NCBI GenBank assembly: GCA_040285825.1
Contig: JAUPSS010000002.1
Coordinates: 1,364,001-1,428,000, forward strand
Length of the DNA stretch: 64,000 bases
Origin: Eukaryota sp. TZLM1-RC
Lineage: Eukaryota > Protista > Metamonada: BaSk clade
Reading direction: 5' to 3'
Shown: positions 1-64,000 of the stretch, in pieces
How positions within the stretch are numbered: the stretch's first letter is position 1
How the letters are laid out: each line of letters begins with the position of its first letter
The notes under the pieces: model-generated
Databases searched by the model: none
What the model was told of the DNA's origin: nothing
What the model saw: the letters and a program-made list of their open reading frames with translations, nothing else
Program-made: the position numbers and the translations under genes

Positions 1-236
1 AGTAATAGAATTAGGAAGAGGAGCTAATTCTTAGTTTATATCGAATATTTATATTATATCGATTATATGTATTTATTTATAGTTATTTCGTTATTTGTAT
101 ATAGTTTTTGTTTCATATTCATATAAGCTGATTTATTTTGAAAAAGGGAAGAAGCAGTGTTGGCGCCATAAGGCTTATATAATATGAATGGAAAATAAAT
201 CAGACTTTTCTTTACTACAATAGACTTTAGGCAACA
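1..236 (+). mobile_element. 3' part of a small LTR element: AT-rich internal tail, polypurine tract (GAAAAAGGGAAGAAGCAG, 140-157) and a 79-bp 3' LTR (158-236, TGTTGG...GGCAACA)
   Basis: The PPT and LTR termini match the reverse complement of the LTR family at 45504-47121 (PPT GAAAAAGGGAAGAAGTAG; LTR TGTTGGCACC...AAAATAAATCA...AGGCAACA). Confidence 0.7.
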
Positions 237-394
237 CAAGCACCAAAGAAGTCATACACTTCTATTGTCAGGTTTCAGAGACACCAAATACAAACTTAAA
301 TCGGGCTCCAATCAAAGACAAGAACCAAATTGTTACATTCAAAATATAAGGATAAAGAATAATTATTAAAAAAGTTAAGCAAGGTGTTCCCAAT

Positions 395-2345
395 CCTGTA
401 CATCAATTCTGTACATCGAAGTGCAATTTATAATGTTATTCAAAAAGAATTTCCAGAATTACCCAGCTATTCTTATTTATTTTATGGCAGAGCCAGTGAA
501 CTAATTTGTGAATCTTATACACTATTCTCGTCTTCTGGAGTTAAGCAAGGTGATCCCATTGGGCCATTACTCTTTTGTTTAGCAATTCACAATTCTTTGA
601 TTCATTTCAGTAATCGTTATACGATGTTGAAAATAGTAGAATACATGAATGATATTTCAATTATTGGCCATTGAATGTTTTTAATGAAATTGCTGCCGAA
701 GCCTCACTGTTTTACAGAGATATTGGTCTTTTGCTTAATGCCGACAAATGTCTCCTCATAGGAAAGGTAAAAGATAGATTAACCATTGATGGTGTTGAAA
801 TTCCTTTTCTTAACTATTCCTCAGATGCTTTTCGTTTCCTAGGATGCTGGCTTGGAAATGTTCCAAAAATTACTGAAGAATTGAATAATCTTTTAATAAA
901 ATTGGATTCTGAACTTGATACAATTACGTCATTTGAAATTGAGAAACATATTAAGTTTTTTATTTTAAAAATTTGCTACTCCGGTAAAATTACTCACATT
1001 TCAAAAACAACATCTCCTGATGTTTCACGTGAGTTTTGCCGCTCATTTAACTATTTGAGAACAAAATTTTTTGCATCTTTTATCGATGTCAATCCTGAAC
1101 TAATTCGAAGTCATGTATTTTCATCATCTAATTTGGTGGAATTAATTTCACCAAATCGTCTATTCTCTGTCAAGCTGTTTTTCTTGGTGGAGGAAAAAAT
1201 TTTGTATTTGAATTTTGCAACCGTTTTCCCAATAATGTTAATTTATTGAATTTTACAAGAAATAATTTTCTTAGAGACCTACAAAATGCTCTTGATTGTT
1301 TGCCCTCTAAAATTTGGAGTAAATGTTTTCCCGACAGCGAACAGAAAATACCATCTAGAACACTAGTTAATTTGAGGTATTGTGTTAAAAAATTGCTACA
1401 AAATTTAACAACAATTTGTGAAGGATTGAATTTTAAGGTTCGTCTTGACTCGGCCAAAAAAGATAATTCCGCTTTCGCAAATTTTTTGTTAGATGCCCAG
1501 AACAGTTCCTCTTCGTGTTTAATTACTCAGATTCCTTAAATGTATTGTCTTCTTTTAAATGATACCGAATTTTCTTGTACAATGCGCCTTCGATGTTTTA
1601 TTTGGCCTGATAACGTGTTTCATGATTTGATTTGTAAATGTGGATCAAAAATTTCTCCAAATCATTTATTCAATTGTAAACATTTTATTACTTTCCGATC
1701 AAAAGTTCATGATGCGGTAAGAGATCAACTCTATTGTATGTCAAAATCACATAGAATTGTTTCCTATTTAGAACCATTACTTTCCCGTTTGGTTGATGAA
1801 GATTCTTTGAATTCGTTTGGTCGAAATAGAGGTGATTTAATGCTTGAAGGTCTTGAAGGTATTACCATTATTACAGATGTGGGATCCACTGATGTCTGTA
1901 ATGATTATTTTATTCCAATGGCTCAATCAAAAAATAGGAACCCCTTAACTGTTTCCGAAAAAGCCAAAATTGACAAATACAAAGCAAAATTGTTATCCTT
2001 GAATGCAGAATCGCATACTCATTATGTCCTCTGTCCATTTGCAGTTTCCCTTCATGGCACGCTTTGACCTCTTGCTTTGTCTTTTCTGGATGATTTTCTA
2101 GAAATTGTGAAACAACGTACTGGAAGAGTTTTTGACAAGAGTTTTTGGCAAAACAGAATTGTATTTTTAATTTTCAAAGGTGTTGTTCCCTTATTATCTT
2201 CAGCTTTGTTATCTCTTGGACGCGTTTATGAAAGAAAAACCTCCAGTCAATTCTTCTTGGCTGATTTGGGTTATGAAGACATAGAATTTTAACCTTGTCG
2301 TATAGTTTGTTTTTGTTGGAATAAATAAAAATAATTTAAAGAAAA
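395..2345 (+). mobile_element. CRE-like RLE non-LTR retrotransposon, family A, 5'-truncated and frameshifted (RT C-terminal half, zinc knuckle, restriction-like endonuclease)
   Basis: ORF fragments contain GVKQGDPIGPLLFCLAIH and YMND (degenerate YxDD), CKC..H..C..H / HDAVRD and RGD..D..K motifs, followed by an A-rich tail. Near-identical to 40651-43225. Confidence 0.9.
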
Positions 2346-2414
2346 AGTAACAAATTGATTGAAAATTGAAAATATCAATTCATTTTAACACCAACAACTT
2401 TCTTCCATTGCTCG

Positions 2415-2936
2415 ATGTCTTCAAAAAAGTACACTCTCAGCAACCAGAAATCACTCAAACTTGGTGTGGACCAAAGCATCATAAATCATGTAAGAGGAAA
2501 AGATCAATACACTGTTGTCAATCGATATACAGATGCTGCCATAGCTCTATCTTTTATAGCAGTTGTAGCTGGTGCTTTTTCCCGCTGGTACCCGATTCCA
2601 CCTGAACACGATAGAATGTGGAAACTAGGATGCTTGGTGGTATATGTTCTATCTGTTTCTTTGTTGAAAGTTGTCTCGTTATTCCGAGGTAGGAACTGTA
2701 TTGTAGTAGCAGACTCATTATCAAAGGGTGGCCGTATTCGATTCTTTATTGATACCTGTATGAAGAAAGCTGATGATCAGTATCATATTGTTGTTCGATC
2801 CAAGCATGGGAGCAAAAAAACGACAAGCATATCAATTGGTCAATTTTTTTATGAAGATGGGCAATTGGAAACTAAAAAAGTTGATGAAACTCTGTCTCAA
2901 CTGATTAAGGAAGTTCTTCGTAAAAAACAACAATAA
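2415..2936 (+). CDS. SPCS2: Signal peptidase complex subunit 2 (SPC25 family)
   Basis: 173 aa with two TM helices and C-terminal KK.DDQY...SIGQFFYEDG, typical of SPC25. Confidence 0.8.
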   Translation: MSSKKYTLSNQKSLKLGVDQSIINHVRGKDQYTVVNRYTDAAIALSFIAVVAGAFSRWYPIPPEHDRMWKLGCLVVYVLSVSLLKVVSLFRGRNCIVVADSLSKGGRIRFFIDTCMKKADDQYHIVVRSKHGSKKTTSISIGQFFYEDGQLETKKVDETLSQLIKEVLRKKQQ

Positions 2937-3017
2937 TTGTTAACTATGAATTAGAAATAAAAATTCCTCTAAATTTACATTTATGCAAAAAAACATTTGT
3001 TAGAAAAAGGAAATCTC

Positions 3018-4154
3018 TTAATCATCATCATCATCTCTGTAGCTAATCAAGAAGACCACTTCATACACTAACACTATTATAAAAGTGTAATTAGTCTCAT
3101 AACACACAAAACCAAACTTTCCAAACAAAGACAACAAACCAGAAGGACCTAAAACAAGGCTGAAAACGGCAAAGATAAGTGAGCTGAAAAGGCCAAACAC
3201 CAACCATCGAACCTCCATTGTAGACATTGAGAAGATTTCCCAATCATCAAATAACTTAAATATTTTACTGGTGATTAATAAAAGAAAAAACAGTGGAGTA
3301 ACAACATCCCCAGCCACGACCATACAAACTATTATGAAGGGAATAGCAATGGTACAGTAGAGTCGAACCTTGTCAGTCTCACAACAGAGGGAGATAATAA
3401 TCATTACTGAAACTGCAAACCTAATAATGTCAGATAGGACACAAGGGAAAGGACTGTCAATCCATAGAGAAGAGTTTACAGAAAAAGTAACATTAACAAA
3501 ATCAGTTCCCAAATCCGTGGGGGCTTTAAGGGAAACCCAGGTAGAATCCGAAAGTTCCATCAGAGAAGACTGGGAAAATTCATAATTGCAGGAATCTTCG
3601 ACTAATTTACACTGGTACCCTGCATTGAAAAAACGAAGGGGACACCTTTTACCTATCAACACTTCAGATACTGGGTTTGCAAGTAGTTGTAGACGTTCCA
3701 GATCAGAGGTAGAGAGCAGAAAGTGGACACGTTCGTATTGGGGGACAAGAATGAAGAAATCACCCCCTTTTGCTGTGTCAATCTCTGCATTAAAGGAGTG
3801 CATGGTTAGTTTACATGATGTACCAGTTGTGGCAGACAATTCTAAAAATAAATCTCCAAGTATGGAGAAGCCTGCCTGATAATAACAAGCATCGAAAGCA
3901 ACGTACAGAGAAGAATCAGTTACCTCATCATTGTATCGAGTTGATGTAGGAAAATCTGAAAACCGAGTGCGTAAGGTGACCGGTGATAAGCAGTTGGCGA
4001 CTAGAAAGGAATTTGATGGTACAGAAGGAGAAATAACTCGCAATTGCGAAGGTGACTGCGAGTTTACATCAACTGAAATCTCTTCATTAAGAGGAAGAAT
4101 GGTGTGACACGAATATAGAGCAATCAATAGACAAAAAAGAAGAGTTTGACACAT
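3018..4154 (-). CDS. Hypothetical membrane protein (signal peptide, Cys-containing ectodomain, several C-terminal TM helices)
   Basis: 378-aa ORF with a hydrophobic N-terminus and hydrophobic C-terminal third. No family recognised. Confidence 0.75.
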   Translation of the reverse strand: MCQTLLFCLLIALYSCHTILPLNEEISVDVNSQSPSQLRVISPSVPSNSFLVANCLSPVTLRTRFSDFPTSTRYNDEVTDSSLYVAFDACYYQAGFSILGDLFLELSATTGTSCKLTMHSFNAEIDTAKGGDFFILVPQYERVHFLLSTSDLERLQLLANPVSEVLIGKRCPLRFFNAGYQCKLVEDSCNYEFSQSSLMELSDSTWVSLKAPTDLGTDFVNVTFSVNSSLWIDSPFPCVLSDIIRFAVSVMIIISLCCETDKVRLYCTIAIPFIIVCMVVAGDVVTPLFFLLLITSKIFKLFDDWEIFSMSTMEVRWLVFGLFSSLIFAVFSLVLGPSGLLSLFGKFGFVCYETNYTFIIVLVYEVVFLISYRDDDDD

Positions 4155-4254
4155 AAAGTGAGGAGACTCAAAAGTAATGTGAATGCTGAAAAGTTATTAT
4201 CGGTGGGAAGTTCCCATAAGTACATGATTTATTTTCGTGTGGAATAATTTTTTG

Positions 4255-4905
4255 CAAAAATATATGTAGCTCGGCTGTTTTAAATCAAGATTCATTACAT
4301 GATGCTGTGAGAAACACTGTTTATATTATGGCACGAACTGCAAGAATTTCGTGTATCAAAGAGCCCCTGCTGAAGGAAATGCTTTCTCTGAATAGTTTTG
4401 GTTCTGATGATAGAGGTGATGTATACTGTGATTGGATTGAGAAATCTGAAGCTGCTGTTGACTTGGTCTCCTGTAATGTTGCAAATGATACTTTGGTTCA
4501 CAAAGGAAAACTTAATCCTGTAAGTGCTCTTCAATTTAAAGCAAAGGAAAAACATAGGGTGACAAAGATATCAAAGAAGCTAATGCTGATAGAAATAGAC
4601 CTTTTGTTTTTATTGCTTTCCCATTTTCGATAAACGGAAGACTATCAGTAGAAGCAGGAATTGTTTTAGATGATTTCCAATAATGGTTCAAGAAAAAACA
4701 ATGAACAGATTTGATATCCTTTTATGGCGATCTCGTATCCAGTTTGCAATTATTAATAGATTGCCTCGGTTTTTCAATCGAATTAGAGAAACTTTAGCTA
4801 GACAGCATAGCAGATCAAGATTTTGTAGAAGAAATCTTGATTCAATGAATTTCGTCCCGTTAGTTTTGAATTAATTATGTGCAGTTCGAAAGTTCAATAA
4901 ATTAA
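4255..4905 (+). mobile_element. CRE-like retrotransposon family B 3' fragment with an internal deletion
   Basis: ARISCIKEPLLKE...DDRGDVYCDW...LWRSRIQFAIINRLPRFF, matching the copies at 13960-14717 and 56706-59845. Confidence 0.9.
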
Positions 4906-5467
4906 ATTTTATCAATTGCTGATTATTAATTCATTTAATTAATCACTGCTGTGAATTTCTTTGGAAATGCATTATAGCTGTAGCATGCCTCTATTTCCTT
5001 ATAGGGTTTTCTTCTCAGGATCACAGTGCAGAAGATGCTTCGAAAAAGTGAAGTACAATGGGAGTCTATTACTAGAAACTGAGAATGTTTTAAATTTAAA
5101 ATCTGATAATTGAAGCGTTCCATTTACAAATTTGCATTCTCTTGGACTTCTCCTTCACCAAGTTTTGAGTGATTTCCACGAATGCAAAATAATGAAATAT
5201 AATTAGACATGGTAAATACTCAAGTTATACTAAATCAAAGTAATTACCAAGTCAACTAAAGTAGATTAACATACAACTTAATTAACAACTTAACCTATAA
5301 ATAGTGTTATGATCAAAAAACATAATTATAATCATAAATAAGTAGAAATTTCCATCAGTGACCAAGTATAAATTGCAGACAACCTCACTAGAAACAATTT
5401 TATTACAAATACCAATTCCCAGAAAAATTGATAAAATAGTAAATAATATTAATAAAATAGTAGTAAA

Positions 5468-6283
5468 TTAATGGAACGAAGAACAAGCTATAGCAAAGGC
5501 CATTAAAGGAGACAGTGGACTTCTGAAATCTAATATAAACGAATCTTCACCAGTCTTGCCAAACTGCAGTACAATCTCCTCATTACTCCCACAGGTAAGT
5601 TGAAAATTCTTTTGTGATGCCATACAAACCCTGCCTCCAAAGTTCAGAACGTATGCCTCAGACGATTCATCATAGACTGGTTCTTTTTGAGACAAAACTA
5701 AATCTTGCCCAGACTCTTGATCATGAATACAAGCTGCTACGAAACGTGGTCGTTTTGTGGTCTTTAGACTTCCAGAGAAAGAAATAGAAATAATTGGCCT
5801 TCTTATTGACTGATCACAATGGTCAAAGAGTCTAGACTCCCGGCTATTCGTTTTAAAACATAACTGTGAGTCCAGAATCCCTGCAACTGAGGGTGAACAG
5901 CGAGTAAGTTCATTGGGATCTGTAGAGAATAGCAATGATAATGAGGCTGTCTTCTTTCTCTTTCTAGCAACACAGAGCAGTTGCTTATCAGATTCACGGT
6001 ACAAGAAGTACTTTGGGTAAAGGTTGAGCAAACCTGGCCGTTCTCTTATTACTGTACATCGAAGAATCTTATGTGATGTTGGTGTATGAACATATGTGAT
6101 TGGATCGAGAGCAGTGGTCAGGCCAAGCAAATCTACTGATGTTGATGAAGTTGAGCTGTGATGTTTTGAAGACCTATGGACAGGAGTATCTGGATCTTTC
6201 ACAGGAGTAGACCCTGAAGCCTTTTTAGAAGGCGATACAAGGGTGGGATGTTTGTATGTTAAGGAAGGTGAAGTGTTCCACAT
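5468..6283 (-). CDS. Tubby-like protein
   Basis: C-terminal Tubby domain (RKRKK, YVLNFGGRV.MASQKNFQL, LQFGK, LDFRSPLSPLMAFAIA). The likely start is MWNTS at 6283; the longer ORF start at 6439 lies inside the Fanzor end repeat. Confidence 0.9.
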   Translation of the reverse strand: MWNTSPSLTYKHPTLVSPSKKASGSTPVKDPDTPVHRSSKHHSSTSSTSVDLLGLTTALDPITYVHTPTSHKILRCTVIRERPGLLNLYPKYFLYRESDKQLLCVARKRKKTASLSLLFSTDPNELTRCSPSVAGILDSQLCFKTNSRESRLFDHCDQSIRRPIISISFSGSLKTTKRPRFVAACIHDQESGQDLVLSQKEPVYDESSEAYVLNFGGRVCMASQKNFQLTCGSNEEIVLQFGKTGEDSFILDFRSPLSPLMAFAIACSSFH

Positions 6284-6377
6284 ATGATATTGATGAGTTG
6301 AAGTAAGTGATGAAGTGATGAATGGTCTGTCCAAAGCTGTGCTTAAGCAGTCAGTAGTGAGGATGAGCAAGGATATA

Positions 6378-6686
6378 CTGTGAATTTCACTTATCATGCA
6401 TTCCCCTGTCAAATTCACTCCTGTTTTCAACTTTCTCAATGTCTACTCACAGGCTGTAAGAGACATGTGGCGTCATTTGACAAAGACAATCATGATCTTC
6501 ATCAATGGGCTGCCTCACTCAAATACACCTACTGCTTTCACAGAACAAAGCCTCGCGACTTGATCTATTTAAGTGGATCTACCAAATGCTACTAAGGCAT
6601 TTGTAGATCGGTCTCAAAAGTTTTTCCAAAAATTAAAAACAAAATCAAATATCAGTGTTTCAAAAGTGTTTGTTTCTGTATGCTCA
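6378..6686 (-). ncRNA. Fanzor family F1 3' end / candidate omegaRNA scaffold (copy without adjacent ORF)
   Basis: Reverse complement of 8020-8302 and direct repeat of 49895-50200, both of which directly follow a Fanzor C-terminus. Contains several hairpins. Confidence 0.7.
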
Positions 6687-6689
6687 TTT

Positions 6690-8009
6690 CTGTTCTCGAA
6701 CACCACATCAATTTCAATCTGAATAATTCAAGAGACAGATTCTTTTTATTGAATTCATGTGAGTTTATCTTGAATCTCCTTCAAAGATTTCCTGCCACTG
6801 CTTAACTACTCTTTTCACATGATAAATTTACCTTTTCATCAAAGAAAACTGGTAAGCTTTTTCTCTTTAATCTTGAAATTTCACAATACTTACTCACTTT
6901 TATTTCTCATATGCATTGCTGGAAGAAGTTTAGAATAATACCTTTAGCTTCTCATAAAGGTTTTCACTTTCATGAGATACCTTCACATGTTTTCCACTCT
7001 GTGAAAAAAATTCCACTTATTGAAGGATCATCTTCCAAAACAAAGTTCATCAAAAATACATGTCTAAAACGAATATTCAAACAATGTTCTTACCAAAAAT
7101 TTAATATCAACAGAAAAAGTTTGAAAAATAGATTTAAAATTTTTTTATTGAAAACTAATGGTAATGAACTGCTTTTGACCTTTGAAGGTAAAAATAATGA
7201 CTCAGAAAACACAGATGAGCTGGATGAATCACCGAAAAAGAAACGAAGATTAAAAAAGGAAATGAAAAGTGACCCTGATGCCAACAAAACCAGAGAAACA
7301 CAGTTGAAGGGTACTAAACAATACCCCATCGAAGACGTAGACAACCAGTCGAAATCTTGCCTGAAATGCTCCTTATTGGCGTTGATCTGGGACAATCAAG
7401 ATTATGTGGTTACTTCTTAAATGATAATCAATGTGAAGTTATCACTTGTCCAACTGGCAGAAGATACATGACAAGACCTTCACCCAGTAAACACTCTCCC
7501 AACCAATATTCCGTTCAAAATTTCAACCAATATTTGAACCATTGTAATTTGGTCACGAGGAAAATGGACTGTGAAAGTAATCGCCAGAAATGGAAAATAA
7601 TTAAATTTGATAACCGTAGACGAAAAAAGAGACGCTTCCGTGAGAGTCTCAATAAATTTCAAAGACTGGCTAGACATCCTGAAAAACTCTACCTTGCTGT
7701 GGGCACTGCTAATTTCCCTTCTTATTGCCGAAAAGTCAATCGATATGGATCAGAAAGGGCTTTCAGAAAATGGTTGTGTTATCAAAAGGACGTGAAGCAC
7801 TTGTCAACCAGTGAATTAATACAAGCAAACTGTCCAGTTGTTGCATGGCCGAGAGTGCTCAATCAGGCTCATGGCAGATGCGTATTTGTACTGAGTGTCA
7901 AATAGTATATGACAGAGATATTTCCGCTGCAAAAAATATTCAAATTAAGAAGAAAGCGGAAATGTGGCCGGAAAGATACATTTGCCCAGAAGCTCTGTTG
8001 AGGAAATGA
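6690..8009 (+). pseudogene. Fanzor (TnpB-like RuvC nuclease), family F1, frameshifted and 5'-truncated
   Basis: Across frames: RuvC-I LIGVDLG, LAVG in place of the canonical E, rearranged RuvC-II SE(F)NTSKLSSCC, zinc finger CTEC and RuvC-III YDRDISAAKNI, plus an NLS-like PKKKRRLKK. Confidence 0.85.
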
Positions 8010-8302
8010 AAGGGGATCCTGAGCATACAGAAACAAAAACTTTAGAATAACTTATATTTTATTTTGTTTTTAATTTTTTGAAAAACCTTTTGAGACCGAT
8101 TTACAAATGCCCTGGTAGCATTTGGTAGATCCACTTAGATACATCAAGTCGCGAGCCTTTGTTCTGTGAAAGCATTAGGTGTATTTAAGTCAGGTAGCCC
8201 ATTGACGAAGATCATGATTGTTTTTGTCAAATGACGCTACATGTCTCTTACAGCCTGTGAGTAGACATTGAGAAAGTTGAAAACAGGAGTGAATCTCACC
8301 GG
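8010..8302 (+). ncRNA. Candidate omegaRNA / right end of the Fanzor F1 element
   Basis: Conserved noncoding segment immediately after the Fanzor stop codon. Homology to the other two copies ends just before TATA (8303-8306). Confidence 0.7.
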
Positions 8303-8393
8303 TATAATTGCAATTTAAAATGGGTGAATGTAAATTACCAATCCAATTGTTCCAACCCTAGTTTTTCTTTCTATACCTCAATAGTCATCTATC

Positions 8394-11300
8394 ATGGTAC
8401 TTCTATCACCTGAACCAAGAACTATTAAGTCTATTGCATCTTTACAACGGCGCTCCTTTTTTCAGCGGTTGGATGTACTTCCATTTCTTCTATTGTACAC
8501 AGTAATACTACCTTTTCTCCTCATCAATTCTACACGAATTCTAATATACATATCTTATCCAGTCCTTGTTTTTTTGCACATACTTCTCTTTCTCTTTCAA
8601 CAATGGTCTCTACGCTGTAAATGCTTCGTTTCCTACAAGCCATCCCCTGTAACCTCCTCTGACTCAATATGTGTCATAACCCTTCCGCATTGTGGTTCTT
8701 CCTCCATATCCCCCCTCATTATCAACAGCCACGGTACTTTCTTTGAACATCATCGTTCTATGTACTTCTACAACACTGATAAGAAGCAGTTTTACCCTCT
8801 CAAATACCCTGACGATCTTCCTCTCACTGCTTACGTGGCACACAAAGGTATCACGTCATCCGAAATTTCATCCCCTTTCCCTTCCAATACCTACTCCTTT
8901 CCCATTCCTTCCTTCCTTTCTTTGTTCAAAGAACATGCTTTGGCTCCTTTCTTTGTCTTCCAAGTCTTTTGCGTTCTATTATGGTGCTTGGATGATTACT
9001 GGTATTATTCTGTTTTTACCCTTGTTATGCTTGTTTTGTTCGAAGCTTCGATGGTCTTTAACCGACAGAAATCCCTCAAAGAACTAACCAACCTTTCTTC
9101 CAATCCTTTTGAAGTATTTGTTTATAGAGCTGAAAGGTGGACCAAGGTCTTAACTTCGGAGTTGTTGCCGTTGGACTTGGTTTCCCTTAGCATGGCGAAA
9201 AGGTCAACTATACCGTGTGATTGTGTGGTAGTTGCTGGAACGTGTATAGTAGACGAGTCGTTGTTAACTGGTGAATCAGTCCCGCAGTACAAGGAGTCTT
9301 TAGAAGTCAATGGAAGTAGTGAGACTTTTCTTGAAGAAGAGAAGGAACACAAGGTTTCTTGTCTTTATTCAGGATCTGAAATGATTTCAATCAAATCTGA
9401 TTGCTTTAACGGCTTAAAGTCCCCAGATAACGGAGCCATTTGTGTAGTGACAAGAACTGGGTTTGCCACCAAACAAGGAAGTCTCTTGAAGTCAATGCTA
9501 TACCAAACAGAAAAGGTTTCGATTAATAACAAAGAAGCCGGCATCTTTTTGACCATCATTCTTGCATTTGCTACATTAGCAAGTGGCTATCTGTTTAAAG
9601 TAGGTTACGAGCAGCTCAAAGGCTCAGAACTAGAAGAATCTCAAAGAAATTCAAAACTTTTCAAACTAATATTGAACTGTCTGTTAACGCTCACCTCAGT
9701 CGTCCCCCCTGAATTACCAATGGAGCTCTCTTTAGCAGTTTCTTCTTCACTCAACTCCTTGGCCAAACTGGGAATTTTCTGTACCGAACCTTTTAGAATT
9801 CCCGTTGCAGGCAAAGTCAATGTCTGCTTATTTGACAAGACTGGTACCATTACGGAAGACTCTCATGTAGTTGTAGGAGTTTGTTCATGTGACCAGAATG
9901 CAGTCCAACCAGAGCTAAGAAGTGTTAGTGATCTTGATTTGCTTAGTAGAGTTACACTGGCAGGAGCAAATTCTTTATCTGTGGTGAATTCTGTTTTGGT
10001 GGGCGATTCAATGGAAAAAAGTGCAATGAAATCTGCTGGGTTTAAGCTTAAATCTGATAATTCATTGGTTGCTGTTAAAAGAGGAACGCAAAATGTGCAA
10101 TTAAAAATCTTGAAAAGATTTCCTTTTCGTTCTGTTTTAAAGAGAATGTCGACTATTTGTCGTTATGGACTGACCAATAAGGGCAGTTCACAACTCCTTT
10201 ACCTTACAAAAGGGGCTCCTGAAGCAATGAGGTCAATGTTCAAGGAAGTTCCTGTGAATTATGACCGGTTCAGTAAGTTTTATGAGCTGACAGGTCATCG
10301 AGTTCTTGCACTTGGTTACAAGCTCACTGATTTAAAGGTTGAAAATTTGAACTCTGTGACACGCACTGACACGGAAAATGATCTCATTTTCGCAGGTCTT
10401 TTGGTATTCAAATGCCCAGTTCGTCAAGGGTCTAATGAAATTATTCAAGAATTAGTAGGATCTAGACATCGTTCTGTGATTCTAACCGGTGATTCGGTGC
10501 TGACAGGTGTACACGTGGCACAATCAGTCAAAATGATTGGTCAACCAAAATCTTTGAGATCATGTCTTGTTTCCAAAAAGTCAAGGAAGCTGATCAATTT
10601 TTGTAAGTGTGGCAAAAACCTTGAGTTTTCTCAACCATTGGTGTTGATTGGGTCAGAAAGTAAGTATTTTTGGACCACTGTTGACCATCGGTTCGGTGAG
10701 GTAAGAATTGATCTCGAAGACCCTTGCCTTTCTTGCTTTGAACTTGCAATTGATGGCAATGGTCTTGAATTTTTGAAGAGTGAACATCCTCTTCTCCTGG
10801 ACAAAATATTTGAATTTATTACTGTTATAGGTAGAGCAGACCCTACCCAAAAATCTTTTGTTTCCTCTTTTCTTATTGACAAGGGTCTTATTGTATCCAT
10901 GATTGGGGATGGGTCGAACGACTGTGGAGCCCTTCGTAAGTCTAATATTGGGATTGGGTTAGTTGAAGGGAATGAAAGAATCCAGAAGCTGAGGAGGACC
11001 TATTTGAGAAATAGAAATGAAAATAGAGGTAAAGATAACAGGCCAAAAAGAGTTGATAAAAAGGTAAAGAAGGTTTCAAGCACGTTCTCAATCAAAAATG
11101 ATTGGAATGATGACGAGATTAGTCACGTGAAGCCAGGAGATGCTTCATTGGCAGCTTCCTTTTCCTCTTGTCTTCGCGGAATTGAGGGAATGAGACACGT
11201 GTTAACTTTTGGTAGAAGTTCCTTGACTGCAACACTTCAAGTCTACAAGATTTTAGCTGTAAATTCCTTAATATCAGGATATTTATTATCATTTTTGTTT

Positions 11301-11918
11301 GTCAAGGGAGTTGAATTTGGGGACTCTCAAATGGTTATTACTGGTCTCTTGACAGCTCTTTTGTTCTTTGTGGTGTCTCGTAGTCAGCCAGAAAAGGATC
11401 AATACTTATCATTTTGCCGACCACCACCAAGAGTAATTTCATTTTACACTGTTTTTTCTGTTGCTTTTCAATGTATAACCCATTTTTTTGCACTCAAGTT
11501 TGGACTTTTTCTTCTCGGGCCAGAAGCTGTAAATAAAGTCGTGGATGTAACTGACTTTGATTCGGAATTTCAGCCTTCCTCCATTAGTTCCCTGGTGTTT
11601 ATTCTTTCTCAAGCGTTCAGCTGTGCAACCTTTATCATTAACTATAGGGGCAAACCGTTTTCTTTACCTATATTTAGAAATAAGCCTCTAATCTATTCAT
11701 CAATTGGCTTTTACTTTTTCATTTTCTCCTTTTTACTCCTTCCAGAATGTTTTTTACATACATGTCTTCACATCATTTCCTTTTCCTGGGATGTAAGGTT
11801 CAAACTGCTTGGGATCATTGCTGTTGATTTCTTATTTTGTTTTAGTTTCGAATGGTTCTTCAAAACTTTGTTTACGGAAAGACAGATTACGCCTCCTGTA
11901 ACTCCAATTCGAAATTGA
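8394..11918 (+). CDS. ATP13A1: P5A-type ATPase (ATP13A1/Spf1)
   Basis: LTGES, [17 protein letters not shown], KGAPE and GDGSND motifs, plus [29 protein letters not shown]. Confidence 0.95.
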   Translation: [1174 protein letters not shown]

Positions 11919-11964
11919 TTAAGTTTTTTGTAGATAAACAATGGTTACTATAATATTTATTGTT

Positions 11965-13221
11965 TCAACATTCTTCACATACAAGATTTCTATTCTCTTC
12001 ACATTTGGATTCAATAATACCAATATAACCACTGAGGTGTTCTTCAACACTATTTGCTTCAATTGCTAAATCATTATTAATAAAATCTGCCTTGGTAATT
12101 GTCAATTTAAAAAGATTTGTGTTAAACTTTATAGCACAACTTAGACTTTTTAAAACCGAAAGGGATGACGTGTTGGACCTTAGATCTAACCAACGCAATT
12201 TTGAAATACTTAGAGCCTCTGCCAATGAAATAAAGGCCAATTTGTCCAAATTAACACCAGCTAATCCCAAGAAACGAAGAGACCTAATGCCTGTCATTAA
12301 AGAATAGACATCTTCAGAGTCAATACGGCAAGAATTGTTCCCTAATTCCAAGTTTTGTAGGGTCTTACACTGAATTATGCTAGACAGAAGGGGCTTTAAA
12401 GGTTCGGAGAAACAGTTCCATAACACCATAGATTTAATGCTGGTTTTGGCACCAAAAAACACAGACATTGTGGAGAGAGCAACAGAGGACCCCTTTATGG
12501 ATAAATGAACCAACGAAGGACATTTCGCCAGGGAGCTGAATCCAAGGTTCAATAATGATTTATTCTGTATAAAGTTATTGCACAAATTGACTTCTTGAAT
12601 GGATGTGTTACACGATAGTCCTTGGAACAAGTAGATGAAGAAAGAGAGAGAGAAAGACGTTAAGCAAGTAAGATTTAAGACTCGAACATTGGATCTAGAA
12701 CAAACTTCTTGGAATCTTTTTGCTTCAGACACAGTCATGGTAGTTGAGAATCCATTCCGTGATAGGTCAATATTACGTACTGTTGGAGCTCGAAGGGATG
12801 ACAATAGTAGATTGGATGCTTCACTTAGTCCATTGTTCACTAGCCGAACTGAAATAACCCGGGAAATTGGTAGTATTTTGGATAGTGTTTCTTGAATTCT
12901 TGGAGAGAGAAACACTCCTGAGAGGTCAAGAAATCTAACTGTTGTTAAATGTGACGGTGTACTCTCTATCAAATCAAGGGTAAGCTTGTGCATAGATTCA
13001 GGATAGATCGTACAGATACCCTCACAGCTGTACAACTCTCCATCTGAATCCTCAACTGGTCATTTAATAACATATACATCATTTGCCATGGGAACATTAT
13101 TGAATAACAACAATAAGATTGTGTTGTGGACATACTTGGGTACTTTTCTTGGGCATTTTTCTGCATTTCTGCACCATGGATCCTTTGAAAGAATCTCGGG
13201 TGTCAAATTTGACAATGACAT
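11965..13221 (-). CDS. Leucine-rich repeat (RNI-like) protein; probable 27-nt intron at 13051-13077
   Basis: Repeated LxxLxLxxN motifs. The upstream in-frame ORF is separated by one TGA inside GTATAT...TTGAG. Start could be 13221 or 13089. Confidence 0.7.
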
Positions 13222-13530
13222 CGATGAAGCTAATCTGATGCTGATAGTATTGTACAATTTTCGTATTGCTTTCCCATTTTCTTTAAACAGAAGACTGTCA
13301 GTAGAAGCAACAAAGTTTTTGAATGAATTACCAAAAATTTATCAAGAAAAAACAGTATATGAGATTTGATATCTTTTCAGAACTTTGATTCAATTCGCAA
13401 TAGTTTATATATTATCACGGTTATTAGGACGGATATTAAATGGATGAAGGTTATATAGCTGAGGTTTTGGCTCAATGAATTTCATTCCATTATTGCTTAA
13501 TTTGTTTCATTAAGTGTTGATGTTCAATTA
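13205..13530 (+). mobile_element. Degenerate family B retrotransposon 3' fragment
   Basis: KFDNDIDEAN...IAFPFSLNRRLSVEA and a 3' UTR resembling family B. Confidence 0.7.
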
Positions 13531-13959
13531 AATACAGAAGCAAATCTTAAATTTGTTAAGATTAATTAAGATATTGGTATCGTTTTAAGTCCATTTTGTG
13601 TTTGAAAAAATAGAATATGCATCCAGTTTCGAGAACAGTCATGAGTCATGACTTATGATGTCCACAACTTCAGCAAAGAATATGTACAAAATACTATTCC
13701 AATTATGGCAAATTCTGATGCAATTGGGATGTAATTTATTTTCAGTGATAGAGCATCAAAAACTTCATTCACCTTGTCTTTTACCGCTTTATGGTTATAA
13801 ATTGATGCTTTGAAATAACATGTTGTTTAATCAAAATTTTATTTTCCCATCAGCAGAAGGTGAACTAACTACTGGATTTTACTGTCAATGTTACAAATAA
13901 TATTCTTTACGTCAAAGTTTAAATATCCCCAAAATACCACATACTTTAAATCATATACA

Positions 13960-14717
13960 ATTTATTGAATTTGCACACTTGATTAAATTAAATCATAACT
14001 AATGGGACGACTATCATTAAACCAAGATTTCCTCTACAAAATCTTGATTTGCTTGCTGTCTAGCTAAAGCTTCTCTAATTCGATTGAAAAACCGCGGTAA
14101 TCTATTAATAATGGCAAATTGAATCCGTGAACGCCATAAAAAAATATCAAATCTTTTCATTGTTTTTTCTTTCACCATTTTTTGGAAGTCATCCAAAAAA
14201 GTTTCTGCTTCAACTGATAATCTTCCATTTATCGAAAATGGGAAAGCAATAAAAACCAGCTGTGTATTTCTATCGACATTTGCATCTTCAATTTCTTTAT
14301 CATATTTTCTGTGTTTTTCTTTTGCTTTAAAATCCAGAGCAGCCACAGGATTAAGTTTTCTTCTGTGAACCAAAGTATCGTTTGCAACATTACATGAGAC
14401 AAAGTCAACAATAGCTTCAGAATCATCAATCCAATCACAGTATACATCACCTCTATCATCAGAACCAAAATTATTCAGAGAAAGTGTTTCCTTCAGCAGG
14501 GGCTCTTTGATACACGATATCCTTGCAGTTTGTGCCATATTGAAAACAGTGTCTCTAACAGCATCATGTAATGAAGAACGATAAGTTATCAATTTAGAGC
14601 AATTTAGAGCATGACGCAAAGTGAGTTGAGGTGAATTCGAACAAATACATTTTTCTTCTGATAATAATTGGTTAATGGGGATGTTCAAATATAATCTCAT
14701 TTTTGTTACAAATGCTT
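13960..14717 (-). mobile_element. Family B retrotransposon 3' fragment with intact zinc-knuckle/RLE ORF (14017-14700)
   Basis: CIC..HALNC..HDAVRD..EP..RGD..D..K motifs. Confidence 0.9.
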
Positions 14718-14889
14718 ACACGTACTTTGGAAAACAATATCCTATGCAAACAAATAGTTACCAAATGTTCAAAGAATACTGCTGTGGTTTCATTCCATTG
14801 TAGAAAAGTTCACTGATTAAACAAATGAATGTATTTGGATAAAAATTGAAAGGTGATAATCAACTTGTTAATTGTGAATCACAAAAAAA

Positions 14890-17070
14890 CCAACATCATG
14901 CTCACAGCTGATGAACTAAAACATCTTCTATAGCAGATTGTAGATGTTGACGTGCAGTGACATCATCTTGGATCTAAACTGCTAGTATAATTTTATTCAT
15001 AATTTCCTTTCAGATTTTTACTTCTTGTTTTTCAGTTTCACTGTGTGTGCCTAGACCGATAACCGAGTTTGTTTTGACAATAAAGAGGTTGATGGGTTTT
15101 CTGAGAAACAGCCCCAGAACCGCTAAATCCACTTACTTAAGTTTTTTGATAATGAATTTCGGAATGAGTCTCTGTGGGAACTGTTTTCAAAAAAATAGAA
15201 ATTGTGAGAAAAATCAAAAAGTAGAAGGAATTTAATGAAAGATTAATGACTGCAAAATTGAATTAACATAGGAGCATTGATGTTTTTTCAAAATTAAAGG
15301 GATTATGTCCACTTATTTTACATGTCGAAAATGAAAACACACACGTTTTATTCACCAAAATATAATTTAGATAAATACTGATCTTCTCAAATCAACCTTG
15401 TGACAACTTATCACAGTGCAATTCGACAGTCTCAAGCCCTTAATTAAACGCAATTGTTTCAGACTTAGTCATAATCCCAGTTTCTCCCAAACTATTAAAA
15501 TAAAGAAATACACAACCAGAAATCCACATCCAAGACCTACCTCCCCTTCATCGAAACAGTTAATTGCTAATGATTCAGAAAATTTACCAAAAGAAGAAAG
15601 TGAATCAGAAATTGATTTCACCATTCCCGTATAAAGGGCAATTACAATCCTGTTTTACCAGTAAACACGGCTGAAAATTTTCCAATCCTTTCCTTTACAA
15701 ATACAAAAAAATTCTTAAGGAAAGCCGAAACAGCCTTACTTCAAAATCCGAGCAAAGAAAAAACAAAGGGACTTAAATTATATCGGGCATCAGAATTTTC
15801 ATTAACTGAGGAAATGGGTTTCGCGTATTAAGCAATTTTATATTTTTCGCCAGCAAGATGAAGATTTTTTACATCTGAGTTAATGAAATGTTCGTTAGAA
15901 GAGTTACAAGGGTTAATAGACATGGCATCTAAAATAGTCAAACTACTATTTAGGCCGGGAACAACCAGCTCACTTCTTGTCAGACCCATAGATCCTCTTC
16001 TGTAGCGCGCACTATCAATATTGGGGTCATCGTGAATTAATTTTGATGGCAAAGGCTCTAAAAAGGAATCTACTCGACATGATTTGCACATTACATAAAT
16101 TTGGTCCCTGTCATTATAATGTACTTTTCTTCTAAATGTAATAACCTGCTTGAAGTTCAAAAGATGAGTAAGCAAAAGAGGTTTACCACTTCTGCATGTA
16201 AAATGATTAAACAAATTGTTGGGCCATAAGAAACAACGAACACGCATGTTTAAAAGTCATCCATTGTTTTTTAACAGAAGCCCATAAAAAAGGGGAAGTT
16301 GAGGGACTGAAGCATCTGCAGAACTATTAGGAGTGTTTTTTGAAAGATTTCAGAAGGCTGGATATTCAGTTTGGACCAAGCCAAGTCCTACTTCATAATC
16401 CAAGCTTTCATATAATTAAACCAGATGATACTGAAGCTTTTTCAGGCAAAATCGTCAATTTGGGAATGATTGGTTGGGAATTTCTTGAACATTTTGAGGA
16501 AAACACTGAATCCAGATATCACTGGACAAATTATCTAATTCAAATTGAAAGTAGATTTAAATAAAAATTTGATACACCATAGATCATATTCACATTATAA
16601 GATAACCTTTGAAAAAATTCAAAAACGAAATTGTTGCCACCTCCCAAAATTCTTGCTTTAAATAAAATCGAAGATTTCGTGAATCCAAATCCACCCAATT
16701 CAGCAGAACAAAAACATGACTCCGAATTAAAGAATCATTTATCTCCGATAAAGAAGACAAAAACTTGACCCGAAGTTTGTTGAAATAATGAAGGAAGAGT
16801 TGACCTTAAAATATGAGTGAATTTTCCAGAATAACAAATGTTTAAAATAAAAAATTTGATGTGTTTTTCGATATCAAATTCAGCAATAAAACTTGATCAA
16901 AATTCTCGAATTATTTGTTCAACTGGGATTAAATTTCATTTTAAATTACCTAACCAACATCCAAGAAATTAAGGCTTGGTGGTCATAATTAATAAAGGGA
17001 ATCTGAGCACCACCAACCATTAAAGAATGTTGTTTTTCTACCAATCAAGAGACATTTAGATGAGTTCTCT
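14890..17070 (-). mobile_element. Family C CRE-like retrotransposon remnant with a ~600-bp 3' extension (14890-15500)
   Basis: MRVRCFLWPNNL...SFLEP...LDAMSINP fragments. The whole block is repeated at 59919-61790. Confidence 0.8.
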
Positions 17071-17074
17071 AAAA

Positions 17075-17870
17075 AACTAATTTCACTTGAATAATAATAA
17101 TTGCACTAGTTTAATATCACAGCAACCAAGGCCATGTGATCTTCACTTAACAAATGAAGCTTGGAAACAAAACATGCGTTTGAGATTGGGGCTGTATCCC
17201 AGTGGTCTTTTGGATAATTCTGTTTGTATTTGTAATGAAAAACCTACTACCAATTTCCGTCATATTGTTAGTTGTAAGAAATTCCTTCAATATCGGTCAG
17301 TTCTTCATTATGCCGTTCGTGATGTGACATATGAGATGTTCAAGTGTTCCAATTTTAGTTGCAAAGTAGAACCGTTGTTGAAGCATTATAGCGATAATAA
17401 TCTGTTTAATTCACGTCGAGGTGATTTAATTGCTCCTTTTGTGGATATCTCCAAAGTTGTTGTTGATTTTACTACAGTTGATCCCTTTGCTTTTTTTATC
17501 GTGATTATGTTTTAGTTAGTTCTACTGGTCATTTAAACAAGGCTGGGGATCGTAAAAGAGACAAATATACTGAGATATTAAATGATTTAAATCAGAACCT
17601 TTACTCGTTTGTTCCTTTTGCCGTTTCGATTTTTGGCAACATTGGACAGTCTTCCTTGAATTTTATCAATGATTTTGGTAATTTATGTCGTTCAAGTGGT
17701 AAGACTTTTGCAGGGAATTTATGGAAGAATCGTATCATTTTTACTTTGTACAGAAGTGTTCCCAAGTACTTAATGATGTCCAAGCTGTATAAGGATTCAT
17801 CAAGAGTTGGCGTGGAGAATTTTGTTTCTTATGTGTTTTAGTTTGTTTTGCTTTGTTTCTTCGTAGAAAA
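17075..17870 (+). mobile_element. Family D CRE-like retrotransposon 3' fragment
   Basis: MRLRLGL...CIC..H..C..H.AVRD..VEP..RRGD..D. Near-identical to 41309-42083. Confidence 0.9.
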
Positions 17871-17909
17871 ATGATTTTACTTGATAATTTTCTTCATTGT
17901 CGACAAACA

Positions 17910-20222
17910 ATGGTACGTCCTTTCTACGAATCATATGAGGAAGATCCTCTTCGCCCCACTATCTTTGACAACTTTAGAACAACTGCCCAGCTTTATCCAG
18001 ACAGACCATGTCTCGGCACTCGTGAATACCTTCCAGATGGTTCCCGTGGTGAGTTTTCCTTTATCAACTATCGTGAAACTGCCCAGTGGGTGGACGACGT
18101 TTGTCATGCCATTCACAGCACTGGTCTTTGCAACATTGACCGTGAAACTCCCACCCCAATCCCTCACATTAATGTAGGTATCATTGGGTCCAACTCAGCG
18201 TCTTGGGTGGTCACTGACCTTGCTTGTCAGAAGCTGGGTCTAGTGACGGTCCCCATCTATTCTTCCCTCAAGCAGTCTGAGATTCTTACCGTAGCTAAGG
18301 ATGCAGAGCTCTCTGCTATTGCTGTCAACGAAGAAAACTTCAAATTTGCCGTTGACCAGCTGCTAAATCATGTAAGACCTTTCAAAGATCCTCTTGCTGG
18401 GTCTGAGGAGGTATGCAGACTTTTAATCTTTATGGTGGACACTCCTGAGGTGTCTGACGAAATTAAGATTCAATTGAGAGCTCTCATGGACTTTGGAATT
18501 AGGATCCTTATCGTCCAGCAACCCACAATCTTTTCCGACTCCAATTCCAGAGATTTTTGTCCTATTTGCACCAAATTAGACTCCAACAACCCCGTCTGTG
18601 ATCCTGAAAGTCCTTGTACCATCATTTACACTTCTGGTTCTACGGGAACACCAAAGGGAGCCGTCCTCTCTCATACTAACCTAATGGCTGCTCTGTTTGG
18701 CTTCAGAACCAACCTGCCAGCCTCAAACATAATGCTTAATGAGAACTTTACCGGCGAAGAATCCGATAAGCACCCCAAGGTCCTCTCTTACCTACCTTTG
18801 GAACACGTTCTAGGCAGGCAAATTCCTTGGTTGAACTTTTTAATGGGAGGTTCTGTTTGTTTTTGGAGCAGGAATCCCAAAACTCTGGCTGAGGACATTA
18901 AATACTGCAGACCTTCATATTTTGTTGGTGTTCCAAGGGTTTTTCACCGGATCATCAATTCAGTCTTTGAGAAGGTTGAGAACTCCAACTTTTTAGTTCG
19001 TAAGCTTTTCAGAATGGGGTTGCGGTCCAAGCTTAGTTCATTCGAATCTGATGGCTCTTTTGTTTCACCTTTCTGGGATAAATTGGTTTTTTCCAAAATT
19101 GCCCAAGCCCTGGGTGGCAATGTTCGGTCCATCATTTCAGGTAGTGCTCCATTGGGGGCCTCCACTGCTACCCTGGTCAGAGTTCTCTTCTCTTGTCCCC
19201 TTACTGAGGGTTATGGTTCTACTGAGACTGCTGCTTCCATCACTGCCCAGACGTTGAATGAAAAGAGCGTGGGGAACGTTGGAGTGGCTCTAGTTCCCAA
19301 GAATGGACTACGAATTGACCCTCTTGCTTATTTGGATGACTCTCAGCCATCTCTATCCAAAAGTGCAAAAGGCGAGATTTTGGTAAAGGGTATAACTGTT
19401 TTCCAAGGCTACTACAATGCTCCTGAAGCGACAAAGGGAATCATTGATGATCAAGGATGGCTTCATACAGGCGATGTCGGCAGTATTGATTCCAACGGCC
19501 AATTGCACATTTTGGATCGTGTTGGAAATATCTTCAAACTCGCCAATGGGTTATTCGTCTCGCCTGAATCAATTGAATCTGCATTTGCAAAGTGCACTCT
19601 TGTCTCCCCTATCTGGGTCACAGGTTCTTCTTCTCTCCGCTACCCTGTCGCTGTGGTCTGGCCAACTGACGATCTCTCTCCTGGTTGGACGTCAATGAAG
19701 GAAGAAGAAAGAGAACGGTACTTGGTAGAGCATGATGATGAAATGACTGTGAAGGTACTGAAAAGCTTCCAAGAATTGGGTCGAGCCGAAGGACTCAATG
19801 GGTATGAAATTCCTAGTAGAATTCTTATCGCCACCAATGATCCTACCCCTCAGTCTGGCTTGCTCACCCCCACTCTTAAACCCAGAAGAGGTATTCTAAA
19901 GAAGCATTTCAAGAATGAATTAGATGGCTTATTTTCTGAAGAACAAAAGGAACTTTCTGTTGGTGCCAAAGATTTCTCCAAATCTCAAGGGGAAAGCTAT
20001 CCTGAGCCAAATCCACTCTTTGCATGTTTACCAAATCTCCGCACTATTCCAAGTTTTGCTGAGTTACAGGCTTATGTGGAGCAAATTAAGCTTCCCGAGA
20101 TTAATTTCAATGTGAATGTCTTTAATAAATTTAGAAGACCTTCTAAGGATGAGGGGTATCGAAGTGATGAAGTTGGCCAAGGTAGGAACGAAGTCGATCA
20201 AGCAATAGATAATGGAAAGTAA
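17910..20222 (+). CDS. Long-chain acyl-CoA synthetase (ACSL family)
   Basis: YTSGSTGTPKG, SYLPL.H, EGYGSTE, GWLHTGDVG, DR..NIFKLANG and LLTPTLK motifs. First ATG at 17910. Confidence 0.93.
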   Translation: MVRPFYESYEEDPLRPTIFDNFRTTAQLYPDRPCLGTREYLPDGSRGEFSFINYRETAQWVDDVCHAIHSTGLCNIDRETPTPIPHINVGIIGSNSASWVVTDLACQKLGLVTVPIYSSLKQSEILTVAKDAELSAIAVNEENFKFAVDQLLNHVRPFKDPLAGSEEVCRLLIFMVDTPEVSDEIKIQLRALMDFGIRILIVQQPTIFSDSNSRDFCPICTKLDSNNPVCDPESPCTIIYTSGSTGTPKGAVLSHTNLMAALFGFRTNLPASNIMLNENFTGEESDKHPKVLSYLPLEHVLGRQIPWLNFLMGGSVCFWSRNPKTLAEDIKYCRPSYFVGVPRVFHRIINSVFEKVENSNFLVRKLFRMGLRSKLSSFESDGSFVSPFWDKLVFSKIAQALGGNVRSIISGSAPLGASTATLVRVLFSCPLTEGYGSTETAASITAQTLNEKSVGNVGVALVPKNGLRIDPLAYLDDSQPSLSKSAKGEILVKGITVFQGYYNAPEATKGIIDDQGWLHTGDVGSIDSNGQLHILDRVGNIFKLANGLFVSPESIESAFAKCTLVSPIWVTGSSSLRYPVAVVWPTDDLSPGWTSMKEEERERYLVEHDDEMTVKVLKSFQELGRAEGLNGYEIPSRILIATNDPTPQSGLLTPTLKPRRGILKKHFKNELDGLFSEEQKELSVGAKDFSKSQGESYPEPNPLFACLPNLRTIPSFAELQAYVEQIKLPEINFNVNVFNKFRRPSKDEGYRSDEVGQGRNEVDQAIDNGK

Positions 20223-20528
20223 ATGTATTTGAAACTCTATTAAAAGTTTTTTTTTGTTTTATTGTTGTATTCGATATCCACTTATACTATATCTTGCTCA
20301 TTCAAACAGTTAATACATTTTAATTTTAGTACGTTAATGTTGTAATTCTGGTTAGGAAACATTTTGTGTTGTATACACTTGAAATTTACACTATCATTAA
20401 AGTAATAACGGAATTCGGAATTGGTACAATTATAACACATGATAAACTCAACAAGTAAAATTAAAATTCAAGGAAATTAAAAAATTTATTATACAAGTAA
20501 CGTTAACAATAAATCTAGATTACTAATT

Positions 20529-23500
20529 TTAATTACGAAGTGCACAAAATAAAGCAGCTCCCCTTTTAATCCAATGCCCTTCTGGTTTATTGGTTGGTAA
20601 CTCAATGTTGACCACAAAATTTGTTGAATGTCCCGTAGTAGACAACGTTCCAGATCTACTGAGTGTTTTGTACAATGGACAATTATAAATACCATTTTCC
20701 GGTTTGACCCTATTTACAACTGGTAATAAGTGAATCACAGGGAACTTTGTAAAGAGTTCTTTGGGTGAGGATTCAACAAGGGAATTCTCTTCAAAAGACC
20801 AAGCTGCACCTTCAAGATACATTCCATAAATGTAGCACCCATCTTCTGGTCGTTCAGTAATTTCCTTTGGACTGGTTTCAATAACATTATAAGAAAAAGA
20901 TATCCGGTCCATTGAAACAACATGCTTTCGAGCAAAATTCTGAAGAACTCCTGTAAGGAAACCTTGTGGAAAGAAGACAGAAGAGATATTAAAGACTGGA
21001 GGGAACCCTTCATCATACCATTTATCAATAAAAGCCAATCGCTCCTTCAAATCCGAAATCCAAAAAGATAAAGATTTCAGAGAAGGATAAGCCACTTTAC
21101 TCCACATACTTGGCACAATGTTATTATATATCGAGTTTGCCATCTCATCCAACTCTGCTGACAAAACAATCAAACCCTTGAGAGCCTTGACAAGATTATT
21201 GAGGGAGGTGTTCATGACTGCTAACAACTTATTGTATCTCAATACTTCCTGTTGCAAGACACAGTTCATGGATTCTGAATATTGAATTGGGAACTTTTCG
21301 CAAATCTTTTCCATCGAGTAAACCGGATGTAATGTCTCCAAGGTCTCAGTCGCTATTTTCATTACAACATCTTCTCTCGTGAGACCACCAACAGCAGAGG
21401 AAGTTGAAGGTTGTACAAGCAAAAGGTTACCAAAGAGTTTAAGAGTTTGATTGACAGCATATGAAATTCCTGCATTTGAATGAAGACCAAAAGTTTCCAC
21501 AGGGGTGTTCAGTGGCATTTTTCTCAAATAATCAATACAATCTTTGACTCCAAAGTCTCCAAATTTAGCAAAATCGTGGTCATCAGATTCAACAACAAAA
21601 GTATCCATACAATCCGCCAGTAAAACATCTACAATACGTTGATCAGCCTTGTCTGTGATTCTTCCTCCAAAAGCAATCTGCCCAATGAGGAAGCGAAGTG
21701 CGTCAAAGGGAATATCACCTTCTGTATTAAGCAAAGATCGGAGGTTCTGAATGGAGACCTTCTTATCAGATTCATTCCACTCATAAGGAATATTAAAACC
21801 AATTGATCCAAAATTTTTACGCTCCAAAAGTTGCGCATGAAAGAAACAAACAGCATATAGTAATCTTCTCCATGCATTGGTTTTCATTGGATGGTCTAGA
21901 AAATCTTCGCTGAAATGATAATATGAACGTAATAAATTTGCCCGAAGGCCCATAGGAGGCTCATTTGTCATCTTAACACCATTCTGCAGGACAGTAACGG
22001 GGAAACTCTTTGAGGGCATAGAGGTCAGCCACAAGCGGAAATCTGGTTTAACTTTATCAGGGTCTAATTGTTCAATAATGGCTTCCAGTGTTGGCATCCA
22101 AGAAGAAGCCAAATGGCAGTTTTGAAGCAAAACCCAATGGCCTTGTTGAGATGCTTGCGCAATCAACTCAGCGGCCTTGTCTCCCTGGCCTTGACCAAGA
22201 GAGATATGGGATAGTTTGGACCTCATTCTCATTTTATCAGCAAAATCAAATAAATCAGAAGCTGGATCTGCACCTGGGGACAGAACAAAAATCAGAGGAG
22301 AAAGATTTGTTGAATCTCTAAAGGAAGAAGCCAAATCAAAAGTAGGAGGAATAATAAATTTTTCCCCAAGAGATCGTGCCACGTAACCCTGAACTGCCTC
22401 AATAACTTTATCATTACGAATACACCGAACAACCAAGAGTCTTTGGAAGGCAGACAGATTTGAATTCCAAGGTTCAGGGAATGGAGCTTGATGGGCTTCC
22501 GATGAATCAAACACTTTTTTCCATTCATCAATTACATCTATAAAATTAGAATCAAATCCCTCAAAGCTACTTAATTGAGCTAAATTAGAAATTTCAGACC
22601 ACATTTCATTAGTAATCCAACCACCGGGATTTTGCAAGTCAAAGGAAGTCAAAGGACCTCCAGAGATAAAGAACTTATACTCTGCTGGGTCAATTTCTCC
22701 TGCTTTTTGTTGAATTCTTATTGTCATTAAAAAGGAAAAAAGCAACTTATGGCGTTCAAATAGCGACCTGCATATATTTTCATATAGTGAAAACTTTAAA
22801 TATTCAGATAAGTTTGTCAGCCTATTTTCCAATACTTCATCCTGCTCTGCAGCGTGAATTCCCTTGATAAAAAGAGAAATGAACCATTGAAGCGAGTACT
22901 GGTACATCGGATCAACATTAGCAATATCAATAACGCAAAAGTAAAGAGTGGCAGAAAGATCAGCGACTGGGAAATACTGCAATCTTGTATTATTGATTTC
23001 AGCTTCAGTAATTTCAGCTTCCTTTACTTTTTCCTTAATTTGGGAGGCCATATCCTTTGAATGGGCCAGAATATTAATTGCTGAATCATTCTCCAATAAC
23101 TCCTCTTGAGATGTCTCCACCAAAACCTTTAACATATCATCTTCGATTTGACGGAGCTCCTTGGCCATTTTAGCATTATCTCTGATTAACTTAGATCTCA
23201 TTTGTTCCAGCTCAGGCTTCTCCTCTACAACCAACTTTGACAGTAATTGATCCTCCAACCCTGCCATGGTGATGGTGAAGTTCAGCAGAGTCACTTTAAC
23301 GGAAGTTTCTGGTGCATAGTGGGGGTTTGGCAGCTTTGAAGTAATGAATAACTTGAAATCAGGATGATATGCAATCGTTTGGTCACCCAACCTAATCATT
23401 TCAGTTCCACCTTCCTTAAAAGTACTTCTCAAAAGCAAAGGTTCAAGTGAAGGAGGGAATTGTTCACCAACATTTTCTAGCAGAATGGCTCTTCCAAAGC

Positions 23501-26500
23501 GAACACCATTTTCAAGTTTTCTATTGAAATCTCTATCAGAAAGTTTAACAATATCAAAACCAATTTCCTTAAAAGTATTGCGAACCCATCTATTGGCCTG
23601 ACCTTGAGGATCAATCATTAAAGGCCAACGTTTGGCCCTGCTCATAATGATAGCATTCTCGATGGAAAGGGAGTCGGAGGGAAGGCCGTCGACTAACCAA
23701 GCTCTGATCAGGACAGGATCTCCAAGGGTGTTAATCAGTGAAAAATCTTCAGAAAAAGGAATTTTTCGATCCAAAAGTGCATCCTTCCATTCTTTAGCCA
23801 TTGCCTCTCTAAAATCAGCTGTAAACGTACCTAAATAAGCCACATAACCAGCAGAGAGCAAGACATCACCCACAAGATTTGTTTCCTTCTGCTCAAATGA
23901 AGAAACAGTGGCTTCCCATCGTTCTTTTTCCGAAACCAAAGAATCCAACAAACGACCTGCTCTTTGCATTTTAGCTTGAGAAACCTCAACGTTCTTCTGA
24001 AGGGCTTCCTTTGTTGAAAGTTTTTCATTCAAATCATTTTCCAACTTACTAATTCTATCTTCAACTTCCTGTAATTCTGCCTTCTTTGCTGCTAAAGCCT
24101 TTTCAGTGACCGCTAGTTCAGATTTAGCCTCAGCAAGCTTAATTCTTTTGGGTTCAACTGTTTTGAAAACAATATTATACTTGTAACAAGCGATTACCCA
24201 TTGGCACATTGACTTACAAGCCTCAGAAACTTTTTGAATAATTTCAGGACTAAAGTTAGGATCATCAATAAAAGGTTTGATTGCTTTAATAATATTGGGT
24301 GATATTTCTTCAGCATTATAATCCAACAAAGAATCCATAAGTCCTCTTGCATTGGCCAAAAGACCCTTAGAAGGAGTCCAATAATCATCAATCTTTTTTC
24401 CTGGAACACCAGAAGGATCATTAATTCGTTGAGGTTTTACCCCCAGCATCACACAGATAGCCTGCATCACGAGCTTAACCCCCGCTGGTGGAGACTTGTA
24501 GTTGGCAACTTCTTGGATGGACTTAATCTTTAAGCATTGAACTGATTCTCTTGCAGCTTCCAAGATTGGGATGGCTTCGGCTAAATCAGCTTCCGCACTT
24601 TCCTTTACTTCTCTTACTTCTTCAGCTTTCTTTGTCGCTTCTGCTTCTTCTTCTGAAACAGCAGCTCTCGTCACGGCTGCACCTTCCTTATCCTTGTTGA
24701 TTCTTTCAATCATGGCATCTGTTTCAATTGATTGCTCTTGTAGTTCAGGGACTAGTTTTTCCAAATTATTTCTCAAGATATCTACTTCAGCAGACGTGTT
24801 CTCAATTGTTTTAATACCAACTTCTAATCTATGCTTTCCCTTCTTCATATCCTCACTTAAATCTTGGTAAATTATATTAAAGGTAGAGAGTAGTTCCAAA
24901 TAAGAAGTTGGAGTTACATAATTAGATCTTCTCAACTCTTCCTTATACTTTACACTCATTCTTTCTACCGATTGATGAATAATGACACACATTTCAACAA
25001 CAAATTTTCTAATTTCAGACTCCTTCTCGTCCAAAGCATTAGATTCGGCTGGAGCTAAATTCTTTGGTCGATCAATAAACTTCATTTCATTAAATGAAGA
25101 TGCAGCTACAGAATGAAGAGCCTCAGATGGCCATTCAGTAAACCAGTCAATTGTGCAACAATTAACGAGAGAAGGGAACATTCTCAACCTGGACCTGAAC
25201 GCTTCTCCAAGTGGTGACATACACAAAACCACATGAATGTTCTCACGCACTCTGGTCTTGAACTGAGCATAGAGATTAAGCTTGGTCGGAATAATGCGAA
25301 GAGATTGGCAAACGGGAACCATAGCTTGGTAAATTGAATCTAACTCATTTGTATCAAATATATTAGGAACATCACCTGAATTAAGGATATTGTTAATGTC
25401 TTCAAGGAATTCTTCAACAACAATCTGGGCATCTGTAAAGAGGAAAACAGTAGGTTTTAAATCAAGACCACAAGCAAACAAAACGCCCTTCAAATCTTCC
25501 CTGAACTGTTCTAGACCATATCCTTTGGCTACTTCAATTTGGAAAACATCATACTCGCAAATGAAGGCAGCAAGTCGTGTTAATGATTGACGTCCAGAGC
25601 CACCAACTCCAAGCAAAAGAGCATTGCCATAAGGTTGGCGTAGGACTCGAACAATACGGGTGACATGTTCAACAGCATTTTGGAACATTACAAGATTCAT
25701 TGCTTGCTGAGAAACCAAATTATAATCTTCCAAATAATCCCGAACCCTATTAATTAAGTTTTGAACAGATTTAATTTCTTCATACTTACGATTATCAGCT
25801 GAACCAGAAAGGAAGTCTCCAAAAATTAGCCTAAATGTCGAGGAAACATCATCAAAACCAAGTTCAAAATGCTGACTTACCTGCTTCTTTACTATTGCTT
25901 CAAAAGTATTTCGATCTTCATCATTAATCAACCTGTCCATAAACACCCGCTGACATTCATGTGTCCATAATCTGATTATATACTTTTGGTCTTCAACAGC
26001 TTTGGGATCTGCCATCAAAATACCTTGTATAACCTTTGAAAGATCACGTAGATTAAATGTATAGTGGGATCTAGCAGGTGTGGGTAACAAGGAAACAGAA
26101 ACCTCGCTGTAAAGGTCTACAGTGGCGGCAACTAGGGGATCCCTAATGGATTTAATTTCTTCACCAAACTCTGGTTTTGAAAGATACCAGTCAGTGATTT
26201 TTTGGAAAATGGAATTCAGAGATTTTGACGAAAGATCTACAAAGTTAAATAAATTAAAATGCCTCAACAATCTGTTCGTAACTGCATTTCTACCTCCACC
26301 AGGTGGTCCCATTGCTGTAATGAACTGAACATCAACCAACTTTCTCATGTACAAGTCCTTTCTATCATACCAGCCACCATAGTCCATGAACTGTCTGATA
26401 AGTTCAATAGGAGGTTGCGCTCCATATTTTTCAAGTTTGGGCATGTTCAAATCATCAATAAACACAATCATTTTAGTACCCAAGGGAGGACCATAGTAAA

Positions 26501-29500
26501 CAGCTCTTCTTCTCTCAATTTTGGAATCAATAATGTCTTGAGTCATATTGGCAGAAGTCTGAGCAGAAAAATTCATAAACGTAGGGGTATACTTTGAATC
26601 CATTTGATGAAGTAATAGTTCAGTGATCTGTACAGTTTTGCCCGTTCCTGTGTTACCGGTACATAGACAATGAGAACCATTTTGTGCAAGGATCTTTACC
26701 AAATATTGATAGCAAATAGATTCTGGAATAGGGACAATCATTGAACTGAAAGCAGCCTTGTCTGGGATAACGTAATCTTCTACTGTGTTGGTCCAAAGAA
26801 CCCATTGATTATTCACATCATCAAAAAGATAATCAAACAAAGTACCTTCTTGGGGTAATTGTACTGTGAGTTGGTTATTATTATAAACAAAATCTCTGAT
26901 AAAGGAGTCAAACTTAGCATGGGAAGAACGGTCAATGGTAGCTCCAAAGGACCACACTAATGAAAAAACAAATATACCGTCAATTACCTTAGGTAATCGA
27001 GCTAAATCTTCCTCTGGAACTGGTGTCACTTCATCGACTGGTTGGTATTTAAGCAAAGTAGCATCAATAATTCTAAAACACGATTGAGCAAAGTTTGAAC
27101 GTACTGCAGGTACCAGCTCTGTACATTCCTTCTTGACAAAATAATAACACTTATCAAATAATGATTCAGAAAGTAATTCTAGATGCTCGCCGAATTGTTT
27201 ACAATTCTCATACAGTGTATTTACCCAAGACTTAATAACAATAGAAGTAGGTGCTGTGCTTTTAGGATCCAAGTAAACCATACCACAACGAGAAACAGTG
27301 GCTGGAGAGGCTTGCGCTAGGTCCTCTACTTCAAACATTACTCTCATCTGCGGGGATAAGGGAATAATTTCACCAGAATTCAAACAAAGCTTCTTATTAT
27401 CATCCAAAACAGTATTCATGTTCTCAATCCAAACCGCATCAACAGGTCCATCACAAATAATCCAATTGAAATCTGGACTAGTGTCTTCTGCAGCTTTACG
27501 AATACAGTTAGCTAATACCCCATCAAACCATTCCTGAGTGTTCTTATCTCTTCCACCATAAAGCTGCTCCGAAGTAATTGATTTTGGATTGAGAATGTGA
27601 GTTTTAGTTTTTTGATAAGAAGGGTCTGTTCCAACAAGTTTCCCCAGAGCCTTTTGGAGAACCGAGACACAACAAGATTTGCCACCAGCAGTAGGACCAA
27701 CGAGCATTAGTCCATGGCGAAGAATGATGGTTTCCCATAGTTGAATTACCTTTGTTACAAAAGCAGGTTCAGGACAAAGATTGAGTTCAGTAATTGATTC
27801 TTGGATAGCAGTCATTAAAGCTCCATAATCAACCTCTTCTGGTTTAGTACCAGGAAAGAGATCAGAAATAATACCATTAAACAAAGGAATATCATCAGCC
27901 AAGAACTTTGGGACATTACAGTCCTTTAGCGACCTTAAAAGTAACAAATCTTCAGCCAAATCACCTTCAGTATTGACAGATTTTCTCAACACTCCCATTG
28001 AGACAAGAACAGTCTTGACCGCTCTCATACCGAAATCATAATGATATTGAGACGATAATTGCTCAGAGGCTAACTGGAAGGTGGATACCAACTTATTAGC
28101 CAAAGATTTTGCATTTTTAAAGCCTAATGAGTAGAGAGTAACTTCAGCAATCAATCTGTAATCAGGAATCATACATGCGACTGATCTGAACTGTGCCTTA
28201 AGATTGTCAGGAAGCTCTGTTCTTCCAGCATAACCAGGGTTCATGGTGATAAAGCAGGCAAAGTTGGTAGAGAGAGGGATTTCACTTCCCCCAAAAATAA
28301 ATCTAGACTGTTTCTGCCTGATTGCCTGATAAATAGTAGCCAACTGCTGTGCAATGACTGACAAAACTTCAATATCAATTCTATTAAACTCATCAAAGCA
28401 AGCCCAAGCCCCTGCCATAGCCAAACCCTTGAAAAATTTCTCCATTGCAAGGTAGTTTAGGCCATCAGAACAATTAAAAACAACACACTGATTAGCCAAA
28501 GCCTTTGCTAAATCCTTGGTTGTTTCAGTTTTTCCTGTACCAGCAGGACCAGCAGGAGCACCACCCATGTAAAGAGAAATTGCTCCCATTAACGTCATAT
28601 AAATTTTATCAGTCAAAGGAGTAATGACCAATCTTGGGGTGTTTCCTAGATATTCATAATTATAAGGAGCAATTGACTGAACCATTTCAACAAAAACATT
28701 CTCTTCTTGATCATCTCCTTCTCTCCAGTAATATCTTAATTGTGAGGTCCACCCAAAGTCCCCGAGACCAGAAACATTAGAATTGATAAGGTTCTGGGTG
28801 ACATCTCTGGCATGAACGTCGATGGTAATTAAAGCTCCAAGGGTAAGAGTATCTAATTGAGAAACTTCCCCTCGAACAATTTCAGTAATATCACTCAACT
28901 GTTTGACTAGTTTTTCGTACAACTTGTCCAAAGAATTATCCTTAATAGCAAGTTCAACTTCACTAGTCCAAACAATCATATTCACAGCCAAAATAACTTG
29001 ACCAGGGAAAGATAAAACCCATTTAGACCTTGGCATTTCATAGTATGCCTTTAAGGCTAGCTCTATTTGGTTCCGAACTGATTTCCTCATCATTGACTCA
29101 ATATCACACATCCAGTTTTCCACTAATAAAGTAGGCTTAACAGGGTCGACAAAGTCAATACACTCAGATTCAGCAGAAAACATTGCAGTCATTAGGTTAT
29201 CTTCACCTTCAAAGCGAAGTTTATGAATATTTTCAAAACATTTCTTTAAATGTGGCTGAACAGCTTGAGGATTGACTGTCTGGGATAGAATCTTGAGCAG
29301 ATCGTCATCAGAAAGGAAATAAAACCTGGCAAAAACAGCTCTCTTCGACTCTAAATACTGAGAAAGACCTTTTTGGACTTGATTTAATAAAACATTGGAG
29401 TCACAAAACTTCTTATACAAATCATTCATTTGACAATAGCTCAAAACTTCTGGGTTTTTATGAGCTTCTCCTAGTAATTTCCTCCAGGTAGTATCTACTG

Positions 29501-32500
29501 TTTGAAACCTTTTATACTCTTGGGGCAACTGTTTAACAATATCAGGAGAAGCAAAAATAGGTTCTAGATACATCCAGGCTGTTTGGACAAGTATCCACTC
29601 CTCTATGATGAGTTGGACGGACTTTAAAAGATCTTCCCACTTGGAAATACGTTCTTCGAAAGGACCCTTAAAAGGAGAAAAAGACATCGATTGAGTCATT
29701 ACGATATGATCGTCTAATTGCTGGATAATGTTATCAGCACCTCCCATAATATAAGTCCCAGTAGAACCGTGCTCTTTAATGAAGAAGGTCACTCCCTCCC
29801 ACTCAGATTCCATTTGGTCAAGAGAGCGCTCAATTGCGTACTCTTTCTGGGCCTTGGAGGTTACCTTCATTATACTTTCAGCATACTTTGGGATATCAAG
29901 TTCAAAGAATTTGGTAAGTGTAAACTCTTCATCAGGATTAAGTTCAAACCCTAAAACTTCAGAAATTTCCTCCCAATGGCGATCTCTCATTCCCGGGCTT
30001 CTCATGGCCACAATCAAAGGAACATGAGGTGAAAAGTCGTCCATCTCCTCCTTGACTTGGATGGCAATCTGTTGGCAGTCAGGAACATCCTTCAAGGCAC
30101 GAGAGACCTTGGAAATGGTTTTGTACTGGGTAGAAACTTGTTTTTCCATTGCTTCACCATCTAGAGAGAACCAGGAATCATTCATCCATTGGGCTTTACC
30201 GTGAACCCAATCATAGGTTGTCAACCAAAGATCAGAATAAGGGGCAAAATTTCTGATTGTAGAAGAGAGCTCTTGGTATTCGGATTGTTCAGAAGCAAAG
30301 AGACCTTCCCTCGAGTTAATTTCCTTTACCTTTTCTTCGGCTTGTTTTAATTGTCGCTGAACTGACTTAACTTCGGCAGCGATAGAATCGACTTCTGAGA
30401 TATCTGATTTTGAAACAAAAGAAGCAACAGTGACAGCAAGAGACTGTAAATGGCGAGAAAAGGCTTCTTTTCCCTGATCAAGTTCCTCTTTAAATTGATT
30501 CTCAAAGCTTTCAAACGCAGGAATATTGTTTGAAATCAAATCTTCTATTTGATGAGGCCAAGCAACTGCAGCCCATCTTTGCTTAAAGTCTGAATCAGAG
30601 CAGACATAATTGAAGGACTCCAAGGAATCATAGAATTTAGTCATATCGGTTACTTTTCGGTGAATGGAAGGTAATAACTTTTTGACTTCTTCAGTAAATT
30701 CTTTAAGTTCAGTTAATTGTTCAATATTTCTGGGAGGTTTTGATAATTTAATGGAAATTTCCTTTAATTGCTGACTAATTTCATCACTAATATGTCTACC
30801 ACTAGAATTGAGTAAATCTAGGGCTAATTTGGATAAAAGTTTATGTTTTTCAGAGAGGAATCTTCTTATAGGATTACAATTAATTGAGAAAGACCCTAAT
30901 TGAACAGTAGGAGCTATTTCATTCAACACATCTTCAACGGACTTCAACTGCTTTTTGACCTCCTCCACAATAACTGACCTATCCACAGTTACATTGTCGT
31001 CGTCTTCATTTGATTCAGCTTCATCTTCTTTAGGAGCGGGCCTCATTCCACATTTAATTTCCAAATCAGAAACAAAATCATCAGGATTTAATTTAATAAA
31101 ATCAGAATATTTACTGAAGACAGCAAGGTAATCCTCTAGAGGAACCATACCGATTCTTAGAGATTTTGACAACTTTTCCCTGTAATCTGAAATAGATTTT
31201 TCTGTTAAAGAAGGAGCAGTCAAGCAAGGGGCTCTGTTAGAACCATACTTAAAAAGCCCACCTAATACCCCATTCTCAATCTGTTCAATGGTATGCATAG
31301 ATTCAACAGCAGTATCAAATACCTCCAAGGGAACATTTTCAAGAGAAGTCAAGGGAATTTGATAGGACACCTTCCCTTTGCCTTCATCAACAGTCAGATC
31401 AAGCGAAAAAATAGGCATCAACCTCCCTAGTAAAGATTCCATAGATACTGGATCGAGAATAGAGATCTCAGAGGGGGAATTAATAATAATTGCAGGAGAA
31501 AGTGCATAATCCAGCCATTCCACGTAATGTTCCAGAGATGATTCAACCAAATACTTTAACGAATCTTGCATTAATAAACGAAGTCTGGTTAAAAATCTTT
31601 TCAATCTTGAAAACTTGTAAACGTCAACAGTTAAGTTTCTGATTGAATACCAGCCATGTTGTATCTGGGAAAGAAAACCACTAACCCCATTCTTTACGTT
31701 GACCACCCATTGCTCTTTTAAATACTTTGAGGTGAGGGCAAGGGCGTTGGACTGGGCTTGTTGAAATGAATCGATTGAGTGTGGTCGATTGAGAGATGTT
31801 TTGAATAGAGAATACTCGAAAATTTTGTCACATTCAATAATGGAAAGTTTCAGAGCTTCGACTACCTTAAGCTGGGTAATAAATGTCTGACTATTAAATT
31901 GATTAAACATTTCCTTATAATCATAACCAGGAATCAAAACACATCCCACTTCTGGAACTTCTGTTTCCTCATGGGGAGCAGGAAGGGGTTCAGCAGAGTC
32001 AAAGAGATAAGAAAGTGACGGATCAGAGCGGGAATGGTCAAATAAAAGCTTGTTGATTGAGAAAATGTATTCTTTTTTTATCTCATTGATTGAATTTTCC
32101 AACACTTGTTTTAAATCATTGGATTCCAAATTAAAATTGGTTAAAAGACGGGTAAGCCGAGGAATAAAGTTGAAACAAGACTCTTGAAAGTCGTCTCCAG
32201 GCATGTTCTCTATGTACATCTTATACCTTATATGAGCTTCAGCAGAACTGCGGAGGTCATGGGCATGAGCTATACGGTCTGCAAACTTGGAGGGATCGTC
32301 ACCCTTGATGTAGACAGAGAGACGGGGCAAGTCAGCTGTTTGATCAGTGTCAGAAAAACAAACAGAGAACTTATCAAGGGAAACAATAGGGGAAACAGTC
32401 CCAGAGACCCATTGGTAGGTAGACGTGGAGTTGTTATAACGGAGAGCAAGAACAGGAAGGAATGGGGTTCCAGCAGAGTCTGTGGGGGCTACAGAGATGT

Positions 32501-32825
32501 ATTCATCAAGTGTGCGCTCATCAAAGAGAGAATCATCAAAAACATCCAGAGGTAAGTATCTTTTGATTTTGGGATGGTGTTTAACGTAGCGAGACAGGAC
32601 TGTAGGAGAAGTAGGATCCTCAGATGGAGGAACAAAGCGTGATAGAACTTCATGTGGTGGTTCATTATAGAAGACCCCGCGTTCATAAAGTAGTTCTTCT
32701 ACATTCAATGATAGATAAAGTCTGCGTTTCCGTTCAATAAGAACCCTCCTAGGGACTTGACCAGAAGGTGTTTTGAAAGGTGCATAAACCTTTGGCCGGA
32801 CATGATCCGAAACAGCAGGGGACAT
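20529..32825 (-). CDS. DNAH1: Axonemal inner-arm dynein heavy chain, DNAH1-like, intronless
   Basis: 4098 aa with P-loops GPAGTGKT, GPTAGGKS, GNTGTGKT and GVGGSGRQS. N-terminal PRRVLIERKRRLY is DNAH1-like; C-terminal HWIKRGAAL. Confidence 0.9.
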   Translation of the reverse strand: MSPAVSDHVRPKVYAPFKTPSGQVPRRVLIERKRRLYLSLNVEELLYERGVFYNEPPHEVLSRFVPPSEDPTSPTVLSRYVKHHPKIKRYLPLDVFDDSLFDERTLDEYISVAPTDSAGTPFLPVLALRYNNSTSTYQWVSGTVSPIVSLDKFSVCFSDTDQTADLPRLSVYIKGDDPSKFADRIAHAHDLRSSAEAHIRYKMYIENMPGDDFQESCFNFIPRLTRLLTNFNLESNDLKQVLENSINEIKKEYIFSINKLLFDHSRSDPSLSYLFDSAEPLPAPHEETEVPEVGCVLIPGYDYKEMFNQFNSQTFITQLKVVEALKLSIIECDKIFEYSLFKTSLNRPHSIDSFQQAQSNALALTSKYLKEQWVVNVKNGVSGFLSQIQHGWYSIRNLTVDVYKFSRLKRFLTRLRLLMQDSLKYLVESSLEHYVEWLDYALSPAIIINSPSEISILDPVSMESLLGRLMPIFSLDLTVDEGKGKVSYQIPLTSLENVPLEVFDTAVESMHTIEQIENGVLGGLFKYGSNRAPCLTAPSLTEKSISDYREKLSKSLRIGMVPLEDYLAVFSKYSDFIKLNPDDFVSDLEIKCGMRPAPKEDEAESNEDDDNVTVDRSVIVEEVKKQLKSVEDVLNEIAPTVQLGSFSINCNPIRRFLSEKHKLLSKLALDLLNSSGRHISDEISQQLKEISIKLSKPPRNIEQLTELKEFTEEVKKLLPSIHRKVTDMTKFYDSLESFNYVCSDSDFKQRWAAVAWPHQIEDLISNNIPAFESFENQFKEELDQGKEAFSRHLQSLAVTVASFVSKSDISEVDSIAAEVKSVQRQLKQAEEKVKEINSREGLFASEQSEYQELSSTIRNFAPYSDLWLTTYDWVHGKAQWMNDSWFSLDGEAMEKQVSTQYKTISKVSRALKDVPDCQQIAIQVKEEMDDFSPHVPLIVAMRSPGMRDRHWEEISEVLGFELNPDEEFTLTKFFELDIPKYAESIMKVTSKAQKEYAIERSLDQMESEWEGVTFFIKEHGSTGTYIMGGADNIIQQLDDHIVMTQSMSFSPFKGPFEERISKWEDLLKSVQLIIEEWILVQTAWMYLEPIFASPDIVKQLPQEYKRFQTVDTTWRKLLGEAHKNPEVLSYCQMNDLYKKFCDSNVLLNQVQKGLSQYLESKRAVFARFYFLSDDDLLKILSQTVNPQAVQPHLKKCFENIHKLRFEGEDNLMTAMFSAESECIDFVDPVKPTLLVENWMCDIESMMRKSVRNQIELALKAYYEMPRSKWVLSFPGQVILAVNMIVWTSEVELAIKDNSLDKLYEKLVKQLSDITEIVRGEVSQLDTLTLGALITIDVHARDVTQNLINSNVSGLGDFGWTSQLRYYWREGDDQEENVFVEMVQSIAPYNYEYLGNTPRLVITPLTDKIYMTLMGAISLYMGGAPAGPAGTGKTETTKDLAKALANQCVVFNCSDGLNYLAMEKFFKGLAMAGAWACFDEFNRIDIEVLSVIAQQLATIYQAIRQKQSRFIFGGSEIPLSTNFACFITMNPGYAGRTELPDNLKAQFRSVACMIPDYRLIAEVTLYSLGFKNAKSLANKLVSTFQLASEQLSSQYHYDFGMRAVKTVLVSMGVLRKSVNTEGDLAEDLLLLRSLKDCNVPKFLADDIPLFNGIISDLFPGTKPEEVDYGALMTAIQESITELNLCPEPAFVTKVIQLWETIILRHGLMLVGPTAGGKSCCVSVLQKALGKLVGTDPSYQKTKTHILNPKSITSEQLYGGRDKNTQEWFDGVLANCIRKAAEDTSPDFNWIICDGPVDAVWIENMNTVLDDNKKLCLNSGEIIPLSPQMRVMFEVEDLAQASPATVSRCGMVYLDPKSTAPTSIVIKSWVNTLYENCKQFGEHLELLSESLFDKCYYFVKKECTELVPAVRSNFAQSCFRIIDATLLKYQPVDEVTPVPEEDLARLPKVIDGIFVFSLVWSFGATIDRSSHAKFDSFIRDFVYNNNQLTVQLPQEGTLFDYLFDDVNNQWVLWTNTVEDYVIPDKAAFSSMIVPIPESICYQYLVKILAQNGSHCLCTGNTGTGKTVQITELLLHQMDSKYTPTFMNFSAQTSANMTQDIIDSKIERRRAVYYGPPLGTKMIVFIDDLNMPKLEKYGAQPPIELIRQFMDYGGWYDRKDLYMRKLVDVQFITAMGPPGGGRNAVTNRLLRHFNLFNFVDLSSKSLNSIFQKITDWYLSKPEFGEEIKSIRDPLVAATVDLYSEVSVSLLPTPARSHYTFNLRDLSKVIQGILMADPKAVEDQKYIIRLWTHECQRVFMDRLINDEDRNTFEAIVKKQVSQHFELGFDDVSSTFRLIFGDFLSGSADNRKYEEIKSVQNLINRVRDYLEDYNLVSQQAMNLVMFQNAVEHVTRIVRVLRQPYGNALLLGVGGSGRQSLTRLAAFICEYDVFQIEVAKGYGLEQFREDLKGVLFACGLDLKPTVFLFTDAQIVVEEFLEDINNILNSGDVPNIFDTNELDSIYQAMVPVCQSLRIIPTKLNLYAQFKTRVRENIHVVLCMSPLGEAFRSRLRMFPSLVNCCTIDWFTEWPSEALHSVAASSFNEMKFIDRPKNLAPAESNALDEKESEIRKFVVEMCVIIHQSVERMSVKYKEELRRSNYVTPTSYLELLSTFNIIYQDLSEDMKKGKHRLEVGIKTIENTSAEVDILRNNLEKLVPELQEQSIETDAMIERINKDKEGAAVTRAAVSEEEAEATKKAEEVREVKESAEADLAEAIPILEAARESVQCLKIKSIQEVANYKSPPAGVKLVMQAICVMLGVKPQRINDPSGVPGKKIDDYWTPSKGLLANARGLMDSLLDYNAEEISPNIIKAIKPFIDDPNFSPEIIQKVSEACKSMCQWVIACYKYNIVFKTVEPKRIKLAEAKSELAVTEKALAAKKAELQEVEDRISKLENDLNEKLSTKEALQKNVEVSQAKMQRAGRLLDSLVSEKERWEATVSSFEQKETNLVGDVLLSAGYVAYLGTFTADFREAMAKEWKDALLDRKIPFSEDFSLINTLGDPVLIRAWLVDGLPSDSLSIENAIIMSRAKRWPLMIDPQGQANRWVRNTFKEIGFDIVKLSDRDFNRKLENGVRFGRAILLENVGEQFPPSLEPLLLRSTFKEGGTEMIRLGDQTIAYHPDFKLFITSKLPNPHYAPETSVKVTLLNFTITMAGLEDQLLSKLVVEEKPELEQMRSKLIRDNAKMAKELRQIEDDMLKVLVETSQEELLENDSAINILAHSKDMASQIKEKVKEAEITEAEINNTRLQYFPVADLSATLYFCVIDIANVDPMYQYSLQWFISLFIKGIHAAEQDEVLENRLTNLSEYLKFSLYENICRSLFERHKLLFSFLMTIRIQQKAGEIDPAEYKFFISGGPLTSFDLQNPGGWITNEMWSEISNLAQLSSFEGFDSNFIDVIDEWKKVFDSSEAHQAPFPEPWNSNLSAFQRLLVVRCIRNDKVIEAVQGYVARSLGEKFIIPPTFDLASSFRDSTNLSPLIFVLSPGADPASDLFDFADKMRMRSKLSHISLGQGQGDKAAELIAQASQQGHWVLLQNCHLASSWMPTLEAIIEQLDPDKVKPDFRLWLTSMPSKSFPVTVLQNGVKMTNEPPMGLRANLLRSYYHFSEDFLDHPMKTNAWRRLLYAVCFFHAQLLERKNFGSIGFNIPYEWNESDKKVSIQNLRSLLNTEGDIPFDALRFLIGQIAFGGRITDKADQRIVDVLLADCMDTFVVESDDHDFAKFGDFGVKDCIDYLRKMPLNTPVETFGLHSNAGISYAVNQTLKLFGNLLLVQPSTSSAVGGLTREDVVMKIATETLETLHPVYSMEKICEKFPIQYSESMNCVLQQEVLRYNKLLAVMNTSLNNLVKALKGLIVLSAELDEMANSIYNNIVPSMWSKVAYPSLKSLSFWISDLKERLAFIDKWYDEGFPPVFNISSVFFPQGFLTGVLQNFARKHVVSMDRISFSYNVIETSPKEITERPEDGCYIYGMYLEGAAWSFEENSLVESSPKELFTKFPVIHLLPVVNRVKPENGIYNCPLYKTLSRSGTLSTTGHSTNFVVNIELPTNKPEGHWIKRGAALFCALRN

Positions 32826-33205
32826 GAAATGTCAAGGCGCCGTTTAATGAAATCAAGCGATTGGGAATTTAACTTTATTATTCTCTTATTCTGAGAGAAG
32901 TACTGGAGTTCTTGAGAGTTCAGAGACGCCTTACTAGTGGCGTGGCTGTTAGTAACTTGGCTCCTACATTCATGTGTTTGTACACATCAGACATGGCACC
33001 TTTTGTATGTACCTGAAAAGTGTACTACATAACATCACTGTGTACCATGTAGTGCTACATCACCACATCTTTACTTTTTCAGCAACTGTTACGTCTTCGA
33101 CTTTGAATCATCAATTCTGAATGATTTATTATGACTGTGCTCAATGCTTCCGTTACCTGAATCACCACAATAAACATTATTTTATACGATAAACTACACA
33201 ATAAA

Positions 33206-35599
33206 CTATAAACTAGCACTAACCACATCATCCCCATTACCTCGAACCATTACAGTAGGACCCACCTCATTGGTCAATTCTGTCAAGACCTCCAACCAAT
33301 CATTGTGATTAGGTTGGTTGATTGCTATGAAGCTAATGTCAGATGACCGAGAGTATTTCTTTATCAATGTGTTCAGATTTTTATCTTCAGCATTGTCTAT
33401 AATCACTTCAGCCTCTATTCGGGTAACTGCCAAAAGTTCATTCATAAACTCTTCTACATTGTGTAAATCAGATCGTTCTGCGATGCTTAACAATCTGATG
33501 TTGGTTCTACCTTTCCAGAACGAAGATCTGGACAGAACGAATGCATAGAGCAAGGAAAGGTGAACAGTCTTCACGTCACTATCACCATTAAGATCAAGAA
33601 ATGGCCATACGTCAATGACGAGCTTTGTTGGCTGTTTTGCAAGAATTTCTGTATCAAATGTGCCAAAGTTTCTGGCTAACAAAAGGTTTTTCTTATGCAA
33701 AAGAATGTCAGAGGCAACGTCAACAAAACCAGATTCGCCAAGATTCCAATGAGAATCATACTCATCAAAAAAATATATAAAGACTGAATTTGGTTTCAAT
33801 TGACCTAGCCCAGATAAAAGAACTAATTGAGTTACCAAAGATCGAAAATCTTGACCAGCGTTGACCATTGGAAAAGCCTTGACTCCAGATGATGTGATGA
33901 TATTGGTCAGCTCATCTTTTTTATCAATAATACGTTCAACCTCTGATGAATGTCCCTTTAAAACAGACGAAAAGATAAATAAGCCCCCCTTCTTCAATTG
34001 ATTGATAAACTTAACAACATTGACACTGGCTCTACAGTCAGGATCCCTAAAGATAGCCAAAATACTAGGTCTCCAATACTTAGTGTGGACTGTCTTGGAA
34101 TCTAATCGAAGTAGATATTTGCGGACTGTGTGGAATAATAATGCTTGGGAAATATCGCCATTACACTCATTAAACAAACGAACAGGAGCTTTGAAATGAA
34201 TGTAGAAAAAAACTAATAATAAAAGACAAAGAGAAACAGTGGCATACATTGGAGAAGAGAGTGCCATAACAATCAAACAACCAATGACACCCAATAGTCC
34301 AACCGACCAATGAAAGTACCGAAAGGAAGGCCTAAAGTTGGGAGCCCCGCTAATTCTCAGAGTAAAACAAGCAAGATTTACGATGGCATAAGAGAGCAAG
34401 AAAAAATTTGAATCTATCTTAGCAACAAGATCAACAGAACCAAAAAACAAAACAATCTGAAGAAGAACAAACGTCAGACAAGTAGCTACTCTGGGTTCAT
34501 CTTTATCTTTACTTCCCTTCTTAAAAGGAGAAAGAACAGGCAGCAGATCGTCCCTTGCTAGAGCTTGAAGAACCCTGCCAGCTCCCACCAAACTAGAAAG
34601 AGCTGAGCCGAGAAGAACAGCATAAGCGGCAGAGGAAACTAGAAAGTGAGACACAGATAGTTGTTGTAAAATGAAGTAATTCTCTTGTAAAATCTGTCTG
34701 GTGGTAGATCCAGCTAACAGAATATACAACAAAGTGTAAGTAAACAAAGCCGTAAAGAATGCGGTAAATGCACCCCTGGGGATGGAACGAGGAGTGGCTA
34801 AGTCCCCACTCATATTAACCCCTGCCATAATACCCGTCAATGCAGGGAAATTGATGACGAAAACAGCTGTAAAGGAATATTTAAGTGTGGGGTTGCTGGG
34901 ATCAATTGGGGTATATGAGGAGTACAAGTTTGACTTAAAGGTGTCAATACACAGACCGGTGAACCCTTCAGAAGAAAATGGTTTGATATAAAATATTGAA
35001 AAGATCACACATAGCAGAGCCGCAGAAACATAGATAAAGATTGCACAAGTAGTTTTGGAAAACACGTCAGCTCCAATTAAAGTGATTGAAGTTAAAGCAA
35101 TCAAAGTGATAGAGGAAATAATGAACTTGGTCCAAAATAAATCGTTTTCTGGTTGACCTGTGTTGACAAAATTGAGGGAAGGATAATCATGAAGAAGGGT
35201 GTCTGTAAAGCCAATAGTGGAGAGAATGCAGCTAAAGGCATTAGCAAGATAGAACAACAATCCAATTGAGCCTCCAAATTCAGGACCTAAAGAGCGCGAT
35301 ATAAGGTAAAATGCACCTCCTCCTTTAAGAGGTCCATTAGTTGCGATGGAAGATATTGAAAGCAAGGTCAAGAAGGTAATGAGACCACCAAGGAAAGTGA
35401 TCGCCAACGCTTGAATGAATCCAGACTGCCCTAGTACCCATCCCAAGCGTAGAAAAACAATCACACTGAACATACATAAGATTGTGGGACAAAACACCCC
35501 TGAGAACGTCGACAGCGCGTTCTTTTGTTGCACCTTTGACTTAACAACATCAACATCAGAATTGATAAGTAGAGTAGATTCCAATGATGAATCCTTCAT
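33206..35599 (-). CDS. Cation-chloride cotransporter, SLC12A9-like
   Basis: GVF.P....F.VI.FLRLGWV.G, SRSLGPEFGGSIG, FPA.TGIMAG.NMSGDL, APNFRPSFRYF and KYWRP motifs. Confidence 0.9.
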   Translation of the reverse strand: MKDSSLESTLLINSDVDVVKSKVQQKNALSTFSGVFCPTILCMFSVIVFLRLGWVLGQSGFIQALAITFLGGLITFLTLLSISSIATNGPLKGGGAFYLISRSLGPEFGGSIGLLFYLANAFSCILSTIGFTDTLLHDYPSLNFVNTGQPENDLFWTKFIISSITLIALTSITLIGADVFSKTTCAIFIYVSAALLCVIFSIFYIKPFSSEGFTGLCIDTFKSNLYSSYTPIDPSNPTLKYSFTAVFVINFPALTGIMAGVNMSGDLATPRSIPRGAFTAFFTALFTYTLLYILLAGSTTRQILQENYFILQQLSVSHFLVSSAAYAVLLGSALSSLVGAGRVLQALARDDLLPVLSPFKKGSKDKDEPRVATCLTFVLLQIVLFFGSVDLVAKIDSNFFLLSYAIVNLACFTLRISGAPNFRPSFRYFHWSVGLLGVIGCLIVMALSSPMYATVSLCLLLLVFFYIHFKAPVRLFNECNGDISQALLFHTVRKYLLRLDSKTVHTKYWRPSILAIFRDPDCRASVNVVKFINQLKKGGLFIFSSVLKGHSSEVERIIDKKDELTNIITSSGVKAFPMVNAGQDFRSLVTQLVLLSGLGQLKPNSVFIYFFDEYDSHWNLGESGFVDVASDILLHKKNLLLARNFGTFDTEILAKQPTKLVIDVWPFLDLNGDSDVKTVHLSLLYAFVLSRSSFWKGRTNIRLLSIAERSDLHNVEEFMNELLAVTRIEAEVIIDNAEDKNLNTLIKKYSRSSDISFIAINQPNHNDWLEVLTELTNEVGPTVMVRGNGDDVVSASL

Positions 35600-35944
35600 G
35601 ATGTTGCGGTGAAGTTCTATCAAAAATGATTGCTTCTAAATTAGTACTCATCATCTTTCAATCCATTTGATTTCCAAATGTGTAAAGTGCAATGTTCAAT
35701 GAACAATGTCATATTTAAGATCAGAAAATATGAATGTTTATCATCAACGGCTGTCCATGTTGATTGATCTACCTCCTGGAATCTTTAAGTTTGCATGAAG
35801 ATTGATCTTCCAATTCACTTCATGCTAAATGCACATTAACATGAAACTATTCACTCTACTATTAGCCCCAATGTTTCAGAGAGAATTGTCTATCTAGTGT
35901 TTTTGCTTTAGTTTCAAAAAAGGTTTTTTCTGATTTTTTAGTCA

Positions 35945-36680
35945 TTTAATATGAAATATGAAAACATGAAATACACAACTAAAACTCCACATCCTCAAAA
36001 CCTGCTTCCCCTACATCAAAACAATTAATCGCTAAAGATTCAGAAAATTTTCCAAAAGAAGAGAGTGAATCAGAAATTAGTTGTACCAATCCCTTAAAAA
36101 TGGAAAATACAATCCTGTTTTACCAGTAAACACGATTGAAAATTCGTCCAATTCTTTCCTTTACAACTGCAACAGAATCCTCAAGGAAAGCCATAGCAGC
36201 CTTACCTAGAGATCCAAGCAAAGAAAAAACAAAGCGACATCAATTACATTGGGCATGAGAATTTGGGTTTCGCATATTTAGCAATTTTATATTTTTCGCC
36301 TGCAAGAAGAGGATAACTTACATCTGAGTTGATGAAATGTTCGTTAGAAGAATTACAAGGGTCAATGGACATGACGTCTAAAATAGTAAAACTACCATTT
36401 AAGCCAGGAACAACCAGATCACCTCTTGTCAGACCCAAAGAAGCTCTGTTGTAGCGCGTACTAACAATATTGGGGTCATCAAGAATTAAGTTTGATAAGA
36501 ACGGCTCCAAAAAGGAATCTACTCGATATGATTTACACATTACATAAGTTTGGTCCCTGACATTATTATGCACTTTACTTCTAAATGTAATGAAATGTTC
36601 ACAATTCAAAAGATGAGTAAACAAAAGAGGTTTACCATATTTACATGTTAAATAATTGGGCAAATTGTTTAGCTATAGAA
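35945..36680 (-). mobile_element. Family C retrotransposon 3' fragment (without the 600-bp extension)
   Basis: HLLNCEHFITFRSKVH..VRD..EP..RGDLVVPG..LDVMSIDP. Confidence 0.85.
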
Positions 36681-36717
36681 AATAAAGGAGTATTAAATTT
36701 GATTCACAGGATCATAA

Positions 36718-36870
36718 TTGCAGAATGTCATTGTTTCAACTATACTGACTTGCAAAAAGTGTGGATGTCTATGGAATCGTAATGTCAATGCTGTTCTTTA
36801 TATGATTCATGTTGTGGATCAGTATCTCAAGGGAAATGAAAGACCTCAAGTTTTGAAAAGATCAACTTGA
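36718..36870 (+). pseudogene. Fanzor C-terminal remnant (family F3)
   Basis: Hand translation ILTCKKCGCLWNRNVNAVLYMIHVVDQYLKGNERPQVLKRST* gives zinc finger, WNR(D>N).NA and G..RP..L.R, the typical Fanzor1 tail. Confidence 0.7.
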
Positions 36871-36933
36871 TTCATTTCATCTTCATATTCCAGCATATTC
36901 TACTGCTATTTGACATTTTTGTGCTATTAGCCG

Positions 36934-37260
36934 ATGTCATTACTTCAACTTCAACATAGACACCGTGAGTTAGCTCAGCATTACCACCTGCTTTCAACTC
37001 AACTAGAACAATCTTCTAATTACCTTTCCAAACTAGATTCTACATCTCCCACTTTGCTCCATTCTGTCATCTCCCATTGCAGGCTTTCTTCCCCATTCTC
37101 TATGGCGCCTCACTTCTACGATCCAAATGTTCCAGAGAGCCTGTGGCCGTATAGGCTTTTTCATCCCACTCCTGAATTGCAGCTGTTCAGAAGTGTGTTG
37201 TTTCATGTACCACAAGAAGTCTCTACATTTATAGATAATGAATTAGGAAAACAAAAATAA
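36934..37260 (+). CDS. Hypothetical protein (108 aa)
   Basis: ATG-initiated ORF with coding-like composition, convergent with the next gene. Confidence 0.55.
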   Translation: MSLLQLQHRHRELAQHYHLLSTQLEQSSNYLSKLDSTSPTLLHSVISHCRLSSPFSMAPHFYDPNVPESLWPYRLFHPTPELQLFRSVLFHVPQEVSTFIDNELGKQK

Positions 37261-37434
37261 TTTGACTTAGGTTTAGGATTAATTTATCATTATATGTAAA
37301 TAGTACAAGAATCAAAATAGTCTAGAGTTATACCAAAACTTAGATTAAAATTATAACTATAATACAATTACAATACAAAAAACTTTTGAAGTTACAATAA
37401 ATAAAATAGATAATAAATGATAAAATAAAAATTA

Positions 37435-38334
37435 TTATTTGCCAAAATTCCTCAAATTCATTTCTTTTGCAGCCAATTGACTTTCATATTCATCAACCAA
37501 GGTATACCTTCTAGGCGATCCACTATGTTCCATTTGTTTTAACTGAGTTAATCGTATTTGATCCTCCAATATAGATTTGAGAGAAGACTTTAATTCCAAT
37601 GACTTATCAACAGGCATTTCTCTTTCTTCGTGAAACATTTGAGACAATCTTTTATAATTACGTGGACTTGGCCTTACCTCACCATTGAAAACACCACCAA
37701 TTGGGCCAAAGGGTTGACTTGGGGGAGGAGAATTGACAGTGTTTTGCTTTGAGGATTTAAAAGAATCAAGATCGTTTCTGAATTGGACCTGCTGATCTAA
37801 TTGTCGTTGTTTAGCAGATTCAATTTCAGATTCAACGAACCAACGTTGATTTAGTCTTCCCTTACCCTTAGTGGAAGGTACAGTTAATGGCTCACGATAA
37901 GAACCAGCAGGAACATCGCTGGTTCTTCTTAGTGGGGGACTCGATGATGTGGCAAATGGTGCACGGGAAGAAGAAATTGATGAGTGAGAGGACGAAACAG
38001 GAGGTCCAGATGACCGTAGTTGAAGACCAGATTTAACAATAATAGGAGAATTTGATTTAGTAGAGCCGTTAGGGTAAGATTTCTTTTCTTGAAGAATGGC
38101 AGAACGGATCGCACTCAGACGTTCTCGAGAGGGAGACCTTTCGTTACCTGTGTAGGCTGCCGAGGTAGTATCTCGTTCTCTTTGTCTGCGTTTTTGAAAA
38201 GTTTCAATCTCAGAAAGTCTGTCCTTACACAATGATTCCTTTTGACTTAGACTAAGTTTAGAATTGAGTCGGGAAGAAGGAAGTTCGACGTAGTCTTTGA
38301 CATCGCCAAATACTGGAGGATAACTATCATCCAT
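37435..38334 (-). CDS. Hypothetical S/P-rich, partly coiled-coil protein
   Basis: ~300-aa ORF. No family recognised. Confidence 0.7.
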   Translation of the reverse strand: MDDSYPPVFGDVKDYVELPSSRLNSKLSLSQKESLCKDRLSEIETFQKRRQRERDTTSAAYTGNERSPSRERLSAIRSAILQEKKSYPNGSTKSNSPIIVKSGLQLRSSGPPVSSSHSSISSSRAPFATSSSPPLRRTSDVPAGSYREPLTVPSTKGKGRLNQRWFVESEIESAKQRQLDQQVQFRNDLDSFKSSKQNTVNSPPPSQPFGPIGGVFNGEVRPSPRNYKRLSQMFHEEREMPVDKSLELKSSLKSILEDQIRLTQLKQMEHSGSPRRYTLVDEYESQLAAKEMNLRNFGK

Positions 38335-38389
38335 TGCTTTTAGCAAAGGTTAAAGGTTGTTAGGGACACAATAGTTAAATTATGTGTTG

Positions 38390-38625
38390 AATAGATTTTA
38401 CCAAAAGACTTCGAAAATCAATGAATAGATTTGATGTCTTTTTGTGGCGCTTCAGAATTCCAATCACTATAACTAATATATTACCTCGGTTCTTTTATCG
38501 AATAAGAGGAGTAATTGCGAGAAAACATGTAGATCAGCATATTGTAGAGGAAATCCTGATTCAATGAATTCGTTCCATTAGTTCTAAATTTTTTATTCAT
38601 TGTCGTAGTTCAATCAAATTAAGTT
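38390..38625 (+). mobile_element. Degenerate family B 3' end
   Basis: Similar to 4700-4905 (RFD..LWR.RI...VEEIL). Confidence 0.7.
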
Positions 38626-38944
38626 TTTTTAAAATCAGTTCATTTTTGTTTCTGGAATCACAACTTAAAATTTAAGCTATGGTGAAAGTGGTGGTTAAAG
38701 AACTATGTACATAACTTCAAAGGATAGTGTTAAATTTATAACTCATAGTAACGATGAATAAACAGGATCGATTTTACGTTCAATCAAGTATTTGCTCAAT
38801 ATTACAGACAAATTATAACATAAATGCATTGAAAACAGTCTTAAAGAATATTTGCTACCATTGATCAACTTTGTGATCAATACATATTTGAAATCAAATA
38901 AACAAACAAATAAACAAACGTTCACAACATGCTACCAATCAAAC

Positions 38945-40128
38945 TTAACATTCGTGAGTACCTTGATGGGACATATTCATAGTCAACGATTGACATATCT
39001 TTTGTTGTTCATGAAGTGATTTCAATCCAACAGCCTTATTACTATTGGAATAGCAGAATTTTTCTAATGCTTCTTGCTGAAAAGAGTTAAATGAATTCGC
39101 AGCCAAAACAGACACCACATTAGAAGTAAATCCAACTTGATGAACATCAATATGGCGATTTTCCTCTGATTGAAATAGGGGAGATGAGGCGTAACCTCCA
39201 GTATAAGAAAGTTGTTGAATCTCTATCTGAGGAGTACACTTGGTAAGGGTTGAAGGTGGAGCTTCCTGAGAAGATGACGATGATTGCACATTCGACACCT
39301 TCTGAAAGGATGAACAACTTGATGACATAAAATCAGACTTAAAATCTTTTTGTGGGCAAGGGTGTATACTTGAATAACTTGACAAAGTAACTGGCCTTTG
39401 AACAGTCTTTGTAAGCACCACTTGCGATGCCTTTGCCAGTCTGTTTCGTTTCACAATAGAGACTAGTTTACGTGCTAACAAGGCTTCTCTGCGACACATG
39501 TATTGATGTAATCGCTTAGTGTCAAAGTAATGGCGAATATGTTTCTTGGCTTCTGGTAGCATTTTGGATTGGCGAACGTTCCATTCCAAAATGCCCTTGC
39601 GTAAACGGTTTTCAGTAATTAGTCCTATTGCCTTGTAAACAGAAACAACTGTACAGATTCGTTGACGGGCAAATCCTGTAGCTATGGCTAAAGCATCTCT
39701 GGTTTTCTCAGCATCTGGAGTATCTGACCTCTGAAGTTCACTTGATAGTTGGAGACAGAGCAGGGAAATATTGCGTGTAGATCGTTTTCTACCAGATGCT
39801 TTTTTATCATCAACAGGCAATGTGATCTCTTCTTTTTCATCATCATCGGTCAAATCATTGTCAACATAACGTGGAACAAATGCTTCTATGGTTAGAAAAG
39901 GAACATAAAAATACTATCATCACAAACTAAGGAGTTGATGGGCCGATAAAGATGTCTATATGGTGCAATAGGTAGAATGAGACTTGCAGGGTTAGTTGTT
40001 CCTTGATGAGGCGCTATTCCATGAGGAACACTTGAGGTGGCCAGTTTTAGTAAATTGATGGTTTCTGATCTGAGTGGGGAGCTATTCAAAGAGTTTGACG
40101 AGGTGCAGGGAGATCGATCAGGTGACAT
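38945..40128 (-). CDS. Divergent E2F/DP-like winged-helix transcription factor; 29-nt intron at 39886-39914
   Basis: The intron GTATTT...CTAACCATAG joins the two ORFs in frame. RKRSTRNISLLC...LA..TG..RQRI..VVSVYKAIGLI...KG..EW resembles the E2F_TDP domain. Confidence 0.65.
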
Positions 40129-40650
40129 TTAGATTTATGCATATTGGGTTCATTAATACAGTGAACCCTCTATATCTGCAACCTCTTTACCTGAAATCCC
40201 TTCTCAACTGCAACACTATTTTTGGTCACAAAAATTCCATTAATTGTTTATTGAACACTGACCCTCTATATCTGCAATTTCAGTCTAAGTGAAATTTGCA
40301 GCGTGTTTCAAACTCCACTCAGGAAAATTAAACTGGAATATCCTCCCTAATTACAATGATGTTGGAAACATCATTGCATGTCATATTACTCTTCATTAAA
40401 GAGCTCTCTTGTTCCAGCTATGTCAGGTGATAATGGGAGTTCGAATATTTTTTCTATAAAACCTATCTCCTGCCTTTACTTTACAGAATTGTCTACATGG
40501 TTGAATATGGAGGAAGCAGATGAGGTTATAGAACTTGATTGATTGAGACCATACCTAAGAAATTCAGAATTTTTATGTATTTTAGCATTCTTGTATCTGT
40601 ATTTATTTTTTGGTATTATGTCAAATTTGATATCCAAAAACAATGAAGAT

Positions 40651-43225
40651 TTTTTTGAATTTTTTTAATATTTATTCCAATAAAAAACAAACTATAAGAC
40701 AAGGTTAAAATTCTATGTCTTCATAACCCAAATCAGCCAAGAAGAATTGACTAGAGGTTTTTCTTTCATAAACGCGTCCAAGAGATAACAAAGCTGAAGA
40801 TAATAAGGGAACAACCCCTTTGAAAATTGAAAATACAATTCTGTTTTGCCAAACACTCTTCCAGTACGTTGTTTCACAATTTCAACAAAATCATCCAGAA
40901 AAGACAAAGCAAGAGGTCCAAGCGTGCCATGAAGGGAAACTGCAAATGGACAGAGGACATAATGAGTATGCGATTCTGCATTCAAGGATAACAATTTTGC
41001 TTTGTATTTGTCAATTTTGGCTTTTTCGGAAACAGTTAAGGGGTTCCTATATTTTAATTGAGCCATTGGATTAATAGAACCATTACCGAAATCAGTGGAT
41101 CTCACATCTGTAATAATGGTAGTACCTTCAAGACCTCAAGCATTAAATCACCTCTATTGCGACCAAACGAATTCAAAGTATCTTCATCAACCAAACGGGA
41201 AAGTAATGGTTCTAAAAAGGAAACAATTCTATGTGATTTAGACATACAATAGAGTTGATCTCTCACCTCATCATGAACTTTGGATCGGAAAGTAATAAAA
41301 TGTTTACATTTGGTCTTCACTTAACAAATGAAGCTTGGAAACAAAACATGCGGTTGAGATTGGGGCTGTATCCAAGTGGTCTTTTGGATAATTCTGTTTG
41401 TATTTGTAACGAAAAACCTATTGCCAATTTCCGTCATATTGTTAGTTGTAAAAAAATTCCTTCAATATCGGTCAGTTCATCTTAATGCCGTTCGTGATGT
41501 GACATATGAGATGTCCAAGTGTTACAATTTTAGTTGCAAAGTAGAACCGTTGTTGAAGCATTATAGCGATAATAATCTGTTTAATTCAGGTCGAGGTAAT
41601 TTAATTGCTCCTTTTGTGGATTCCTCTCAAGTTGTTGTTGATTTTACTACAGTTGATCCCTTTGCTTTTATTTATCGTGATGATGATTTACTTAGTGCTA
41701 ATGGTCATTTAAACAAGGCTGAAGATCGTAAAAGAGATAAATATACTGAGATATTAAATGATTTAAATAAGAATCTTTACTCGAAGTTTTCGTTTGTTCC
41801 TTTTGCCTTTGCGATTTTTGGCAACATTGGACAGTCCGCTTTGAATTTTATCAATGATTTTGGTAATTTATGTCGTTCAAGTGGTAAGAATTTTGCAGGG
41901 AATTTATGGAAGAATCGTATCATTTTCGCTTTGTACAAAAGTGTTCCCAAGTACTTGAGTTTAATGATGTCCAAGCTGTATAAGGATTCATCAAGAGTTG
42001 GCGTGGAGAATTTTGTTTCTTATGTGTTTTAGTTTGTTTTGTTATGTTTTGTTATTTTTTTTAATAACTAATTTTATATTAAAAAAATGTTTACAATTGA
42101 ATAAATGATTTGGAGAAATTTTTGATCCACATTTACAAATCAAATCATGAAACACGTTATCAGGCCAAATAAAACAAGGAAGGCGCATTGTACAAGAAAA
42201 TTCGGTATCATTGAAAAGAAGACCATAATTTTGAGGAATCTGAGTAATTAAACACGAAGAGGAACTGTTTTGGGCATCTAACAAACAATTTGCAAAAGCG
42301 AAATTATCTTTTTTTGCCGAGCCAAGACGAACCTTAACATCCAATCCTCGAAAAACTGTTGTTAACGTTAGTTGCAATTGTTTAACACAATACCTCACAT
42401 TAACTAGTGTTCTAGATGGTATTTCCTGTACGTTGTCGGGAAAACATTTACTCCAAATTTCAGAGTGCAAACAATCAAGATCATTTTGTAGGTCTCTAAG
42501 AAAAGTATTGCTTGTAAAATTCAATAAATTAACATTATTGGGAAAACGGTTGCAAAATTCAAATACAAAATTTTTTCCTCCACCAAGAAAAACAGCTTGA
42601 CAGAGAATAGACGATTTAGTGAAATTAATTCCACCAAAATTAGATGATGAAAATACATGACTTCGAATTAGTTCAGGATTGACATCAATCAAAGATGCAA
42701 AAATTTTTGTTCTCAAATAGTTAAATGAGCGGCAACACTCACGTGAAACATCAGGAGATGTTGTTCTTAAAATGTGAGTAATTTTACCGGAGTAGCAAAT
42801 TTTTAAAATAAACAACTTAATATGTTTCTCAATTTCAAATGACGAAATTGTATCAAGCTCAGAACCCAATTTCATAAAAAGATTATTTAATTCTTCAGTA
42901 ATTTTTGGAACATTTCCAAGCCAGTAACCTAGGAAACGAAAAGCATCTGAGGAATAGTTAAGAAAAGGAATTTCAACACCATCTTCATGGTTAATCTATC
43001 TTTTACCTTTCCTATGAGGAGACATTTGTCGACATTAAGCAAAAGACCAATATCTCTGTAAAACAGTGAAACCTTCAGAAGCAATTTCATTTAAAACATT
43101 TAATGGACCAATAATTGAGATGTCATCCATGTACCCTACTATCTTCAACATCGGATAGCGATTACTGAAATGAATCAAAGACTTGTGAATTGCTAAACAA
43201 AAGAGTAATGGCCCAAGGGGATCAC
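40651..43225 (-). mobile_element. Family A retrotransposon, 5'-truncated at GDPLGP and interrupted by a family D copy
   Basis: 12-bp TSD AACAATGAAGAT (40639-40650 and 43226-43237), short poly(A) tail, homologous to 395-2345. Confidence 0.9.
41309..42083 (+). mobile_element. Family D retrotransposon inserted antisense into family A
   Basis: 12-bp TSD AAAATGTTTACA (41297-41308 and 42084-42095). Confidence 0.9.
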
Positions 43226-43237
43226 AACAATGAAGAT

Positions 43238-44715
43238 AAATAAATAATTTTTTATCAATTTTATTAAAAATCTATAAATCAACATCTAAATAATCCACCT
43301 CTCCCAAAACAAAAACACTAGATGCAACTCGTTTATAGTGAGATCCAAGAGAAAGCAAAGCATCAGAAATCATCCCTTAATAATAGAAAACACAATACTA
43401 TTTTGCCAAAACAATCTTTTGAAATTTCTGTTAGTTCTTCTCTTTACAATCATTTCAAACTCTGCCAGAAAACGTATAGCCGTTGGAGCAAGTGAACCAA
43501 AAAGAGAAAATACAAATTGATACAAATTGTATTTTGCATGCTATTGACTGGACAATTGACACAAAAGTTCGTTGTATTTTTTGATTTTGAAATTTTCAGC
43601 ATTTGAAAGGGGATTATGAATTTCAGAATTAACTAGCCTTTCATTTGAGGCATTACAAGGATCAACAGACATTACATCCAATAAAATGAAACTTCCATCT
43701 AATCCAGGTAATATAACATCACCTCTATTATTCTTATGAAAATCATCTTCAGCATCAAACAGATTTGACAACAGAGGTTCCAAGAAGGATTCAATTCTAT
43801 GAGATTTACCCATACAATATAACTGGTCTCTTACAGCATCATGAACCTTGCTTCTAAAAGTAATAAAATGTTTACAATTTAACAAATGAGTAGTTGTAAT
43901 TTCTCGAGAACATTTACAAATTAAATTATGAGGTAAATTATCAGGCCAGATAAAGGAACGAAATCTCATATTCAGAGTCCAAGCAGAATCGGATAAGAGA
44001 GTACCATAAACTTGAGGAATTGTTGTTACTAAGGCAGAAGAAGTACTATTGCACATATCTTGTGAAAGATTTGCAAAAGCGGGATTCTTATTCATGGCCA
44101 AGCCAAGTCTAACATCAAAATCCAAGCTTTCAAAAATCTTTGACAATTTTTGTTGAAGCTTTTCACAGCAAAACTGCAAATTAAAAAGAGATCGGTTTGG
44201 AATTTTTTGAATTGATTGGGGAAAACATTTGGTCCGAATTTGTGGTGGTAATCTATCAAGTTCACAAGATAACTCATTCAAATATGGACTGCACCTGGGA
44301 ACTAACAGATGAGAATCTTCAGGAAATGCACGAGAAAATTCATAAATAGAATTTTTGCCACCACCCAAGAATGCTGATTGACACAAAATAGAAGATTTAG
44401 TAAATCCAATACCACCCAAATTTGTTGAAGAAAATAAGTGATTTTTCAACATTCCTGGTTCTACATCCAATAAATCAGCAAAAAATTCTGTTCTCAATGA
44501 ATTAAAGGAACGACAAAAATCTAATGCTATGGAAGGAGCACAAGATCTCAAAATGTGGGTTATTCTCCCAGTGTAGCAAATTTTAAGCATGAAAAATTTA
44601 ATATGTTTTTCTATATCTAAAGAAGAAATTGAATCAAGTTCAATTTTCATTGTTTTCCAAAATAACTTGTAATTCATTCTGAATTTGAGGCACATTTCCT
44701 AACCAACAACCAAAA
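43238..44715 (-). mobile_element. Family A-related (A') CRE-like retrotransposon fragment
   Basis: 384-aa ORF with THILRS, GGIG, CKC..HLLNC..HDAVRD and NRGD..LDV. Confidence 0.9.
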
Positions 44716-45299
44716 TAAACAAATATAGTGTTCATTATTGTAGGATACATATGATAGGGCTTAATGATATTTGAATTTATATTCCATGCAAGTTAAACAG
44801 TAGTTTAATAACTATAGCTGCACTGTTTTTGTCCGTTTTGGAGGTGTGTACTAGAATTTGAGATGTAAATAAAGCGCCTTCTTTTCTATTGAGGATATTT
44901 TGTAATAGGCTGTTGACTTTGAAAGACCCTCTATGACTGCAATTTGCAATCTGCAACGGTCTTTCCGATACCGACTCATTGCAGATATAGAGGGTTTGCT
45001 GTTTTAAGTTGGCCGTTCCAAAATTGAAATCTATTGGTTGCACAACGAATTTTTCAGGTTAGTATTTAGTATAGTAAACCATGTTTGAATTTATCAAGAC
45101 GACTACACCTCTTGAAAACTACCCAGTCTCAGACTCTACTTGGATTACCTTGGATTACTTGAATTGTTTGAGTATGATATTGAAAGGGTTGTATTTATGT
45201 GGAATAGAGGAAGCGCTCTCAAAAAATTCACCATTATTATTAGTGTTGAAAAAGGAAGGACCAGTGGAAAACGTCACAAAACGGTGGTGAACTAATAGG

Positions 45300-45485
45300 A
45301 AACAACAAAAAGTAGTGACTGAAAAAAGTATGTCAACATGCCATTCGTAGCAACAACATCTGTCACAGAGGAATACTCACAAAGGCACAGAGTTCAAAGG
45401 GACAACAGAGACTCTCTTTTAAACTCCAGGATCTCAAGATGCAGCTTGTTCTATATCTTAAACAAAAATATTATGGAATGCTGAG
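45300..45485 (+). pseudogene. Possible hAT transposase C-terminal (dimerisation) remnant
   Basis: Frameshifted VATTSVTEE...R.S...LKMQLVLYLN...W, loosely like ATS..ER.FS...R..L. Confidence 0.3.
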
Positions 45486-45503
45486 GAAAATGACTGTCTA
45501 ATT

Positions 45504-47121
45504 TGTTGCCTTAGGTTGCAAAAGTGGTTGAGATAAAGATGATTGACATAAAGTGCATGACATAAAGTTGATTTATTTTGCCCTTATTCTATTTAAGCCT
45601 AAAGGTGCCAACACTACTTCTTCCCTTTTTCAAAATTAATTAACTTTAAACTAATAACTAAACTATAAATATACAAAATACTAATAACTAAATTCTAATG
45701 TTTCCTGATGTCTACTATTATTTTCGCACTGGATTCACAAAAACACGGGTCTTACTTCTTGATAGTTGATGTATTATATCCCTTTAACAATAATGTAGAA
45801 TAAAGGAGTGAGCAATAACGTAAAAGAACTGGTTCCAAGATCCATGTGTTTGAATACTTTGTTGTATTAGCTTTAGTCGTTACATAATGACGTTCTGCTT
45901 TTTCCTTTTTTCGTAGACGAGTAACGTGGTAGTGTCGTTTAGTAAAGTTATTATGGAATCAAATAATGGATTCGCTAATAAATATGCAGGGTCTATGATG
46001 GACTGAAAACAACAGTAAACAAAGTAACAAAGTTCAAAAATCTGAAAGAGGCATCATTTGTTGTTAAAGTACTGCCTATCTACAAAAATTGTTAAAGTGG
46101 GAGGGTTAAAATACATCGTCGTTCCCATTCGCTGGAAGAGGCGAGCTCGATGACTGTACCTGTATCCCATTACTTAACCTTGACTTTTTTTTAAAAAGGA
46201 AGGGGGGAGGGAGCAACTTACGTATATCTGCCCTTGTAAATCATTATTGTTGGAGGTGGAGTTTGTATGTAATCGTAACCTCGAACATTGAGTGGGGGAG
46301 GAGGATTCTACACTGGAACCCTCGTAACCCGGTTTTTTTGTTGTCGTTTTGATGGAGGAGGGGTCTATACCCGTAGCCTCATTTCCAGTGTTTGAAATCC
46401 AACGTTTCTACCTCTCTTTTGGATTTGCTTCCATAAAGGAGGAAGCTGCTCAAACAAACAGTAATCTGTAGGTTCAAGGTGGACTTCCGCGTCCTTCATT
46501 ATCTGTTGGCGAAGCTCTTTCTCTTCGTCGTCCATTTCTTCTAAGACGGACTGAAGTTCTTCGTAGTCCTTTAGAGCAGACGAGGTATCTGAGCTTAACC
46601 CAACATTTTCTTTAGGTGAGGAGGGGGGTGGTCCCGTTCCTGAAACCTTATCTGGTTTGTTGGACATGGAAGAGGCGGGAGGTGGTTCCGTGCCTGGTTC
46701 CGTTATTTTTGATTTGGAAGAGGCGGGAGGTGGTTCCGTGCCTGGTTCCATATCTTTCTCATAAGGAGGGGCGGAGGGTGGTCTCGAGCCCGAGTCCTCT
46801 TCTTTATTTGACTCTTCAGTCCCTACTGATGTTGTATGTATGCTCAAAGCATCTCTGTCGTACTGTTGCATCTGTCTAATGTAAAAAATTTGGCTGGAGT
46901 CAGTGTCCTGGCGAGGAGAGACTGACATGATATCCGCTGAAGATATCCTCTGTTTGATAGCTGTGAGTTGTGTGAACGGTATACCTATAACCTAATACGG
47001 CCAATAATTATTGTTGCCTTAGGTTGCAAAAGTGGTTGAGATAAAGATGATTGACATAAAGTGCATGACATAAAGTTGATTTATTTTGCCCTTATTCTAT
47101 TTAAGCCTAAAGGCGCCAACA
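45504..47121 (-). mobile_element. Small non-autonomous LTR element (110-bp LTRs at 45504-45613 and 47012-47121)
   Basis: TG...CA LTRs with one mismatch, 4-bp TSD AATT, PPT next to 45613, no pol. Confidence 0.92.
46365..46928 (-). CDS. ORF inside the LTR element; acidic/proline-rich with EPGTEPPPASS repeats
   Basis: 187 aa starting ~80 bp after the 5' LTR. No recognisable gag motifs. Confidence 0.6.
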   Translation of the reverse strand: MSVSPRQDTDSSQIFYIRQMQQYDRDALSIHTTSVGTEESNKEEDSGSRPPSAPPYEKDMEPGTEPPPASSKSKITEPGTEPPPASSMSNKPDKVSGTGPPPSSPKENVGLSSDTSSALKDYEELQSVLEEMDDEEKELRQQIMKDAEVHLEPTDYCLFEQLPPLWKQIQKRGRNVGFQTLEMRLRV

Positions 47122-47620
47122 AATTGTAGTAATTAATATAAAAAAGAAACTAAATTAGTGTTTATTGACGTAATTTACATTAAAACAATAAATCAAAATC
47201 GGAAAGATATTGATCGAGAATATTACTAGGTATATCAATCAATTCAATAAATAGCTTAGCTCGATTCGAATTCAGCACGCAACTTTGTAATTCAATATTG
47301 AGGAATCTCGTCTGATATGTACAAATCAGTCACTCTGAAAAGAATTGTTCTTTCAATTAGGTTCATCATCAACCAAGCTCAAAATATATCAAAAAGAGTA
47401 TTAGGTTATTCCAATATCAACACACTTTAGTTATAGCAGTAGTGTCTTTTCTTGTGTGCAATTTATACATAACTTTGTGTAATAGCATTGTTTCTTAGTA
47501 TTCAACAACAATACTTATAATTGACATTAAAGAAACGAACAGGGATAAGGCTGATGTTGTATCATAATCATATTTGATTCTAAAATTGTATTCTTTTCTA
47601 AAAACACTTCAAGCTATACA

Positions 47621-47921
47621 ATGGTCTTTTATTCCTTCTTCAAGGCTCTTGTTGGTCACCCAGTAACAGTACATCTTAAGAATGATCTCTCTATATCAGG
47701 AGAACTGTGTGCGGTTGACCAGTTTCTCAATCTTCGTTTAGACAACATCTCCACATCGTCCACTGACAACTTTCCGATGCTGGTCCGTTCTTCACACTAA
47801 TTCATCGCAGGGCTCGCTCAACAACATATTTATAAGAGGATCTGTAGTGAAATTCATAAACTTACCCAAAGAACATGTAAATATCCCCCTACTTGAAGAT
47901 GCTACAAGAAGAGTAGTTTAG
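47621..47921 (+). CDS. LSM2: U6 snRNA-associated Sm-like protein LSm2; 28-nt intron at 47783-47810
   Basis: Spliced product MVFYSFFKALVGHPVTVHLKNDLSISG...VDQFLNLRL...FPML/GSLNNIFIRGSVVKFI...LLEDATRR is colinear with LSm2. Absent from the ORF track. Confidence 0.92.
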
Positions 47922-48277
47922 TTTGTAGAGGGCATCAATGTTGATTAAAAACAAGATGTTGATGAGTAAGTTCATTTGTTTATTCTAAAAAAATTTAAAA
48001 GTTTTGAAATAAAAAACTTAACAAAACAACCACATTGTTTCTCCATATAATTTCTTTTACAGTTTTTCTATTTTGCCGAGCCTGCTCATGCTTGAACCAG
48101 TGCAAACTCTATCACAACACAACATGATTATCTAACAATTCATCTACTTTGAGTGCCATTACTCTAGATGATGTTGGGCTAGCTGAGATTAGTGTGTTGA
48201 ACCGGGTTGAATTGAGTTGAACATGCTACAGTTTATTAAAAGATAATTAATTAAATGATAATATTATTTCTAAAACA

Positions 48278-49666
48278 CTAATATTCTAAACTCCTATCTA
48301 CAATATTAATTAAGCTCTTTCCTTCTTCACTAAATGAATTAATATTATCTACAACTGAATTAAAATACTCTACATTCCAAGCCGGTGAATCAGCCCTATG
48401 TGGAGAGAGAAGAACATTGGGAAGTGTATGGAAAGGCTGGGTATAAGGATAATACTTATCTGGTGAGAGCTCTGATGGATCAGATTCTTTCCAAAATACA
48501 TCAGTAGCAAAACCAGCTATTTGATTACTTGTCAAAGCTTGAAATAATGGAAGCTCTTGAATAATTGCCCCTCTACTTATATTCACAATAAAGCAACTCT
48601 TCAGCAGTTTTAAATGTCGTTTGCCAATCAAGTGCCTTGTTTCATTGGTTAGCGGCAAAGTTATGATTAAAGCATCAATACTGGAGAGAAACTCATCAAA
48701 CTGATTGATTGAATAGACCTTACCCCTATAATCAGTTCTGACAACATCGCTTCTCTTACAGACACAGACATTCACCTTCATATCAGTCAGCATCTCAACC
48801 ACCCTTCTTCCTATATGACCAAAACCAAGAACACCTATATTCATTGACCAAACAGACCTAGTTTCAAAGGAAACAATCTCTGAGGGAGTCTCTCCGTCTA
48901 TTGCGGAGGTTAGGTCATTCCACATACCCTTTGCTACGGCATTGTGGTTGTCCACCAAACGATGTGCTAGAGAAAAGAGCATTGATATAGCATGTTGAGC
49001 TACTGCATTGGAATTACCGTGATTGTTACACAAAACAACATCTGGAAAAGGAGCCATGAATTGAACCAGGTCCTCCACCCCTGCAAACACTGATTGAAAG
49101 AGTTTCAGGGTTGGGAGAGCTGAGGTAATGACTGTGTAGGGGGTGGTAGAAGGCAGCCCGACAATGATATTGGTCCCTAATGCTAGTCTTTTTAGTTCAG
49201 TTTCTATTGTTTTGGTATCAGTTTGATGGTTGATGGCTGAGATTTGGGCATCTGGGCAAGATGATCTGAGGTGGTGGAGAACTTGTCGAGGTAAGGGAAC
49301 GGTAATGAGTACTTTGACCTTGGATGAAGGAGAAAGAGGTGAGGAAGAGGGACTACCATATCGTTCAAGATTGCGAGGAACACTGGGGAGAAATGATCTG
49401 GGAGAAGAAGGGAGAGAAGACCTAGGAGAGGGAGATCGTTGCTCAGGTAACGAAACATCTAGTGATGAAATATGTGGTAGAGGAGAGGAAGTGTTTCGAG
49501 AGTGTTTGGAAGTAGGAGAATGTAAGAGAGGTACACCTGACGTAGTAGATATGGACCTTGGGGAAAGATCTAAATAAGCGGATCGCTGATATCTAGGGGA
49601 AAAGCACTCATGTTGGGTGGATGGCGGTGGTCGCATTGTACCATCGCCGAAGAAACTACTGACCAT
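48278..49666 (-). CDS. D-isomer-specific 2-hydroxyacid dehydrogenase with an S/P-rich N-terminal extension
   Basis: NSNAVAQHA, GFGHIG, LPLTNETRHLI, NISRGAII, ATDVF and LSPH motifs. Confidence 0.88.
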   Translation of the reverse strand: MVSSFFGDGTMRPPPSTQHECFSPRYQRSAYLDLSPRSISTTSGVPLLHSPTSKHSRNTSSPLPHISSLDVSLPEQRSPSPRSSLPSSPRSFLPSVPRNLERYGSPSSSPLSPSSKVKVLITVPLPRQVLHHLRSSCPDAQISAINHQTDTKTIETELKRLALGTNIIVGLPSTTPYTVITSALPTLKLFQSVFAGVEDLVQFMAPFPDVVLCNNHGNSNAVAQHAISMLFSLAHRLVDNHNAVAKGMWNDLTSAIDGETPSEIVSFETRSVWSMNIGVLGFGHIGRRVVEMLTDMKVNVCVCKRSDVVRTDYRGKVYSINQFDEFLSSIDALIITLPLTNETRHLIGKRHLKLLKSCFIVNISRGAIIQELPLFQALTSNQIAGFATDVFWKESDPSELSPDKYYPYTQPFHTLPNVLLSPHRADSPAWNVEYFNSVVDNINSFSEEGKSLINIVDRSLEY

Positions 49667-49894
49667 TCTCTTAGATGAACAATTGAATTGATAAAATCCC
49701 TGAAATGGAAAGGTATTCCATCTGTTGTTGTTGTATTAATATTGTTCACAGGATTGCGAATTGCAACTGCTATAGTCACTTATTTTACAAAACCAAGTTG
49801 TTTATTACACCTTCCATGAGGTTACAACTGTTCAGTTTCTAAACATCAATAAGCGAACTGATTTAGTTCAGGAACTAAGCTAACTTTCATTATA

Positions 49895-51063
49895 CTGTGA
49901 ATTTCACTTATCATGCATTCCCCTGTGAAATTCACTCCTGTTTTCAACTTTCTCAATGTCTACTCACAGGCTGTAAGAGACACGTAGCATCATTTACCAA
50001 AGACAATCATGATCTTCATCAATGGGCTACCTCACCTAAATACACCTACTGCTTTCACAGAACTAAGCCTTGCAACTTGATGTATCTAAGTGGATCTACC
50101 AAATGCTACTAAGGTATTTGTAGATCGGTCTCAAAAGTTTTTCAAAAAAAATTGAAATAAAATATCAGTTTTTCAAAAGTTTTTGTTTCTGTATGCTCAT
50201 AGTCCCCATTCATCATCTCAACAGAGCTTCTGGGCAAATGTATCTTTCCGGTCACAATTCCGCTTTCTTCTTTATTTGAATATTTTTTGCAGCGGAAATA
50301 TCTCTGTCATATACTATTTGACACTCAGTACAAATACGCATCTGCCATGAGCTTGCTTGAATATTCTCGGCCATGCAACAACTGAACAGTTTGCTTGTAT
50401 TAAATTCACTGGTTGACAAGTCCTTCACAACCATTTTCTGAAAGCTCTTGCTGATCCATATCGATTGACTTTTCGCCAATGAGAAGGGAAATTAGCAGAA
50501 CCCACAGCAAGATAGAGTTTATCAGGATGTCCAGCCAGCCTTTGAAATTTGTTGAGAGTCTCTCTGAACCGAGAGACCTGTCTTGTGGGCATTCTGGAAG
50601 AAATCCATTGTAAAAGATATGGAGTAATTGGCGTTGGCCTTTAGATGTGGAAGGCTTTGGAAATTAACCAGTGGTGATGACGGTCATAAACAGATACCAT
50701 ACATCCTGTTCCACTAAAGCTCTAGATGCCAACGGAAAATTTAGAAGAAAAGATTGAAGCAGTAAAGAAGCTTCATGACAAATCTCGGTGACCAAAGGAA
50801 GGTCAGTCCGAATTTGTTGCACCGCTGCAGGGGTCAGCGGCGAGTTAATTGCACAAGACCGAGTGAATACACGTGACACAGAGGGGGTGTCTGTCATGTA
50901 GTGAGAATAAACACAATAAACATCTCATCTATCAAATTTTACACTTGTCACCCCATTTTCGACTTCTGGTTGCCTGTTCTGGGAGGTTTTTAACCCTCAA
51001 CTTGGTTTTGGGAGGTTTTCACTATTCCCACACTTTCCCCTAAATTAGGTTCATAAACTAGGT
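49895..51063 (-). mobile_element. Fanzor F1 internal-deletion derivative: left end, ORF N-terminus (50897-~50575), ORF C-terminus (~50570-50210) and omegaRNA-like right end (50200-49895)
   Basis: FRETLNKFQRLAGHP...STSEFNTSKLFSCC...CTECQIVYDRDISAAKNI, homologous to 7636-8009; same 3' segment. Confidence 0.85.
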
Positions 51064-51098
51064 ATCCTTTGTAAAAGTTTCTGGAATTTCAACTCTAT

Positions 51099-51740
51099 GT
51101 GTCTCACAGAATTCGCTACATATCTAAAGGAAACTCAACTCTCTGGTCTCGCACAAAACGAATCAACCTTATTGGCTCTGTTGCACCTTCTGTTTCTTTA
51201 TTCTCATCTCCAACACCTGGTGTTCTCTCCCGATGTTTTCCTCCTCATGCTACTGGTAGAAAGAATTTCCAGTTACCCTTGTTCTCTAACATGGTTTCTT
51301 GTAGTGTAGGTGTTCATCATACATTGACACTCACTGCTTGTGGTAATTGCTATGGATTTGGTCTGAACAAATTCTACCAATTAGGCAACAACTACCCCCA
51401 AAGCAGCACTTTCAAATCTCAACAACCACAACTACTTCTCTCCAATGTTCTCTCCTATGCTCCTGGTGGACGTTATTCCCTTATCCTTACCTCTGATCAC
51501 AAGCTTTTTTCTTGTGGGAGAAACGACTTTGTCCAATGTGGAGTTGGTGATGAAACTTTGATGGCAACCTGTGATTATTCTTAGCTTAATGAACCAATAG
51601 GTCCTTTTCGCAGTGTTGTCATTCCTTCCTTGACTTTAGTTGACTCGACGGAAAATGTTAACATTGAGCTAAACGAACGAGAGCTGGAAGCCCTTTTCAA
51701 TACTGTTGAAGATATCTCTGTTCATTTAGACAATCTGTAA
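51099..51740 (+). pseudogene. RCC1-repeat fragment, followed in frame after a TAG (51582-51584) by a 51-aa COMM-like tail
   Basis: SVGVHHTL.LTACGNCYGFGLNKFYQLG and GGRYSL.LT....LFSCGRNDF.QCG.G repeats. Confidence 0.6.
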
Positions 51741-52004
51741 TAAAGCAAGTTATTTTGTAAATAAATAGTTGATGTTTTTTGTTGTTTATTTGAACATTAT
51801 TGGCATGTTATTATGCAAAGAAGCTCCTTAACTGTGTGTTCTAGGTTTTCTGTGTTTTATGTCTACACCATTAAGTAAAAGTTAATGGATAACAAAGTTA
51901 GATTTGACCTTCGCAAGGTCAAGGGCTCGTCGAGTAGGGCTACACTACTTTCATTTGTGATGTAAAGTATTAATTTTTCTTTTTAATTAATTAATTTTAT
52001 TCTA

Positions 52005-52250
52005 GGAAGAAACAAAACAAAACAAACTAAAATACATGAGAAACAAAATTCTCCACGGGAACTCTTGATGAATCCTGATACAGCTTGGACATCATTAAAT
52101 TTAAGTATTTAGGAACACTTCTGTACAAAGCAAAAAAGATACGATTCTTCCATAAATTCCCTGCAAAATTCTTACCACTTGAACGACATAAATTATCAAA
52201 ATCATTGAGAAAATTTAAGGCAGGCTGTCCAATGTTGCCAAAAATCGCAT
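52005..52250 (-). mobile_element. Family D retrotransposon 3' tip
   Basis: Reverse complement of 41810-42045. Confidence 0.85.
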
Positions 52251-52437
52251 CTGATTAAGTCAGAAACACAAAAAAGGGATTAGGTAGGGATTAGGTAGGG
52301 AAGGGAAAAGAAAAGGGATCAGTACACTCTTCCATAAAGGTATTCAACATAAAATTCAACCACAATAATAGAAAATGTTTTCTCCCACTTGTTAACCGCT
52401 TTTCCTTGACATAACATCATCTTGTTTCATCACATTA

Positions 52438-52884
52438 ATGACAAAACCTTCCTTCTCTAAACGATCTAAAGATGGAGCCAAACCAAAAGACAAAATACTA
52501 AGAACTCGTACAAAGGGACAGACACAGGAGGTTAAGTTCGACGAGAGCAGTAGGCGACAGTACGTTTCTGTTCGTTGTAGACAAAAAGCTAAAAATGAAC
52601 GCAGAAAGAAGGGCAAGGCCATTCATCAACAACGCATCAAGGACGAGATCCAAGCAGAAAAGAATGAACAAAGAGAGCAGATGAAGCTTCAGCTCCAGCA
52701 GTTTCAGGACCATGACTCTTGTAGTGAAGATGATACTGTTGAATCAGATGATGATACTTCCTCCGCAATGGTGCCTGTTAAGCCGCCTTCTTCCAAGAAG
52801 CCTATTGTCATTAAAAGTCTGCCTTCAATATCTAATGCTCTAAGCCTGGATGATATTAGCCCTATAAATCAAGAAGAAACTTAG
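52438..52884 (+). CDS. NOL12/Rrp17 (Nop25)-like ribosome biogenesis protein
   Basis: EVKFDESSRRQYVS...K.K.ERRKK matches the Nop25 N-terminal motif; acidic stretch follows. Confidence 0.65.
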   Translation: MTKPSFSKRSKDGAKPKDKILRTRTKGQTQEVKFDESSRRQYVSVRCRQKAKNERRKKGKAIHQQRIKDEIQAEKNEQREQMKLQLQQFQDHDSCSEDDTVESDDDTSSAMVPVKPPSSKKPIVIKSLPSISNALSLDDISPINQEET

Positions 52885-53039
52885 ATAGATGGCAATTGTT
52901 TAATTAGTTTTATTTAGTCATTTAACAGTAGAAAATGGTTTTAATATACACAAAGAAGCACATAAATATTCACAATACTTAAGTAATGAAAAATAATATT
53001 ACAGAATTAATTACACAAAAAGATTAAACACCCAATAAA

Positions 53040-53774
53040 CTATGAAGAATCATCAATAACATGCGTGAATCTGCTGATCATGCTATTGTCATCACTTTGC
53101 ACATCAGTATTGTACTCTAACCAGTAGAGCAAATTCTCACATAGATGTGACAGTACAGCGCATTCTTCATCAGAAAAATGTGAAACGGAAAACTTTCTTG
53201 CTGTGATCAAAGCAAATAAAGAAAGTAATCTTAATAAATGATGAACTCGAAGTTTTCTAATAATTGAATCAAAATCAGACTCTTCTCCAATAATAATTCG
53301 GAATTCATCAAAATTATCTCGTATTGGATAAAAAATCAGCTTTAAATGCTCCCTGAGTACAGATAGCAGGCAATCCCTGAAAGAGCAGACCAATGAAGTC
53401 CATTGATCTTTTTGAAATTGTTGTTCTTTAAGTGTGTTGGAAATAGGGTCTGACTTGACAAAAACTTTTAATATCTCATCAATATTGGGTCCCTGGACAA
53501 TGAGTTGAGTACATTCCATTGCTGCAAAGTAGTCAGCCTTTACTAGAATTTTGAGAGAGGGTGGGAAAGCTATAGGACTCTTTTGACCAAATAAAACCAA
53601 AGGGCGAGTTGACCTTTTAGGTGCACTGGAAGGATGGCTGGCAAATGGACTGGGTGCTGGTGTAGTTGTAGGTGTAGGTGTAGGTGATGGTCTAGGGATG
53701 CGTCTGGCAGTAGAATGAGATGACCTACGAGTTCTAGTGGAACTTCGTGTGACCCTAGATGATGACGAAGTCAT
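53040..53774 (-). CDS. MRG-domain protein (MRG15/Eaf3-like, no chromodomain)
   Basis: P.SLK.LV..DY...L...P.IDEIL...FY...HLLRL...L....L.WL fits the MRG fold. Confidence 0.65.
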   Translation of the reverse strand: MTSSSSRVTRSSTRTRRSSHSTARRIPRPSPTPTPTTTPAPSPFASHPSSAPKRSTRPLVLFGQKSPIAFPPSLKILVKADYFAAMECTQLIVQGPNIDEILKVFVKSDPISNTLKEQQFQKDQWTSLVCSFRDCLLSVLREHLKLIFYPIRDNFDEFRIIIGEESDFDSIIRKLRVHHLLRLLSLFALITARKFSVSHFSDEECAVLSHLCENLLYWLEYNTDVQSDDNSMISRFTHVIDDSS

Positions 53775-53799
53775 AAAAATGTAGGAGAGATTCTTCTCA

Positions 53800-54729
53800 T
53801 GGAAAAATCCAAAATGCTACAGATTCACTGTAGTAAAAGACTATAACTTGTAACAAATATGGAGGCTTCTCACCAACACTATCCTCTACAAAATAATCTA
53901 CAATTGTCTTGATTTTGATACGTGCTAACTTGTTACGATTCCATTCCTTATCCTTTCCATCATATTCTTCTCTACAAACATCAGATTGACATCTTAACAA
54001 AGCATGACATTTCACAGCAGGTTATTTCTCTCTCATTCATGGTCTAGGATTCTCAACATCAAGAAACACTTTTACTGGTTTATAACAAGTTGGACACTTT
54101 GAAGATATGTTTCTTTCATCAACTAAACATACTGTATAACCATTTCACTTAAAGAAATTTCTCCATCCAACTCCTCTACTTGATCGATGATGCTTTAGAT
54201 TCTTTATCTTATTGCCATTGTCACCAAACATTAGCATAGTGTCTTCTTGCTTCCATTGCTTCTCAGCCATTCTTTTTAATAACTTAGCCTCTGCTTTTGA
54301 TGATGGACATATCTTTGCATTTTCTGAATGTGCCATATCATTAAACAGTAGTAATAAAATGTAAATGTAATGTTTATCAGCTTGGAAGCAACATAAGAAT
54401 AGAAATTATTATAAATAAAAGATTTTGATGATTCTTTTGATAAAGTAGCTTCAGTTATTTCCACTTTGATTCCATTTTGTAAAATGTACTCTTTCTTTTT
54501 CAATTTTCTGAATTTTTGGTGAACTCTCGATACCCTTGACCACTCCAATTCTGTCAATCTCAGCCACTTATATCGTTTGTCTCTTTTTAGTTGGTCTTTT
54601 GCATTAAGTTTGAATCTTTTTTGACTACAAAAATATAGTAAATCACTTTTTCCACTTTTGCCTGTTGTGGCAGGTTTTTAACCCTCAACTCTCTTGTCCC
54701 TCACTTTTCCCTCACTTCATAAACTAGGT
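53800..54729 (-). pseudogene. Fanzor1 family F2 remnant (C-terminal half) with left-end sequence
   Basis: Joined frames: EATLSKESSKS...F.SY; MFGD...KHH.SSRGVGWR; VCLVDERNISSKCPTC; VENPRP; KCHALLRCQSDVC...WNRN..A...GEKPPYL. Confidence 0.85.
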
Positions 54730-54752
54730 TCTGGTTATATCGCAACAGAACC

Positions 54753-55392
54753 TTGAATATACCTCCTTGCACAACAAGTGTTTCTCTCTCAATGGACTCT
54801 CTTGTTTTGGTCTCTTGTGTGGTTTTTATGGATTGTCTTTTTCTCATTTATTCTTATTTCCCTCACTTACCTTCTTTTCCGAGCCTGAGGCCTCCCCCTG
54901 TACTCATTGTGCGTGTTTTTCTACTCTTTTTTCACTCTTTTTTTACCTTCTACCTGCAGTTAGTTCCCTTAAAACAATTGTTGGACTCGCCCTTAACTTC
55001 ACCACTCTCTTCCTATATGTCCATTTTTCTCCATCGTCAGCTCCTTCACAATCCAACTTTTCTCTTCTCTTAGACTCTGCCAAAATGGTTGATCAGAGTT
55101 GATCACATTGCCTCAATTACTTAAAGCTTGGAGTAAGTTGTCTATAAATTCAAAATTACCAGAGATTACCAGAGAATTGTTTGGAATTGTTTTGGTCAAA
55201 TTTCATTACCACATTAGTTCTAAAAATTTGATATTTCAGACTCTTACCTTTCTTTCCAGAATTTCATTGAAGTCTTCTTCTCGACATCTTTCTCTTTTGC
55301 GACAGTATTTAGTTGTTTCACTCCAAACAATTATTCATTCAATAGTAAGATGTTTGTCTTTTTTGTTTAAGGAATTGAGTTCAACTTTGTAA
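54753..55392 (+). pseudogene. Fragmented hydrophobic ORFs of unknown origin
   Basis: Overlapping short ORFs with TM-like composition; no motif recognised. Confidence 0.25.
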
Positions 55393-55829
55393 AGCTCCAC
55401 TGTTTTATTAGTTTATTTTAATCAAATCAAAATTTAAATTCTAAATTTGTTTTAACGGTAAAGTGGAGTTCTTCTATGGATTTATATCTTTAAGTTGTTT
55501 CACTGAAATAAAATTTGATTTCCATTTTTCTATTCAACCCATCATAATTTAAAACAATAACAACATATATGCTTTCTTTATTGAACTACAACACTTAAAT
55601 AAAATCAGACCTAATGGGACTGAATTCAATCAAAAATATCCTCATTGTTTTATCTTGAACCAATTTTCGTAAATTATTCAAAAAAACTTCTACTTATAGT
55701 TTTCTGTTTATGGAAAATATAAAAGAACTAAACACAAGTGGTATGTTTTTATCTCGTTTCCATCTGCAACAACCGCCTTTTGGAGGCCAAAAACAAAACA
55801 GCAATTGTAGATTTCATGTTGTACAGCTG

Positions 55830-56478
55830 ATCCACGTGTACATTTTTAGTACTCAAAAAAAATAAACATTTTATTCTAAAACTTCCAGGAAGAATTCCCG
55901 AACGAACATCTATAAAAAGATGTTCAAAGTTGAGATGAAGACTGTTGATCACGAACTGAGGATGGTTGGGCCATCAAGACAAGCTGTGAAAACCCCAACG
56001 AAGTGCTTTTTGAAGGAGATTCACAAAAATTTTACATATGTCAAACTTAATGGAGATAAATTCTAGACATCTGCCAAAACAAATTGCTGTAAGGTATTCA
56101 ATCAAAAGGTGTATCACGATGATGGGAGGGTGAACAATGATAAGTTTGTTTGCCCTCAATGTCAGACACTCTGGTCGAGGGACATCTCAGCCTCCAGAAA
56201 CCAGCCGGAGATTGCCATAAGTGAGCACTACTACAATGAAAGACCTCAGGCGTTCCGGAGACCCCGTAGATAAGTGTTTTTCCATGTATTGCGTACCTGT
56301 ACGCGCATTGTGATGTTGCTGCTTTAACTATCATTTGATCGTGATATCATATAGTGATAGCTCTAAAGTATGCTTAACGTCTATCAAGATTACATGAATT
56401 GGTCAAAAGCTAGAAGTGCGTTTTGATAGAAATTCATAGTTATAACCTAAAGAACCGAGGAGGCCATTCTTACAGATA
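55830..56478 (+). pseudogene. Fanzor family F4 C-terminal remnant (stop 56271-56273) plus a ~200-nt 3' segment
   Basis: Hand translation GDKF*TSAKTNCCKVFNQKVYHDDGRVNNDKFVCPQCQTLWSRDISASRNQPEIAISEHYYNERPQAFRRPRR*. Confidence 0.8.
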
Positions 56479-56705
56479 TTGTCTGCACGTTTGATTGATG
56501 AGGACACTTTGAATTATTTTGGTCGTAACAGAGGTGATTTAATGCTTGAAGGACTTGATGGGACCACTATCATTACTGCTGTGAGATCAACTGATGTGAG
56601 TAATAATTCTTTTATACCATTAGCTCAGTCAACACACAAGAATCCGCTGTCTGTTGTTGAAAACTCTAAAATTGGTAAATGTAAGTTTTTTCTTTGAATG
56701 CGGAA
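56479..56705 (+). mobile_element. Family A fragment, left part; continues at 59846-59919
   Basis: FGRNRGDLMLEGLDG..; resumes with LNAESHTHYVLCPFAFSLHGTLG after the family B insertion. Confidence 0.85.
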
Positions 56706-56981
56706 GTATTTATTGAATTTGCACACTTAATTAAATTAACTCATAACTAATGGGACGACTATCATTGAACCAAGATTTCCTCTACAAAATCTTGATCTGC
56801 TTGCTGTCTAGCTAAAGCTTCTCTTATTCTATTAAAAAACCGAGGTAATCTATTAATAATGGCAAATTGAATCCGTGAACGCCATAAAAAAATATCAAAT
56901 CTTTTCATTGCTTTTTGTTGAACCATTTTCTGGAAATCATTCAAAACAGTTTCTGCTCCATCTTCCATTTATCGAAAATGG

Positions 56982-58084
56982 TGTTGTTGTTGCACTCAAA
57001 TTGAATTAGTAGGTTTCTTTGTATTTCGACTGATGACGTGATACTCATTTATGAATCAGTTTTATTAATAAACAACAGATTTCTCTCTCTCCTTCGTGTG
57101 TTCATCTGCCTAACGGCATCAATAATTATTGGCCCTTCTTATTTCAGATGACTGTTCCTTCTGTCAACCTCCCGTCTCTTTCTTCCATGAAAGTTGAAAG
57201 TGTTCTCTTGTTCCTACAAGAGTGGAAGATCTATTCTTCTGTGACTTCTAAGAAAGAGCTTGTTCCAGCAAGACTCTTGGTCGATTCTTTTCTGTTAGAG
57301 TCCCTATCTCTCCAGAAATCCGACGTCTCTTCCAGTGACGATGTTCTTCTTAGACATCTTCAATCTGTCGTATCGTTCGCCATGTACGAAGATTTTAGTC
57401 TGGCTATGTCAGAACTGAAGCTTGATGTCCGTATTGGTGACGTCCGAGAACGTATGTCCTGTTACCTGCGACGTTTCCTCCAGGTAAAGAGTAGGGCTTC
57501 CGGACTGAAGTTACCAGACACAGCTTTTCTGAATCGATTTGCCAGAGGAATTCTTCCCGTAGGTCTTCAACGTTCTCTACTAGCGAGAATTCGAGATGAT
57601 GTATTCCCAGATCTTCACTCTCTTGTCGAAACCACTACTGATGAGCTGTTGGACTGCTCTAGGGTTGCTTCATGGACTCGTGGTTTCAAAACCTCAGTGA
57701 ATGATGTGGAACGTACGGCTGGCACTAAAACGAGGTCCTCTTGGCGCTCTCAGGATTTAAAAAATCAATCGTGCTTCAAGTGCCACAAGCCTGGACACAT
57801 CTCCCGCGATTGTCCATCTAAAATCAAACATGAGGTAAATTATTTGTGTCACACAAACGATGCACCAAAGAGTTTAACAAACCCCATATCTTCCCTCTAT
57901 TGAGCCAGTACTGTATTTGTCCTCAGAAAAGTGGGAAAAAGTAGTGTTGTTGTTGCACTCAAATTGAATTAGTAGGTTTCTTTGTATTTCGACTGATGAC
58001 GTGATACTCATTTATGAATCAGTTTTATTAATAAACAACAGATTTCTCTCTCTCCTTCGTGTGTTCATCTGCCTAACGGCATCA
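56982..58084 (+). mobile_element. gag-only LTR retroelement (140-bp LTRs at 56982-57121 and 57945-58084)
   Basis: Apparently identical TG...CA LTRs, 4-bp TSD ATGG, PPT AGAAAAGTGGGAAAAAGTAG. Confidence 0.95.
57148..57903 (+). CDS. Gag-like protein with a CCHC zinc knuckle
   Basis: CFKCHKPGHISRDC; retrotransposon capsid-like Y..RF......F..G pattern. Confidence 0.88.
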   Translation: MTVPSVNLPSLSSMKVESVLLFLQEWKIYSSVTSKKELVPARLLVDSFLLESLSLQKSDVSSSDDVLLRHLQSVVSFAMYEDFSLAMSELKLDVRIGDVRERMSCYLRRFLQVKSRASGLKLPDTAFLNRFARGILPVGLQRSLLARIRDDVFPDLHSLVETTTDELLDCSRVASWTRGFKTSVNDVERTAGTKTRSSWRSQDLKNQSCFKCHKPGHISRDCPSKIKHEVNYLCHTNDAPKSLTNPISSLY

Positions 58085-59918
58085 ATGGGAAAGCAATGAA
58101 AACTAGCTGTGTATTTCTATCAGCATTAGCCTCTTCAATATCTTTATTATATTTTCTATGTTGTTCTTTTGCTTTAAAATCAAGAGCACTCACAGGATTA
58201 AGTTTTCCTTTGTGAACCAAAGTATCATTTGCAACATTACATGAGACAAAGTCAACAACAGCTTCAGAGTTATCAATCAAATCACAGTATACATCACCTG
58301 TATCATCAGAATCAAAATTATTCAGAGAGAGTGTTTCCTTCAGCAGAGGCTCTTTGATACACGATATTCTTGCAGTTTTTGCCATATTGAAAACAGTGTC
58401 TCTAACAGCATCATGTAATGAAGAACGATAAGTTATCAATTTAGAGCAATTCAGAGCATGGAGCAAAGTGAGTTGAGGTGAATTCGAACAAATACATTTT
58501 TCTTTTGATAATAATTGATGAATGGGGATATTCAAATATAATCTCATTTTTGTTACAAATGCTTCATTAGTGGCACACAATCCAAATGTTCGTGGTACAA
58601 TGGTTACAAAAAGTGAAGAATCTGATGACTTGTTTTCACAAACACCCTTTTCCAATAACAATGAGTGAAGATCTTGATTTAAAACAGCCGAGCTGCATAT
58701 ATTATTATAAAGATCTTTTTCATACATTCCAGTCAATCGTTTCTGTAATGTTCGCAGAGTGTATTGTAAATTTAAGAAATTCTTTTCCGCTAGATTATCA
58801 TTGAATGATTGGGGAAAGCATCAACTCCATTTTTCTACATCAATTTTTGGAATTTTATCATTTAAAGCAAAAAAGTAGAACTTTGCGTTGTCATTAATGA
58901 ATCTTCCCAATCGGCAAATCTTGCAGAAAACTCAAAAATTGCATTTCTACATCCACCAATAAAAGCACATGAAGTAAGAATAAAAGCCTTTGTCCAACCT
59001 AAACCGCCATAATGTATACTAAGATCAGCATGAGCAGGAATTTGGAACATTTTACATCCTAGTAATTGTGATAAATTTTTTGCATGTAGTTCATTGAACT
59101 TTCGGGCCAAAGGCCTAGAGATAAGAGGATTTTTAGATCGAAATATATGATTACAGTTGGAACTAAAACAGTGTCTTATAATCGTAAATTTGATGTGTTT
59201 TTGTATATCTAAATTCAACATTCGGTCAATTTTGTCAGAAATTGAGTTCAACTTTTCAAAGAATTTTTTGGTAATTTCATCATTATTTCCTAAAAACGAA
59301 CCCAAATGACGAATAGCATCAATTGAATATAATTTGGCTTGAATTTCAATACCATCAACTATTGTGGAAACTGGAGAATTCGATAACAAAACACATTTAA
59401 GTAAATTAAGCCGAAGACCAATTTTGGTAAATAATTCTTTAAAACATACAGTTGCTTGTTTCAAAATATTTAAATCACCAATAAGCACAACATTATCCAT
59501 ATATGCAATCATTTTTAGCGAAGGAAACATCTCTTGAATTTGCAATAAAATAGGATGAATGGCCAAACACAACAGAAGAGGTCCTAACGGATCTCCTTGC
59601 TTTACACCACTTGATGCACTCATAATGTAATTACCAAAATGTAAATTAGAATATGTGCTATATGTTGATAGAAAATACGGCATTAATTCCGGCATATATT
59701 GCAATAAAGCACCATGGATACTGCGACGATTGAGTGAATTAAATGCATTACTAAAATTGAATGACATACAAACATTGGATTCATTTTGGCGACATAGCAC
59801 AGCAGTAGCAAATATCGGTGAAGAGACTCCATCAGTGGTATTAAATCCTTGAATGCTGAATCTCACACTCATTATGTCCTTTGTCCATTTGCTTTTTCCT
59901 TACATGGTACGCTTGGAC

Positions 59919-61790
59919 CAACATTATGCTCACAACTGATGAATTAAAACATCTGTTATAGCAGATTGTAGATGTTGACGTGCAGTTACATCATCTTAGA
60001 TCTAATCGGCTAGCGTTTTTTTATTCATTATTTTATTCATTATTTTCTTTTGATTTTTACTTCTTGTTTTTCAGTTTCAATGTGTGTGCCAAGACCAATA
60101 ACAGAGTGTTTTTGACAATAAAGAACTTGATGGGTTTTCTGAGAAACAGCCCCAGAACCGCTAAATCCAATTTCTTGAGTTTTTTAATAAAGAATTTCCG
60201 AGTATAGTCTCCGTGGGAACTGTATTCAAAAAAATAGAAATTGTTCGAAAAATCAAACAGTAGAAGGAGTTTAATAATAGATTAATGACTACAAAATTGA
60301 ATTAACATTGGAGCATTGATGTTTTTTCAAAATTAAAGGGATTATGTCCACTTATTTCACATGCCGAAAATGAAGACCAAAATACGTTTGATTCACCAAA
60401 ATATATTTTAGATAAATACAAATCTTTTCAAATCAACCTTGTGAACACTTATCACAGTGCAATTCGATAGTCTCAAGCGCTTAATTAAACGCAATTGTTT
60501 CAGAATTAAACATAATCCAAGTTTCTCCCAAACTATTAAAATAAAGAAATACACAACTAGAAATCCACATCCAAGACCTACCTCCCCTTCATTGAAACAG
60601 TTAATTGCTAATGATTCAGAAAATTTACCAAAAGAAGAAAGTGAATCAGAAACTAATTTCACCATTCCCTTATAAAGGGCAATTACAATCCTGTTTTACC
60701 AGTAAACACGGCTGAAAATTTTCCAATCCTTTCCTTTACAAATACATTAAAATTCTTAAGGAAAGCCGAAACAGCCTTACTTCAAAATCCGAGCAAGGAA
60801 AAACAAAGGGACTTAAATTATATTGGGCATGAGAATTTTCATTGACAGAAGAAATAGGTTTCGCATATTTAGCAATTTTATATTTTTCACCAGCAAGAAG
60901 AGGATTATTGAGATCTGAATTGATGAAATGTTCGTTAAAAGAATTACAGGAAATCAATGGGCTTGGCGTCTAAAATAGTAAAACTACCATTGAAATTGGG
61001 AACAACTAGATCACCTCCCGTCAGACCCATAGAAGCTCTGCTGTAGCGCGTACTATCAATATTGGGGGGTTCATCAAGAATTAATTTTGATAACAAAGGC
61101 TCCAAAAGGGAATCTGCTCGATATGATTTACACATTACATAAATATGGTCATTGACATTATTATGTGCTTTTCTTCTATATGTAATAACCTGCTTGAAGT
61201 TCAAAAGATGAGTAAACAAAAGAGGTTTACCACATTTACATGTTAAATGATTGGGCAAATTGTTTGGCCATAGAAAACAACGAAAACGCATGTTTAAAAG
61301 CCATTCATTGTTTTTTTAACAAAAGTCTATAAACAGAGGGAATTTGCGTTACTAAAGCAGCAGCAGAACTATCATAAATGTCCTTTAAATAATTTCCGAA
61401 TGCGGGATTTTGAGTTTTGCCCAAGCCAAATCTTGTTTCATAAACCAAACTTTCATATAATTTAACCAGATGGTGCTTTTTCAGGCAAAAACCTAAATTT
61501 GGGAGTAATCGGTTGGGAATTTTTGAACATTTTAAGGAAAGCACTGAATCCAGATATCACTGGGCAAATTATCTAATTCAAATTGAAAGTTGATTTAAAT
61601 AAAAATTTGATTCACCATGGATCAAATGAATCTCATAAGTGAACCTGTGGAAAAATTCAAAAATAGAATTTTTTCCGCCTCCAAAAAAAGCTGCTTTACA
61701 TAAAATCGAAGATTTAGTGAAACCAATTCCACGTAAATCCACAGAACAAAATACATGACTTCGAATTAAAGATTCATTTACTTCCAACAG
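59919..61790 (-). mobile_element. Family C retrotransposon remnant with the same ~600-bp 3' extension
   Basis: Colinear with 14890-16745. Confidence 0.85.
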
Positions 61791-61959
61791 TACCCTTGGT
61801 CTGCAATTGAATGAAAATGGGAGTGGTAAATCCTGAAAATGTTATGGCATTGTCAACAACCCTATCCCAATAAGCGCCACATTCCTCCGTTTTGACAGCG
61901 TAACAGACCATAGCAAATGACTCGCTTAATATTATCTTTTTTTGGTTCTTTTGTTGTAG

Positions 61960-62710
61960 TTCATGAATTTTGTTTTGTAGATTTTGATATTGGACCTTCA
62001 GGGTTGCACTTTTTTGAAAATTTCAAAAGTGTTACTGAATAGGTCTGGTAAAACAATGAATTCCACTTTCGGGTAAAATAGAATTGTTTTTTGCATTTTC
62101 AAGTCTATTCCAACAATGATTTCAAAGGCACTTTTAGCTATTGGTGTAGAATATGAACGTAATGCTGTGAGTAGGTTTAGTAATAGTGAAGCTTGTTTGG
62201 AGGATATTGAATTCTAGATGAGTTTGATTCTTATTTCAATAAATTAAATTTTATTCAAAAAAAAAAGATTTTGATAGAATCAACATTCTGCTTTTTTGCC
62301 TTTTGCTTTTTTCGTTCTGTTGTTGGTTTGCACACTCTACTAAGTTGCCATTTATCCAACGCTGAAGAAAGAAAATAAAAAAAATGAAGAACCGTTGACA
62401 CATTTTGGTAGAGTCGAACACCTGAAATATCAGTTTGTGACGTTTGTTTTTTCTCTTTTTGGCAATGTTGGGCCTACTGGATTGCATTTCTTTGAAAATT
62501 TCAAATATAGTTTTGCAAACAAGGTCTTGTAACTAGTTTAACTTTTCTTTCTGGTTAAATGAAGTTGTTTTTTTCACTTTAAAATCTATTCCAACAATGA
62601 ACTTTAAAGTCCTTTTAGTTATTGGTGTGAAATATGAGCGAAATGTTGTGAACAGGTTTAGTAATTGTGATGCGTGTTAGAGGATATGTTCTTGGATTGA
62701 TAAAACAATA
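61960..62710 (+). mobile_element. Two tandem 3' fragments of a fifth CRE-like family (E), at ~61960-62260 and ~62400-62710
   Basis: FSLFGNVGP..LHFFENFK...W.N..VF...KSIPTM, homologous to the RLE tails of the other families. Confidence 0.7.
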
Positions 62711-62760
62711 GTGAGAATTGTCAATTTAGTAACAATTCTTCACAAAAGCTTTTCTATACA

Positions 62761-62832
62761 ACTAAGCTCATTGTAATAGCTGAAGCCGGAATGAGAGGTA
62801 ATGGAAGGCCTCAGTATCTGTGTAGTAGATAG
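62761..62832 (+). pseudogene. Possible Fanzor extreme C-terminal remnant
   Basis: IVIAEAGMRGNGRPQYLCSR* resembles the Fanzor1 tail I.....G..RP.YL.R. Very short. Confidence 0.4.
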
Positions 62833-62899
62833 ATTTTGTAATTATTCCACACGAAAATTGATTGTGTATTTATGGCCAATTTCCTATTTAATCTCTCTA

Positions 62900-64000
62900 A
62901 TGGTTGATTGGGTTGCAGTAGTGGACAAGTCATCATCCCGTCTTTACTACTACTCACCCAAATCTCGTCAAGCCAGATGGCTCAAACCAGAGTCTGATTC
63001 TGTGTTGTATAGTCCTGAAGCAAAGTCTCTGTTATCAAGCACTACTTCGCTTTCATCCCCACCTCCTCCTTCTTCATGCTCACCTTCAGCTCCACAGTCT
63101 AAATTATCCATTGATCTCTCGCACAAAATCAAGGCTGCCTTCTTTAAATCATCAATAGGCCAGATAGGATCTTTGATGTCACTTTTCCTCTCTCAACTTG
63201 AAGAACGGTCGCTTCCTGAAATCCAATGTTTTTCTGGTACCTTCTACAGCCACTGGAACGCATGGTTGAAACGGTGCTCTCCATCACTGACTTTGCAGTT
63301 TATATCTCGCTTTTTAGAGTTTTCTTTTTCCCTAGCTTGCTCTCTCATTTCTTGCATCGATAATGCTGAAATTAATACTGATTTTCACTCTCCACCACCA
63401 GAGAACATCTCTTATGTAATTACTCTATTTCAAAGTGTTTTGAATTTATTAAAACAACTTTATTCGGCTGATTTGTTTACTCTTTTTTGCCAAGGCCAGC
63501 TTCACCTATCAGATTCTCTTTCTATCAACACCTTACAAATTCCTAGTAATTCTATACTGGGTCGATTTCTTTCTTGTTTTGTTTCATGTATTTGTTGTTG
63601 TAATGATAATAGTGAATTTAATTCAATAGCTTCCCAATTAATTAAACTTATATTCATCAAAATTGATTCACAATGGACAGGAGCTTTATTTTCAAAGATT
63701 TTTGTTGATTTTATCGTTGATTGCTGTTTAGAATCATTTTTGGATCAAAAAACTGCTATTATGAACCTTTTTGAGCTTGTTGATTGTGATTTTTCAATCA
63801 ACTTTGATGGTTTTGATTCTTTAATTTCTCTTGTTTGTGAACTACAACTAAATTCAAACCCCCACGATTCAGCAGATTTGAACAGAACCCCATCTATTTG
63901 TTCCCCACTAAGGCCAAGTACATTTTCTCCAACATTGTCTCTATCACCAAGGCCACCTCCTTTGGTAGAGAATTGTTTTCACTCATTTGTTCACAGGAAT
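62900..64000 (+). CDS. WW-domain protein, runs off the window
   Basis: MVDWVAVVDKSSSRLYYYSPKSRQARWLKP; the frame is open to 64000. Absent from the ORF track. Confidence 0.85.
   Translation, partial: MVDWVAVVDKSSSRLYYYSPKSRQARWLKPESDSVLYSPEAKSLLSSTTSLSSPPPPSSCSPSAPQSKLSIDLSHKIKAAFFKSSIGQIGSLMSLFLSQLEERSLPEIQCFSGTFYSHWNAWLKRCSPSLTLQFISRFLEFSFSLACSLISCIDNAEINTDFHSPPPENISYVITLFQSVLNLLKQLYSADLFTLFCQGQLHLSDSLSINTLQIPSNSILGRFLSCFVSCICCCNDNSEFNSIASQLIKLIFIKIDSQWTGALFSKIFVDFIVDCCLESFLDQKTAIMNLFELVDCDFSINFDGFDSLISLVCELQLNSNPHDSADLNRTPSICSPLRPSTFSPTLSLSPRPPPLVENCFHSFVHRN

Follow-up and report, generated by a model that had tools for sequence, protein, structure and literature searches.

Fanzors are eukaryotic RNA-guided nucleases that are under development as compact genome editors. 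The Fanzor1 element SPu-1 (SpuFz1) of Spizellomyces punctatus carries a single ORF in ~2.1-2.4 kb, encodes a TnpB-like protein of ~630-650 aa with basic NLS-like runs, has a structured noncoding 3' region by its right end and occurs in many copies per genome, some of them degenerate; it is bounded by terminal inverted repeats (TIRs) of 33 bp and by TA target-site duplications (PMC3627910, PMC10432273). Fanzors have Pro or Gly in place of the canonical RuvC-II glutamate and an alternative Glu ~45 aa away. In ApmFNuc (E467) and TvTnpB (E323), described under Fanzors and 'TnpB2', the residue at the canonical position is Gly and the alternative Glu precedes a TS...C motif (PMC10530073). The TnpB-only elements of the IS200/IS605 or IS607 type (IS1341-like) have no TIRs, no evident target-site duplication and no internal transposase, and their 3' right end adjoins the stop codon of the nuclease.

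Here we describe a family of Fanzor-type elements in Skoliomonas litria TZLM1-RC that extends Fanzors to free-living metamonads; a search of the literature returned no paper pairing Fanzor with metamonads or with Skoliomonas. The starting point was a 64,000-nucleotide stretch of this genome (the window), in which an earlier note had reported a Fanzor locus. We conclude, with a probability of roughly 0.85, that positions 6688-8309 of the window are a dead, 5'-truncated copy (copy 1) of a multicopy Fanzor-type element of ~2.4 kb.

Like SPu-1, the S. litria element consists of one ORF in a unit of similar length, is present in a eukaryotic genome in many copies that include degenerate ones, has basic NLS-like runs and ends in a noncoding 3' region whose structure, in this case, is only predicted. 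The family resembles Fanzor1 by its size (~650 aa), its large N-terminal helical region and its architecture only. SPu-1 has TIRs and TA target-site duplications, whereas the S. litria family shows neither: no terminal inverted repeat is present in canonical copies L003 and L004, and no target-site duplication is visible at the flanks of the copies. In both respects, as in the missing internal transposase and the right end that adjoins the stop codon, the family is similar to the TnpB-only insertion sequences. It differs from them in being eukaryotic, in its much larger protein, in the long helical N-terminal region and in the NLS-like inserts; none of the DNA examined here yielded a TnpA partner.

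The element and its copies

The canonical unit is defined by six other copies in the genome (L001-L006), which give a length of ~2.4 kb, one ORF of ~650 aa and no TIRs. Compared with these, copy 1 is without the first ~790 bp. Its body represents roughly the final two-thirds of the ORF and, starting at canonical position L003:4779, is collinear with L002-L006 at 86-89% identity; the alignment with these five copies covers everything between 6688 and the right end, and on the left each of them extends by another ~790-810 bp, made up of a left end and N-terminal coding sequence that they have in common. Alignment with the family reveals a TAA stop in frame at 6803-6805 and the loss of a single nucleotide at each of ~7315 and ~7815 (indels were located against the majority consensus of the family copies). 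The stop codon of the ORF is at 8007-8009. This copy of the nuclease, with its truncation, premature stop and two frameshifts, cannot work. The earlier note was right that pieces of a Fanzor-type gene are present, but they are neither intact nor self-contained, being part of a 5'-truncated pseudogene of a multicopy element. Its frameshift at ~7815 stands, the other, which it had put at ~7340, lies some way upstream, and the TAA was missing from it altogether.

The second window copy (copy 2) is an internal-deletion derivative. It keeps the left end and N-terminus (51052-50566) and the C-terminus and right end (50571-49892). The internal deletion measures ~1.24 kb, a further 16 bp are deleted, and there is a premature TGA; in alignment, L003:3968-4480 corresponds to 51079-50566 and L003:5721-6374 to 50571-49892. 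The N-terminus that the earlier note had borrowed from this region is, over 50897-50664, the true N-terminus of the family, and its counterpart is found by alignment in the Fanzor portion of P0036 and P0029, relatives from a sister strain. A reconstruction from the window nevertheless stays partial, as ~100 residues (canonical L003:4480-4779) are missing from both window copies. The note had also proposed looking for intact copies in the genome; of the eight examined (copy 1, copy 2 and L001-L006) none is intact and none has an uninterrupted full-length ORF, so activity of the S. litria family is not demonstrable. Copy 1, being dead, has no direct use, and its worth lies in the family context.

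Table 1. Positions of the element copies, their protein motifs and the adjoining host genes in the window
Feature	Position	Strand	Basis or remark
Host gene, Tub family	5468..6285	-	Pfam Tub, E 4e-41
Solo right end of a separate same-family copy, inverted, abutting copy 1	6374..6687	-	Left arm of pseudo-TIR
Copy 1, Fanzor pseudogene body, 5'-truncated	6688..8009	+	Alignment to family
NLS-like basic cluster PKKKRRLKK	7232-7258	+	Read from sequence; kept in family copies
Second NLS-like basic run HRRRRQ	7327-7344	+	Read from sequence; kept in family copies
RuvC-I motif IGVDLG	7375-7392 (Asp codon 7384-7386)	+	Kept as (V/I)G(V/I)D(L/P)G in three Skoliomonas families
LAVGTANF, Gly at canonical RuvC-II Glu position	7693-7716 (Gly codon 7702-7704)	+	hhalign
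STSE, alternative RuvC-II Glu	7804-7815 (Glu codon 7813-7815)	+	Before 1-nt deletion
TNB zinc ribbon NTSKLSSCC ... ICTEC	7818-7844, 7884-7898	+	Pfam PF07282, NCBIfam and PDB profile matches
RuvC-III motif YDRDISAAKNI	7908-7940	+	Aligned to TnpB DRDVNAAKNI and Cas12m DRDTNAARNI
Copy 1 right end, omegaRNA-scaffold candidate	8010..8309	+	Alignment of eight right ends
Host gene, P5A-type ATPase	8394..11918	+	Pfam E1-E2_ATPase; 2TM_P5A-ATPase hairpin, residues 20-82
Copy 2, internal-deletion derivative	49892..51052	-	Alignment to L003
Family N-terminal coding piece (MTDTPSVSRVFTRSC...EICHEASLLLQSFLLNF...)	50664..50897	-	Heads ORF in L001-L005

The right end

The ~300-nt tail that follows the stop codon of copy 1 is the element's right end (RE). 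The outer boundary of the RE, ...AAATTCACAGT, is common to the copies, and the flank beyond it differs copy by copy. The RE of copy 1 belongs to a subfamily with an AT-rich insert of ~50 nt (~8040-8087), and relative to the other copies it has lost its final ~27 nt or had them rearranged. The earlier note had drawn attention to ~290 nt of conserved noncoding DNA at this place; such DNA is indeed found in every element copy, but its conservation does not exceed that of the coding part (mean pairwise identity 0.90-0.94 and 0.91-0.96, respectively). The predicted fold of the RE has an energy of -95.8 kcal/mol (z -3.6), and the fold z-scores of -4.0 and -3.6 are modestly better than those of the antisense and coding controls (-2.7 each). 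RNAalifold identified no compensatory change among 86 pairs in the RE, and there is no match to it in Rfam. An omegaRNA role is plausible, solely on account of the position of the RE and its modestly stable predicted fold. While the family was active, transcription together with the ORF or following it would have made the RE the scaffold of an omegaRNA, and sequence read past its 3' boundary (...CACAGT) into the flanking DNA would have provided the guide, in the manner of those Fanzor/TnpB systems that have been characterized. The role of the nuclease would have been to maintain the transposon by homing, not transposition itself.

Identity of the encoded protein

Judged by profile similarity, the predicted protein is a member of the TnpB/Fanzor superfamily. 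We searched the protein pieces separately, with their frameshifts unrepaired, and joined them only through natural longer relatives. The C-terminal piece of copy 2 (50252-50479, minus strand) matches Pfam PF07282 with 31.8 bits (E 1.6e-7), above the gathering cut-off of 26.3, as do the relatives P0025, P0026, P0029 and P0036 with 28-33 bits; the frameshift-split piece of copy 1 scores 20.7 bits, under the cut-off. When the family alignment is compared by hhalign with two annotated phage TnpBs, the probability is 97.1% (E 5.3e-11) over 94 columns that run from RuvC-II to RuvC-III. The NCBIfam models guided_TnpB, IS200_TnpB and IS607_TnpB match family pieces with E 1e-6 to 1e-3 (guided_TnpB 1.3e-6), and PDB profile matches across the zinc-ribbon stretch are to UnCas12m4a (E 6.9e-5) and LaTranC (E 0.011). 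A tblastn search in phages gave 11 weak matches; wherever the record carries annotation, the gene at the match is a TnpB, OrfB or transposase gene. The closest ESM-Atlas clusters (score 0.97) combine DUF8286 with PF07282; giant viruses are their main source, one cluster being mostly eukaryotic (Chlorophyta). The earlier note had proposed a TnpB-derived, Fanzor-type nuclease and had made this depend on profile or structural similarity to TnpB/Fanzor RuvC; the copy 2 match and the hhalign result bear the proposal out, the profile similarity being found on pieces and on relatives.

The note's further suggestion of a divergent Fanzor family of this protist agrees with our searches, which support a very divergent family confined to Skoliomonas strains as far as the searches reach. 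No non-Skoliomonas protein was found at E<=0.001 among 1.84 billion representatives in a profile search, and a word-indexed protein search returned only proteins of the Skoliomonas lineage. With a profile built from the family alone, neither a Fanzor nor a TnpB came up in the PDB, and similarity to the solved Fanzors there is undetectable with HMMER; standard HMM searches that target solved Fanzors fail to pick up so divergent a clade. AlphaFold2 was run on two relatives with shallow alignments and yielded poor models (pLDDT 42.8 and 36.0).

The active site

The sequence predicts a rearranged active site in the Fanzor style, composed of the Asp of GVDLG, a Gly, the Glu of SEFNTSK, the zinc ribbon and DRD. 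IGVDLG is collinear with GIDVG of TnpB only in a relaxed (mact 0.05) hhalign alignment, where the per-column confidence is low. For RuvC-II, hhalign pairs ..(A/V)(M/V)G(D/S).. of the family with ..VCVES.. of TnpB, which places the Gly opposite the catalytic Glu of TnpB. The alternative Glu, in (S/D)E(F/Y)NTSK, is 37 aa downstream of this Gly and is conserved in three Skoliomonas families. ApmFNuc and TvTnpB likewise have Gly at the canonical position with the alternative Glu ahead of the TS...C motif; their spacing is ~45 residues rather than 37, and the first Cys pair of the zinc ribbon is an adjacent CC in the S. litria family, not CxxC (PMC10530073). The order D...G...E...Zn...D is conserved in the three diverged Skoliomonas families. 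Both NLS-like clusters (7232..7344) are in the loop directly ahead of RuvC-I, the runs PKKKRRLKK and RRRR(R) are conserved across the family copies, and the host genome is that of a eukaryote. All of the motifs read by the earlier note (GVDLG, LAVG, SE(F)NTSKLSSCC, CTEC, DRDISAAKNI and PKKKRRLKK) are present on the plus strand, and the RuvC-II Glu that it had regarded as moved to the TS/zinc-ribbon motif is located as it described.

Alternative readings and the origin of the arrangement

We find it hardly credible that the motifs resemble TnpB/Fanzor by chance or come from a zinc-ribbon protein of another kind. The scores of whole proteins against TnpB models are admittedly far under the family cut-offs (28 versus 100 bits) and there is no confident fold, but the Pfam domain exceeds its cut-off in several members, the hhalign match (E 5e-11) covers RuvC-II, the TNB domain and RuvC-III, and the D...G...E...Zn...D order holds across the three families. 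A separate matter is the 314-bp inverted arm to the left of copy 1 (Table 1), whose outer end, ...GAAATTCACAGT, faces the Tub-family gene and which is 91.5% complementary to 8020-8302. Our initial reading was a TIR-bounded transposon at 6405-8302, which we dropped after aligning the other copies, which are without the inverted arm. We conclude instead that 6374-6687 is the solo right end of another copy, and that it does not represent a family TIR. A Fanzor transposon of the foldback type at 6374-8309, truly bounded by terminal inverted repeats of ~300 bp, would account for complementary arms of 283-314 bp on both sides of the ORF and for an arm that ends 11 nt after the stop codon. It is nevertheless very improbable: in place of a left arm, five other copies (L002-L006) have the left end of ~790-810 bp with N-terminal coding sequence, the canonical copies are without TIRs, and the ORF of copy 1 is visibly truncated relative to them. 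An arm made when copy 1 inserted, by foldback or template-switch repair that copied its own RE with no second insertion, would fit the breakpoint just past the stop codon, the internal-deletion derivatives that attest to error-prone repair in the family, and the presence of both arms in the RE subfamily with the AT-rich insert. This marker is, however, also found in copy 2 and L005, and the two arms have only one derived substitution in common, differing ~1.6-fold in divergence from the consensus (12 versus 19 changes). The inverted arm is closer to the REs of L006 and L003 (96% and 95%) than to that of copy 1 (90%), and its outer end is a complete native RE terminus that has a flank of its own, in contrast to the damaged terminus of copy 1. 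We regard foldback repair as unlikely. For the solo right end, we suggest that two copies inserted head-to-head between the divergent Tub and P5A-ATPase genes and that a single deletion then removed the 5' parts of both.

The host genes beside the REs raise another question, which bears on the target choice of such elements, as REs recur just upstream of host genes. The open frame of the Tub gene extends up into the solo RE, with its first host ATG ~88 nt past the RE end, and the ATG of the P5A-ATPase is 85 nt after the RE of copy 1. A well-supported host gene in the same orientation follows the RE at five of eight ends (copy 1, the left arm, copy 2, L003 and L005); after the ends of L002 and L006 there are only short ORFs of an unannotated family. 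We ruled out exact docking at start codons for the S. litria family, in which the RE-to-gene distances are 72-226 bp. The RE might be mainly a transposon end, or an outward promoter or leader of the neighbouring host gene, and not an omegaRNA, a reading that is compatible with our main one. In its favour are the same-orientation genes within this distance, the sister strain Skoliomonas sp. TZLM3-RCL, where host ATGs adjoin the RE of the P0029 family at distances of 0 and 4 nt, and the two divergent window genes, for each of which the nearest upstream DNA is now an RE. Against it, the distances in the S. litria family are variable rather than fixed, and any element that persists in a compact genome tends toward intergenic DNA; we consider it possible but the less probable view of the RE. 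More speculatively, and with considerable doubt, the head-to-head REs may be no accident. Elements of the Skoliomonas Fanzor clade could be directed, by RNA-guided nuclease or by transposase, to sites 5' of host genes with the RE toward the gene; the divergent pair would then have been struck once per side, so that both promoters are now Fanzor REs, and the RE would have been a guide scaffold first and a host leader or promoter later.

Relatives in the sister strain

Strain TZLM3-RCL has intact relatives, namely P0036 (1323 aa), P0026, P0025 and the P0029 family (592 aa). Across the entire Fanzor part they are collinear with the S. litria family, with an identity of 22-54%, and they have the same motif set and Pfam domain. 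P0036 has in addition an N-terminal nuclease domain of the XPG/FEN type that the S. litria family is without. These intact proteins, including the XPG-nuclease fusion, could be studied by biochemistry. Their 3' noncoding tails extend ~105-110 nt to the next host ATG, as against ~300 nt for the S. litria RE, and a DNA comparison of the RE with these tails gave nothing alignable. The RE and the tails have only one feature in common, a short TTTTG(A)GACCGATC motif ahead of a hairpin, which may be chance.

Identity of the family

We assign the element family of copies 1 and 2 to Fanzor/TnpB on the strength of sequence comparison. The undisrupted C-terminal piece of copy 2 matches PF07282 (Cas12f1-like TNB domain) at 31.8 bits (E 1.6e-7; Pfam gathering score, 26.3 bits), relatives from the sister strain Skoliomonas sp. 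TZLM3-RCL also exceed that score, and NCBIfam guided_TnpB, IS200_TnpB and IS607_TnpB match the same C-terminal stretch (E 1e-6 to 1e-3). In the PDB, a profile of three Skoliomonas families matches LaTranC and, at E 6.9e-5, UnCas12m4a. The profile comparison with TnpB that the earlier note proposed aligned 94 columns, RuvC-II to RuvC-III, with two annotated phage TnpBs (97.1% probability, E 5.3e-11). There, the TnpB catalytic Glu falls on the Gly of LAVG/AMGD, and a conserved Glu, within (S/D)E(F/Y)NTSK, follows 37 residues later. Fanzors and "TnpB2" have the same rearranged RuvC-II, with Gly/Pro at the old position, although their alternative Glu is ~45 residues away (PMC10530073). GVDLG is collinear with GIDVG of TnpB only under a relaxed alignment threshold. 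The gathering score, the TnpB profile match and the rearranged RuvC-II bear out the note's call of a Fanzor.

That the family is divergent also proved right: a profile built from the family alone matched no TnpB or Fanzor in the PDB. In a set of 1.84 billion representative proteins, none but Skoliomonas-lineage proteins reached E<=0.001, with which a further search agrees. By these comparisons, the Skoliomonas Fanzor clade is very diverged. Two AlphaFold models of intact relatives, at pLDDT 42.8 and 36.0, were too poor to use; the alignments behind them were shallow. The nearest ESM-Atlas clusters (score 0.97) combine DUF8286 with PF07282; giant viruses are their main source, and one is mostly eukaryotic (Chlorophyta). 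We treat them as a lead only. The literature searched held no paper pairing Fanzor with Skoliomonas, metamonads or XPG.

The element and its copies

Homology between copy 1 and six further genomic copies (loci L001-L006) begins exactly at 6688, and the other copies extend ~790-810 bp leftward beyond that point. The canonical unit comprises a ~160 bp left end, one ORF of ~650 aa beginning MTD(T/I)PSVSRVFTRSC, and a ~270-320 bp right end terminating ...GAAATTCACAGT, past which the flank differs copy by copy. It contains no transposase gene, and neither a terminal inverted repeat nor a target duplication is visible. The left end starts near L003:3992, also the start of a match to a different Fanzor family at 54731-54648 (minus strand; 73% identity over the first ~105 nt); judging from this match, a left-end module is apparently common to both families.

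Features of the family and its relatives
Feature	Location	Strand	Source
Canonical unit (~2.4 kb)	L003:3992-6372		
PKKKRRLKK	7232-7258	+	copy 1
HRRRRQ	7327-7344	+	copy 1
IGVDLG	7375-7392	+	copy 1
LAVGTANF	7693-7716	+	copy 1
STSE	7804-7815	+	copy 1
NTSKLSSCC	7818-7844	+	copy 1
ICTEC	7884-7898	+	copy 1
YDRDISAAKNI	7908-7940	+	copy 1
Stop codon	8007-8009	+	copy 1
Right end	8010-8309	+	copy 1
Inverted arm (solo right end)	6374-6687	-	window
Copy 2	49892-51052	-	window
Antisense stop-free frame	6380-6595	+	window
Antisense stop-free frame	49897-50112	+	window
Antisense stop-free frame	L003:6154-6384	-	
XPG-Fanzor fusion P0036	L009:3001-6972		TZLM3-RCL
P0029-family 3' tail	L013:4279-4386		TZLM3-RCL
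P0029-family 3' tail	L011:4779-4890		TZLM3-RCL
P0029-family 3' tail	L012:4279-4400		TZLM3-RCL

All the motifs quoted in the earlier note are present in copy 1, spread over three plus-strand frames (6680-8009). Of the two frameshifts it reported, that at ~7815 stands and the other lies at ~7315, not 7340; alignment to other family copies shows both to be single-base deletions and adds an in-frame TAA (6803-6805). Copy 1 is an ordinary dead copy of a multicopy element, truncated and frameshifted. None of the eight copies examined (two in the window, six elsewhere) is intact; all are interrupted. Copy 2 is an internal-deletion derivative joining L003:3968-4480 to 5721-6374, and 50897-50664 is therefore the true family N-terminus, as proposed; the reconstruction from the window nevertheless falls short by ~100 residues (L003:4480-4779), absent from both copies. 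L001 is another such derivative with different breakpoints. Dozens of ORF fragments of the family are annotated in the Skoliomonas litria genome (16 contigs, N50 3,724,615, 55% repeats; PMC11316075), and homologues of the copy pieces are annotated as hypothetical proteins of "Eukaryota sp. TZLM1-RC".

Just beyond the left end, copy 2 (51102-51883, minus strand) and L002 (L002:3043-3799) have flanking DNA that is 96-97% identical and contains an MJ1316-domain gene fragment; either a segmental duplication took a Fanzor copy with it or the unit is larger and composite. Beside the truncated copy in L001 are a PolB-type exonuclease ORF and, after it, a further Fanzor family with the motifs VVCDPGKRD and IKEAFTSAKCPVC (L001:6633-8918 and 9788-10177), interrupted by an unrelated minus-strand insertion (L001:8921-9715).

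The right end

Three right ends lie in the window, after each copy and as an inverted arm abutting the truncation point of copy 1. We rejected the arm as a terminal inverted repeat of the family, since no other copy carries it; the apparent symmetry of the locus comes from this second, solo right end. The arm is 96% identical to the L006 right end, 95% to that of L003 and 90% to that of copy 1, and of the derived substitutions (12 in the arm, 19 in the copy 1 right end) one is common to both. We suggest, as the simplest history, that two copies inserted head to head between the divergent Tub-family and P5A-ATPase genes, after which one deletion would have removed the 5' parts of both. A foldback made when copy 1 inserted is less likely.

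The ~290 nt of conserved noncoding DNA reported downstream of copy 1 is real and is the right end, but identity is flat along the element (mean pairwise 0.90-0.94 in the right end, 0.91-0.96 in the coding region); the tail is conserved as part of the repeat, with no sign of extra constraint. The putative omegaRNA is this right end, and what supports it is position: immediately 3' of the ORF, with a sharp outer boundary and variable sequence beyond, as in characterised Fanzors (PMC10432273, PMC10530073), though a transposon end of any kind shares these features. Folded in the sense orientation, the right end gives -95.8 kcal/mol (z -3.6; copy 1, z -4.0), against z of about -2.7 for both antisense and equal-length coding controls. 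Rfam gave no match. Compensatory changes (0 of 86 pairs across eight copies) are uninformative, as their absence is expected of neutrally decaying copies. By analogy, we put the chance that the right end served as an omegaRNA at slightly better than even.

Two right-end subfamilies differ by a ~50-nt AT-rich insert just past the stop codon (alignment columns 87-150; 8040-8087 in the window), present in copy 1, the arm, copy 2 and L005 and lacking in L002, L003, L004 and L006. An antisense stop-free frame of 71-76 codons with a GTG start and no ATG nearby crosses several decayed right ends and is probably not a eukaryotic gene. At five of the eight right ends (copy 1, the arm, copy 2, L003, L005), a well-supported host gene in the same orientation begins 72-226 bp further on; L002 and L006 are followed only by short ORFs of unannotated family and L004 by none. 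Docking exactly on a host start codon is not a trait of this family. The right end finishes with the 21 nt ATGATAAGTGAAATTCACAGT. In the arm (6375-6395, minus strand, within ORF 5468-6439, minus strand), the ATG of this stretch shares the frame of the Tub-family ORF, and ~90 nt follow before any stop; this is probably coincidence, because the same read-out meets a stop in L003 and copy 2.

Relatives in the sister strain

What makes the locus valuable is less copy 1 than its family and the intact relatives in the sister strain. The closest, P0036, is an uninterrupted 1323-aa ORF fusing XPG_N and XPG_I (FEN1/XPG-type flap nuclease) to Fanzor. There are several further copies (P0034, P0031, P0032), the one at L010:1185-4149 being divided between two gene models. 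The P0029 family is intact (592 aa), with a ~105-nt 3' tail ending ...AAACACAGA, also given as ...TTTTGAAAAACACAGA; the host ATG lies 0 nt past that end for the RtcB gene and 4 nt past it for the PDCD2_C gene, and a third copy diverges earlier.

Follow-up and report, generated by a model that had tools for sequence, protein, structure and literature searches.

The right end of a Fanzor-like transposon family in Skoliomonas litria as a candidate omegaRNA scaffold

The repeated segment and the nuclease gene upstream of it

Three segments rich in hairpins lie in the 64,000-nt window (the whole stretch of DNA that was analysed, from assembly GCA_040285825.1 of Eukaryota sp. TZLM1-RC, which is Skoliomonas litria, a metamonad from a soda lake), and they raise the question of what such a segment is: the end of a mobile element, the scaffold of a guide RNA, or both. 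An earlier note on this DNA had described the three as homologous, and this was borne out. We found that 49894-50199 (minus strand), 6377-6686 (minus) and 8020-8302 (plus), hereafter copies C, A and B, are versions of one segment of ~306 nt that are 88-94% identical. In alignments, copy A (6374-6687) was 91.7% identical to copy C (49891-50200) over 314 nt, and copy B (7633-8302) was 88.2% identical to copy C (50571-49922) over 671 nt; the repeat-finder pairs among the window copies (D9, I8 and I9) gave 89-94%. Further copies were gathered in the same assembly, first with HMMER, for which the 182-aa ORF of copy B served as query, and then from the contig loci (given below with an L number), so that the set comprised 13 copies: the three of the window and ten further full or partial ones, with one additional copy cut by the end of its locus. 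Positions 8054-8093, which lie in copy B, were left out of the covariance model R1, its window search and the local BLAST databases, and copy B contributes to alignments and pair counts only.

A broken reading frame lies directly upstream of copies B and C, and its last piece carries ...CTECQIVYDRDISAAKNI..., a motif that is the RuvC-III signature of TnpB/Fanzor proteins. The ORF piece just upstream of copy C matched PF07282 (Cas12f1-like TNB, zinc ribbon) with 31.8 bits against a cut-off of 26.3 bits, and in B, C and nine fetched copies the TNB-domain ORF has its stop 13 nt upstream of the segment. The segment thus spans from ~13 nt after a TnpB/Fanzor-type stop codon to a fixed base (...GTGAAATTCACAGT), as in copy C, where the right end is complete and closes with ...CACAGT. 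The family comprises more than 100 annotated fragments, and one 90% cluster holds 82 members, among them a complete 651-aa protein (P0048) with GVDLG, SEFNTSK, a CC...CxxC zinc finger and DRD; the series GVDLG...NTSK...CC..CTEC...DRD was found in P0048, P0037, P0015 and the ORF pieces of the window. The S. litria family protein carries the Fanzor motif D-X(125,275)-[TS][TS]-X-X-C4 zinc finger-X(5,50)-RD (Bao and Jurka, 2013; PMC3627910). The S. litria genome encodes at least one intact nuclease of 651 aa (gene accession KAL0223451.1), and Skoliomonas sp. GEM-RC has intact homologues of 646-648 aa that are ~58% identical (KAL0243225.1 and KAL0242974.1). That the family might be wholly dead is ruled out by the intact 651-aa cluster member. 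In the PDB, the hits of a family profile were confined to Cas12m and TranC, and there to the TNB region; a sequence search of the family protein against solved Fanzor structures gave no match, and AlphaFold models were of low confidence (pLDDT 37 for P0009 and 39 for the intact P0048).

More distant homologues, 33-40% identical to P0048, occur in TZLM3-RCL (Skoliomonas sp.) at L008:3923-7980 and L009:4185-7149, each with an XPG/FEN-type nuclease gene immediately upstream. Behind the intact TZLM3-RCL homologue, of 659 aa, a WD40 gene begins after a gap of only 85 nt, and there is therefore no room for a comparable 3′ segment. R1 found nothing at these two loci or at two metagenome loci.

Anatomy of the element

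A full-length element of ~2.4 kb (L005:8557-10962) consists of a left-end module, one Fanzor ORF of ~650 aa and the 3′ segment, in that order. All copies with readable DNA are frameshifted, truncated or internally deleted, and in the window none has an intact ORF. Element C (49894-51079, minus) is an internally deleted Fanzor that keeps the left-end module, an N-terminal ORF piece at 50664-50897 (77 aa), a C-terminal TNB piece at 50252-50479 (75 aa) and the full right end. Element B (6688-8302, plus) is truncated at its 5′ side inside the ORF, which survives as frameshifted pieces at 6911-7420, 7357-7905 and 7845-8009, and its 3′ segment (8020-8302) extends no further than the 5′ arm of the terminal hairpin: ~30 nt are missing from the tip of the right end, host DNA follows after CACCGG, and the junction between scaffold and guide is absent. 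Solo copy A (6377-6686, minus) consists of the 3′ segment by itself, with a complete right end and no ORF, and its 5′ end lies 13 nt past the position of the stop codon. Since another solo segment (L012:1-185) breaks at a different place on its 5′ side, the 5′ end of copy A is a truncation point and not the 5′ end of an RNA.

Copies A (minus) and B (plus) abut head-to-head at 6686/6688, with no spacer, so that the two right ends face outward, one toward a tubby-like gene (5468-6283, minus) and the other toward a P-type ATPase gene (8394-11918, plus), host genes that are themselves divergent; this junction was found in none of the fetched loci. The mechanical ORF of the tubby-like gene (5468-6439, minus) begins with TTG within copy A, and its first ~20 codons therefore derive from the transposon; translation probably begins at the ATG near 6283 instead.

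At the left end, a 5′ module (GAACCTAGTTTATGAAGTGAGGGG...) is common to all copies, and three differing sequences lie upstream of it (sites compared: window 50956-51079 and 54648-54690; L003, L005, L007, L010 and L012). One of the three is shared with another Fanzor family of the window, at 54.6 kb. Just 5′ of the point where left-end homology starts, four of five copies read ...CAG (TCCAG, TCCAG, TACAG, TACAG and TACCA, at sites that include 51080-51082, L005:~8562, L007:~7596 and L012:~2388, with flanks that are not all independent). This CAG, which matches the right-end ...ACAG(T), may be a cleavage motif, a TAM motif or part of the element. The left-end flanks had by eye resembled remnants of right-end tips, and this was rejected when alignment scores fell within those of shuffles. 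Between the left and right ends of the full-length copy (L005:8480-11020) no terminal inverted repeats of the ~30-nt SpuFz1 type were found. Another repeat family of ~270 nt, 89-95% identical, occurs in the window at 51997-52272, 41787-42049 and 17607-17871; it has a sharp common end (…GTTTTGTTTCTTC.TAGAA) beyond which the flanks diverge, and probably forms the end of another element.

The right-end boundary and the fold

Eight of the 13 copies share a common last base in ...GTGAAATTCA(C/T)AGT, with no similarity beyond it; after the shared T their flanks read ATAATG, ATATCC, TAAAAA, TTTATG, ACTCCA, TTATAG, ACCTTC and AAATTT. The earlier note had drawn a shared end at G|TATA. A sharp common end was indeed present, but because these eight copies end in ...CA(C/T)AGT the boundary sits one base further 3′, and TATA is not conserved: ATA follows the shared T only in copies A and C, and the TATA at copy B follows a truncated end (CACCGG|TATA) and is a coincidence. 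TATA as the terminus or as a target-site preference is likewise not upheld, given genome copies without it and flanks that are merely A/T-rich, with A or T in 28 of 32 cases over the first four flank bases, a mild preference only. The invariant terminal T may be a base of the element or a conserved target base, two possibilities that the alignment does not separate.

With regard to raggedness, which had been named as a point against the proposal, the boundary is sharp in the eight copies and ragged in the other five, which are 3′-truncated, three within the terminal hairpin and two within the first hairpin. No displacing insertion was found within 10 kb of the missing right-end tips of B, L002 and L007. 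The breaks in L003:10211-10612 and L006:10108-10621 lie at most 10 nt apart in the first core hairpin, after GCATTTGGTA and GCATT, and hairpins may be deletion hot spots. At L001:11369-11420 a complete right end is directly followed by part of another terminal arm (…AAGTGAAATTCAC…ACAG), which may be left over from an insertion that had hit this spot before.

The consensus structure consists of a closed multi-branch core of 194 nt and a terminal hairpin of 11 bp. In copy C the core, which is the region of R1, occupies 49946-50139 (minus) and comprises a closing helix and four hairpin arms, and the terminal hairpin occupies 49897-49935 (minus), with a perfect stem, a 17-nt loop and an end 3 nt short of the element end. 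Copy alignment also delimits a T-rich variable linker (50140-50184, minus, in copy C), which measures 45-77 nt in six of 11 copies and is missing in five, and is for that reason probably not essential scaffold; any functional part would probably begin with the core and measure ~245 nt. An indel of 45-77 nt within the segment counts against an omegaRNA.

Three of the four stems that had been named reappeared in the consensus fold (GATCTACAAATGC/GCATTTGGTAGATC, ATGTCTCTTACA/TGTGAGTAGACAT and the terminal GTGAATTTCAC/GTGAAATTCAC hairpin), and the fourth, GCTTT/AAAGC, was not favoured. The fold instead prefers CUGU/GCAG, where the pair at alignment columns 163-168 occurs as UG, CG and UA; the UA variant arises by a G-to-A change that would disrupt GCTTT/AAAGC. 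The terminal hairpin is, as had been described, perfect in C, one mismatch short of perfect in A (6380-6418) and without its 3′ arm in B. The fold energy was -77.6 kcal/mol (z -2.55) for copy C and -82.5 kcal/mol (z -3.10) for copy A; the antisense strand of C gave -63.5 kcal/mol with a similar z-score (-2.94), which counts against the omegaRNA reading. Across 11 copies, 96.7% of cells were paired in the consensus structure, and about nine of its pairs are G-U, which would become mismatches if read on the other strand.

Covariation, which the earlier note had proposed as a check, did not appear: double changes were found in 0 of 86 pairs and all measures equalled those of shuffles, in a set of 11 near-identical copies that gives the test no power because the copies are too alike (core 94-97% identical). 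Variation was equal in paired and unpaired core columns (p=0.57), and pairing was kept by 18 of 26 transitions, which is not clearly above the roughly half expected by chance. Identity between copies was higher in the core (94%) than in the ORF (90-93%). Substitutions relative to the consensus amounted to 3.0% in the core and 4.5% in the ORF (p=0.002 for all copies; p=0.11 once the two most decayed copies were dropped), and one indel was seen in the core against 22 in the adjacent ORF. Rfam gave no match for the segment at gathering or E-value thresholds, and R1 retrieved family copies only, with no hit behind any of the window's other Fanzor families.

What the right end may encode

We regard it as nearly certain that the segment is the right end of a Fanzor element. 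By experiment, Fanzor omegaRNAs have been traced to a conserved non-coding stretch that runs from the stop codon of the TnpB-like ORF to the right end of the transposon (PMC10432273). In published Fanzor loci the omegaRNA lies at the right end and ORF-less 'ghost' copies are known (PMC10432273, PMC10530073), and in the mimivirus Fanzor a conserved non-coding stretch reaches 200 nt past the ORF (PMC10530073). By analogy with these loci, the S. litria right end probably encodes the omegaRNA scaffold of its family, with the flank as guide, a reading that we base on position, architecture and the intact nuclease and not on covariation or expression. The earlier note's proposal of a scaffold with a flank guide is accordingly strengthened by position, fold, the sharp ends of most copies and the intact nuclease, and draws no support from covariation, TATA, the five ragged ends or the length of the segment.

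In the mechanism that we propose for this multi-copy, Fanzor1-like transposon family of Skoliomonas litria, the sense strand of the non-coding right end would give rise to an omegaRNA, with all or the 3′ part of the segment as scaffold (by analogy with SpuFz1, GtFz1 and ApmFz2) and, again by analogy, the next ~15-20 nt of host DNA as guide. The candidate guides would be the first 20 nt of flank, at 49874-49893 (minus) for copy C, by analogy with PMC10432273, and at 6357-6376 (minus) for copy A, upstream of the tubby-like host gene. The intact 651-aa nuclease would load such an RNA and cut DNA that matches the flank beside a TAM. Copies C (internally deleted) and A (solo) retain the junction of scaffold and flank and could at most supply RNA in trans; copy B should be inert, because it has lost that junction. 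Known Fanzor1 omegaRNAs measure 75-150 nt (PMC11423790), and since the segment, at 260-330 nt, is 2-4 times as long, only part of it may be scaffold.

The segment could instead be only a cis-acting DNA terminus with a 3′ UTR, its hairpin and fixed end being mobility signals, for example of a rolling-circle/HUH type; any omegaRNA would in that case either be far shorter, limited to the last ~60-100 nt, or lie elsewhere. This is rather unlikely on our assessment, although several observations fit it: the left and right ends lack terminal inverted repeats, the 11-bp hairpin stops 3 nt before the element end, many copies are 5′-truncated, three 5′ regions are joined to one 3′ end, the z-scores of the two strands are nearly equal, and covariation is absent. 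In Chlamydomonas, Fanzor1 elements are borne by Helitron2. The truncation and 5′-mosaic pattern is known from Helitron-type Fanzor1 elements (Bao and Jurka; PMC3627910), and the Helitron2-borne CRe-1/2/3 and MCi-2 share with the S. litria family asymmetric ends with a 3′ subterminal hairpin, an excess of 5′-truncated copies and subfamilies with different 5′ regions and one 3′ end (PMC3627910). A hairpin is present in S. litria, but the Helitron consensus ends (5′-TC / CTRR-3′) are unmatched, as the right end is CACAGT and not CTRR and the left end is mosaic, and the target-site duplications or T-rich 5′ target of Helitron2-borne elements are not demonstrated for this family. Moreover, no Rep/helicase gene was seen in the examined loci, and 3′ truncations (5 of 13) nearly match 5′ truncations (7 of 13), a pattern that random decay explains no less well than one-ended replication. 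The guide RNA of every Fanzor tested to date comes from the right-end region (PMC10432273, PMC10530073). A cis-acting terminus and an omegaRNA are not mutually exclusive.

It is much less probable still that the right ends were co-opted as promoters or 5′ UTRs of adjacent host genes and retained for that role. Eight of the 13 right ends, including all three of the window, point toward the next annotated gene, which runs in the same direction and starts 39-228 nt away, but by orientation eight of 13 is not significantly different from 50%, any intergenic insert in a compact genome lies near a gene start, and the copies decay at about the neutral rate. An antisense small protein (ORF of 71-78 aa, e.g. 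49897-50112, plus), although its ORF is present in copies A, C and L005, is rejected as a gene in view of GTG starts in most copies, an open frame in only six of 11, and substitutions of 28/13/24 at codon positions 1/2/3, with no third-position excess.

Returning to the omegaRNA reading, we compared the S. litria right end with characterised systems. SpuFz1/Spu-1 of Spizellomyces punctatus (Saito et al., 2023; PMC10432273) likewise has a sharp conserved end and a variable flank, and its 'ghost' elements keep the right end in ORF-less or deleted copies, as do copies A and C. The Spu scaffold, however, is 75 nt long and lies within a 30-nt inverted repeat, whereas the S. litria segment measures 260-330 nt and belongs to an element in which no terminal inverted repeats were detected. 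The Spu RNA has been sequenced and found bound to its nuclease; that of S. litria is a putative one. The GtFz1 omegaRNA (150 nt, four stem-loops; Xu et al., 2024; PMC11423790) is likewise a multi-stem-loop scaffold from a protist Fanzor1, and its guide directly follows the final stem, where the candidate guide of S. litria also lies; it differs in overlapping the end of the ORF and in being about half as long, and no similarity in sequence or model to the S. litria segment was detected. The bacterial ISDra2 TnpB (IS200/IS605) shares the logic of a right-end RNA, a flank guide and a TAM that would sit beside the left end, and differs in that its scaffold overlaps the 3′ end of tnpB and the element is moved by TnpA.

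Solo and deleted right ends such as those of A and C, close upstream of host gene starts, might also be live orphan guide-RNA genes that direct the intact nuclease in trans with guides from host promoters or 5′ UTRs. We hold this to be very unlikely; if true, the family would mark or cut empty alleles at gene-start sites (gene-start homing) or influence genes.

A text search of the Fanzor survey PMC10530073 gave no mention of Metamonada, and neither Fanzor nor TnpB is named in the Skoliomonas genome paper. Judged by sequence, the family is a new and very divergent one, with a nuclease that matches no solved Fanzor. The outcome is a concrete pair of protein and RNA for testing, a well-placed candidate and not a discovery. 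Confirmation of the RNA would make this a Fanzor system in Metamonada, and a scaffold 2-4 times the size of known Fanzor1 omegaRNAs would, if true, widen the range of eukaryotic RNA-guided nucleases.
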